Below are positions 1-64,000 of a DNA stretch of 64,000 nt, piece after piece. The first letter of the stretch is position 1, and each line of letters begins with the position of its first letter. The position numbers were made by a program, and so were the translations under genes. Below the pieces are notes generated by a model that searched no databases, was not told the origin of the DNA, and saw only the letters and a program-made list of their open reading frames with translations. The stretch comes from Felis catus (Eukaryota): contig NC_058368.1 in the NCBI RefSeq assembly GCF_018350175.1, forward strand, positions 86,492,001-86,556,000, given 5' to 3'.

Positions 1-156
1 TGAGAGAGGAGACGGTTTTTTTCAAATGCCCAATTAAAAAAAAAATCACAAAGTATATATGTAAATATGGTCTATTCAAATAAACAGAATAAGTTACCTG
101 AAACTAACCCTAAAGAATCACAGTCTAATTAAAAGACTTTAAAATAGAAAATTTAA

Positions 157-345
157 GGACATCTGGAAGCCTTAGTCAGTTAAGTGTCTGACTTAGTTTA
201 GGCTCAGGTCATGACCTCACAGTTTATGAGTTCAAGACCCACATTGGGCTCTGCGCTGACAGTGTGGAGCTTGCTTGGGATTCTCTATCCCTCTCTCTCT
301 GCCCTTCCCCCACATTCTATCTCTCTCTCAAATAAATAAAAATTT
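157..345 (+). mobile_element. Can-SINE, older copy
   Basis: tRNA-like head, gagttcaag B-box, (CT)n, aataaa tail. Confidence 0.85.
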
Positions 346-806
346 TAGAAAAAAGTAATTTTAAACATTATACAAGAGCCAAAGGAAAAGATCAGCAAGT
401 GACTTAAGGTATTCAGAAAAATTGCATATAGACAATATATGGACATGTAAAGAACATTAAGAACATGTCAAGAAGAGATAGATTTTATAAAAATAGGAAC
501 CAAACAGAAATTCTTTATATGACGTATGCAAAAATTGAATTGAGAAATTCACTAGAAGGTTTCAAGTGCAGACTTGAAAAGGCAGAGGAAATAGCAAATT
601 TGAAGATAAGTCATTTGAGATTATCAAGTTCTAGGGAAAAAAATGAAGAAAAGTAAGCAAAGTTAAGGGACTTATGTATATCATCAATCAGAGCAATATA
701 TATTTTATAGGAATCTCAAGAGGGGCTGAGAGCTTATTTAAAGCAATAACAGCTAAAACGTTCCTGTGTTTGAATAAGGACATGGATATAAAAATCCAAA
801 ATATTT

Positions 807-1023
807 GGGGCGCCTGGGTGGCGCAGTCGGTTAAGCGTCCGTCTTCAGCCAGGTCACGATCTCGTGGTCTGGGAGTTCGAGCCCCGCGTCAGGCTCTGGG
901 CTGATGGCTCGGAGCCTGGAGCCTGTTTCCGATTCTGTGTCTCCCTCTCTCTCTGCCCCTCCTCCGTTCATGCTCTGTCTCTCTCTGTCCCAAAAATAAA
1001 TAAACATTGAAAAAAATTTTAAA
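807..1023 (+). mobile_element. Young feline Can-SINE (SINEC_Fc type)
   Basis: ggggcgcctgggtggcgcagtcggttaagcg head; TSD aaaaatccaaaatatt at 790-805 and 1024-1039. Confidence 0.97.
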
Positions 1024-2464
1024 AAAAATCCAAAATATTCAATGAACTCCAAGTAATCTAACCTGAAGAAAACATGTAATCACACTATTGAAAGTAAAAG
1101 AGAAAATCTTGAAAGCAGCAAAAGAAACTCATCATCTATAAGGGATTCTCAAAAAGATTATCAGTAAATTTCTTAGCAGAAATTAACAGGCCAAAAGGTA
1201 GTACAACACTATATTCAAGTCCTGAGAGAAAAATTGTCAACTGTGAATTCTATATATGACAAAGTGTCTTTCGAAAAAAATCAAGAAATTCAGACATTCT
1301 CATATAAATAAGGTTGTCAATTAGATGACCCTAGGCTAAATAATTAGATAAAGTTGCTAATAACAACAAACTTGTTCATGAAGATAAATTCACCTGCAGT
1401 TATGCTGAATTTAGAGGAAAAACTACATTTAGTTTGTTTCTCACTCTTATAGTTATCTGTGTCTTTATTATCCACCTAGTCATAATTGTTTATTTTAATA
1501 TACTTAATTAGGTCAAGGATGATGGTTCAAGTCAGATGTGATAGAGAATCAGTTAAATATTAGACCAGTCTTCAGGCTGTCTTAATTTAAATTCCAGTTT
1601 TGCATATAAATTATAAATAATCTATATGTACCTCCATCTTCTCTTCCATAAATTGAGGATAATCACATAACAATATCCCAGTGGATTAAATTTAGGTTAG
1701 AAATAGGTGTGCTACTAATCAAGTGTTATACTTTTGCTAGTTCTCATTTTTAACAGATGCAATTAATCATTCTTCCCATGGTAATCAGACATTGTTGACT
1801 TTAAGACATTAAGTAAAAGTGAAATCCTATAGAATCTTATAGAATCCTATGATAAACCCTGTCCCAACACATGGTGCTTACAGGGAATTTTTATCTGAAA
1901 CACTCTACCTTGTGGCGAGGAGTGACACTGCCAATATAGCCCAAAGAGCTTGGCCAGTGCCTTCCTAAATTGTACCAGTTAATATATGTTTCTCTGTTTT
2001 ACTTTCCTTACTCCGCCTTTCAGATTCCAAGTTCTTTGAAGCCTTCAGTTACCATAAATAAATGCATAAGTCTTAATTTAGGTAATTATAGTTAAACACT
2101 TCTTTACCACAATTAAGCATGAGATATTTGTTAGCTATTGTGTTAACTCACTTGTGAGATAGCCATAAGCACACTTTGGTTCTGGGCCTGAATACATATC
2201 CAGACAGGGGACCTCCAAGGACAGTGCCAAGCATTCAGGAACTGTGATGGCTGGCTGATGACTTGATGGACAGTCAAGCACAAAGGGGAGAAGGAAAAGC
2301 AGGTGGCACTGTGATGTCCACCCACTAAAACCTCCTTTTTGTTTGTTTCAAGTTCTTATTTAAAATCGAGTTAACATATAGTGTAATATTGGCTTCAGGA
2401 GTAGAATTTAGTGATTCATCACTTGTATTTAATGCCTAGTACTCATCAAAACAAGTATCCTCTA

Positions 2465-2682
2465 GGGGTTCCTGAGTTTTTCAGTGGGTTGAGCATCTTG
2501 ACTTCAGTTCAGGTCATGATCTCAAAGTCTGTGAGCTTGAGCCCCGCATCAGGCTCTGCGCTGACAGCTCAGAGCCTGGAGCCTGCTTTGGACTCTGTGT
2601 CTCCCTATGTCTCTGCCCCTCCCCTGCTCACACTGTGTCTGTATCTCTCTGTCAAAAATAAATAAACATTAAAAAAATTAAA
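2465..2682 (+). mobile_element. Can-SINE inside L1 3'UTR
   Basis: SINE body; TSD aagtatcctcta at 2453-2464 and 2683-2694. Confidence 0.93.
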
Positions 2683-3499
2683 AAGTATCCTCTATAATAC
2701 CCATCACACATTTAGACCATCCCCTGCCCACTTCACCTCCAGCAACCCTCAGTTTTTCCCTATAGTTAAGAGTCTCTTATGATTTGTCTCCTTCTCTCTC
2801 CTCCCTCTCTCTCTTTCTTTTCTTTTTGTTCCACTATGTGCATCCATTTTGTTTCTTAAATTCAACATATGAGTGAAATAATATAGTATTGATCTTCTCT
2901 GAGTGACTTATTTCACTTAGCATAATACACTCTAGCTCCACCCAAGTCATACAAATGGAAAGATTTCTTTCCTTTTCATGGCTGAGCAATATTCCATTGT
3001 AAATATATATACCACATCTTCTTTTTCCATTCATTAGTGGATGCACATTTGGGCTCTTTCCATAATTTGGATATTGTTGATAATGCTACTATAAACATCA
3101 GGGTGCATGTGCCCTTTTGAAGCAGTATTTTTGTATTCTTCAGGTAAATAACTAGGAGTGCAATTCCTGAGTCATACCATAGTTCTATGTTTAGCTTTTT
3201 GATAAACCTCCATAACGATTCTAGAGTGGCTGAAACAATTTGCATTCCCTTCAATAGTGCAAGAGTGTTCCCCTTTCTTCCCAAACTCACCAGCATCTAT
3301 TGTTTCCTGTGTTGTTAATTTTAGCCATTCTGACAGGTGTGAAGTGGTATCTCATCATGTTATTCATTTTTATTTCCTGATGATGAGTGATGTTGAGCAT
3401 CTTTTCATGTGTCTGTTAGCCTTCTGAATGTCTTTGAGAAAATGCCTATTCATATATTCTGCCCATTTCTTCACTGGATTACTTGGTTTTTAGGTGTTG

Positions 3500-4566
3500 T
3501 GCTGGAAGCCGAGCTATCCCAGCCTGATGCCAAGGCCGAGGCTGTGGACGGATTGATGACTGCAAGGCGGCCCACGGACAGTGAAGCTTCTTGTACTCCC
3601 ATGCTTAGGTAATTTGGCCTTAATAAAAGTACCTGGGGAGTTGTCTGTTGGGGAATTGCCCTCGACAGGCTCCCTGGGAAAAGAACGATTAGGAAAGAAA
3701 ATAAGGTTCTGCAAGAAATTGTGCAGCCCTACATTTAGCCCTTGCCACCCCCTATAAAGACTCCTCTACCTAAAGGAAGGATAGCCTCATACATTTGCCA
3801 GCAAACGAGGCCAACAAAGGAGAAACATGGATTTGAAAGCCCCACTCCAGTAACTAAGGAGTGTATCCATGGGCACAGGTCACTCCAACCCCTAAGCCCA
3901 CTTGGCCCACAGGAGGCATTCCAGATGATGATTGAACCTAGTCGGTTAAGGTACAGAATGGTTCATTAGTTCCTAGGTGCATTATCTCTCTGAGAATGTA
4001 TAAGGTGTGGGTTTCTAAGGCCCTCTTGTCCCCCTCCTGGAACCTCAGGCTGAGGCGAACGCTTTTGTTCTTCAAACCACAAATGGTTCAGGGAAACAAG
4101 AGGTCATGTCCCTGCAACTGTTCCACTTGAGATGTTGAGAGATAAATTACCTTTCATGAAAACAGCAAAGCAAATGCTTTATAGGTTATAGATAAATGTA
4201 GATACATAATAAAAACAATGAAAGAAATTAATCAATAAGCAAAGGGCAGGAGGGAACGTTACAAGAAAACAATCATGTTATTCCTTAATGGGCGATTACA
4301 CAAAAGAACAATTTTAGAATGGGATAATGCCAGAAAACATAGATGACACATGCTATAAGCTAATTGTTAGCAAATATAATGCCGCGTTTGCCACAATAAA
4401 GTGGCCAGTTCAACACACTGCTGTTGTCTGTGTCCATTTTTATTTTTTGTTTTTATTTTAGTTTTTTTATTTTAGTTTTTAATTTTAGTTTTGTTTTATT
4501 TTCACTTTTTTGCTGACGCCGTTTCATCCTTCGGGAACCCCTGGTTGCTGGCGCTGGCCTCTGGCA
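3500..4566 (+). repeat. 5' LTR (~1.07 kb)
   Basis: Starts tgctgg, ends ctggca 2 nt before the PBS; TATA-like elements near 4354 and 4375; aataaa at 4395-4400. Confidence 0.88.
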
Positions 4567-4568
4567 AG

Positions 4569-4586
4569 TGGCACCCGAACAAGGAC
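4569..4586 (+). promoter_or_regulatory. Primer-binding site, tRNA-Lys(UUU)
   Basis: tggcacccgaacaaggac matches the canonical TGGCGCCCGAACAGGGAC at 16/18; candidate major splice donor caggtaagt follows at 4665-4673. Confidence 0.92.
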
Positions 4587-4708
4587 CTGAAGGTAATCAG
4601 CTAGGAGCACTCAGGATGGCTAGGACTCCACCTGGGGTGCCGCGGACCACCCTGCGGACATAGGCAGGTAAGTGAAGGGTGGATAGTCAGAACAAAATTT
4701 GAGAAGTT

Positions 4709-5812
4709 ATGGGCCATATTGAGTCTAAAGAAAGAAGACTCTTTATTGAATTACTACTGCATATGCTTGGAAAAAGAAAAATTAAAGTTACTAGTAGCCA
4801 GTTGGCTAAATTTTAAAATTTTATTCAGAAATGTTGTCTGTGGTTTCCTGAAGAAGGTACAGTAAACTTACAGACATGGAATAGAGTAGGACATGAGCTT
4901 AGAGAATATTATACTCTCCATGGACCAGAAAAGGTACCTGTAGATGCCTTTGCTCTTTTGAATTTAATTAAAGATGTTTTAGAATGCCAACAAGATGTTG
5001 AAAAACTCCCCCAACGGGAGAATTTTTCTTTAGAGAAGGCACTCCTTTGCTTTCTCCTGCAAAGTCTCAGGCAATGCTGGCTTAGGCCCCGCCTGATGGT
5101 GATAAGCTTACACCTGAAGAGGAACAAGATTTAGAGGATGCTGCAGCCAAGTATCATGATGAGGGAAGCCCTATAGGGGTTTGTGCAGCTCAGCTAAGGA
5201 ATAAAGAGCCTGCTAAGCCTTTTTGGGCTCCCCCTAGTCCTTTATATTGTGATAAATTGTTTAGACGTTTGCCACCTCGTCCCCCTCCTCCAATGACCTT
5301 GGCACAACAAAAGGTCCATAGAACTTCAGGTTTTTTGGCTGTGCTAAGACAGGCAGAACAGGCAAGGGATGGTGAATTTGCTCAATGTTTTTCTGTCATG
5401 TATGGTGGAGAATTTGATGAAAAGATCTCTTGGGAACCTCTGCCATATAAAATACTCAAGGAACTAAAGGTTGCATGTCAGGACTAGGGTCCTCTTACTC
5501 CTTATACATTAACTCTTTTGGATGCACTGTATAATAGGTGGATGACACCTTATGATTGGGTGCAAGTGGCCAAGGCCTGCTTGTCTGGAGGTAATTATTT
5601 ATTATGGAAGGCAGAATATGAGGAATTGGCTAAGAACAAGGTTTCCATAAAAAGAAAGTCTAAAAATGTTCCTATGACTTTAGACATGTTGTTAGGAAGA
5701 AGAGAATATAATACTGCCCGGAGTCAGATGTAATTAGACAAGGATGTTCTTGCAGAAGTAAATTCCTGTGCAGTCAATGCTTGGAAGTCCTTGCCAGTCA
5801 CTGCTTAAAAAG
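4709..5812 (+). pseudogene. gag: Betaretroviral gag remnant (matrix, phosphoprotein region, capsid N-terminal domain)
   Basis: MGHIESKERRLFIELL...WFPEEGTVNLQTWNRVG...YYTLHGPEKVPVDAF resembles MPMV/JSRV matrix; DLEDAAAKY; WEPLPYKILKELK and MTPYDWVQVAKACLSGGNYLLWKAEY resemble capsid; stops at 4814, 5485, 5731 and a frameshift near 5030. Confidence 0.92.
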
Positions 5813-5964
5813 CAACAGACAATACCCCAGGTACTTTTATTAAGGCCAAATTACCTAAAAGTGGGAGTACAAGAAGCTTCACTGTTGGTGGGCTGCCTTG
5901 CAGTCACCAATCCATCCACAGCCTGGGCCCTGACACTCAGGCTGGGATTGCTTGGCTTCCAGCA
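5813..5964 (-). repeat. Inverted copy of LTR positions 3500-3650
   Basis: Reverse complement aligns to 3500-3650 with about 15 substitutions and 1 indel by manual count (~89%). Confidence 0.96.
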
Positions 5965-6625
5965 GCATTGAGTTTGATAAGTTCTTTATGTATTTTGGAT
6001 ACTAACAATTTATCAGATATGTCACTTGCAGATATCTTCTCCCATTCTGTAGGTTGTCTTTTTGTTTTGTTGATACTTTCTTTCACTATGCAGAAACTTT
6101 TTATCTTGATGAAGACCCACTAGTTCACTGTTCTTTTGTTTCCCTTGCCTCAGGATATGTGTGTACAAAGAAGTAACTACAGCTTATGTCAATGAGGTTG
6201 CTGCCTGTGTTCTCCTAGGTATTTGGATGATTTTAAGTCATATTTAGGTCTTTAATTTATTTTGAATTTATTTTTGTGTATGGTGTAAGAAAGTGGTCCA
6301 ATTTCATTCTTCTGCATCTTGCTGTCCAGATTTTGCAAATCATTTATTGAAGACTGTCTTTTTTTATTGGGTATTCTTTCCTGGTTTGTCAAAGATAAGT
6401 TGACCATATAGTTATAAGTGTGGGTCCATTCCTAGTTTTTCTCTTCTGTTCCATTTATCTATGGGTATGTTTTTGGACCAGTACCATACTGTCTTGAGGA
6501 CTACCACTTTATACTATAGCTTGATGTCCAGAACTGTGATATCTCCAGCTTTGTTTTTCTTTTCCAATATGGCTTTGGCTATTCAGGGTCTATTGTGGTT
6601 CCATACAAATCTTAGTAGTGTTGAG

Positions 6626-6820
6626 GGGCACCTTGATGGCTCAGTCTGTTAAGCACCTGACTCTTGATTTCAGCTCAGGTCATATTCCCATGGTCATGAG
6701 ACTGAGCCTGCACTGGGCACCACTGGGCATCCCAAACAAAAGCTTGTTTGAGATTCTCTTTCTCTGTTTCTCTCTCTCCTTTTCTTTTTTTCCTTTTTCC
6801 TCTCTCTCTCTCTCTCCAAA
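6626..6820 (+). mobile_element. Can-SINE inside L1
   Basis: ggggcacc head, CT-rich tail, decayed TSD. Confidence 0.85.
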
Positions 6821-9800
6821 AAATGTTGGTATTGTTGGTTCTAGCTCTGTGAAAAATACTGGTGGTATTTTGAATAGAGATTGCATTTAACACAGTTATT
6901 GCTTTGGGTAGGACAGACATTTTAACAATATTTGTTCTTCCAATCTATAAACATGGAATATTTTCTATTTTTCTTGTATTTTCTTCAATTTCCTTCACCA
7001 GTGTTTTATTATTTTCAGAGTACAGATTTTTGCCTCTTTGATTAGGTTTATTATTATGTATCCTATGGGTTTTGGTGCAATTGCAAATGGAAACAATTCC
7101 TTTATTTCTCTTTCTGCTTCTTCATTATTGGTGTATAGAAATGTGACAGATTTGTGTATGTTGGTTTTGGATCCTGAGACTTTGCTGAATTTGTGTACTA
7201 GTTCTAACAAGCCTTGGCTGGAGTCTTTTGGGTTTTCTACATAAAGTATTATGTCATTACCAGAGTGAAAGATTGACTTCTCTCTTGCCAATTTTGATGT
7301 CTTTTATTTCTCTTTGTTGTCTGATTGCTGAGACTAAGACTTCCAGTACTACTCTAAATAACAATTGTGAGAGTGAATGTCCTTGTCTTCCTGACTGTAG
7401 AGGAAAAGCTCTAAGATTCTCCCCATTGAAGATTATATTAGCTGTGTGTATTTCATTTATGGCATTTATGGTGTTAAGGTATGTTCCCTCTATCCCTACT
7501 TTGTGGAAGGTTTTTATCAAGAATGGATGCTGTACTGTAATGCTTTTTCTGAATCTATTGAAAGGATCATATATTTCTTATCTTTTCTCCTATTAATGTG
7601 GTGTGTCATATTGATTGATTTGCAAATATTGAACTACTATTGCAGCTCAGGAGTACATCCCATTGTATGTATCCCATTGTGGTGAATGATTCTTTTAAGG
7701 TACTCTTGATTAGTATCTTGTGAACTTTTGCACCCATGTTCATCAGGGATATTGGTGTTTAATTCTCTTTTTTATGGGGCTTATGTCTGGTTTTTGAATT
7801 TAGGTAATTCTGGCCTTGTGCAATGAGGTTGTAAGTATTCTTCCATTTCTATTTTTTGGAACAGTTTGAGAGGATGAGTGTTAACTCTTTTTTAAATGTT
7901 TGATAGCCTTCCCCTGAGAAGTCATCTGGTCCTGGATTTTTGTTTGTTGGGAGATTTTTGATAACTAATTCAGTTTCTTTTCTGGTTATTGGTTTTAAAA
8001 TTTCCCACTTCTTCTTGTTTCAGTTTTCTTACTTTATATATGTTTCTAAGAATTTATCCATTTCTTCCAGAATGCTTAATTTGTTAGCATATAATTTTTC
8101 ATAATAGTCTCTTCTAATTGTTTATATTTCTGTGTTGTTGGTTACCATCTCTCCTCTTGTATTTGTGATTTTATTTAGGTTATTTCTCTTTTCTTTTTGA
8201 TAAGTCTGGCTATAGGTTTATCAATTTTATTAATTCTAAAAAAATCATTTGTTTTTGGTGAGTCAGTGGTATTGCTTGGAGGCAGAACTTCTGGAAGAAT
8301 GACTGGCACAGACCTGGTCAATCACAATAGACATTGTAGCTGCATGGAACAGAGTAGTGGAGACTCTCTGACCAGTTAAGTCATGGTCAAAAGTCAGGGA
8401 TTTTAAGTAGCATTTGAAGTGCTATTAACTATTTACAAACTAGCATGAGAATCTTTTTATATTTTAGAAACTGAATTATTCACATCAATTGAGTTACTGT
8501 TCTAGTTGAGTATAAATGTAACCCCCAGTAAATCCCAACTCCTCAAAGTAAGTGAACAAGATTGAAGGAAAGGAAAATTTTTACTTGAAAGGTGAAGATT
8601 AAAAGTGGTTAAATAAATTCATGAATGAAGTAAAAAATATGAAAGATATTTGAATATTGCATATAAAAGTAGTAGTGATAAATTATTTTATTGATTATAG
8701 TTGAAAAGATAAACTGCAAAGTAAACTTGCACATCAAACATGTCAAAAAGAAGAATAAGATAGACAAAGTGAATACTACAATTGATTTTTTCTTTTTTTT
8801 TGAGACTTAGTCTTCCAGAAAATACCTTATGGAGGTTCTGTTAAAATGTGTACTTTCTAGAAGCATAGCTCAGGAACCACAATCTTGAAGTAGGGAAACC
8901 TTGTTAATGCTACATGTGGATGCTATGACATAATTGGAATTTAATTTGGTTCAAGTTCTTATATTTCTTCAGAAGGCATACATACTAATCACCAATGGGA
9001 GCAAGAATATTTGTAATTTTGATTTATTAATTTATTTAGTATAATAAAAGTTTTAACAATTAAATAAAACTTTAAACTTGAAGGTAAGCTTCTTGAAAGT
9101 GATGGTGTTAATCAAATTGTGTGACTCCAAAAACTGTGTAAATATTATTGAAGTTTTCTTCTTTTTTTTTTCAGTTTTATTAGAGCTAACACATACCTCA
9201 CATAGGAAGCATTTCACTGAGCTACTTTAGCTGAACATGTGTGTTGAGGTTTCCCTCTAGTGTGGAAGTACTGCATTCATTCAATACAAAAAGACTTTCC
9301 TTAGATGTACTTTGCAGGGACTGATAGCATCAGTTGCTGCATGACCTTTAAGTTGGCCTCATTATCACCATACTTCAGTATCCCTGGGCAGTATGTGTCC
9401 CAATGGACATTTAGTTGAAACAGGTAAAAGTACCTTCCATTTTTTTTAATAAATCCAATTGAGTCACTAATACATGGTTTCTTCTAAGACACTTAGGAAT
9501 ATTCCATTCTGGCAATGTTATTCCCATCCTGGAATCACATAGGCAACTTGAGTTCAGAGTATTTATTCCCCTCACTCACGCATACACACTTGGGCATAAT
9601 TAAAACCCTACACACTAATCTGGCAAAAAGGAAAAAAAACTTAAAGAGATGTTAATAATTGAAATAATGAGGTAAGATTTTTTAGTCTAATATAACATTT
9701 TGAAAATTATATATCTGAGTAATCATCATGGGGCTTGTTAGGCTAAACAAGACAACTGATAATCATTTGGAATTCTTAGAGTTCTGTCTCCTGGGTATCC

Positions 9801-10039
9801 TTTCCTATATTAATTACAGTATATCTGGTTAACATCACCCAAGAGAGCAGGCACTGAATGCAGTAAGAATCCTCTGAGAAATTGAGAGACCTAAAAGTTA
9901 ATGTAACTATGATACTAAAAAAAATTATTGAAAGCTTTAAGTTTGGAAAAAAAATATGGAGTATCCACAGCTCACATATATTGCCTATAATGCAAAATTG
10001 AGCAACAAAATTATACCTGAATTTAACAATTTTTTAAAA

Positions 10040-10265
10040 AGAAGAGATAAGGATCCAGACTAAGACACATACATAGGAAACAAGATGTGAAAACAAAGGG
10101 AGAAAAGAGCCATCTACAAGCCAAGAAGAAAGGCTTCAAAAGAAGCCTTTACTGACACCTTTGTCTTTAACTTCTAGTCTCCAGAACTGTGAGAAAATAA
10201 ATTTATGTTATGTAATCTGCCAAGTCTTGGTACTTTGTTTTGGCAAGCCCTCAGAAACTAACACA
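10040..10265 (+). mobile_element. MaLR (MLT1-like) LTR 3' part
   Basis: gccatctacaagccaag...ctccagaactgtgagaaaataaattt...aaactaacaca typical of MLT1 ends. Confidence 0.8.
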
Positions 10266-12674
10266 GGAGGTTTACTCCCTCATTAATTTGATAGAGAAGT
10301 AGTGAGAGTTTTTGCAATTCATGATTAACAAGATAAACTAATAAATTGGGAAGTCTCATCTGGCGCTTTTTCTTCACTGTGTAAAGAAAATGTTTTTAAA
10401 TTCAAAATATATGACATTTGCCTATAATGTTTATTTGAATACTTATGAAAATATAATCTGTTAACTAGAAAAAAAAAACTATCTGGCTCTTTCTTAAAAG
10501 ATTAAATGTATATCTACTCTTTGACCCAGAAATTCCACACCTAGTTATTTATCATAGATAATAAATGCATATGTCCACAGATTTATCCTTGTAGATACCC
10601 GAAAATCTTTATTAACAACAGGCAGGAAATGGAAATAACCCAGGTGTCAATTGTTAAGAGAATGGACAAATAAAATGTAATGTATCTATTCAAAGGAGTA
10701 GTAATCATCAAGAAATGATGCTCAGGTAGCAGGATAGCATGAGGGCCCTAGTCTTTCCCATCCATGGAACACAACTAGAATATTACCAAATCATTATGAA
10801 TACACAAGATATCAACCTGAGCACTTACAGAACAAACTGCACAATTAGAGGGAAAGAAGAGGCCACACTGAGGTAGGTAGTGCTGAGCTGTGGTTTGGGG
10901 GAGAAATGGACTGCGGGTGCTGCAGAGGGGACAGAGCCCTGGTCAGAGGGAGTGGCCTGAGAGAGGAGAGTTCATAGGGAAATGAAAAAGGTGAACATGT
11001 TCCCATAACTTTTGGCTGGGTAAACAAGAGGAGTTGATTTTTGTGAGTTGTTGCAACCAGTGGTGCTCAAAGACTGGAGTTTTAAAGGTCAGTGGGTTTG
11101 CTGGGATAGAGTCCTGAAGGCACTGCCCTACTCCTGGAGAGAAGGCAGTCAGGAAAACAACATTGGGGCAGATGTCTCAATCTGAGGGTCATCTAAGGCT
11201 CACAGGGCAGAATCTTCCCTCTACTTGCAGAGTAACTATGAGAGGTGGCTTTGACAGAGATGCCTCTCTGGGGACAAAAAAGCCAGCTGGAGGTGTTGGC
11301 TTCTCCCCTCATCATAGGCTCAAATACATCTACCTAGGGCTTTGGTGCCAACAGTGGCTATTTAGCTGCTTCTTCAAAATCCCACATTTTTGCACTCTGG
11401 TGCAACTGCCTTCTTGGTCAAACCTACAACCATTCCAGTGCAATGAGCCCCTCCTCCAGAAGACCAGATCAGGCCCCGCCTGATCCCACATCCATGAAGT
11501 TTGTAGTTGTAAAAGTCGGCAGGTTTGTCTGGGATAGAGCCCAAAGTGCACTGCACTGCAGGAAAGCAACCCAGAGAAAGACAGGATGAAAACAGCAATG
11601 TAGAAAATGCCTCAGTTGCACTATGGGAAGATTATTCAATCTGGGAGTGCTTCCTGGAGAGCAGCCAGCACTGAGATCACTCTCCAGGGGCAAAGTAGCT
11701 GGTTGGTGCCATTTCTCTCCCTTGCTTCTCAAAATTAGCAACCTTCAGTAAGTATACCAGTGCCAATACTGGCTGCCTAACATGGTTACACTAAGTTACC
11801 CTCCCACCTTGCAATGCTGGTACTGTTTTTCTCAGGAAAATGTACATCAGTCCCAGTTCAGTGGACTCCTTCCCCAGAAGACCACCAGAAATCCTTACAC
11901 ATACCACATATCCTGAACAGAAAATCTGGCAAGGCTTCAGTTCTAGTGGAAGTAGCATAAGGTCTCATTTCACAAGCAGACTAGAGCACACTTAGTTAAA
12001 ATTTGCCATACTCCAGACAAAGACCAAACATTGTTCATTGCAGGCAAAGAGAAGCTCTACATGCGACTATTCTGAAGGGTAGAGCATCCAAAACACAGAA
12101 ACAGAGTGCATGCAGCACACACTAGAGACACTCCCTGAAGCACCTGGCTCTGGACACCACATGACCTCTTCTTCATGAAGAAAGGATCAGAAAACTTAAC
12201 ACACTTTTCTAACACAGAGAAGAAAACAGACACCTAGACAAAATGCAAAGATGGAGGAATTCATTCCAGAAAAACAAAACAAACAAGCAAACAAAACCAA
12301 GAAAAGGTCACAACCAGATACATAATTGAAACATATATAAATAGTATGCCTGATAGATTATTTAAAGCAACAATCATAAGGATCCTCACTGGGCATGAAA
12401 AGAGATTGGAAGACTACAGGGATGTTTTTACCACAGAGATAAAAAATAAATAATCTGTTAGAAATTAAAAATGCAATAATTGATATTTGAAACAGACCAG
12501 ATATAATGAACAAGGATGGAAGAAGCAGAGGAAAAAAGTAAGCAAACAGAAAATAGACTAATGGAAAACAATAAAGCTGAATGAAAGAGGAAGATTTGTG
12601 GATCATGAAAATAGACAGAGGGAACTCAGTGATTTCATCAAACATGATAACATTTGTATCACAGGAATCCCAGA

Positions 12675-12738
12675 AGAGGAGGAGGAGGAGAAGGAAGAAG
12701 AAGAAGAAGAAGAAGAAGAAGAAGAAGAAGAAGAACAA
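12675..12738 (+). repeat. (GAG)n(GAA)n microsatellite expanded within L1 ORF1
   Basis: Direct reading; source of the poly-E/K/F ORFs. Confidence 0.95.
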
Positions 12739-12924
12739 GAACAGAGAAAAGGGGTCAGAAAATTCATTTCAGGAAATAAGAGTTGAAAACTTCCTTAATC
12801 TGGAGAAGCAAACTTCCTAAACTGGGATCCAAATCAAGGAAGTATGGAAAACCCCAATCAAAATCAACAATAGCAGGACAATGCTAAGATATACTGTAGT
12901 TAAATAAGAAAAATATAGATATAA

Positions 12925-13030
12925 GGGCACCTGTTTGGCTTAGTCAGAAGTGTTTTAAACTCTTGATTTAGGGTCATGAGTTTAACCTCCATGAGGGGTA
13001 TAGATATTATGTAAATAAGTAAAACTTATT
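12925..13030 (+). mobile_element. Short old Can-SINE in L1 ORF1
   Basis: gggcacctgtttggcttagtc...ggtcatgagttt head. Confidence 0.7.
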
Positions 13031-15953
13031 AATTAAGATATTAATTAATTTATGTATTATTAATATATATTAAAATATATATAGAGAGAAAGAACAAAAA
13101 AGCCTAAAAGCAGCAAGACACACATAGTCACTAACTGACAAGGGAAGACCCACAAGACTAGCTGCACATTTCTCCACAGGGAATATTCCACATGCTTAAC
13201 TGGAAGAATCTGCAGCCAAGAATACTTTATCTAGCATTGCTATCATTCAGAATAGAAGGAGAGATTAAGTTCCCACACAAACAAAAACTAAAGGAATTTG
13301 GACCAATAAACCAGCCTCACAAGAAATATTAAAAGGAATTCTATGAGTGGGAAAGAAAGACCAAAAATGACAAGGATTAGAAAGGAATAGAGAAAATTTC
13401 CATAAATAAACAAACAAACAAACAAACAAGTAATAAAATGGCACTGAATACATATCTATCAATAATTACTCTGAATGTAAATAGACTAAGTTATCAAAAC
13501 AAAGGACATGGCTTGTGAAAATGTATTAAACAGGACACATCTATATACTGTTTATAAGAGACTAATTTTAGACCTGAAGACACCTGAACATTGAAAGTGA
13601 GGGGATGGAGAATTATGTATCATGCAAATGGACATAAAATGAAAGCCAGAGTAGCAATACTTGTATCAAAAAAAAAAAGATTTTAAAACAAAAACTATAA
13701 AAAGAGATGAAGAAGGGCACTATATCATAATAAAGGGAACAAACCAACACGATGATCTAACAATTGTAAATATTTTTTCAGCCAACATGGGAACTCCAAA
13801 ATATTAAAAATTCAGTGAATAACAAATATAAAGGAACTCATTAATAATAATGTAATAATATTAGGGGATTTAATATCACTCTTACATCAACGGATAGATC
13901 ATCTAGTTGAAAATCAACAAAGGAACAATGGATTTGAGTGACACACTGGACCAGATGGTCCAGATGTAAATATATATTCAGAACATACAGAATATTTTAC
14001 CCTAAAGCAGCAGAATACACATTTCTTTATAAGCACACATGGGACACTGCCCAGAATAGATCACAAATCAGGCCCCAACAATTGCAAAAAGACTGAGATC
14101 ATACCATGCATATTTTCTGACTGCTAGATAATGAAACTTGAAGTCAACCACTCAAAAAAATTTGGAAAGACCACAAATACCTGGAGGTTAAACAACATGC
14201 AACTGAACAATGAATGAGTCAACCAGAAAGTCAAAGAACATTTTTTTAAATAAATGAAAACAAATGAAAATGAACACACAAGGGTCAAAACCTTTCATAT
14301 GCAGCAAAAGTCCTAGAGGGAAGTATATAGCAATACAGATCTACTTCAAGAAGCAAGAAAAATCGCAAGTAGACAATGTAACATTACACTAAAGGAGCTA
14401 GAAAAAGGACAATAAAGCCTAAAGTCAGCAGAAGGGAAATAATAAAGATTAAATCAGAAATTAATAATGTAGAAAACCAAAACAATAAAAGTGATCAATG
14501 AAACCAGGAGTTGGTTCTTTAAAAAAATAATAAAATTCATAAAACCTTAGCCATATTACAAGAAGAAGAGAAAGGATTCAAACAAATAAAATAACAAATA
14601 ACAGAGGATAAATAACAAAAAAAAACACAGAAATACAAACACTTATAAGAAAATAGTATGAAAAGCTACCTGCCAATATTTGGGACAACTTGGAACAGAT
14701 TAATAAATTCCTAGAAGCATATAAAATAACAAAACTAAAACAAGAAGTAATAGACTTGATCCAACTGATGACCAGCAAAGAAATTGAATCAGTGATCAAA
14801 AGTCTCCCAACAAACAAAAGTGCAGGTCCAAATGGCTCCACAAGGGAATTCTACCAAACATTTAAGTAAGAGTTAACAGTACCCATTTGTTTTCCTCAAA
14901 CTATTCCAAAAATAAAAATCAAAGGAAATCTTACAAATTCATTCTATGAGGCCAAAATGACTCCGATTCCAAAACCAGAGAAAGACTCCACAATGGTAGA
15001 AAACTACAGGCCAATATATCTAAAGAACATAATTAAAAATTAGCAACAAAATGCCAGCAAAGTGAATCCAACAATAAATTAAAAGAATCATTCTACATGA
15101 CAAAGAGGATTTATTCTTGCGCTGCAAAGTGATTCAGTATTCACAAATCAATTTGGTACACTGTATTAATAAAAGAAAGGATAAAAATGATATGATCCTT
15201 TCAATGGATACATAAAAATCTTATGACAAAATATACCACCTATTCATGGTTAAAACCCTTAACTAAGTGGGGATAGAGGAGCACATACCTCAATATCATA
15301 AAGACCATATATGCAAAACCCATTGTTAATATCATCAGGAGGATTCAACAACTGAGAGCTTGTCCTCTACAGTCAGGAAGAAGACAGCGATGTCCACTGT
15401 CATCACTGTTATTTAAAATAGTACTGGAACTCCCATCCTCAGCAATCTCACAGCAGCAACAACAACACAACAAGAAAACAATCACACACACACACACACA
15501 CACACGCACACACACAGCATCCAAATTGGCAACAGTGAAGTCAAAATTTCACTACTTTCAGATGACATGGTACTCCATATAGAAAACCCAAAATAATCCA
15601 TCAGAAACGTCTAGGTCTGAAACAAGGAATCAATCTCATTTACAACTGCACCAAAAACCATTAGGACTGAACCTAACCACAGTAAAAGATCTGTCCTCTA
15701 AACACTATAAAACACTGAGGACAAATATTGAAGATGAGTCAAAGAAATGGAAAAAACACTTTCCATGCTCATTGATTGGAAAGAAAAAAAAAGATTGTTA
15801 AAATGTCTCTATGAGCCAAAAGAATCTACACATTTAATATGATACTTATCAAAACAACACCAGCATTTTTCACAGAGCTAGAACAAACAATCCTCTAATT
15901 CCAGACTTTAATGTATATTCCAAAGCTGTGGTAATCAAGGCAGTATGTTACTG

Positions 15954-15993
<40 letters not shown>

Positions 15994-17015
15994 ACACACA
16001 TGCACACACATGCACACACACACAAAGACACATAGATCAATAAAATAGAATAAAAAACCAAAAAAGGAACCCACAATCTGGGCATTTAATCATTGACAAA
16101 GCAGGAAAGAACATCCATTGGGGGGGGGGCGGAGAAGACCATCTCTTCAAAAAATGGTGTTGGGAAAACTGGACAGCTACCTGCAAAAGAATGACATTGG
16201 ACCACTTTTTTTATACCATACCCACAAAAATTCAAAATGGATGACAGAACTAAATTTGTGACAGGAAACCATCAAATCAAAATCCTAGTAGAGAACACAG
16301 GCCATAACATCTTTGAAGTCAGCCATAGGAACTTCTAACTAGAGAAACAAAGGCAAAAATAAACTAGTGGGACCTCATCAAAATGAAGTGCTTCCACATA
16401 GCAAACAAAATAGTCAACAAAACTAAGAGGCAATCTATGAAATGGGAAAAGATACTTGCAAATGACATGTCAGATACAAGGTTAGTATCCAAAATATACA
16501 AAGAAGTTGTAAAACTCAAAACCAAAAATCAAATAATCCAGTTAAAAATTGGGCAGAAGACATGAATAGACATTTTTCCAAAAGAAAACATCCAGGTAGC
16601 TAACAGACATATGACAAGATGCTCAACATCACTCATCATCAGCAAAATAAAAATTAAAACCATGTAATATAATAATAAGGAGGGAACATTAATACCTCAC
16701 ACATCAATACACAAATTAACTTAAGAAAATCAACAATGAAACTATGGCTTTGAAGGACACAAACTTTGTGACACTCAAAAATCCATGAAATAGATGTAAC
16801 AGATATATTGAGAATGTTCCATTCTAACACAACAGAATACACATTCTTTGCAAGTAAAATATGGAACATTCTCCAGAATAGATCACATATTAGGCCACAA
16901 AACAAGCTTCAACAACTACAGAAATACCAAAGTCATATCATACAACTTTTTTGAACCAAAACTATGAATCTAGAAGTCAACCACAAGAAAAATTCTGGAA
17001 AGATCACAAATATAT

Positions 17016-17120
17016 GAGTGCTTCCCGGAGAGCAGTCCAGCACTGAGATCACTCTCCAGGGGCAAAGTAGCTGGTTGGTGTCATTTCTCTCCCTTGCTTC
17101 TCAACATTAACAACCTTCAG
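17016..17120 (+). repeat. Direct copy of 11645-11748 (L1 5'UTR) embedded in ORF2
   Basis: 4 substitutions and 1 indel over ~105 bp. Confidence 0.95.
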
Positions 17121-18012
17121 ATAAGAAAAAAAAGTACATAGAAATAAATTAAAATATAAAGAAAATAGTTCAAAATTTTAGGATGAAACAAAAGCATTTC
17201 TAAGAGGGAAGTTTATACCAAGAAAGGCTTGACTCCAGAGCAAGATAAATCTCAAATACACAACCCAACCTTACGCCTATAAGAGCTAGAATAAGAACAA
17301 CAAGCAAAGCATAAATCCAGTACGTGGAAGAAAATTTAAAAAAATAAAAGAAAAGAAGAAATAAGTGATATAGAACTACAAAGGAATAGACCAAACCAAT
17401 GAAACCAGGAGCTGGTTCTTTAAAAAAAATAAAATAAAATTGATAAACCTCTGGCCAAATGCATCAAAAAGAAAAGAGAAAGGACCTAAATAAATAAAAT
17501 CTCAAATGAACAATGAGGAATAAAAACCACACCACAGAAATGCAAATAATTATAAGGGAATACTATGAAAAACCAAATGACAATACAGTGGATAACCTGG
17601 AAGAAATGGAAATATAAACTACCAACACTGAAACAGGAAAAAATAGGAAACTTTAACAGACCAATAATAAGCAAAGAAATTTAATCAGTAATCAAAAAAT
17701 TCTCAATGAACAAAGGTACAGGGCCAGATGGCTTCACAGCAGAATTCTACCAAATATTTAAAGAAGAGTTAATACCTATTTTTGTCAAACTGTTCCAAAA
17801 ATAGTTTCTATGAAGCCGACATTACTGTGAAATCCTCAACAAAATATTAGCAAACCAAATCCAACTGTACATTAAAAACAATCATTCATCACAATCAAGT
17901 GAGATTTATCCCTGGGTGTGGTTCAGTATTGGCAAATCAATCAAGGAGACATATCACATCATTAAGAGAAAGAATGAAAAGCATATGGTCATCTAAAGAT
18001 TCAGTAAAAGTT

Positions 18013-18284
18013 GGGGCGCCTGGGTGGCGCAGTCGGTTAAGCGTTGGACTTCAGCCAGGTCGCGATCTCGCGGTCCGCGAGTTCGAGCCCCGCGAGTTCG
18101 AGCCCCGCGAGTTCGAGCCCCGCGAGTTCGAGCCCCGCGAGTTCGAGCCCCGCGTCGGGCTCTGGGCTGATGGCTCAGAGCCTGGAGCCTGTATCCGATT
18201 CTGTGTCTCCCTCTCTCTCTGCCCCTCCCCCGTTCATGCTGTCTCTCTCTGTCCCAAAAATAAATAAACGTTGAAAAAAAAAAT
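18013..18284 (+). mobile_element. Young feline Can-SINE with 5x tandem 15-mer containing the B-box
   Basis: (cgcgagttcgagccc)5 at 18076-18150; TSD taaagattcagtaaaag at 17994-18010 and 18285-18301. Confidence 0.97.
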
Positions 18285-19750
18285 TAAAGATTCAGTAAAA
18301 GCATGTGACAAAGTAAAACACCCACTCTTGAAAAAAACCCTCCAATAACATAGATTTAGAAAACAAACAAACAAAACATACCTCAACATAATAAAGACCA
18401 TATATAAGAAAATCACAGATAATATCATCCTTAATGGGAACAACAGAGGGTTTTTTTCCCCTAAAGTTAGGAAGAAGATAGGATGTCCACTCCCACTACT
18501 TATTCAAAATAATACCAGAAGCCTTAGCCACAGCAGTCAGACAACAAAAATAAATAAAACACATCCAAATCAGCAAGAAAGAAGTAAAATTTTACTATAT
18601 TCAGATGACATGATACTCTATGTAGAAAACTCAAAAGACTACACCAAAGAACTGCTAAAACCGTTAAATAAATTCAGTAAAGTCACAGGATACAAAATCA
18701 ATGTACAGAAATCTGTTGCTTTTCTATACCACAACAATGAAGCAGTAGAAAGAAAAAAAAATAAGAAAACAATTCCTCTTACATTTGCACCAAAAACAGT
18801 GGCACACCTAGGAATAAACCTAACAAAAGAGATTAAAAAAAACCTATAGTCTAAAAACTATAACACATTGATGAAAGAAATTGAAGATGACACAAAGGAA
18901 TGAAAAGACATTCCATAGCCATGAATTGGAAGAAGAAATATTTTTAAGATGTATATACTTCCCAAAGCAATGTACACATTTAATGCAATGCCCATCAAAA
19001 TGCAAAGAAAATTTTTCACAGAAGTAGAACAAACAATCCTAAAATATGTATGGAACCACAATAGACTCTGGATAACCAAACCAATTTTGTAAAAGAAAAG
19101 CAAAGCTGCAAACATCACAATTCAAGGCTTCATTTTACATTGCAAAGCCTAGTGACCAAAACAGTATGCATGGTATTGGGATATATATACACATTATATA
19201 CATTCTATATTCATTATATACTGTTACATATTTGGAAAAAAATATACACACAGATCAATGGATCAGAAGAGAAAATCCAGAAATAAACCCATAACTATAT
19301 GGTCAATTAATCATCCATAAACTGGGAAAGAATATCCAAAGGGAAAAGGACAATCTATTCCACAAATGGTCTTGGTAAAGTTGGACTGTAATTATTAAAA
19401 ACACACTGGAACAATTTTTAACACCATACATACAAATGAATTCAAACTCCTTTAAAGAATGTGAGACCCAAAACCATAAAATCTTTGAAAAGAGCACAGG
19501 CAGTAAGTTCTATGACATTGGTTATAGCAACATTTTTCTAGATAGATCCCGTGAGGCAAGGGAAACAGTAGCAACAATAAACTCTTGTGACTACATCAAA
19601 TAAAAAAGCTTCTGCACAGCAAATGAAATAATCAACAAAATTTAAAAGCAACCTTTGGAATGAGAGAAGATATTTTTTTTTTGCCAGTGATATAACTTAT
19701 GAAGGGTTGCTATCAATAATATATAAATAACTTATAAAAGTCAAAACTGA

Positions 19751-19950
19751 GGGGCACCTGGGTGGCTCAGTTGGTTGAGCATCTGAGTGTTGATCACAGC
19801 TCAGTATATGACCACCAAATTCATGAGTTTGAGCCCCTCATGGGGCTCTGTGTTGACAGTACAGAGCCTGCCTGTGATTCTCTGTCTCCCTCTCTCTCTA
19901 CCCCCCTCTCTCTTTCACTTTCTCTCTCTTTCTCTCTCTCAAAAATAAAT
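19751..19950 (+). mobile_element. Can-SINE inside L1
   Basis: Head, CT tract, aataaa. Confidence 0.9.
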
Positions 19951-20317
19951 ACATCAACAATGAAAAACAATCCAATTACAAAATGGGCAGAAGAAGTGAA
20001 CAGCCATTTCTCCACAGAAGACATCCAGATGGCCAACAGATACATGAAACGATGTTCAACATTATTCATCATTAGGGAAATGCAAATCAAAATTACAATG
20101 TGATGTCACTTCACACCTGTCAATGATTAAAACCAATAACACAAGAAACAACTGATGTTGCTAAGGATGTAGAGAAAAAAAGGAACCTTTTTGCATGATC
20201 AGTGGGAATGCAAACTAATGCAGCCACTCTGGAAGTCTGGAATTTCCTTAAAAAGTTAAAATAGACCTACATTTCTATCCAGTCATCACACACACACACA
20301 CACTCACACTATACACA

Positions 20318-20349
<32 letters not shown>

Positions 20350-21549
20350 TATGGCGAACTGATGGTTACTATAGTGGAGAGGAGATGAGTGGATGGGTGA
20401 AATAGATGATGAGAAGTAAGGGAGAATTAAGGAGTGCACTTGTGATGTGCACTAGGTGATATAGGGAATTTCGGATTCACTATAATGTACTCCTGAAACT
20501 AATATAACACTCTATGTTTACTAATTGAAATTAGAATAAAAAGTTAAAAAATAGAAACACAGCTTTATAATTACTGTGAAAAAAGTAGTTCTGCAGAATA
20601 TTAAGATAAACAATGAGATTCAGGCTAAAAGTTTTAAATTTTAATTTTATCTTGAAGGAAATTATAACACAAATATATCACAAAGTGACTGAGAAATCAG
20701 AAAAGAAAATAAGAAAAAGCCTTTATGCATTAATACCTTAAATATCACCTGTTTTTACTATTTTTTGAACAAGTGACTGTACCTTTTCATTTTGCCCTAA
20801 AATTATATAACTAGCCATGATCCCTCTCACTTCTAAGTGGCAAATCACTTACTCTACAGTCCCTGAATTCTTATGTTAGTAATAGAAAAACAAAATAAAT
20901 ATGACCTAATTTTAACAACAACAACAAAAAAATAGGTGACAGATTTATATAGTTCTGACTGCTGCAGAGAATGTTCAAAGCAGTTTCCATGGAACAACTC
21001 ATTTAATTTTCACAAAAGCTATGTGATGGAATGGATCTGTCAGATTGGCCTGGCTACTAGCCCACAATCAGTGTTACATCAGGTCGCAGGTATGTTTTTG
21101 CTTAGGTTATATGTTCCTGATGATCTGGAATGGGGGTATAGGTCTCATCATCCTGGTCAGCCAGTGATTAAGACTATTACCTGGTCCCCTTCTGGAATAT
21201 TGCTGTTCATCATGGTCCTTGAGTCAGACATACCTGGGTTTAAATGTTTCTTCTGTAAGTTTTCAGTCGTTTATGTAAATCCTCTAATCCTCTGCATGCC
21301 ATTTGTCTATAAAATGTAGCTCTGTGGCTTACTTTTTTTTTTTAAGTATCAGAAATATGTCCCTTGTGTAAGATAATGAAATACCATGTATAATACACAA
21401 CAGCAAATGGCATAGTTCATTTATAATTCATAAAAGGAATATTAATAAAATAAGTCTATAAGGTCATATAATAGTTGTTGATCCATTCAGTACAGGGCTA
21501 TTTTATATATGATTTTATCTATCTATCATCTATCTATTTATCTATCTAT

Positions 21550-21840
21550 GCATTTAATTTAAATTCAAGTTTTTTACATACAGTGAGTCTTGGTGTCAGG
21601 AATAGAACCCAGGGATTCATCTCTTACATATGATACCCTGTGCTCATCCTAACAAGCGCCCTCTTTAATGACCATCACCCATTTAGCACAAAACCCCTCC
21701 AGCAACACTCAGTTTGTTCTGTTTTTAAGAGTTTCTTATGGTTTGACTGCATCTGTTTTTACCTTATTTTTCTCTCCTTTCCCCTATGTTCGTCTGTTGA
21801 GTTTCTAAAATCCCATATATGAGTGAAATCACATGATATA
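21550..21840 (-). mobile_element. Short L1 3'-end fragment
   Basis: Homologous to the L1 3' ends at 2345 and 39370. Confidence 0.8.
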
Positions 21841-22399
21841 AATATGATTATAAAGTGCTTTAAGTTACAGAACATGGAGGTGGGGAAATTCATTCATGAA
21901 CAGGAAGTGATCCAGTGAGCTCAAAGAGGAATTTGGCTTTTTAAATAAGTCTCAAAACATGAGTGGTATGTGATGATAAAAGACAATTGGGATCAAAACA
22001 AATGGTATAATAAAAATAAAACAATACTAGAGCTCATTTTATGCTTAATATATACCCATGTTATGTTTCAGAAATCTTAACGAATTGAAAACAATTAATT
22101 AAAATATGAGTGTCCATATGTTCTTGTAAAATAATCTATCATTTCCAGATTATATATTATATTTTCTGGGATCCATAAATGCTATTATGTTTTGCATAAA
22201 AACAATCTTGGAGAGGGGATTGGAGCTTGGTATTAGAAGCTACTGCAAAATATTCTTAAAGGCCGATGTAACATCTTACTATAAAGTAAAACTTTTGTAT
22301 TTACAAATGAGGGGGGAGAAGCTTAAATGTGAGAAAATTTCTCTCAGTTTGAGATATTTCACACAGTTTTTTTGTTTGATTTGGTTTAGTTTGGATTGG

Positions 22400-22818
22400 T
22401 TTTAAGATAGAGAGCACAAGTGGAGTAGAGGGACAGAGGAAGAGATAGAGATAGAGATGAGAGAGAGAATCTTTCTTTTTATTTTTTTAATGTTTATTTA
22501 TTTTGAGACAGAGAGAGACAAAAGCATGAACGGGGTATGGTCAGAGAGAGGGAGACACAGAATCTGAAGCAGGCTCCAGTCTCCGAGCCTTCAGCACAGA
22601 GCCTGACGTGGGGCTCGAACTCCTGGAGCGTGAGATCATGACCTGAGCCGAAGTCGGACGCTCAACCGACTGAGCCACCCAGGTGCGCCTGAATCTTAAT
22701 CAGACTGTTGTGCTCAGCACAGAGCCCAATTCATGGCTTGATCCCACTACTGTGGGATTGTGACCTGAGCCAAAATCAAGAATCAGACGCTCAACCAACT
22801 GAGCCACCCAGAGACCTC
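22400..22818 (-). mobile_element. Older Can-SINE with a younger Can-SINE (22474-22690) nested inside
   Basis: Two tgagccaccca heads; gaatctt duplicated at 22467-22473 and 22691-22697. Confidence 0.88.
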
Positions 22819-24014
22819 TCACATAGTTTTTAAAATTCAAATTCATTTCAAAAATATTTTTAAATTGATGTCATTTAATATTAACAATTAAAACCAAATT
22901 TAATCCAAGTATTGCCCCCACTAACTCTACATTAATAATATCTATTACAAATATTTTGTTCAACAAGTCCTCTACCATTCTTTTATACTCAGCATCATGT
23001 TTTCCCTTGATTACTGTCTTGTCTTCCCTTGCTTCCCTTCCCCTCTGCCAATGCCTGCTTGGTTCATCTAAGCCAGGATTATGCCCTCAATCACAGTATT
23101 TCCTCTACATACACAGCCACATGCATTCTCTTGAACCAACAGTTTTGTACTTCACTACCTTAAACAATTCTATATTTTGTATATGTGGAGCTCCACCTTA
23201 ATGTGATAAATTCTTAAAATAAAATATTACCATGTGATAATATATATTGAATACATGTTTAATATATTATAATTCAACACTATAGAGTCTTACAGTATGT
23301 GCTTATTATTCCAACATCCTTGCTCCATGGTTTGCGGCAAGGTAATGTTTGGAATTCCCTACAAATGTAGCTTTCGTGTTCTGCATTCATGTCCTTCTCC
23401 CTATGCAGTTTATAATTCTAATTCCTCACTACCAGACCCAGAACATATTCTCAGTTCCAATATAGACTGCCCCTTACAAACACACACACACACACACGGA
23501 CACACACACATGCACACACACACACACACACACATGAACATGCACATACATCTACTAGATGGAGATGAAGTCACACTGGTGTTTAGCCTGGACACTAAAT
23601 TGTTAATACAGTCATCATGCCATTTGTTCTTAGGTACAAGTTAAAGGAAAATCAAATTTTGCATTTCAGAGACTTGATTTTTTTTAATGTTTTCAAAGGT
23701 AATCAAGTATTATGTGGAGGGTTTTATGAGGTTTAACATACACTAATGGGCAGTGCATACAAACACAATCCACATTCAGTTAACCCATTCTGACATAGCT
23801 TCTCTAAATACTGTTCTCTGTTTTATGCTGTCTTAGCCCATCAATTGTAATGTCTAGGAATTCCTGGGACATACAGCTGAGTTCATACTACTTGTGGAAA
23901 GCCCCCACAGATATTTCCCCAACTGGAGCCAATATTGTGGCTGGACCAGCCCTTGTGATTCTTACAATGGTTATGTTTCAACAACTATGAAGGAACTTTG
24001 AAAAAACAAGACTT

Positions 24015-24226
24015 GGGGCGCCTGGGTGGCGCAGTCGGTTAAGCGTCCGACTTCAGCCAGGTCACGATCTCGCGGTCCGTGAGTTCGAGCCCCGCGTCAG
24101 GCTCTGGGCTGATGGCTCGGAGCCTGGAGCCTGTTTCCGATTCTGTGTCTCCCTCTCTCTCTGCCCCTCCCCCATTCATGCTCTGTCTCTCTCTGTCCCA
24201 AAAATAAAGAAAAAAAAAAAAAAAAA
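24015..24226 (+). mobile_element. Very young feline Can-SINE
   Basis: CpGs intact, pure poly-A tail, perfect TSD gaaaaaacaagactt at 24000-24014 and 24227-24241. Confidence 0.97.
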
Positions 24227-24329
24227 GAAAAAACAAGACTTATTACAAGTCCCGGAGGGTACACAGCATACATGGGGTTCTGCAGCTAGATCATAATACA
24301 CACACACACATACACACACGTGCGCAAAA

Positions 24330-27300
24330 GAGGATAAAATAATTATGCAAAATGAGAATTGATTTAGGGAAATCAGTGACTTGATCAAACATAATAACAT
24401 CCATTTTACAGAAATCCCAGAAGAAGAGAGAGGAAAGGGGCAGAAAGTTTATTTGAAGAGATAGTAGCTGAAAACTTCCCTAATCTGGGGAATAAAGTAG
24501 ATTTCCAGATGCAGGAGACACAGGGAACCTGCATGAGAATCAACAAAAGCATACCAAATCAAGACACATTGTAACTAAAATGGCAAAATATAGTAATAAA
24601 GAAAAAAAATGAAAGCAGCAAGATGAAATACATCCTTATCTTGCAAGGGAAAATGCATGAAGTTAGCAGAAAATTTTTCAACAGAAAGTTTTCAAGCCAA
24701 AAGGGAGTGTCATGATATATTCAAAGTGCTGGAAAAAATCTAGATCCAAGAATGAAGTATCCAGCAAGTCTATCATCCAGAATATAAGGACAGATAAAGA
24801 ATTCCCCAGATGAACAAACACTAAATGAGTTTGTGATCATTAAACCAGCTCTGCAAGATATAATGCAAGGGAATCTTTGAGGGGAAAGGAGAGACCAAAA
24901 GTGACAGTTTAAAGATAGGAAACACAAAAACAGTAAATGTGAATATTTGCACACACCCTCAAAAATCAGTGAACTGACAAAAAAGGATATAAAATATAAT
25001 AACATATACCTGAAATATAGAGAGGAGAAGGGGAAAGAATGTATTCAAATTTAAATAGCCATCAATTTAACATAGCCTATATGTAGAAGTCATTATATAC
25101 AAACCTAATGGTAACCAAGTATCCAGAACGACTAATAATATGGAAAGAATAAAGTGAAAGAAATCCAAATATACCACTAAAGAAAATCAGCACAACGTGA
25201 AACAGAGAAAGACAAGAAAGGATCAGAGAAAATGTTCAGAAACAACTGCAGAACAAATAATAAACTAACAATAAATAAATATTTATCAATAATTACTTTT
25301 CATGTAAATGAGCTAACTGCTTCAATCAATCAAAAGGCATATGATGAAAGAACAAGTTAGAAAAAAAAAAAGACCCATCTATGATGTGCCCACAAAAGAC
25401 TCATTTTAAACCTAAAAACAGCAGCAGATTGAAAGTGAGAGGATGGAGAAATATTTACTATCCAAATGGAAGCCAAAAGAAAGCTGGAGTGGTTGGGGCA
25501 CCTGGGTGACTCAATTGGTCAAGCGTCCAACATTGGCTCAGGTCGCGACTCACAGGTTGTGAGTTTGAGCCCCACATCCGGCTCTCTGCTGACAGTGCAG
25601 AACCTGCTTCAGATCCTCTTCTCCCTCTCTCTGCCCGTCCCCCTTCTCTCTCAAAAACAAGCATTTTTTTAAAGCTGTAGTAGTAATAGTTATATCAGAA
25701 AAAAAAAACACTAGATTTTAAAACAAAAACAGTAACAAAAGTGGAAGAAGGATGCTGTAAAATTGTAAAGGGGACAATCTATCAAGAAACTTATAACAAC
25801 TGTAAATATTTGTGCATCCAACAAATCACCCAAATACATAAAACAGTTCATAACAAACATAAAGAAACTAATAGTAATACAATAATAGGGAACTTTAACA
25901 CCTCATTTATGTTAATGGACAGATTTCTAAACAGAACAAGGAAACAATTCTTCAAATGACACACTCAAACAAGTGGATTTAACAAATATATTCAGAACAT
26001 TCCATCCTAAAACAGCATAGTACACACTGTTTTCAAATACACATTGGGTGTACTCCAGAATAGCATCCACATTAGGATACACACAAGTTTTATCAAACTT
26101 GATTCAAAAAGATCAAAGTCATACCATGCATTTTAACTGACCACAGTGATATGAAACTGGAAGTGAACCACAAGTAAAACTATGGAAATACCACAAAAAT
26201 ATAGAGATTAAATAACATGCTATTAAATAATCAATGGACAACCAGGAAATCAAATAAGAATTTTTTTTTAAGTACATGGAAAAAATCATGAAAACATAGC
26301 AGTCCAAAACATTTGGGGTGAAGCAAAAGCAGTGTTAATTGGGAAGTGTGTAGCAATACAGGCCTACCCCAAGAAGCAAGAATAATCTCAAATAAACAAC
26401 TTAACCTTACACAAGGACTAGAAAAATAAAAACTAACAAAACGTATATTCAGCAGAAGAAAATAAATAATAAAGATTTAACCAGAAATACATGATATAGA
26501 GGGATGCCTGGGTGGCTCAGTCCATTAACCATCTGACTTGGCTCAGATCATGATCTCATGGTTCAAGGGTCCAAGCCTTTCATCAGGCTCTGTGTTTCCA
26601 GCTCAGAGCCTGGAGCCTGCTTCACATTCTGTGTCTCCCTCTCTCTCTGTCCCTTCCCCACTCGTGCTCTTTCTAGCTCTCTCAAACATAAATAAATAAT
26701 AATAAACGTTAAACGTTAAAACAGTTAAAAAATGGGGCGCCTGGGTGGCGCAGTCGGTTAAGCGTCCGACTTCAGTCAGGTCACGATCTCACGGTCCGTG
26801 AGTTCGAGCCCCGCGTCAGGCTCTGGGCTGATGGCTCAGAGCCTGGAGCCTGTTTCCGATTCTGTGTCTCCCTCTCTCTCTGCCCCTCCCCCATTCATGC
26901 TCTGTCTCTCTCTGTCCCAAAAATAAATAATAAACGTTGAAAAAAAATTAATAAAAAAAAACAGTTAAAAAATAAATGACATAGAAACTTAAAAAAAAAA
27001 CAAAAAATACATAGTACACATCGAATAAATAAGATGCCTCTTTGAAATGAAATCAATAAAATTGATAAATCTCTAGCCAGACTTATCAGAAAAAATGAAA
27101 AACAATGTTCATATAAAAAATCATAAATGAGAGAGGAAAAATAACAAATAACACCACAGAAATACAAACAATTATAAGTGAATATTATGAAAAAGTATAT
27201 GCCAACCAATTGGACCACCTGGAATAAATGGATAAATTCCTAGAAACATGTAATGCCAAAACTGAAACAGTCAGAAATAGAAAATTTGAACATACCAATA

Positions 27301-27609
27301 ACCACTAAATAAATTGAACCAGTAATAAAAAAAAAAAAACTGAACAATCAGAAGTCCAGGGCCAGATGGCTTCACAGGTGAATTCTACCAAACATTTAAA
27401 GAAAAATTAATACCAATTATTCTCAAAAAATATTGTAAAAAAATAGAAGAAAAAGGAAAACTTCCAAATTTGTTCTATGAAGCCAGCATTACTGTAATAT
27501 CAAAACTGGATAAACACACCACTAAAAAGAGAACAGGCCAATATCCTGGATAAGTATAGATGCAAAAATTCTAATCAAATACTAGCAAACCAAATTCAAT
27601 AATATATTA

Positions 27610-27647
<38 letters not shown>

Positions 27648-27770
27648 TTCAATCCCATCAAGTGAAATTTATTCCTGGGTTGCAATCTTTGCAAATCAAT
27701 CAATGTGATACAGCACGTCAATAACAGAAAGGATAAGATCCATGTGATCATTTCAATATGTCAAAAAAGA
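24330..27770 (+). mobile_element. Decayed LINE-1 (partial ORF1 and 5' half of ORF2), with SINEs at 25495-25670, 26501-26715 and 26734-26957
   Basis: ORF1/ORF2 motifs (gctgaaaacttccctaatctgggg; ccagatggcttcacaggtgaattctacc). Confidence 0.88.
26734..26957 (+). mobile_element. Young Can-SINE inserted in the tail of an older SINE
   Basis: TSD aaaacagttaaaaaat at 26718-26733 and 26958-26973. Confidence 0.95.
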
Positions 27771-27935
27771 AAACAAAACAAAATAATAAATGAAGACCCC
27801 TCCAACGACTTTCAGTTTATGTGGTTTACCATTATCAGTATTTATCATATTAAAATTAAAACTAATATTTATAAAAATAAGGGAGAAACCAACTCACAAA
27901 AAATATAAAACCAACTCACATTAGAAGATGAATTT

Positions 27936-28158
27936 GGGGGGTGTCTGGGTGGGTCAGTCGGTTGAGCGCCCAACTTCATCTCAGGTCATGATCTCACGGT
28001 TCATGTGTTTGAGTCCTATATTGTTCTCTGTGCTGACAGCTCAGAGCATGGAGCCTACTTTGGATTCTGTGTCTCCCTCCCTCTCTCTCTCTGCCCCTTC
28101 CTCACTTGCACTCTGTCTCTCTCTCTCTCTCAAAGCTAAATAAACATTAAAAAAAAAA
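27936..28158 (+). mobile_element. Can-SINE
   Basis: TSD aagatgaatttgg / aagatgtatttgg. Confidence 0.9.
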
Positions 28159-28486
28159 AAGATGTATTTGGAACTTTGTATAGTCTCCAGTGTGCTGACC
28201 TCAAGGGAGAAAATGGTGTCCTGGTTCAAGACCTGTCCCCTTATATTATATAAATAAATACACTTTAATAAGTAAATACTCCCACAATGATACAATATAA
28301 TTATCTATAGAGAGAAACATGATTATCTTTATTTCATTACTCTCTGTTTTTTCACCCTTGACTAGGAATCTAAATGAATCTAAATGAATGCTCAGGCCTA
28401 TGGATATATAGTGGGGAGGAAAATTGTTGATTGGGAAAAGTCTTAAGGAGGAAGGTATGTATTGATAATTTTCAAAGATTGTTGCA

Positions 28487-28680
28487 GGGATATCTGGGTG
28501 GTTGAGTCTGTTTAAGTGTCCAACTCTTGATTTTGGCTCAGGTCAAAATCAAGCCCTACTTCAGGCTCTGTGCAGACAGCCTGGGACTGCCTGGGATTCT
28601 CTCTCTCCCTCTCTCTCTGCCCCTCCCCCATTTGCATACTCTGTCTCTCAAAATAAATAAATAAATAAACATTTTTTAAA
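28487..28680 (+). mobile_element. Can-SINE, older copy
   Basis: Head, CT tract, (aaat)n tail. Confidence 0.85.
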
Positions 28681-28904
28681 AAGAAGATATTATGCAGAAA
28701 ATTTGCATTTTTGTTTGAAGGAAAAAAAACATTCTTTCTTGAAAAAAGTTTAGATTGTTATGCCCAACATGTCTATGTGAATATATAGACAATGTTGTAA
28801 ATACAAGATATAATTGGTGAGCACAAAGAATTTGAATGGTACTTTATTACACACACACACACGCACACACATGTGTGTGAAATAGTTAACATTTCTAGTC
28901 TTTA

Positions 28905-28928
28905 CAATTTAATATTTTTCTTTCCTAG
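28905..28928 (+). promoter_or_regulatory. Candidate splice acceptor for the OR1C1-like coding exon
   Basis: atttttctttcctag ending 13 nt before the ATG; OR genes commonly have an intron in the 5'UTR. Confidence 0.65.
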
Positions 28929-28941
28929 ATTTGTTGGGAAG

Positions 28942-29877
28942 ATGGAAACAGGAAATATAACAATTATCAAGGATTTTGTCCTTCTGGGACTTTCTGGATC
29001 AGCAGAGCAGCAACATTTCCTATCTGTGCTCTTCCTATGTATGTACTTAATCACTATATCAGGCAACATGCTCGTCATCTTGGTTGTGGGCTTTGACTTT
29101 CACCTCCATTTACCCATGTATTTCTTCCTTAGTAACTTGGCCTTTGTTGATATCTGTTTTACCTCGACTACTATCCCCCAAATGATAGTGAACATTGTGA
29201 CTGATACACAGACAATCTCTTTCATAGGATGCCTCAGCCAGCTTTTCTTCTTCATTTCTTTTGTGAATATGGACAGCCTTCTTCTCTGTGTGATGGCATA
29301 TGATAGGTATGTGGCAATTTGCCGCCCTTTACATTATACTTCAATTATGAATCTGCACTTTTGTGTCCAGCTAGTGGCTGGGCTCTGGATTGTCACTTAT
29401 CTCCATGCCCTCTTACACACTCTCTTAATGGCACATCTATAGTTCTCTGCTTCCAATATCATCCACCATTTCTTCTGTGATCTCAACCCTCTCTTGAAGC
29501 TCTCTTGCTCTGATATATCCCTCAATGTGATGGTTATTTTTATAGTGGGAGGTCTATTTGCTCTCACTCCCCTTATCTGCATCCTCATATCTTATGGACT
29601 GATCTTCTCCACGATCCTGAAGATCACATCTACTCAGGGGAAACAGAAAGCTTTTTCCACCTGTGGCTGCCACCTGTCAGTGGTGGTGTTGTTCTATGGC
29701 ACCGCCAGTGCTGTCTATTTCACCCCCTCCTCCTCTTTTACCCCTGAGAGTGACACCTTGTTAGCCATGATGTATACAGTGGTGACTCCAATGGTAAATC
29801 CTTTCATCTACAGTCTAAGGAACAACGACATGAAGAGAACACTTCAGAAAATGCTTTGTAAGGATTTACACTTTTAG
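28942..29877 (+). pseudogene. OR1C1: Olfactory receptor family 1 (OR1C1-like) with premature stop at codon 167
   Basis: METGNIT...PMYFFLSNL, MAYDRYVAIC, KAFSTCGCHL, PMVNPFIYSLRN all in one frame across TAG 29440-29442; closely resembles human OR1C1 as recalled (SAEQQH, FVNMDSLLLCV, PESDTL); aataaa at 29926-29931. Confidence 0.9.
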
Positions 29878-29974
29878 CAGCAATCATGAATACCTAATGG
29901 CTGAATTAGACATCATGAATATGGTAATAAAATGTGCATTCACGGGTGATCATAGTAATAGTAATAAAAGCAAA

Positions 29975-30180
29975 TAACAGCTAATAAATGTCTCTGTCAT
30001 GCTGGAAATGATGATAAATGCTTTATATAGATTATCACATATAATCCTCAGAGTATAGAAATTAGATAAAATTATAAATCCATCTTTCAGATATGGAAAA
30101 TGAATTTCAGGGAAGTTATATAGTGTGTGTATTGCCCTACTTTGTGAGTAAGGAATCTCTGGCTCCAGTACAAATATATT
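29975..30180 (-). mobile_element. MIR remnant
   Basis: catctttcagatatggaaaatgaa core-like sequence. Confidence 0.55.
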
Positions 30181-31132
30181 CTTGTGAAAATTATCAGTCT
30201 CTGTGATAAATTTCACAAATATCATAGATTAAGATAAACCATTCTGAACTTGAAATTTTATGAGTCCAAATTTAAATAAGTAGTCATGGACACAAATACT
30301 AGCTTCATAGTAAAGTGGAATGGTAAGGTCCTTGCATTCCTAATTTATAATGCAAAGTAAGGAATGCATATTCACATTAAAAATAAATAAACAAACAAAG
30401 CTGGAGTGATGACTTGTAACCTTCAGTTTTATCTAATAAGAAAGGATAGTTGTTTCATATTTGTGTAGTAAAATATTATCTTTCCCAAAGGTTATCTCAA
30501 TCCCTTATGACAGTTTTATGTGTAGAAAGTTGCTTAGGGTTATAATTTTGCATACAGAATACTATTAGGGTTTGGTGATGTCTGTTTTAGGATTTCAAAT
30601 ATCATACAGGTAAATTCTGGACTGGTTACCTTTACCACGTTGAGCCATCAGATATTACATTACCAATAGTTATTTTTCCAGGAATAAATAATATTACACT
30701 CTTTATTCTACAATTTTTATTAGTTGTTAGTTTTCTTCTCTTTATTAATTTGTGTTTCATCAGTGTTCAATCCTTAAATCAATTGTTGCAGACTCAGAGT
30801 AAAGGTCTAAACATTTAGCAGTTTCCAACAACCAAAATAGTGACCTAACCCAAGTTACTTGAATTCTTTCTTTTGCAAATATCTAAATAGCCAGCTGAGA
30901 TGGAACAGCTATGTAACGGAAAATTCTATATCCTTTTACCATAAACACCTTGCAAGACTTTACCTGTCTGATGATGAGCTTCAGCAAAATCATGACACAA
31001 ATGGCAGCACATAGGAGGGATCAGTAAGGAAGAGGGAAATGATAGTGATGGGGGGGGGGTGGAAGTAGATATGCAGCAGTCTACACCATATATCATGAAT
31101 CTTTCTTAGACCAGATCAGAAATTTAAAAGTT

Positions 31133-31335
31133 GGGGACTCCTGGGTGGCCCAGTCAATTGAGTATCTGACTCTTGATTTTGATTCAGGTCATGATATCAC
31201 AGTCCATGAGTTTGAGCCCTGTATTGCTCTCTGTGTTGACAACAAAAAGCCTGCTTGGGATTCTCTCCCTCCCTCTCTCTCTGTTGCTCCCTTCCTCACA
31301 TATGCTCTCTCTCTTTCAAAGTAAATAAATAAGCA
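31133..31335 (+). mobile_element. Can-SINE
   Basis: Head, CT tract, aataaa. Confidence 0.88.
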
Positions 31336-31616
31336 TAGAAAAAACAAGGAAATATATAGGTAAATTTGCACAAAATTGTAACCTGGTAGCATGAACTGGT
31401 TGTTTTATAATGCATTTGGTATCCTTCGTACTTGCCATAGAAACCATAATTCCACTTACCCACTAGGATAAATAAAGTGAACTCATGAGAAATAAAAATT
31501 TTAGTATCATATTTCAGTAGTTTAAAGGATGTAGGTGATTGCAAGACACAAGAAAAGCATAAAGCCTCATAAAATGGGTGCAGCTCACCAGACCTTCTTT
31601 ATCCTATTAAGATGGA

Positions 31617-32944
31617 CTATGAGCATGACATATGTTTCCATTTGTTTGTATTATCTTCAGTTTTCTTCATCAATGTCTTATGTCCTCAGAGTACAGGTCT
31701 TTCATGTCTTTGGCTAAATTTAGTCTTAGGTATTTTATTCTTATTGATGTCAATAGGATAATTTTCTTAATTTCTCTTCAGGCTCCTTTTTATTTATATA
31801 TAGAAAAGCAACAGATAGATATAGATATAGATATAGATATAGATATAGATATAGATATAGATACAGTTTAGATATATAGATATAATTTTTGTAGGCTGTA
31901 ACTTTACTGAATTCATTTGCCAGTTCTATAGTGCTTGGGGGATTCTTTAGGGCTTTTTATGTACTATCATGTGATCTGTAAATAGGTAGGTTTTACTTTT
32001 TCTTTACACATTTGGTTGTGATTTATTTATTTATTTATTTAGTCTGATTGCTGCAGCCAGGATTTCCAGTGCTATGTTGAAGAAAAGTGCTGAGAATGGA
32101 CATCCTTGCATTGTTTCTGATCTTAGAGAAAGCTTTTAGTTGTTTCCCATTAAGTATGATGTTAGCTGTTGGTGAGGACATGAAGAAAAGGGAATACTTG
32201 TGTACTATTGGTAAAAATGTAAATTGATTCAGCCACTATGGAAAACAGTATGGAAGTTCCTCCGAATATTAGGAAAAAAAGAAATACCATATGATCCAGT
32301 AATTTCACTGCTGAGTATTCACCCAAGAAAGCCAAAACACTAATTCAAAAAGATATTTGCATGCTATGTTTATTGCAATATTGTTTTATTATGTTTATTA
32401 TGGACAAGATAGGGAAACAACCTAAATGTCCATCAATATGTGATTGGACAGGGAAAATATGATATATATACACAATAGAATATTACTCATTGATAAAAGA
32501 GCATAAAATCTTGTCATTCACAACATTGATGAACATAGAACGTATCATGTTAAGTGAAATTAGTTGGACACAAAGACAATCACCGTATGTTTTTACTCAT
32601 AATTGGGATATAAACAACGAAACAAAACAAAGGCAAACAAAAATAGAAACAGGCATGTACAGAGAACAAACTGGTGGTTGCCAGAGGGGAGGGGATGGTG
32701 GATGAGCAAAATATCTGAAAGAGATTAAGCGGTACAATCCCCTTTTATAAAATATGTAAGTCACGGGGATGAAAGGTATAGCATAGGGAATAGAGTCAAT
32801 AATATTGTAATAATTTTGTATGGTGACAGATGGAAACTACACTTACCATGGTGAGCATTGTGTAATATATAGATTACACACAATGTTCACTGTTGTATCC
32901 CTGAAACTCATGTATATTAACTCTACTTCAAATTAAAAAAAATT

Positions 32945-32945
<1 letters not shown>
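31617..32945. mobile_element. L1 fragment: antisense ORF2 piece (31617-32170) joined to a sense 3' end (32171-32945)
   Basis: Orientation switch at gctgttgg|tgagg; tail followed by (GAAA)n; (ATAGAT)n inside at ~31813-31862. Confidence 0.8.
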
Positions 32946-32995
<50 letters not shown>

Positions 32996-34624
32996 AAAAA
33001 GAAAACCATGCCATGACCTACATGTAACATATGATGTCTCCAAATCATACTTGATGGATATTACCTTGCACAGAAGGAGGTACTTAGATCAAGAAACTAC
33101 TCCACTCAGTATAAAATGACTATATAATTGGTACCTATGTTTCAGCATCCTTGCCTACTTACCCATTAATTCTAAATTTATTTACCATAAGCAATCCAGA
33201 GAAGTGGGATATATCCTCCTAAACACATTCCATAAGTAACACTTTTAGTTCCCTTTCTGCTAGAAATTACTGTCAGAAGATCTCATTAGATCTCATTAAT
33301 TACAAAAAAAAAGATTTGATCTGGTTATTTCTTTTTACATGTGTCATTAGAAGAGGAAAGATTAGGCACAGTCTTACCTGCTAACATTTCCTTCCCAGCC
33401 ACTCATAAGATTGGGCGGATGAGGAACCATAGATGTCACAGATAATTGTTTGAGTGGTTGTTTTACTCTAGGATGTGAATATAGATACCCCAGAACATTT
33501 AAGAGTGACAAGGAAGTTTTGATAAAAAAATAAATTGTTCCTTTTTCCCTAATCTCTTAGTTTTTATTCTCTATACTGCTACCACTGTACTGTTATAATT
33601 TATATAAAAAAGAGAAGACTTTGAATATAAACTAAACAAACCATATACCACTTAAAAATGAATTAAGTTTTATCCCTTGAACTTTCATCTCATTTTGTAA
33701 CAATTAAACAAAACATCCTTAATAAAGAAATAGAGAAATATGAAAAATTCAAGTTTTGGAAGTATAGCTATAAAAACACTCAAGAACAGAATAAATGTAA
33801 AAGCTAATTAATTAAAGCAAATGCAAATACCATGTGAAAATATTAAGAAAAGGTTAGACTATAAATGTGTTCAGTGTTCAGTGCTTTTATTAACTTATAT
33901 TTCACAAAGAAGAAAGAGCCAATTATATCATATTTTTTCTAAAATATTGAAATAGTTATAAATTCTATTGATAAATTAAGAAAATGATCTGCAATACATA
34001 TACATCTAAAGAGGAAGCAAGGAACTATAACCTATTTCAGAAGTACCCTCATTGTGGGATCTAGCATAATTTATCTGTTTATAAAAATTTCGTGTTCTAA
34101 TAGGCTCAGGCATCTAAGAGGTTTTTTTTTAGAAAATTTCACTGCAAAGAAATATAAAAAAATTTCTCTCTTTCTGTCTCTCTATCTGCCTTTCAATATA
34201 TAATCCACTGATGTTCATATAACTTATTTTTATAATAAAATTAAAGAATGCTTAAAGTGTTCTTAATATTTATTCAAAATGGATAAAAGACAATATTCCA
34301 AGCTTTTTAATGTAGATATAAAAATGATAGTGTAAATCCTATATGTGGACTTGAAAAATGCATATCACATATTGTTTTGTGAAAGAAAATAGTGCACTAA
34401 AGAGCATGTAAGGATTCATATCATCTTTGTAAAATATGTATGTGCTCACACATTTATCTATATTTGTATGTTAGAAAAATCTAAAATATGTAATGCAAAA
34501 TATAATAAAGTAATTAACTCTGGTTATTGGGATCATCAGCAATTTTTACAATTTTCTTCTTCATTTCGTTTGACTTCAGATTGGATTTTTTTTTCTTTAC
34601 ATACCATAAAATCATCTCTTTTCT

Positions 34625-34841
34625 TTTTTAAAATTTTTTAACGTTTTATTTATTTTTGAGACAGGGAGAGACAGAGCAGGAACAGGGGAGGGTCGGAGAG
34701 AGGGAGACACAGAATCTGAAACAGGCTCCAGGCTCTGAGCTGTCAGCACAGAGCCCCACGCGGAGCTCGAACTCATGGACCGCGAGATCATGAACTGAGC
34801 CGAAGTCGGCCACTTAACCGACTGAGCCACCCAGGCGCCCC
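34625..34841 (-). mobile_element. Feline Can-SINE
   Basis: TSD taaaatcatctcttttct at 34607-34624 and 34842-34859. Confidence 0.96.
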
Positions 34842-35744
34842 TAAAATCATCTCTTTTCTAATGTTATTTTCCATCCACTCTTTTGTAGAAAGCATCTTCT
34901 TCATTCACACAGAATAACTTCTAGTTCTTGGAATCTGTCATTATGCATTAGGCTTTTCTGGTTATCATATACTTTCTCTCCTTATAATTCAGTAAAAACA
35001 ATCTTACCTTCCTGTATTTCACCCTCCAAAATTAAAGTTTTCCATCTACCAGTAAAATGCCTTTGATTGCCATGTTTCTTTACATTTATTGGCTTCTGTA
35101 TTAATACTCATCACAGAATTTTTCACACTAGTTCTAGATATTTTGTCTCATCTTCATATGTTCGTGGCCTGGAATTTTAAGTCTTTGGTCATAATTTTGT
35201 ATTTAAAAAATTTCCTTGTTGTAAACATTATTGATTTGGTTTTCCTTTTTTTTTTTTTTTTTTTTTTTGGTATGCCCCCTAACAATAAAGTTTCAAGCCC
35301 TTTGTTATATAACTGTTTTTTTCTTCACAACTAAGTAAATATAAGTTATGGAAAGACCATTACCCATATCTATAGAGATGCATTTCAGCTGGTATTGTGT
35401 TCAGCAGGATGTCCGTATACCCCAGTGACTTTTACCAACATACTCAGCAGATAATCCATGATATAGCAATATTGTTGCTTCAATTATTATGGGAAGAAAA
35501 GGTGTTGGTAAAGTTACTTATTAGCACAGGAAAAAATTGTAACTAGAGAATAGAATTTGTTACATTATGCCATGTTTCAGGCAATATTTTAACATCACAG
35601 AAGTGAAATATATGTGCAAAGTTACATTAACATTCTATTAATCCAAATAGCATCCATTTGGGCAGAGCAGTGTGGATCTGATTCTAGATATTTCTGTATG
35701 CAAAAAGTGTGATATCATACTGATTTGTTAAATCAAATAAATCT

Positions 35745-35905
35745 GGTGGTGTCTGGGTGGCTCAATTTGTTGAGCATCCAAGTCTTGACCTTGACTCAGC
35801 CACTAAGAGTGGGGAACTTGCTGGGGATTCTCTCTCTCTCCCACTCCCTCTGATCTTCCACCTCACTGTCTCTCAAAATAAAAAAAATAAATAAACAAAC
35901 TTAAA
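35745..35905 (+). mobile_element. Internally deleted Can-SINE
   Basis: Head and tail present; TSD aaatctg-like. Confidence 0.75.
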
Positions 35906-36767
35906 AACATAAATCTGATGGTGAATAGCACTCAATGTTTCTGCCAGTATAGTGAATAATCAATGTGCAGTCATAATCGGGAGTCTTTGTTCTTTCTTAG
36001 TATCTAATGCACCCTGGGTGTAAACAAAATCTTTGTTTTATGATACCATTATGTATTTTTATATTTGCCACATTTTATGGTTCTCCAACCACGGTGATCT
36101 GTGCCAAGGCCAGGAAAGTCTCCTCCCTCAGACATGTGTAAAATCACCCAACTCCTCTTCAGATTGTTCCAGAGCACAGGTGGATATTCATTATCATTGG
36201 GTCAGAAATATTTTTCTACTCCCTCAACATCTGACGGGCTTTACTTCTTTGGTTAAATACTTTATGTATATTTTACATAAAGAAGAGTGCACATATTTTA
36301 TGAATACAGCTGAACATATTTTTACAAACTTCACACACCCATTTTATCAGCATCTAGAATACATAGAACAAATCACACCCCAGAACCTCCTTTACAACTC
36401 AACACTGAACATAAGTGTTATCCTGACTTCTGAAAACATCCTGTTTTAAATATTTATAGAAGATGAATGACATTTTACAGGGTATTTCCTGTATGTCCAG
36501 TTTCTTGTGCTTAATATTGTCTCTGAGATTCACATCTATTGTTGGATATAGCTACAAAATTTCCATTCCAGGTGTGATTTATAGGGTCTAGTTGTTTGAA
36601 TATGCAAAATGTTTTAACAGTTAAAGACATTTTGAGAGTGTGTAGATGATGATAGATAGATGATAGATAGATCGATAGATAGATAGAATATTTCTCCTCT
36701 AATCAATTTTAAACATCCTATAGATCAAATGTGGCACATTGATAATGAAATACTGACTTTCATTCAG

Positions 36768-37245
36768 TGTTTTAGTTTTCTATTATTGCACATACAGATT
36801 ACCATAAGCCTAATAGCTTAAAAGCACAAATTTCACGTTTTTATAGGTCAGACTTACTGAAATAAAATTATGGTATTTCAGGGCTATGTTATCGTCTCAA
36901 ATCTTTAGGGAAAAATCTGTTTCCTTGCATTTTCCAGCTTCTAGAGGTTTCCCACATTCCTTGAATCATGGGCCTCCTTACTTTATCTTTAAAAGTCAAC
37001 ATTGCCCAGTAAGGTTCATCTCATAGGGCCATCTTTCTGATTTTCTGACTACAGTTGAGAAAGACTCTCATTTTTTAAGATTTTATGTGATTACATTGAA
37101 CCCAACTGGATTATCTAGGATATCCTCTCCGTATCAAGGTCTATAAATTTAATTCTATCACCAATGTCCTTTTTTTCCATATAAATAACATATTCATATA
37201 TTCTGGGTACAAACATGGACTTTTGAGTATCCATGAATTGCCACT
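36768..37245 (-). mobile_element. MaLR (MLT1-like) LTR
   Basis: ttccagcttctagagg...cacattcctt and gattacattgaacccaactggat motifs. Confidence 0.7.
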
Positions 37246-37264
37246 ATATGACGGATTCCCAATG

Positions 37265-37484
37265 TTTTATTTTTTTTTAACTTTAATGTTTATTTATTTT
37301 TGAGAGAGAGAGACAGAGTATGAACGGGGCAGGGGCAGAGAGAGGGAGACACAGAATCCAAAGCAGGTATCAGGCTTCGAGTTGCCAGCACATAGCCTGA
37401 CATGGGTTTCAAACCCACGAACCACGAGATCATGACCTGAGTCGAAGTCAGACGCTTAACTGATTGAGCCACCCAGGCCTCCCA
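37265..37484 (-). mobile_element. Can-SINE
   Basis: Reverse SINE body with T-rich tail. Confidence 0.9.
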
Positions 37485-37530
37485 TCAATGTTCTTATTTC
37501 TTAGAAAACTACACTTTACATGAAAATTCC

Positions 37531-37571
<41 letters not shown>

Positions 37572-38019
37572 CCAAATATATATATATATAATCATTTTAT
37601 ATTGTACATCTAGCATTTGTATAATACAAATCAATGACTTGAAAATGAGACAGATACACAAATCATTTTTCTAAGAAATCAATATATATTTACTGTCATT
37701 GAAAATTTTCTCTGCATATTACACAAATTCAGTATTTTTTTCTTCTGAAAATAGTTATTTATGATGAAAAATACCTATGTGTACAGAATTAGAACTATTA
37801 AATACAATTTATTATAATCCATTGCCAGGAGAATTAATTATGAAGAAACTCAATGCAAATACAGAACCAGTTTTTGGAGACTCAGAATAATGATGATTAA
37901 ACTCAGTCCATCAATATATCTTAAATATTTTTTTACTTCAATATCAAGTAACATACAATTTATTTCAATAAGGTTCCTTCACGCTGGCCAATATCTTTAA
38001 AAATGACAGAAGTACCTCA

Positions 38020-38261
38020 GGGCACCTGAGTGGCTCAGTCGGTTAAGCATCCGACTTGGGTGCAGGTCATGATCTTACTGCTCATGAGTTTGAGCCCCGC
38101 ATTGGGCTCTGTGCTGACAGCTTGGAGCCTGGAGCTTGCTTCAGATTCTGTGTCTTCCTCTCTCCCTCTCCCTCCCCCACTCACCTTCTCTCTCTCAAAA
38201 ATAAATAAGCGTTAAATTATTTATTTATTTTTATTTTTTTTAATTTTTTAGTGTTTGTTTA

Positions 38262-38292
<31 letters not shown>

Positions 38293-38460
38293 CCTCAAGA
38301 AGGGAAGGGCCAGAGAGAGAGGGAGACACAGAATCTGAAGCAGGCTCCAGGCTCTGAGCTGTCAGCACAGAGCGCTATGTGGGGCTTGAACTCACAGAAT
38401 GCATGATCATGATCTGAGCTGAAGTCAGACGCTTAACTGACTGAGCCACCCAGGTGCCCC
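38020..38460. mobile_element. Tail-to-tail SINE pair (+ 38020-38212; - 38223-38460)
   Basis: Outer TSD aaatgacagaagtac at 38001-38015 and 38474-38488 encloses both. Confidence 0.92.
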
Positions 38461-39340
38461 TAAAATTTTTTTTAAATGACAGAAGTACTTCAAAGATGTG
38501 GCAATTTCAGTTCTGAACCATGGCACCAAAGTAAATATAATAAATTGAATCAAATGATTTTTTTTGTTTTCCTATGGCATATAAAAGTTATGTTTATACT
38601 CTAGGCTAGTAAGTGTGCAATAGTATTATGTCTACAGAAAAACTTTAATACTTAATTTAAATATTTATTGGTAAAAAATACTCACCATCATCTGAGTTTT
38701 GAGTGAGTTATAAACTTTTTGCTGGTGAGTGGTCTTACCTTGAGGTTGATGGCTTCTGACTAATCAGGGTTGATCAAGGTGCAGGTGGCTGTGGAAATTT
38801 CTTAATATAAAACAATAACAGGGGAGTCTGGGCGGCTTATTCAGTTAAGTGACCAACTCTTGATTTGGGTTCAGGTCAAGGTCTCACATTAGTGATTTTC
38901 AGCCCCATGTCGGGCTCTGCACTGACAGTGTAGAGCCTGCTTGGGATACTCTGTCTCTCTCCCTCTCTCAGCCACCCACCCTCTCTGTCTCAAATATAAG
39001 TAACAAACATTTAAAAAAAAAACAATAATAAATTATGCTGTAACTATTGACCTTTCTCTTCATGGATGATTTCTCTGTAATAATTAATGCTTTTGTCAGC
39101 ATTTTACCCACAGTATAACTTCTTTCAAAGTTGGAGTAAATCCTTTAAAACCCTGCCTGATTATCAACTAAGTTTATGTCATATTCTAAATCCACTTGTA
39201 GTTATTTCAACAATTTTCATAGTTTCTCACCAGTAGATTCCAGGTCAAAAAAAAATTCTTTGTTCAGCAGTAAGAAGCCACTCTTTATCCATTAAAGTTT
39301 ATTATGAGATTGCAACAAGTAACATTGTCAGGCTTTATTT

Positions 39341-39763
39341 ATTTATTTATTTATTTATTTATTATATTTTAAATTTAAATCTGAGTTAGTTAACAGTGTA
39401 ATAATGATTTCAGGACTAGAATTTAGGGATTCATCACTTACTTATAACATCCAGTGCTCATCCCCACATGTGACCTCCTTAATTCCCATCACTCATTTAG
39501 CCCAGCCCCCTACCCAACACCCCTCCATCAACTCTCAGTTTGTTTTCAGTATTTAAGAGTCTTTTATGGTTTTTATCCCCATCTGTTTTTACCTTACTTT
39601 TGTTTACCTTATGCTATGTTCATCTGTTCTGTTTCTTAAATTCCACATATGAGTGAAATTGTATCTTTCGTTCTCTCACTGACTTATTCACTTATACACT
39701 CTAGTTCCATCCATGTTGTTGCAAATGGTAAGATTTCATTCTTTTTGATTGCAGACTAATATT

Positions 39764-39813
<50 letters not shown>

Positions 39814-42800
39814 CCACATCTTCTTTATTCATTCATCAGTCAATGGACATTCTGGCTTTTCCCATACTTTGGCTATTGTCAATAGCACTGCTATAAACAT
39901 TGGGGGGCACGTGCCGCTTTGAATCAGCAATTTTTTATCCTTTGATTAATTATATAGTAGTGCAATTTTGGGGCCACAGGGTAGTTTTATATTTAAATTT
40001 TTGAGGAACCTCCACACTTTCCAGAGTGGCTGCACCAGTTTGCATTCCCCAACAGCAGTGCAAAAGGGTTCCTCTTTCTCTGCATCCTCATCAAAATCTG
40101 TTGCCTGAGTTGTTATTTTTAGCCATTCTGACAGGTGTGAAGTGGTGTCTCAGTGTGGTTTTGATTTTTATTCCCCTGCTGATGAGTGATGTTGAGGATG
40201 TTTTCATGTATCTGTTATCCATCTGGATGTCTTCTTTGGAAGAGTGCCTGTTCATGTTTGTTGCCCATTTCTTGATTGGATTATTTGTTTTTTGGGTGTT
40301 TAGCTTGATAAATTCTTTATGCAGTTTGGATACTAACCTTTTATTTGATATGTCATTTGCAAATATCTTCTCTCATTCCATCTATTGTATTTTAATTTTG
40401 TTGACTGTTTCCTTTGCTGTGCAGAATATTTTTACCTCGATGAGTCCCAATAGTTCATTTTGGGTTTTGTTTCCCTTGCTTCATGAGACATGTCAAGTAA
40501 GAAGTTGCTATGGCTAAAATCAGAGAGTTTGTTGCCTATTTTCTTTCTAGGATTTTAATAGCTTCCTGTACTATGTTTAGGTCTTTCACCCATTTTGAGT
40601 TTATTTTGTGTGGTGTAAGAAAGTGGTCTAGGTTTATTCTTCTGCATGTCACTGTGCACTTCTCCCAACACTATCTGTTGAGGAGACTGTATCTTTTCAT
40701 TGACTATTCTTTCCTGCATTGTCAAGGATTACTTGGCCATATGCTTCTAGGTCCATTTCTGGGTTCTCTATTCTATTCCATTGACTTATTTGTCTGTTTT
40801 TGTGCCACTACCATCCTATGCTAATGATTAGAGCTTTGTAACATACCTTGAAGTATGGAATTGTGATGCCTCCAGCTTTTGTTTTCTGTTTCAACATTAC
40901 TTTGGCTATGTGGGGGACTTTTGTGGTTCCATACAACTTTTAGAATTGTTTGTTCCAGCTCTGTGAAGAATGCTGATGTTATTTTATAGGAATTGCATTG
41001 AATATGTAGATTGCTTTGGGTAGTATCAACATTTTAACAACATTTGTTCTTCCAATCCATGAACATGGAATGTTTTTCCATTTTTTGTGTCTTCTTCATT
41101 GTCCTTCAATAAGCTTTCTGTAGTTTTCAGTGTATAGATTTTTAACTCTTTGGTTAGATTTATTTCTAGGTATTTTACAGTCTTTGGAGTAATTATAAAT
41201 GGAATTAATTCCTTGATTTCTCTTTCTGCTACTTCATTAATGGTGTATAGAGATGCAGTTGAATACTGTACATTGAATTCATATCCTACAATTTTGCTGA
41301 ACTCATGGATCAGTTAGCAGGTTTTTGGTGGAGTCTTTTGGGTTTTTCACAAAGAGTATCATGTCTTTTGCAAAGAGTGAAAGCTTAACTTCCTCCTTGC
41401 CAATTTGGAATCTCTTTATTACTTTTTGCTGTTTGATTGCTAAGGCTAGGACTTCCAACACTATCTTGAATAACAGTGGTGAGAGTGGCCATCCTTGTCA
41501 TGTTCCTGACCTTAGGTGGAAAGCTTTGTTTTTCCCCATCGAGGATGATATTAGTTGTGGGTGCTTCATATATGTCCTTTATGATCTTCAGGTATGTTTC
41601 TTCTATCTTTCTTGAGGGTTTTTATCAAGAAAGGATGCTGTATTTTGTTAAATGTTTTTCTGCATCTGTTTATAGGATCATGTGGTTCTTATTCTGTCTT
41701 TTATTGATGTGATGTATCACATTGATTGATTTGCAGATATTGAACCAAACTTGTATCCCAGGAATAAATACCACTTGATTGTGGTGAATAAGTCTTTCAA
41801 TGTATCATTGGAGCCTGTTTTATAGTGTTCTGTTGACAATTTTTGCATCCATGTTCATCAGGGAAACTGGTCTGTATTTTTCCTTTTTTGTGGGGTCTTT
41901 GATTTTTTTTCAATATATGAAATTTATTGTCAAAATGGTTTCCATACAACACCCAGTGCTCATCCCAAAAGGTGCCCTCCCCAATACCCATCACCCACCC
42001 TCCCCTCCCACCCCCCATCAACCCTCAGTTTGTTCTCAGTTTTTAAGAGTCTTTCATGCTTTGGCTCTCTCCCACTCTAACCTCTTTTTTTTCCCCTTAA
42101 CCTCCCCCATGGGTTTCTGTCAAGTTTCTCAGGATCCACATAAGAGTGAAAACATATGGTATCTGTCTTTCTCTGTATGGCTTATTTCACTTAGCATCAC
42201 ACGGGGTCTTTGATTTTTGAATCAAAGTACTGTTGGCTCCATAGAATGAGTTTGGAAGTTTTCCATTCCATTTCTAATTCTTGGATTCAGCTTCAAAAGA
42301 ATAAGTGTAAGCCCTCTTTAAACATTTTATGGAATTCCCATGGAATGCCATCCAGCCCTGGACTCTTGTTTGTTGGGAAATTTTTTGATTACTGATTCAA
42401 GTTATTTACTGAGTTATGGGTATGTGTAAATTTTCTATTTCTTCCTGTTTCAGTTTTAATAGTTTATATATTTCTAGATATTTGTCCATTTAGACAAGGC
42501 AGAAAATCAGTGATATAAAAGACAAAATTATGGAGAATAATGAAGCAGAAAAAAAGAAGGCAACATAGGCAAGAGATTACAAAACAAGACTTAGAGAAAT
42601 CAGTAACTTTTTAAAAGGGAACAACATTTGAATAATACTTCATAGGAGTCCAAGATGGGGAAAAGAGAGAAAAAGGGGAAGAGAGTTTATTGGAGCAAAT
42701 AATAGCAAATAACTTTCCTAATCTGGGGAAGGACACAGACATCAAAATCCACGAAGCACAGAGAACTTTCATTAGATTCAACAGGAATCCACCATGACCA

Positions 42801-44515
42801 AGGCATATCCTAAAGTCACAAAATATACAGACAAGGAAAGAATTATGAAAGTAGCAAGAGAAAAAAGTCCTTAACCCATAGAGGAAGACAGATCTGGTTC
42901 ATAGCAGACTCATCCACAGAAACTTGGAAGGTCAGAAAGGAGTGGCGGGATATATTATGCATGCTAAATTGGAAATATATATAGCCAAGAATTCTTTATA
43001 CAGCAAGCCTCTCATTCAAAATAGAAGGAGAGATAAAGAGTTTCCGAGATAAACAAAAATTAAGGAAGTTAGTAACCACTAAACCAGTCCTGCAAGAAAT
43101 TTTAAGGGTGTCCTTTGAGTGGAGAAAAGACAAAGAAAAACAAAATGAAAAAAGTAATGAAGACTAAAACGGTTCAGAGATCAGAAACACTAATTCAACA
43201 AGTAACACAATGGCACAACTTCATATCTTTCAGTACTCACTCTCAATGTTAATGGACTAAATGTTCCAATCAAAAGACATAGGGCATCAGAATGAAGAAT
43301 AAACCAAGACCCATCTATATTTTGTTTACAAGAGACCCATTTTAGACCTGAGGACACCTTCAAATTGAAAAGGAATGGAGAACCATCTATCATGCTAATG
43401 ATCACTAAAATAAAGTTGGAATAGTCATACTCATATCATACAAACTAGATTTTAAAATAAAGACTGTACCAAGAGATGAAGAAGGACATTATATCATAGT
43501 TAAGGTGTCTATCAACCAATAAGCCCTAACAGTTGTAAATATGTATGCCCCCAATATAAAGCACCCAAATATAAAATTTGATTAATCACAAACATAATAA
43601 AAACTCATTAATAATGATACCATAATAGTAAGGACTTCAATACCCAACTTACAGTAATGGACAGATCAGGTAAGTAGAAAATCAAAAAGGAAACAATGGC
43701 TCTGAATAACACATTGGACCATGGACTTAACAGATTTATTCAGAACATTTCATCCTAAAGCGCCAGAATGCACATTCTTCTAGAGTGCACATGGAACATT
43801 CTCCAGAATAGATCACATAGTGGGTAACAAATCAGCCCTCAACAATTACAAAAAGATTGATATCATACCATGCATATTTTCAGACCACAACACTATGAAA
43901 CTCAGAATCAACCCGAAGGAAAAAAATGGAAAGAGCATGAATACTTGGAGATTAAAGAACATCCTACTAAGGAATGAATGAGTGAGCCAAAACATTAAAG
44001 ACAAAATTAAAAATTACATGGAAGCCAATGAAAATGTAAACACAAAAGTCCAAAACCTCTGGGATGCAGCAATGTTGGTTATAAAAGGGAAGTCTATAGC
44101 AACCCAAGCCTTTCTAATTAAGGAATGGGGGTCTCAAATACACAGCTTAATCCTACACCTAGAAAAATGCTGGAAAAAGAATAGCAAATGAAACCCAAAC
44201 CTAGCCGAAGAAGAGAAATAATAAAGATTTGAGCAGAAATCACTAATATAAAAATAATTTAAAAAAAGAAAAAAGAAACAAAAAGAAAAACAAAAGCATT
44301 AGAACAAATCAATGAAACCAGTAACTGGTTCTTTGAAAGAATTAACAAGTTGATAGTTGATAACAGCCAGATTGATCATAAAGAGAAAGGAAAGGACCCA
44401 AACAAATAAAATCACGAATGAAAGAGAGATCGCAACCAACACTGTGAAAATACAAACAGTAATAAAAGAATTTATGAGCAATTACATGCCAACAAATTAT
44501 GCAATCTGAAAGAAA
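39341..44515 (-). mobile_element. LINE-1 with 5' inversion (twin priming)
   Basis: Minus segment 39341-42491, plus segment 42492-44515, breakpoints contiguous in L1 coordinates; flanks aggctttattt / aggcttcactt. Confidence 0.9.
41908..42202 (-). mobile_element. Younger L1 3'-end insertion nested in L1
   Basis: Perfect TSD ggggtctttgattttt at 41892-41907 and 42203-42218. Confidence 0.93.
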
Positions 44516-45351
44516 AGGCTTCACTTCCAATTAGAGTTCTCTTGCTGTTTCTACCAAATCTGCAGTTATTTGCTGCCCTGAAAACAAGAAACCCTCAAAG
44601 TCACCCATGAAGTTTAAAATCACTTTCATTTAAATTCTTGTTGATGTTTGACCTCTTATCGTGTGTTATGAAGATTCTTAACAGCACCTAATGGTGAATC
44701 ATTTCCAGAAGGATTTCAATTTACACCCCCAACACCATCCATCAGATGAATCACTATACATGATAGCTATATCCTTATGGTATGTACTTCTAAAATAAGA
44801 AAATTTGAAAATCAAAATTACTTCTTGATCCATGGGATACAGAATAAATGTTGTGTTATCAGGCATAAAAACAATGTCCATCTCATTTTACACCTTCACT
44901 GGAGCTCTTGGGTGACGAGATGCATTGTCAATGAATAGTAATATTTTAAAATCAATGTTTTTTGTTTGTTTTCTGAGCAGTATTTCTCAAGAATAGGTTT
45001 AAACTTTTAATACCATGTTGGCAACAGATGTGCTGTCATGCAGGCTTTGTTGTTCTATTTATAAATCAGAGGCATAGAGTTAGAATAGTTTTTAATATCC
45101 TAGGATTTTCACTCTTGTAAATGACAATTGGCTTCAAGTTAATGTCACCAGATACATTAGTGCCTAAAGGAGAGATAGCCTATCCTTTGAAGACTCAAAG
45201 GCAAACACAGACTTCTACTCTCAAGGTATGAAAGTACTATATAACATCTTCCAATATAAGGTTGTTTCATCTGCATTGAAAATCTGTTTTTTAGTGTAAC
45301 CACCTTTATTAATTATCATAGCTAGTTCTGCTGGATACTTTTTTGAAGATT

Positions 45352-46687
45352 TCATTTAAATTCCATTATTTAATATACAGTGACACATTAGTTGCAGGTG
45401 TACAATTTGATGAATTAATACTTGCATAAAAACCCAGTGCTCATCACAACAAGTACACTCATTAATCACCACTATATCCTTAACCCAAACACCCCACATT
45501 GCTCTGGTACCCATTAGTTGGTTGTTTATAGCTAAAAGCCTGATTCTGGGTTTGCTTTTCTCTCTTTTTTCCCTTTGATATTCATTTTGTTTCTTAAATT
45601 CCACATGTGAGTGAAATCACTTCTCTTTATCCGACTGACTTATTTTTCTTCGCATAATATTCTGTAGCTCCATCCATGTAGTTGCAAATGACAAGATTTC
45701 ATTTCTTTATGGCTGAGTAATAGTCCATTGTATATATTCACTGCTTCTTCCTTATTCATTCTTTAGCTGATGGACAATTGGGTTCTTTCCATAATCTGGC
45801 TATTAGAAATAATGTTGCTATAAACATTGGGTTGCATTCATCCTTTTGAATTAGTATCTTTGTATTTGGGGGTAAATATCTCCTAATGCAATTACTGGAT
45901 TATAATCTAGCTCTATTTTTAACTTTTTCGGGAACCTCCATACTGTTTTCCAAAATTGCTATGAATTTCCACCAAGAGTCTAAGAGGGTTCCCTTTCTCT
46001 GCATCTTTGCCTACACCTGTTGCTTCTTGTGCTGTTAATTTTAGCCATTCTGACAGGTGAGAGGTGCTTGCTCATCTTGGTTTTGATTTGCATTTCCCTA
46101 ATGTTGAATGATGTTGAGTATATTTTCATTTTTCTATCAGCCATCTGTATATCTTCTTTGATAAAAGATATACTCATGTCTTCTCATTATTTAATTGGAT
46201 TATTCATTTTTTGGGTATTGAGTTATATATGTTCTTTATATATTTTTAAAACTAACCCTACATTGGGCAGGCAATTTGCAAATATATTCTCCCATTCCTT
46301 AGGTTGCCTTTTAGTTTTGTTGTTTCTTTCACTGTGCAGGCAGAAGCTTTTCATATTGATAATGCCCAATCATGTATTTTTTCTATTATTTCCCTTGCCT
46401 CAGGAGACATATCTAGTAATAACTTGTTATGTCTGATGTCAAAGAATTTAGTGCCTGTGATTTATTCTAGGATTTTTATGATTCAGTCTCACATTTAAGT
46501 CTATAATCCATTTTGAATTTATTTTTGTATATGGTATAAGAGAGTGGTTCAACTTCATTCTTCTGCATGTTGTTGTACAGTTTTCCCTACACCATTTGTT
46601 AAAAGACTCTCTTTTTTTATTGGATATTCTTTCCTACTTTTTAAAAATATTTTTTAATTTTTAAAAATATTTAGTTTTCTTTTCCTT

Positions 46688-46723
<36 letters not shown>

Positions 46724-48742
46724 TGGGGGAGGGGCAAAGAGAGAGAAAGACAGACACAGAATCTGAAGCAGGCTCCAGGCTCTGAGCTGTCAGCACAGAG
46801 CATGACACAGAGCTTGAACTCACTGACCATCAGATCATGACTTGAGCTGAAGTCAGAAGCTTGACGAACTTAGCCACCCAGGCACCCCTCACCGGATATT
46901 CTTTCCTGCTTTATAGAAGATTAATTGACTATATAGTTGTGGACTTCTTTCTGGTATTTCAATTCTGGTTTATTGGTGTATATGTTTATTTTTGTGCCAG
47001 TAACATGTTGTTTTTTTTACTACAACCTTGTAATATAACTTGAAGTCTGGAATTGTGATGCCTCCATAATGTGTTCACTTTTCTAGATTGCTTTCGCTAT
47101 TCAAGTCTTTTGTGTTTCCATGTAATTTAGAGGATTGTTTGTTCTAGATCTGTGAAAAAATGCTGGTGGTATATTGATGGGGATTGCATTAAATGTGTAT
47201 ATTGATTTGCATAGTACAGACATTTTAACAATCTTTGATCCTGCAATCTATGAACATGGAAATGTCTAGTACAGGTCTTTCACCTCTGGTTGTGTTTTTT
47301 CCTAGATATCTTATGCTTTTGGTGCAATTGTAAATGAGATCGGTTTCTTAATTTTCTTTTCTGCTGCTTCATTATTCATGTACATAAATGCAACAGATTT
47401 TTGTGAGTTGATTTTGTTTCCTTCAACTTTACTGAATTCACTTATTAGTTCCAGCAATTTTTGGGTGGAGTCTTTCAGATTTTTTTATATATAATATTAA
47501 ATTTGCCAATAGTGAAAGTTTTCCTTCTTACTTGCTAAATTGGATGCATATTATTTCTCTGTTGTCTGATTTCTGTGTCTAGGACTTCCAACATTATGTT
47601 AAATGATAGTGCCGAGAGTGGACATCCATGTCTTGTTCCTAACTGTAGAGGAAAAGCTCTCAGTTTTTCCCCGTTGAAGATGACACTAGCTGTGCATTTT
47701 CCATAGATGATCTCTATTATTTTGAATTATACTTCTTCCAAACCTTCTTTGAGAGTTTTTGTTATTAAAAGATGTTGTACTTTGTCAACATGTATTCTAC
47801 ATGTATTTAAGTGATCACATTTTTTATCCTTTCTTTTATTAATGTGGTGTTTCACATTATATGAATATTGAACAACACTTTTAACCTAGGAATAAATCCT
47901 ACTTGATTGTCATGAATGATTTCTTAAAATGTAGTTAGTTTTGGTTTGTTAGTATTTTATTGAGAATTTTTGCACTCTATCCATCAGGGATATTGGCCTA
48001 TAGTTTTCTTATTTGTTGTTGTTGTTATCTGGTTTTGGTATCAAGGTAATATTAGTTTCATAGACTAAAATTCAAAGTTTTCCTTCTTTTTTCTATTTTT
48101 TTTGTAATAGTTTGAGAAGACTTGGTGATAACTCTTATTTATTTCTTTACTCATTTTTGTACTTTAGAGAGGGAGAAAGTGAGCAAGTAGTGGAAAGTGG
48201 CAGAGCTAGAGAGAGAGATCACCTTAAGCAGGCTCCACACTCCATGCATAGCCCAATGTATGGCTTGATAACAGGACACTGGGATCATGACCTGAGCTAA
48301 AAGTCAAGAGTCAGATGCTTAACCAACTGACCCACCAAGGTGCCCCGGTCATAACTCTTCTTTAAATGTATTGTAGAATTTACCTGTGAAGCCCTCTGGT
48401 CCCCTTTTGTTGGGAGATTTTTTGATTACTTTTCAATTCCTATGCAAGTCATCAGTCTGTTCAAGTTTACTAATTCACATTATTTCAGTTTTGGTATTTT
48501 ATAATTTCTAGGAATTTTACCACTTCTTCTAAGTTTTCAATTTATCCACATATAGTTTTTCATAATGTACTTTTATAATTCTTTGAAATTATGTGCTGTT
48601 GCATGTTATTTCTCTGGTCCCATATTTGATTTTGTTTATTTGTGTCCTTTCACTTTTCTTTTTGATAAGTCTGGATAGAAGTTTGTATATATTTTTTTCA
48701 AACAACCAGTTCCTGATTTTATTGATTCGTTTTATTGTGGGT

Positions 48743-48774
<32 letters not shown>

Positions 48775-49998
48775 GTTTCTATAACATTTATTTCTGCTCT
48801 AATCATCATTATACCCTACCTTCTGCTGGATTTAGGCTTTGTTTTTCTTTTTCTGGCTACTTTAGGTGTAAGATTAGGTTTTATATCTTAAAAATTTCTT
48901 GCTTCTTGAATTAGGCCTGTATTGTTATAAATATCCCTCATAGGACTTCTTTTGCTGCATCCCAATGATTTTGGATCATTGTGTTTATTTTTAATTCCAT
49001 GTGTTTTTAAAATTTCTTCTTTCATTTCCTTGTTGATCCATTCAGTGTTTAGCAGCATGTCGTTTAACATTCATGCATTTGTCAGTGGGGAGTTAAAGTT
49101 CCCTATTATTAGTGTATCATTATTAAATCATTCCTTTATGTTTGTTATTATTTTATATATTCATGTGCTTCCATGTCAGGTACATAAATATTTACAATTG
49201 TTAGATCTTCATGTTAGATTGTCCCATTTATGAATATATTGTGTCCTTCTCTATCTCTTGCTATTGTCTTTCTTATAAAGTCTAGTTTGTCTGATATAAG
49301 TATTGCTTCTCTTGCTTTCTTTTGGCATTCTTTGGCAGGATAAATGTTTTTCCATACCCCCACTGTCAATCTGTACATAACTTTAAATCTAAAAGAAGTC
49401 TCTTGTAGGAAGCATATATATGGGTATTGTTTTGTTTTTATCCATACTGACACCTAAGTGTTTTCAATGGAGCATTTAGTTCATTTAAAGGCAAAGTTAT
49501 TATTGATAGATATGTATTTATTGTCATTTTATTATTCATTTTCTCATTGCTTCGGGGACTTCCTATGATCCTTTCTTGTCTTCCTCATTGTTCACAGTGC
49601 CCTTTAATATTTCTTGCAGGGTTAGTTAAGTAATCACGAACTCCTTTAATTTTGTTTTTCTGGGAAATTCTTTTATTTTTATTTATTTTTTTTTTTGATG
49701 TTTGTTTATGCTTGAAAGAAAGGACAGAGTGTGAGTGGGGGAGGGGCAGAGAGACAAAGAGACACAGAATCCAAAGCAGGATCCAGGCTCTGAGCTGTCA
49801 GCACAGAGCCTGGCTCAGGGCTCGAACTCATGAAATGGGAGATCATGACCTGAGCCGAAGTCGGATGTTCAACCAACTGAGCCACTCAGGCACCCCTTTC
49901 TGGGAAATTCTTTATCTCTCCTTCTGTTCTGAATAATAGATAGCCTTGCTGGATAGATTATTCTTGAATACAGATTTTTTTTCCACTTAGCACTTTGA
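45352..49998 (-). mobile_element. LINE-1 (3' end to end of ORF1), with minus-strand SINEs at 46641-46888, 48137-48346 and 49674-49896
   Basis: ORF2 endonuclease peptide 49214..49453 ICFLQETSFR...AILISDKLDF; SINE TSDs ggatattctttcct and tttctgggaaattcttt. Confidence 0.9.
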
Positions 49999-50647
49999 AT
50001 AAAATCACATTTTGTATATCTGTGTCTTCTCACTAGACTTCAGGGACACAAATGATGCCAGAAAATGTCATATAGTACCTTATGAAAAGGGGAAGTCAGA
50101 TGGACAACACATTGTTTTTACTTTTGCCTTGTTGAGATAAAATCAACACAACATGAAATTATACATCTTAATATGTACAGTTTAGTGGCATTTAATACAT
50201 TCACAGTGCTGTGCAGACATCACCTACCTCTGTCTATTTCCTTTAATTTGAGAATGCATTATGTATATTGTGTCATGTGGCATTTTACATATTAACTTTC
50301 TTAAGAGTTACTACATTATCAGTTTATCTAGAAGAGCCCAAGTTTATTTCTGATGTTCCAGTATCCTGTACAATTTACCATTCATCACAGAAAAGGACCT
50401 TCCCATTAGTATGACAAATATAAGTCAGCATATATCTGTACACTTCCAAGTAGAAACCTATGGGTTTTGCCATCAACTTGATCTAAACAATGAGGATGCT
50501 TCTTAATTGCACTTTAATGAGTACAATTAAATTTTTCATGATAACTTTTACTCTATATATCCAGTATTATTACTAGACTATGAAATGGATTATTTATATA
50601 ATCATGTCAGTGAATAAAAAGATCACAATGTATGCAATATTAACTCT

Positions 50648-51580
50648 TTAGTTTGATAGACAATATCTTCTCATTAACAATTTCCTTAGTGCCATCTTCA
50701 TATCCTTATTTCTCAGACTATAGATGAGGGGGTTTATGGTGGGTGGCACCACAGTATAGAATACTGAAACTAGCAAATCAAAGAGTGATGGAGATTTGGA
50801 TAAGGGGTGTAAATAGGCAAAAAACCCAGAAGAGAGAAACAGAGTCACAACAATGAGGTGAGGCAAACATGTAGAGATAGCTTTGTGCCTGCCTTCTACA
50901 GAGGGCATCCTCAGCACAGTGGAGAATACATAATAGTAAGAAATATCAATAAACACAAAACAGCCAAAATCTAACAGTAGGCTGAGGCCAATGACTACTA
51001 ATTCCCCAATGTTATATGAACAGGCAAGAGAGAGGAGTTGTGGGACATCACAGAAGAACTGATTAACTTCAGGAGGCCCGCATATGGATATGGAAAAGGT
51101 AGAAGCTGTATGAAGAATTGCATTGAGACATCCACTGATCCATGAAGAGGTGGCCATCTGTATGCAAGCTTCATGGCCTATGATGATGTCATATCTGAGA
51201 GGATGGCAGATGGCAACATAGCGGTCATAAGACATGACTGTGAGTAGTGCTACTTCTGTACTGGCTAAGAGGAAGAAGAAAAAGACCTGTGAAACACATC
51301 CAAGAAAGGAAATTGTGTTTTGATTCATTAGAGAGTTCATGATGGATTTTGGAACAGTGATGGAAATGAAGCAGAGATCCAGAAAAGACAGGTTCTTCAG
51401 GAAAAAGTACATTGGAGTGTGGAGCTGATGATCCTTGGTCGTGAGGGTGATGATGAGAAGGTTCCCCAGTATGGCTGCTAGGTAAATTAGCAAAAACAGG
51501 ACCGCATGTAAGATCTGGATCTCCCTAATATCTGAGAAGCCCATGAGGAAGAATGTTCCTCCAGAGGTGAAGTTTTCCAT
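50648..51580 (-). CDS. Intact olfactory receptor, family 14 (310 aa)
   Basis: N-glycosylation site NFT, LHTPMYFFLKNLSFLDLC, MSYDRYVAICHPL, QFFCDVPQLL, STCLPHL, PPTINPLIYSLRN; acceptor ttttttgtag upstream (minus, AG at 51604-51605); AATAAA on minus at 50343-50348. Confidence 0.96.
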   Translation of the reverse strand: MENFTSGGTFFLMGFSDIREIQILHAVLFLLIYLAAILGNLLIITLTTKDHQLHTPMYFFLKNLSFLDLCFISITVPKSIMNSLMNQNTISFLGCVSQVFFFFLLASTEVALLTVMSYDRYVAICHPLRYDIIIGHEACIQMATSSWISGCLNAILHTASTFSISICGPPEVNQFFCDVPQLLSLACSYNIGELVVIGLSLLLDFGCFVFIDISYYYVFSTVLRMPSVEGRHKAISTCLPHLIVVTLFLSSGFFAYLHPLSKSPSLFDLLVSVFYTVVPPTINPLIYSLRNKDMKMALRKLLMRRYCLSN

Positions 51581-52718
51581 TTCTCTGGATATTTAATCAA
51601 TTACTACAAAAAATAAAGTAAACAACTTAAGACTCAGCTGAAGACAATTTATTGTTGTAGTTTCTTAATTTCCCTTTCCCTTACTGTCATGTACATCTGT
51701 CAAACTATATAATACCACATGAGAGTAACACCAGAAAGCCTCCGTCGAGGTCATTGAACCACAGTGATAACACTGTGGAATGACTGAAGGGGGTGTCAGC
51801 CCATTCCAAATCACCCACCTCATCTATCTGTCTAGAACAAGGACTATACTCTGGATCTCTCTAACATGGAAAGTTTTATAATGTGTATTGCAATAAGTAG
51901 TGAGACAAACCATGGAATATGAGGAATCAGCCCCAAATATAAATTCCAACTTACTCATTTAATATCTTTTAATCTTGAATAAATATCAGAGTATAAATTT
52001 ATTCAATGTACAGAGTGAGCTTTCCCATTTGATTCAATTAGATAATGCATATAAAAACATCTGGCATAATTCACTAGCAAGAAGGCCTTTAACAAACACC
52101 ATTTTTTCTACTTATCCATTCTTCCTCCATTATTCCTGAGTCAGGAAATTTTGAAAAACTTTCAAATTGTAAGGCTTTTTTTTATTTATTAAAAAGTTTA
52201 TTTCTTTTTTGTGTGTGTGCATTGGGTTATTGTTGCATTGTATTGTTTTTGAGTTTGTTTGCAATTCTTGAAATTGTAAGAAACTTTCAAAAATATGAAT
52301 TATTCTTGTTCATTGAAATACTAATTAGGTAAATTCCAATGGAATGTTATTGACTATTTTTCTGCACTCAGACCCATTCTGTATATATTTATTAATAGTT
52401 ACTTATTTTTGAGAGAGAGAGAGAGAGTGTGTGTGAGCAGGGGCGGGGAGGGCAGAGAGTGAGAGAGAAAAAAATCTGAAGTAGGCTACAGAATCAGTCT
52501 CAGCAGCAACCTCAACTTTCTTCTGGAGATACAGTTCTTTATCTTATAATTATTTATTCTGAATTACATATTAATTATTCAACAATAGAGAATATAATAC
52601 ATTCCTACCATACAATTCTAATAAACTTGAAAGATAGAGTTTGGGGGACCAAAAGCAGTCAGACATTAACTGCACCAGGAATTCTGAGTAATCACAGTGG
52701 GTTGGATATAGAATGTGG

Positions 52719-52749
52719 GAAATTAAATTATTAGCCCTGGGAATAATGA
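52719..52749. promoter_or_regulatory. Candidate Ebf (O/E) plus homeodomain composite site upstream of the OR14 gene
   Basis: gccctgggaa immediately followed by taatga, with further TAAT cores adjacent; ~1.15 kb 5' of the ATG. Confidence 0.4.
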
Positions 52750-53557
52750 TACTGTATAAATAAGAAAAGAGAACAGGTGTTATTTAAGCCAGAGAATGCA
52801 CTGTGAACAAAGCAGGATCAAGGCAGTCTGAAGAGGTGTACATAGAATGCTTGATAGGAAAGGTGTGAAGACATTTTGTGGGGTAGGGATGTAAGGAATT
52901 GAAGGACATGAACTGAGTGGCTCAGCCTTTACTATGTCTACACTGACAGCAAATGACACTCCAGGGTTTGAAGAGAATGGCATAACAAAGGTGGCATTTC
53001 TGAGAACTTAGTTGTTCCTTATGTTCAGTAACTTTTGAAGAAAGATTTTTTTGTGTGTTAAAGGGAAGCAGAGAGCATATTATTTTAATAGTACACTTAT
53101 GACCATATAATGAAGGTCTGGAATCATGTGAAGGAAAGAGCAAACACAAAATAACAAGAGAAAGGAGATGCGTGGAAGATTTGAATGTGTTATTGAATAA
53201 ATAAAAGTGAAATAAAGGTTCGAATAAAATTCTAGATACAGACCGATGGTTGTGAATTGTTTCATCTTTGCTCCAAAACTAGCCAGAAGATAGAATGTAC
53301 TTGTCTGTGTCCAACTCATATCTACCTTTTTCCCACTGTGGCTCTCTTGCTTGTGTTCTGAATTCTAGTGTTATAGCAAACTGTTTTGCTAATTACAGAC
53401 TTAGAAGAAAAGGCTTTATATAGAGGTTTTTGTTTTGTTTTGTTTTCCTCAGAGAGTAGGAACAAGTTGTTTTATGTCTTGACAAAAGGTGGTTATGAAT
53501 ATCTTAATTAATTATGAAATAAAAACATAAACTTTTAACTGGTATTAAGAAATTCCT

Positions 53558-53745
53558 GGGACACCTGAGTGGCTCAGCCAGTTTTGAATCTGACTCTTGA
53601 TTTTGGCTCAGGTCATGGTCTCACTGTTTGCAAGATAAGAGCCCCAGGTAGCGTCTGCACAGATAGTACAGAGCCTGCTTGAGATTCTCTCCCCCTCTGT
53701 CTCTGCCCTTTCTACCTATCTCTCTCAAAATAAATAAATAAATTT
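53558..53745 (+). mobile_element. Can-SINE, older copy
   Basis: Head, CT tract, (aaat)n; ttaagaaa flanks. Confidence 0.85.
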
Positions 53746-54144
53746 AAGAAACACTTTACACTATCATTGTACTCTTATAAGTGTTTTATAGCAGGGAAAG
53801 AGACATCTTTGTCCCTCAAAATACCAACAGACTTCCCATAGCTTGATTCACCCAGGCTTCAATGGCCTCTCTTCACTTCCTTGGACCTGCCACTGATGAG
53901 AATATCTCAAGCTACAAGTGTTGAAACAACTGTTAAATGCTTAACTATTTTTGACCAAGCCAGTGTATTAGATTTTTTTTCATTTTGTTTGTATTAACAA
54001 GCTAAAGCAGATATTTGTAGAAATAAAGTTCAAGTATCTTATATTTTGATAAGCCTCTTAAAATATTTCTAGTCCCATAAATATTTTAATGTTAACTGCT
54101 CATCTTTGTGTTTTAAATAGCTCAATGTTGAAATCCCTGTATCT

Positions 54145-54292
54145 TCTTTTTTTAAATATGAAATTTATTGTCAAATTGGTTTCCACACAACACTCAGTGC
54201 TCATCCCAAAAGGTGCCATCCTCAATACCCCTCACGCACCCTCCACTCCCTCCCACCCCCCATCAACCCTCAGTTTATTCTCAGTTTTTAAG
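54145..54292 (-). mobile_element. Short young-type L1 3' tail
   Basis: Closely matches 41908-42050. Confidence 0.85.
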
Positions 54293-56649
54293 AGGAATAT
54301 TTATTCAGTAACGTCCTCTCCCACTCTATTCCTTTCAAGTAGAACAGATGAGAGTTTTGTTATGTTTTATTGTTTTGTTAGTTTGTTTTCTTTTTCAGAA
54401 TAAATGGATCTCAGAAAGTATGCATTTTGTCAAGTTAGCCAAAGCCAAGTGTAAATCACAATTTACTAAATGCACTGTTGGGAAAGTGAGATCTTGCCTA
54501 ATTACCTACACCAGTCACATTCTAATATATTTTTATGTATTATTGAATATGACTTACATCCATACTGAACACAACTCATTATATGAAGAGATTGGAGCTG
54601 TGGAGAACTTAAAAAACTAGTCCCATGTCACACAGGGTAGAGGAAGGATTTGAACACAAGTGGTCTCACTCCTAAGGCTTATAAGCTAAAAAGTCTTATG
54701 TAATGTTGAAACTTAGACTTGACTGTATCCCTGGTTATCATCATTAAAAGCTCTTACAGAAGTTTTACTTTAGCACTCTTCTTCAGCATGGTGCTTCTCT
54801 TTGTGAAAACAGACTTAATATCTCAATTCTTTACAGGATGGGGCACATCCAAGTCCAGTGGATCACAGAGGTTGGTTTAACAGGCTCTCCTTCTTTCTAT
54901 CTCTTTTTGCGGACTTTCAAAGGATAATGCTAACAGCTAATGTTCAATACGCTTACTCTGTACACTTCACCCATGTTAACTCTGAGGTTTGAAATGGATT
55001 ATCACACACATAAAGATAAGAAAATGAATACTTACAGAAGTGTAATCGTCTGACAAGGGTTTCAAAGCAAAATAGCAGCCATAACCACATTCAGAGCAAG
55101 GACAGTAGAATCATCACCAACATGATCTTATACAGGATTTTGCCTTGGCAGAGAGCACTAAGAACCATAGGTTCCTGTCCATGCTTTTTCAGTTTTAAAG
55201 AGATTCTCCATTGAGTGGGTAAGTAAATACCCTGGGAATAGACCCGAATTAAAAACAAAACAAAACAAACGTAACAAAACCAAACCAAACAAAACACATT
55301 GTCCTTGGAATGAAAGAGACTTCATAGGGGTTACCTCATTTATCACCAAAGTTTTGACAAAAACTAACAAGACAGAAACTATTCCAATTTTACATTTTTC
55401 TTTAACATTACAATAGGAAAAAAAATCCATTACCTTAAGGTGCGTATACTTAATATACAGTAAGGTTGAACAAGTTTTAAAGTGTGTATGAACCACTTGT
55501 CTTAATTTTGTGTGGGATGTCTTTTTATACCTTTTTCCTATATTTATGAATCTTCATTGCTTTCTTTAAGCTTTATATATGTTCGGAAATTTAGAACTTA
55601 ATTGTCTCATGATTTTCAGGTATAAGGGCAATTATTTTCTTTTTTTTTGTTTTCATATTTTTTTGTAATAATATTTTGCATATGAGGTTTAATTTAATCT
55701 AGCCAAATGTACTAATCTGTTTTGTCATGACTTCTGGCTTTGAGATCTAGTTTAGAAAGGATTTGTTTTCTCACTTCCTATATTTTAGATTATACTATTT
55801 TTTTAAAAAAAGCAAGATATAATTTTTTAACTTTTTTCAAGTCCTCATCATTTCCCCTTCTCATTCAGAATTATCTTAAAAGTTTATTTCACTCATAGCA
55901 TCATTACAAAATTCTTCTTAGCTCATTTTTATTGATGTAGATATTACAATAGCTTTTTATTAAATAATTGCTTCAATGTGTTTTTAGTAATTTTCTAGGC
56001 ATGCAATCATAATATCCTAAAAATAAGCATAATTTAAATTTTTATTCCAATTTCAAAACTCATATGTATTTCACATGTTTAGTTATACTGATAAACACAA
56101 GAGTATTTAATTGCAAATAGACTTTTCTTATTTCTGGAAGTTTGGGAAACATGCATCATGTTGCACACTTCATATATGCTATGGGGATAAATTCAATGCT
56201 GACATATTAGGTTTTACTAAAAATTAGTGCTGAGTTTGATGATAACATAATTCTTAATTTAATTAATGTTGAAATATATTAATATATTTCCTGTCACTAT
56301 AGCTAATTTGACCTCTGGAGCAGAATAGTTTCTGTGCTATAATTTTTAGTGACTTTTGGAAGATAGGTAATATTGTTTCAGTTGAGTGTGTTCCCTTGGT
56401 ATTTACAAATATAATATATACTTGCATATTTTTTCTGAATATGTAGTTTTTAACATATTTACAAATACAGAATACAAAGAAAATTACAGTCTTATACACA
56501 TATAATATGTGTATAAGTAAATATAAATATAAATAAGTATAAATATAAATAAATATAAATAAGTAAAGAATATAATTTTAAAGTAAAAAAGTAAGCAATA
56601 CAGAACATTTTAAAATCACAGTCTTAATAGTCTCAGTATTTCTCTTCCA

Positions 56650-57215
56650 AAATACAGATTTATAGTATAGTCATGCAAGAAAAATGATGAAGCTTGAGAA
56701 TATTATGCTCAGCAAAAAAATCTTGATTCATACGACCACATATTATATGGTTCTATTCACATGAAACATCCAGATTAGAAAAATTCACAAGACAGATAGG
56801 AAATTAGTGGTGTCAGTGACTGAACCTAGGACAAAATTGGTAGTCACTGGCATTGGGTATAGAATTTAGTTTTTAAAGTAATGGAAATATTCTAAATTTA
56901 AATAGTGGTGATGGTATACAATTCTTTGAATACACTAAAATTCACTGCAGAGTATACGTTAAAATGGGAAATTTTGGAGGTGTCTGGGTGGCTCAGTTGG
57001 TTAAGTGTCTGACTTCAGCTCAAGTCATGATCTCACAGTTCATGAGTTTGAGTCCCACATCAGGCTCTCTGCTGTCAGCACAGAGCCTGCTTCAGATCCC
57101 CTACCCTCTGCCCCAGTCACTCATGCTCTCTCTCTCTCTAAAGAAATAAAATAAACATTTTAAAAAAATAAAATGGAAAATTTTATGATATGTGAATTAT
57201 ATTTACAAAGGTGTT
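56650..57215 (+). mobile_element. Old L1M 3'UTR with a SINE at 56976-57168; a second SINE follows at 57216-57425
   Basis: ttgagaatattatgctcagc...tatgtgaattatat L1M end; SINE TSD taaaatgg(g/a)aaatttt. Confidence 0.75.
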
Positions 57216-57440
57216 GGGGCACCTGGGTAGCTCAGTTGGTTGAGCACCCAACATTGGTTCAGGTCATGATTTCACAGTACATGAGTTCATGCCTCATATT
57301 GGTCTCTGTGCTAACAGTTGAGAGCCTGAAGCCTGTTTCAAATTCTGTGTCTCCCTCTCTCTCTGCCCGTCCCCCAATTGTGATCTGTTTCACTCCAAAA
57401 TTTTAAAAAACATTAAAAAAATGTTTAAAGGTATTACATT

Positions 57441-60400
57441 GAGAGGAGTTAAGATGGTAGAGGAGTAGGGATACACTAAGCTTGTCTCATCCTTGGGACA
57501 CTGCTAGATAAACACCAAATCACTTTGAACAGCCAAGAAACCAATCTGAGCATGGAGACAGCACATCTTCACAACTAGAGGTAGAAAAAAATGGCCACAC
57601 CTTGGAAGGTAGGAGTTTCCAAGAGTTGACTTTGGGGAGAAAAGAACTGTGGGTGCTGTGAAGGGAAGGAAGTCCTGATCATGATGAGAGGAGTGAAAGA
57701 GACAGAAAGAGAGAGAGAGTGAAAATTCATGAGGGAATTGCACAGGACAAACTTCCCTGAAACCTTTCACTGGGAAAAGGGGAGGGGTTGACTACAGCAA
57801 GTTATTATAAGAAGCAAAACACAAAGGCTGAAGATTTAGAGGTCCATGCCATCACTGGGGTTATGCCTTGCAGTGTTGGTGGTGTTCTGGTGAATAAGGA
57901 GGGTGGAGACCCAGGAGTAGCACCATGGTCTGAAGATACCTTGGGTCAAACAGTGAGAAAAAGTACTCCTACCTGAAGTACATTTGGGAGTGGTGTCACA
58001 GTTTCTTCAGGGACAAAAAGAACTGGCAACACCTCTTTGCTGCCCTCACCCTATCATTGGAACAAAGTTGCTTGCTGTGGGCTGCAAAACTTAGTGCCAA
58101 CATTGTGTTGTACTTTACCATAAACTCTGAACTAATGCATGGTTATGCAACTGCTTTTTTGAGATACACTGGCAAATGGCAAAAACTCTGAAAGACCCTG
58201 CCCCAGAGGATCAGGATGGGTCCATGTTGTTCTGTTCCCTAACATTCAGAGTTTGGAGTTTCGAAACCCAGCCACATGCCTGAGATAAAACAAAGTAGTA
58301 TTGTGTCACCTAGCAGGCAGACAGCTCAAACACAGGCAGGGTGAAGGCAGAGATCTGGCCAAAGCTGGGGACACAAAACAGGTGTTTGCTTTTTTGTGAG
58401 GGCTTCCTAATGAGTAGCAAGTCTAAACTCCCTTTTTCAGGGACAAGAGAGCAGGCAATGCCATTTTCCCACCCACCCATCAACACTGCACAACATCAGT
58501 GGCAAAAAGTGCTACCCAGTAGAGGCCAGAGGTGCTTACACCAAAACCCCACCCCACTGCTCATTGCAGGTGCATCTCCTCTAGGCCAAGTCCACCTGAG
58601 AATCAGTGGCCCCATCCCCAGAAGACAAACACAAAGTCCTCACATTCAACAAGTCTACTAATCAAAGTATTTTAAAACTTCAGGGGAAATGGGAAATGGG
58701 AAATGGGATCTGGCTTCCTTGTTTTTGTTTTGTTTACTTTTGTTTGTTTGATAAAGCTTCTTCTACTAGTAGAGCAAAACACACCTAGGATCTAGCTTAT
58801 TAACTGTTTTTACTCCTCATTAATATAGCCACAACTCTGTCCTATTGTCTAGGAATACAACAGACTTTCCTAACAATCACACAGACACAAAATAATAACC
58901 AAGAAAAAAATTGTAAAACAGAGAAATTCACCCCAAAAGACAAGACAGGAAGAATTCACAGACAGAAATTCAATCAATTTAGATACAAGTGAGATATCTG
59001 AACCAGAGTTTAAAGTGATAATCATAAATATACTAGCTGAGCTTGAGAAAAGCATAGGAAACACTAAAGAATCACTTATTTCATGAATAAAATAACTAAA
59101 ATCTTGTCAGGCTGAAATTAAAAAAAAAACAAAACTATAACTCTAGTGCAAAACTGAATGGATGCTGTTGCATAGGATGGACAAAGCAGAGGAATGATTC
59201 AGTGAAATAGAAAACAAAAGTATGGTAAATAATGAAGCTGGAAAAAAGTCATAAAGAGATATATTGGATCACAAATGTAGACTTAAGGAACTCAATAACT
59301 CCTCAAGCATAATTACAATGATACCATAGGATACCCAGAGGAAGAAGAGAAATAGAAAAGAGCAGAAGGTTGTTTGAGCCAATTATGGCTTAAAATTTCC
59401 CTCATTTGGGGAAGGTAATAGATATAGAAATCCAAGAGGCACAAAAAAACTCCCATTAAATCCACCAGTGTCAGCCATCACCAAGACATATCATAGTCAT
59501 ATTTACAAAATACACAGAGAAGGAAAGAATCCTGAAAGCAGTAAGGGAAAAGTCTTTAATCTATGAGGGAAGACAGATTAGTTTTGCAGCAGATTTGTTC
59601 ACAGAAACCTGGCAAGCCAGAAGGGAGTGCATAATATATTCATTGGGCTGAATGGGGAAAATATGCAGAAAAGAATACTTTATCCAGCAAAGCTGTCATT
59701 CAGAATAGAAGAAGAGAGGGGGGCCTGTGTGGCTCAGTCAGTTAAGCCTCTGACTTTGGCTCAGGTTATGATTTCATGCTTCATGAGTTCAAGCCCAGAT
59801 CAGGCTCTGTGGTGACAGCTCAGAGCCTGGAGTCTGGTTTAGATTCTGTGTCTCCCTATCTCTCTACCCTCCCTCATTTACATTCTGCCTTTCTCTCTCT
59901 CAAAAATATATCAACATTTAAAAAAATTAAAAAAATAATAGAAGAGATAAAGAATTTCCAAGGCAAACAAAAGTTAAAAGAGTTTGTGACCACTAAACCA
60001 GCTGCATGAAAAGCAATGGGAACTCCGAGGGGGGAAAAATCAACAGCAACAAAGACTAGAAAGGAACAGAGAACAGCACCAGAAACTCCCACTTAACATG
60101 TAACAAAATGGCACTAAGTTAGTATCTTTCAATAATCACTGTGAATGTAAATGGACTAAATACTCCAATCAAAAGATACAAGATATTTTAGATTTGATTT
60201 TTGAAAAGATCCATCTATATGCTATTTACAAGAAACTCATTTTAGACCTAAAGACACCTACAGAGTGAAAAGTGAGGAGATAGAGAAACATCTATCATTC
60301 TAATGTTTGCCAAAAAAATGTCAGAGTAGCCGTACTTGTATCAGACAAACTAGATTTTAAACCAAAAACTGTAACGAGACGAAGAAGGGAATTATATCAT

Positions 60401-63400
60401 AATTAAGGGGTCTAAACATCAAGAAATCTAACTAAGGTAAATATTTATAACACAACTTAGGAGCACACAAATGCATAAATCAATTAGTAACAAACATAAA
60501 GAATTTCATGGATAATAACACAATAATAGTAGGGGACTTTAAAACCCCAATTACAACAATGAACAGATAATCTAAGCAGAAAATCAACAAGCAAGCATAG
60601 CTTTGAATGACAAACTTTATCAGGTGGAGTTAGCAAATATGTTCAGAACATTTAATCATAAAGCAGTGAAATACATATTCTTTTCAACTGTAAATGAAAT
60701 GTTATCCATAATAGATAACATACTGAGTTACAAATCAGTCCTCAAGAAATACAAAAAGACTGATATCATACCATGCATATTTTCAGACCTATAAAGACCT
60801 TTCACACTTTAAGCTATGGAACTTAAAGTGAGCCACAAGTAAAAATTTGGGAAAACAACATCTACATGAAGAACATCTTACTAAGGAATGAATGAGTTAG
60901 CCAGGAAATTAAAGAAACAAAAAAATACATGGAAACAAATAAAAATAAAAACATGACAGTTCAAAAACTTAGGGATGCAACAAAGGTGTTCCTAAGAAAG
61001 AAGTATATAGCAATATAGGCCTACTTCAAGAAGCAAGAAAACTCTAAAACACACAACCTCAGCATACACATTAAGGAGTAAGAAGAGGAATATCAAAGGA
61101 AATATAAAGCCAGAAGAAAGAAAAATAAATAAATATTTGAAAAAAATGTACACAACAAACAACAACAATAATAAAAACAGAACAGAGCAATGAAGTTAGG
61201 AACTGGTGCTTTGAAATCATTAATAGAATTGATACACCCTTAGCCAGATTTATCAAAAAGAAGAGAATGGAATGAAATGGATAAAATCACAAAAGAAAGG
61301 TGAATAATCACAGTGAACACCCTAGAAAAATAAAACAATTATAGGAGAAATGGATTATAGTGAAAAATGATATGCCAACAAACTGAATAATCTGGTAGAA
61401 ATAGACAATTCCTAGAAACATACAAATTATGAAAACTAAAACAGGAAGAAACAGAAAATTTGAACAGACTCATAACCAGGAATTTTACTGAATCAATAAC
61501 CAAATTTATCCCAACAATCAAAATTCTACAAAGGGGAATTCTGCCAAATATTTATAGTTAATACCTATACTTCTCAAACTGTTCCAAAAAAAAATAGAAA
61601 TGGAAGGAAAACTTCCAAACTCTTTCTGTGAGGCCAGCATTACATTGATTCCAAAACCAAAGACCCCACTGAAAAGGAGAATCATAGGCCAATAGCCCTA
61701 ATTAACATGGATGCAAAAATTCTCAACAAGATACTAGCAAACTGAATTCAACAGTACATCAAAAGAATTATTCACAACAATCAAGTGGATTTATCCTTTG
61801 CCTAGAGGTCTGTATTAATATTAGCAAATCCATCAACATGATGCATCACATTAATAGAAGAAAGAATAAAAACCGTATGATCCTGTCAATATATGCAGAA
61901 AAATATTTGACAAAATACAATATTCATTTCTGATAAAAAAAAAAACCTTCAACAAAATAGATATAGAAGGAACATACCTCAACATCACAAAAGCCACATA
62001 TGGAACACCACAGGTAAAGAAAAACTGAGAGCTTTTTCCCCTAAGGTCCAGTAGAAGACAGGGATGTCCACTCTCACCATGAATATTTACCATAGTACTT
62101 AGCTTCAGAAATAAGAAAACAAAACGAAATAAACAGCATCCAAATTGGAAAGGAAGAAGTCAAACTTTCACTTTCTATAGACAACATGATACTCTGCATA
62201 GAAAACCTAAAAGCCTCCAACAAAAAAATGGCTAGAACTAATACATTAATTCAGCAAAGTGCAGGGCATAAAGTCAATGTAAATAAATCTGTGGCATTCC
62301 TATACACCAATAACTAGAAGCAGAAAAATAAATTAAGGAAATGATCCCAATTAATATTTCTCCAAAATCAAGACACCCATGGATAAATCTAAACTAAAAG
62401 GTAAAAGATCTGTACTCACTCTGAAAATTATAGAAAAGTTATGAAAAAAAGTGAAGAGTACACAAAGAATTGGGTAAAAAATTCCGTGCTTATGAATTAT
62501 AAGAGCAAACATTGTTAAAATATCTATACTACCCACAGCAATCTACACATTTAATGATAGCTTGGCAAAAAAAAAAAAACAAAAAAACAAAAAAACAAAA
62601 AAAAACAAAAAAAACAAAAAAACACCAGCATATCTCACAGAGCCAGAGTCAAAAATCCTAAAATATGTATGGAACCAAAAAAAAAAAAAAAAAAAAAAAA
62701 GACATCAAACAGCCAATGGGATCACTCTTAGTTAGGGAAATACACACAAAATCATGATGAGCTAACATCTCACACCTGTCCGAACGGCTAAATTTAACAA
62801 CACAGGAAACAACAGATGATGGCAAGGATTCCTTGCCCTCTTAAGAAGGGAACCCTCTTAAACAGTTGGTGGGAATGCAAACTGGGGCAACCACTCTGGA
62901 AAACTGTATGCAGTTTCCTCCAAAAGTTGAAATTTGATCTACTCTATAACCCAGCAATTAGACTACTAGGTATTTACCCAAAGAATCAAAAAAATACAGG
63001 TTTGAAAGGGTCCATGAACCCCAATGTTTATACCTGCATTGTCAACAGTAGCCAAATTATAGTGTGGATGGAGCTAGAGTGTTTTATGCTGAGCAAAATA
63101 AGTCAGAGAGACAAATACCATGTGATTGTACTCATATGTGGTATTTGGAAACAAAACAGAGGTACATACGAGAAGGGTAAAAAAAAGAGAGGAAAGCAAA
63201 CCATAAAAGACTCAATGATAGAGAATAAACTGGGTGTTGATGGAGGGAGGTGGGTGGGAAATTAGCTAAATGGGTGATGGGTATTAAGGAAGCCACTTGT
63301 TATGATGAGAACTGGGTGTATAGATAAGGGATGATCACTAAATTCTACTCCTGAAACCAATATTACATTATATGTTAACTAAGTAAAATGTAAATAAAAA

Positions 63401-63418
63401 TTTGGAAAAATAAATAAA
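57441..63418 (+). mobile_element. Near full-length decayed LINE-1 (5'UTR, ORF1, ORF2 with deletions, 3'UTR); SINE at 59718-59935
   Basis: Start gagaggagttaagatgg; ORF2 start near 60108; 3'UTR with G-rich tract and A-tail; many stops. Confidence 0.92.
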
Positions 63419-63905
63419 TGACATCCTTAATACCAAAAAAATATGTGTTACATCGAAAACAAAAATAAAATAGTCATCTTGTTCTATGTATCACAAAAAA
63501 TTTTATACTAATGCACAGATTAATATAATTCATATAGTAACATATATGTATATCTAAAATACTGCTATATGAAATCTTGTTTTACTTTTATTACCAACAA
63601 CTGCTCTCTTTTATGCTTATGTCATAATTTATTTAACTTGTCCCCTTCGGTGGATATTTAAGTTGTAATAATTTCTATTGGTGCAACTATTTTGATTTTT
63701 TTTTAGATATAATTTGCAAGAAAAATATTGTACATATAGTGTTTCAAATAATTATGAGATTATAGAAATCAAAATAAAGACTTAAATATACATCAATGAC
63801 TGAAGCAACCAGAAACATGTATATGTGTAATGATACGTTGCCTCGTCTAAATATATTTTTCATATATGTTTATTGATATGATAAAACAATGCATAATTAA
63901 CTCCA

Positions 63906-64000
63906 GGGGCACATGGATAGCTCAGTCAGTTAAGCTTCTGACCTCAGCTTAGGTCATGAACTCACAATTTGTGAGTTTGACCCCAGCTCAACTCTCTCTG
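63906..64000 (+). mobile_element. Can-SINE cut by the window edge
   Basis: ggggcacatggatagctcagtcagttaagc head. Confidence 0.85.

Follow-up and report, generated by a model that had tools for sequence, protein, structure and literature searches.

An endogenous retrovirus with a U3 tip at both ends in the Felis catus genome: anatomy, joints and possible origin

In normal retroviral integration, integrase engages a U3 end and a U5 end that belong to the same viral DNA. To our knowledge, the joining of two like ends by integrase is known only from test-tube assays. A decayed retroviral insert in Felis catus, located in a 64,000-nucleotide stretch of contig NC_058368.1 (hereafter the window, in whose positions all coordinates are given), carries a U3 tip at each end. 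It therefore raises the question of whether two like ends were inserted together in a germ line, or whether more ordinary events could have produced the same arrangement.

Anatomy of the element and its relatives

The element (3500–5964) is a dead, truncated endogenous retrovirus that lies within an L1 repeat and presents the same LTR tip outward on each side. Its 5′ LTR (3500–4566, plus strand, 1067 bp, TG...CA) could be aligned end to end with 30 full-length LTRs of the family, and its termini match those of the family; the family LTR start, TGCTGGAAGCC, is present in six of the seven family LTRs compared, the remaining one (L008) lacking the first T. Directly after the LTR end at 4566 lie AG and then TGGCACCCGAACAAGGAC (4569–4586, plus strand), which we take to be a primer binding site resembling that for tRNA-Lys3 (16/18 match). 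Similar decayed primer sites are carried by two relatives. The leader and a decayed gag follow (4587–5818, plus strand), reaching from matrix to the N-terminal domain of capsid according to Pfam and the ORF map. Gag_p10 is found within 4817–5134 (E 4.5e-21) and the Gag_p24 N-terminal domain within 5488–5733 (E 7.3e-25), in gag pieces that occupy different frames with stops in between; the two domains together are those of a betaretroviral gag. Lacking pro, pol, env and a 3′ LTR, the element was dead from the moment of insertion, and it then decayed in place.

The remainder of the element is an inverted copy of its own beginning. Nucleotides 1–151 of the LTR, all within U3, form the left arm (3500–3650, plus strand) and recur in reverse as the right arm (5813–5964, minus strand). 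The repeat search returned the arms as two inverted pairs, 3528–3650/5813–5935 (123 nt, 89% complementary) and 3500–3527/5937–5964 (28 nt, 93%), which gapped alignment merges into arms of 151 and 152 nt that differ in 16 columns, include one 1-nt indel and are approximately 89–90% identical. The left end opens with TG (3500–3501), and the right end closes with CA (5963–5964). The right arm also aligns at 89–94% identity with 5′ ends from about 38 further LTRs of the family, among the 40 scored of about 300 candidates. The initial annotation, made by reading the letters, had described inverted terminal arms of about 150 bp at about 89% identity, an LTR at 3500–4566 and TG/CA tips, all of which were reproduced. 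Within the 64-kb window there is no second full LTR or other proviral piece, and no second LTR in direct orientation with a U5 tip, the right end being the reverse complement of LTR nt 1–151. A normal provirus was rejected on the lack of such a second direct LTR.

Two other copies of gag exist in the genome, and that of the element matches them at 90% and 85% identity. The closest full relative, an ordinary class II (betaretrovirus-like) provirus at G000:C11:149326367-149335732 (loci L027+L028), is the 90% match. It shares with the element the LTR family, gag, the TG...CA tips and the 6-bp target duplication, but its LTRs are direct, with a U3 tip on one side and a U5 tip on the other, and gag-pro-pol is present in full. 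The element instead ends in a U3 tip on each side, breaks off in the N-terminal domain of capsid and lacks a 3′ LTR. The domain order dUTPase, RVP, RVT_1, RVT_thumb, RNase_H, Integrase_Zn, rve and IN_DBD_C is seen in this relative; the copy in the window stops in gag.

Joints with the host L1 and between gag and U3

The host L1 fragment to the left of the insertion (3300–3499) aligns at 87–90% to L1 paralogs at other genomic sites; the fragment to its right (5965–6127) aligns to the same paralogs directly after the left one. In 12 such paralogs, the last base of the left flank falls precisely on the position taken by base 6 of the right flank, and the L1 is uninterrupted apart from six duplicated bases, as the initial annotation had held in describing six extra bases in an otherwise continuous L1. 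The left target-site copy is GTGTTG (3494–3499), as in 11 of the 12 paralogs, and the right copy is GCATTG (5965–5970); they match at 4/6 positions and differ at bases 2–3 (TG vs. CA), that is, by two adjacent transitions. Duplications of 6 bp, as expected of a betaretrovirus, flank all five family elements checked (5/6, 5/6, 6/6, 5/6 and 6/6), a count that leaves out L006 and L008, in which the LTR boundary is ambiguous by one base. The match of 4/6 is poorer than in any of these five. At both virus–host joints, the LTR tip is exact and directly abuts the host L1. By sequence comparison, reverse-complementing the left flank does not yield the right flank; a fold-back inversion of the chromosome was rejected, since the right flank is the continuation of the L1.

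The inner joint lies between gag and the inverted U3. Gag of the two relatives aligns through 5818 and the inverted LTR aligns from 5813, and the break must therefore fall inside 5813–5818, a stretch reading CAACAG that is common to gag and to the inverted U3 (LTR nt 146–151). That gag ends in capsid agrees with the initial annotation, although the stop which it had put at about 5812 is hereby moved into these six bases. At the joint, here marked by a slash, the gag of both relatives reads ...AAAAAGCAACAG/CAxTA, and the left LTR, reverse-complemented, has ...TTCCC/CAACAGACAAC; base 5812 agrees with gag and base 5819 with the LTR. The exact 6-bp CAACAG is present in the gag of both relatives. 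By rough arithmetic, a microhomology of at least 6 bp would occur at a random joint by chance about once in 1000.

The exact microhomology at the gag/U3 joint is a new observation, and the junction is single-copy among the 40 scored of 286 candidates. When 5750–5880 was used as a query against the 2.43-Gb genome, the sole full-length match among those 40 was the locus itself, and the remaining 39 covered the LTR part only. The genome has three copies of gag, and in the two besides this one the junction is absent, ordinary gag continuing after CAACAG. The initial annotation had left two outcomes open, namely a TIR-bearing derivative family, should further copies exist, and a rare fossil of aberrant integration, should the copy be single. 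The second is borne out by the single full-length match, and no further junction loci for the first turned up among the 40 scored of 286 candidates. It had also named an inverted segment carried as standard by the family as a possible objection, and both gag-bearing relatives lack such a segment and continue with normal gag. A multi-copy TIR family and a family-standard segment were rejected on these results, and the element is best read as a single dead copy, a rare integration scar rather than a member of a TIR family.

Another reading is that the inverted arm was misjoined in the assembly, and the 36-nt junction string had no match in the metagenome scan. Such an artefact is nevertheless very hard to credit, because 20 sequencing runs contain words of the region and the arms, only about 89% alike, are neither collapsed nor chimeric copies of one LTR. 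The 20 runs, from 11 studies, hold 64–71% of the words sampled from 3400–6100, a figure that describes the region and not the junction words specifically; one of them carries a second organism label. The arm is moreover flush with the continuation of the same L1 copy, at the 6-bp offset of the family.

Probable insertion of two U3 tips and possible sources of the viral DNA

The arrangement is probably explained by integrase having inserted, in one event, a viral DNA with a U3 tip at each end. The initial annotation had proposed the same, and the proposal finds support here as the most economical reading, because two exact TG/CA tips are spaced by the 6-bp stagger of the family. It falls short of proof because the duplication matches at only 4/6 and two ordinary, improbable rivals stand. 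The points counted for the one-event reading are the exact family tips, the six bases present twice, the 6-bp habit of the family and the inner microhomology. A betaretrovirus-like integrase would have joined a 2.46-kb viral DNA, both tips of which were U3, in a concerted reaction with the usual 6-bp stagger. One side of this DNA would have consisted of the normal LTR, leader and gag, and the other of the first 151 nt of U3, reversed.

The gag/U3 joint would not have been made by integrase. As to how the two-tipped DNA arose, we tentatively prefer a single aberrant reverse-transcription product made within one core. Plus-sense gag CAACAG could pair with CTGTTG at U3 nt 146–151, such that the 3′ end of a displaced plus strand, extended as far as capsid, would snap back onto its own U3; alternatively, the partner of this 3′ end might be another plus strand, PPT-primed and just 151 nt long. 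Reverse transcriptase would then extend the paired 3′ end to the U3 tip, producing a short linear DNA with two integrase-competent U3 ends. A circle formed by autointegration was rejected by our own reasoning, as it would join gag to an LTR tip, and here gag joins U3 nt 146–151.

Whether the arms derive from one source or two bears directly on this choice. The initial annotation had offered both, one aberrant cDNA or two viral DNAs, and the distances, marker haplotypes, tree, whole-LTR divergence and CpG retention point partly each way. Both arms belong to the same LTR subgroup (13 rows, support 80/80), and the distance between them (0.099; mean family pair 0.096) falls short of the 0.115 expected of a star phylogeny, which makes a single age for both arms compatible with the data. 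The ML tree does not place the two as sisters, and a common source is not rejected when they are forced together (lnL difference 6.4, p-AU 0.24). At the linked family markers LTR nt 28 and 34, the left arm has a gap and A, and the right arm G and G; nt 34 is A in 9/10 family copies with the gap at nt 28, compared with 4/25 copies with G. At nt 31, where 34 of 35 family copies have G, both arms are non-G yet unlike each other, and apart from this the arms have no clear derived state in common. Private states of the left arm occur at nt 39, 57, 77, 103–105 and 140–141. By our own count, private events number about six per arm once tandem changes are taken as single events. All six family CpG sites are lost from the right arm, and three of the six are kept in the left. 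Of the 31 LTRs compared, none is more diverged than that of the element (mean distance 0.148 vs. 0.108), and the private branch of the whole left LTR is unusually long, with no such branch for the right arm. Judged from sequence comparison, the unlike markers, the lack of a clear derived state in common, the unequal CpG loss and the non-sister tree would speak against one common cDNA and favour two source DNAs or two events.

Two source DNAs could still have been inserted in one event, each giving one U3 end to a single integrase complex. The two long viral tails would then have faced each other in the chromosome, where host microhomology-mediated end joining could have paired CAACAG in the gag of one with CTGTTG (U3 nt 146–151) of the other and trimmed the flaps. 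This course is possible but rather unlikely. It accommodates the unlike subfamily markers (the nt 28 indel and nt 34), the non-sister arms, the unequal CpG retention (0/6 vs. 3/6) and the long private branch of the left LTR that the right arm lacks, and a microhomology of 6 bp is typical of alternative end joining. On the other side, the tree with the arms together is not rejected, both arms lie within one 13-row subgroup, nt 28, 31 and 34 all fall within 7 nt and may reflect a single complex mutation, and private events are about equal in the two arms. Two viral DNAs in one intasome followed by the loss of tails of about 7 kb and 9 kb also amount to more steps than one short cDNA, because both double loading and tail loss are needed.

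Different sources, and possibly different ages, would likewise be accounted for if two ordinary integrations had occurred in opposite orientations at the same 6-bp target, the second using the duplicated target copy beside the first tip, and a later deletion at CAACAG had removed the interior together with the middle target copy. Microhomology deletions within repeats are common, and the poorer 4/6 duplication would also find an explanation. The sequence of events is nonetheless improbable, as the second insertion must fall with base-pair precision beside the first. With about 300 candidate LTR 5′-end matches in the 2.43-Gb genome (286, 304 and 303 candidates), rough arithmetic puts the chance for the whole family at about 1 in 10,000 or less, and no other inverted pair was seen within 12 kb in two tables, each with 40 scored of about 300.

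A replication-based rearrangement of a normal provirus after integration, with two template switches, appears less probable again. A nascent strand stalling in gag would change templates at CAACAG, move onto the other strand of the 5′ LTR and copy U3 nt 145 to 1; at the tip, the likeness of ...CCAGCA to ...CCGGCA would allow a second switch to the end of the 3′ LTR and into the right target copy, with the rest of the provirus deleted. The 6-bp microhomology suits the first joint, and since the LTR tips are imperfect inverted repeats that both end in GCA, a flush second joint is conceivable. The second switch, however, would have to hit the last U3 base exactly, and any run-on would leave a reverse-complemented left flank, of which there is none. 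Two precise switches are required, compared with none if integrase inserted both tips.

Comparison with known systems and implications

In concerted-integration assays, as in solved intasomes, both viral ends are copies of a single type. Such assays are run with a viral-end oligonucleotide, two ends being joined across the target with a virus-specific stagger, and MMTV integrase is listed among the enzymes with robust concerted activity (PMC11054761). In vitro concerted integration by MMTV, PFV, MLV and AMV integrases resembles the present case in that two viral ends are joined with a virus-specific stagger. It differs in taking place in a test tube with short synthetic ends, whereas the element in the window would be a germ-line event in an animal, with ends borne on viral DNA. 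Neither an in vivo insertion of two U3 ends nor an ERV or provirus with two U3 tips was found in the open full-text papers searched, a set that does not include some 1.7 million PMC articles or most of the subscription literature.

Reverse transcriptase is known to extend a folded-back 3′ end in a self-priming side reaction, in which the 3′ end pairs at short complementarity on the wrong template and gives rise to an inverted segment (PMC6088434). The self-priming described there concerns minus-strand strong-stop DNA and dead-end products, whereas a plus-strand snap-back would here have given an integrable DNA with two U3 ends. By analogy, L1 twin-priming is reported to produce inversions (10.1101/2021.12.20.472354).

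One-ended aberrant integrations have been described for ASLV vectors with a bad end and for HIV-1 with sub-optimal integrase inhibitors or resistant integrase (PMC5041404). Like the element, they can involve truncated viral DNA, which is joinable to more viral DNA "in either orientation", and joints made by host repair. In those cases only one tip is normal; the second joint is irregular and marked by large duplications, deletions or inversions of host DNA in place of the short duplication (PMC5041404), whereas here both tips are exact and the host gains just six bases. One-ended integration was rejected on the exact LTR tips at both virus–host joints and the L1 that is continuous but for six bases. 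DIRS-type retrotransposons are also retroelements bounded by inverted terminal repeats (PMC3950715), but they form self-propagating families and use a tyrosine recombinase rather than a DDE integrase. The element is a lone dead copy, and the retrovirus from which it derives is of the integrase type, with direct LTRs in its relatives; a DIRS-type origin was rejected, as the closest full relative encodes a DDE integrase (rve, Integrase_Zn and IN_DBD_C) and has direct LTRs.

Two exact U3 tips, a 6-bp spacing and an inner microhomology joint would together be natural evidence for like-end joining in a cell, and the locus keeps a record of how an aberrant reverse-transcription or repair product was built, which would otherwise go unseen. 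It remains nearly in the balance whether U3-with-U3 insertion is a real and recurrent class of DDE integrase error, of retroviruses and LTR retrotransposons alike, in living germ lines, with core-packaged sub-genomic snap-back or strand-switched cDNAs synapsing by their identical tips and leaving a normal footprint. If it is, the locus would be the first mammalian, betaretroviral fossil of like-end insertion, intasome assembly in vivo would need no U3/U5 asymmetry, and such scars could be mined genome-wide for the frequency of this reverse-transcription error. Inverted like tips within 10 kb, combined with a duplication of the size proper to the family, provide a search image for genome-wide counts of such errors. 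For the host genome, the locus is without consequence, being one dead 2.5-kb insert inside an L1.

Structure of the element and its L1 insertion site

The window is located at G000:C1:86492001-86556000 in a genome assembly of 2.43 Gb and 71 contigs. The insert is 2465 bp in length (3500–5964) and interrupts an L1 fragment. Its 5′ LTR (1067 bp; 3500–4566, plus strand) starts with TGCTGGAAGCC and ends with CTCTGGCA. Two bases past the LTR end, a putative primer binding site on the same strand, TGGCACCCGAACAAGGAC, agrees in 16 of 18 positions with the primer site for tRNA-Lys3. A leader and a decayed gag extend from there on the plus strand as far as the inner joint, with Pfam matches to Gag_p10 (4817–5134, E 4.5e-21) and the Gag_p24 N-terminal domain (5488–5733, E 7.3e-25); the gag pieces lie in different frames, with stops in between. 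The right arm (5813–5964, minus strand; 152 nt) is the reverse complement of LTR nt 1–151. Repeat search detected the inverted arms as two segments (123 nt at 89% and 28 nt at 93%), which gapped alignment merges with a single 1-nt indel, leaving 16 differing columns and a gap-free distance of 0.099. Since the element ends in inverted LTR nt 1–151, it begins with TG (3500) and finishes with CA (5964), and the identical U3 tip faces outward on both sides. Both the inverted closure and the TG/CA termini had been described in the initial annotation and are borne out here. Within the LTR, a T-rich run of four 12–14-nt units (TTTTTATTTTAGTT-like; 4437–4502) sits ~70–130 nt before the LTR end. Several family LTR alignments break or shift there, so the length of the run seems to vary between family copies.

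The left flank was used to retrieve 14 L1 paralogs, 12 of which were compared across the insertion site. In the paralogs, the left flank of the window stops at the base with which the sixth base of its right flank aligns. Hence the L1 runs on without a break apart from exactly six bases that are present twice, as had been claimed earlier. The insertion site reads GTGTTG in 11 of the 12 paralogs. The target copies in the window are GTGTTG (left) and GCATTG (right), a 4/6 match with two adjacent transitions (TG to CA at 5966–5967, a tandem change) and the poorest among the elements compared. Five family elements with clear boundaries all have 6-bp duplications (matching at 5/6, 5/6, 6/6, 5/6 and 6/6), so the six-base spacing in the window is that of the family; loci L006 and L008 were omitted from this count, their boundary being ambiguous by one base. 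The 4/6 match may be explained by a CpG intermediate in which one copy of GCG became GTG and the other GCA, or alternatively by two later transitions.

A solo LTR of the same family (L006/L052, G000:C1:59215629-59218780; ~628–1652 of L006), with its own 6-bp duplication, is inserted in opposite orientation into a further member of this L1 family; relative to the equivalent of the window insertion site (L1 3383–3388 equivalent), it lies ~110 bp upstream. Two family LTRs near one L1 position are probably a coincidence, but may point to a part of L1 that is favoured for insertion.

Family relatives and copy number

Searches with the LTR 5′ end returned about 300 candidate matches in the genome (286, 304 and 303). 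Only three gag copies were found, namely those of the window, of a provirus on contig C11 (90%) and of a copy on contig C21 (85%). The C11 provirus (G000:C11:149326367-149335732; 9.4 kb) has direct LTRs that are 96.7% identical, is flanked by a perfect GAAACA duplication, and is much younger than the window element. It contains Gag_p10, the p24 N- and C-terminal domains, two zinc knuckles, dUTPase, protease, RT, RNase H and integrase. The dUTPase directly precedes the protease, and the predicted gene order is the betaretroviral layout. Its gag, dUTPase, protease, RT, RNase H and integrase pieces are recognisable but scattered over several frames, and a weak HERV-K Rec-like match (E 1.6e-4) falls below the Pfam cut-off. 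The C21 copy (G000:C21:108176000-108195999, minus strand) has an internal deletion of ~3.5 kb relative to C11, from late gag to pol, and a 5′ LTR merely 76–80% like other family LTRs; its 3′ LTR and late env were not found within the 20 kb fetched.

The C11 and C21 gag sequences align with the window to 5818 and then continue as normal gag (...AAAAAGCAACAG|CATTA or CACTA). Together with the direct LTRs of C11, this indicates that the family does not normally carry the inverted segment. When 5750–5880, which spans the joint, was used as query, only its own locus matched in full among the best 40 of 286 candidates scored; the other 39 matched the LTR part only, starting at 5812–5815. No second inverted pair of LTR 5′ ends within 12 kb was present among the best 40 of ~300 matches for each arm. 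A multi-copy family of TIR-bearing ERVs is thus rejected on these 40 of 286 candidates. Of the two outcomes foreseen in the initial annotation, the single rare fossil is the one obtained: the element is a dead, single-copy ERV insertion of aberrant architecture.

The inner joint and the origin of two U3 tips

At the inner joint, base 5812 agrees with gag and base 5819 with the LTR, whose reverse complement reads ...TTCCC|CAACAGACAAC. The crossover therefore lies within an exact 6-bp microhomology, CAACAG (5813–5818), which refines the capsid break formerly placed at ~5812. By our arithmetic, so long a microhomology would occur at ~1 in 1000 random joints. The inner joint is the product of base pairing between short complementary ends, not of integrase. 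The CAACAG-3′ end of a plus strand arrived in capsid can pair with CTGTTG at U3 nt 146–151, which is available on the same or another plus strand, so the pairing geometry is compatible with one source DNA or two. An autointegration circle is excluded by reasoning, as the partner of gag would then be an LTR tip, not U3 nt 146–151.

The outer ends are different in kind: two exact LTR tips flush with the host, at the family's stagger spacing, are the signature of integrase action. The element is most simply explained by one concerted integrase insertion of a DNA that would have carried a U3 tip at each end, and of the explanations at hand this earlier reading is the best supported. In vitro, viral-end oligonucleotides are routinely integrated in concerted fashion, with MMTV integrase among the examples (PMC11054761). 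Two successive integrations in opposite orientation, the second beside the first, and a subsequent deletion would involve ordinary steps only, but need the coincidence of base-pair precision. The same holds for a replication template switch in gag and a second switch onto the 3′ LTR end, likewise made of ordinary steps, where the second switch must fall exactly at the last U3 base. The right flank continues the L1 and is not the inverted left flank, which excludes a plain fold-back inversion. One-ended aberrant integrations of ASLV and HIV-1, as described in PMC5041404, have one irregular joint and large host changes, whereas here both tips are exact and the host has gained six bases. Among open full-text papers, beyond which much literature lies, no in-vivo or endogenous two-U3-tip case was found. 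The element is useful as a search image.

Source of the arms, age and assembly

A single aberrant cDNA would have inserted with identical arms. A common source is favoured by the placement of both arms within the same 13-row LTR subgroup (tree support 80/80), by an arm distance below the star expectation (0.115) and close to that of a typical family pair (0.096), by a shared non-G at nt 31 (G in 34/35 family copies), and by similar numbers of private events, ~six per arm by our count with tandem changes taken as single events. Counting against it, and towards two source DNAs or two events, are two linked family markers that differ between left and right arms (nt 28, gap vs. G; nt 34, A vs. G), the non-sister position of the arms in the tree, unequal loss of family CpG sites (6/6 in the right arm, 3 kept in the left), and the divergence of the whole left LTR, the highest of 31 (0.148 vs. 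0.108). A tree in which the arms are constrained to group together is worse by 6.4 log-likelihood units (p-AU 0.24), and a common source is not rejected. Two viral DNAs are a rather unlikely source. The single-cDNA route is tentatively preferred, though it falls short of probable, because one core and one intasome would suffice, with the snapped-back 3′ end extended by reverse transcriptase, a known activity of the enzyme (PMC6088434).

Several differences in the left arm and right target copy are not single substitutions but tandem changes of two or three bases. In the left arm these are CTT to TGC at 3602–3604 (LTR nt 103–105) and TA to AG at 3639–3640 (LTR nt 140–141), each against 34–35 of 35 family copies.

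At a generic mammalian neutral rate of ~2.2e-9 per site per year, arms that were inserted as identical copies would have needed ~20 million years to reach a distance of 0.099, as a rough figure only. A mis-join is argued against because the arms are no more than ~89% alike and the right arm runs straight into the rest of the same L1 copy; judged from sequence, this is not what a mis-join would produce. The inner joint string had no match in a metagenome scan. Twenty runs from 11 studies hold 64–71% of the sampled words of 3400–6100, the joint words not being singled out, and one of these runs is filed under a second organism label.
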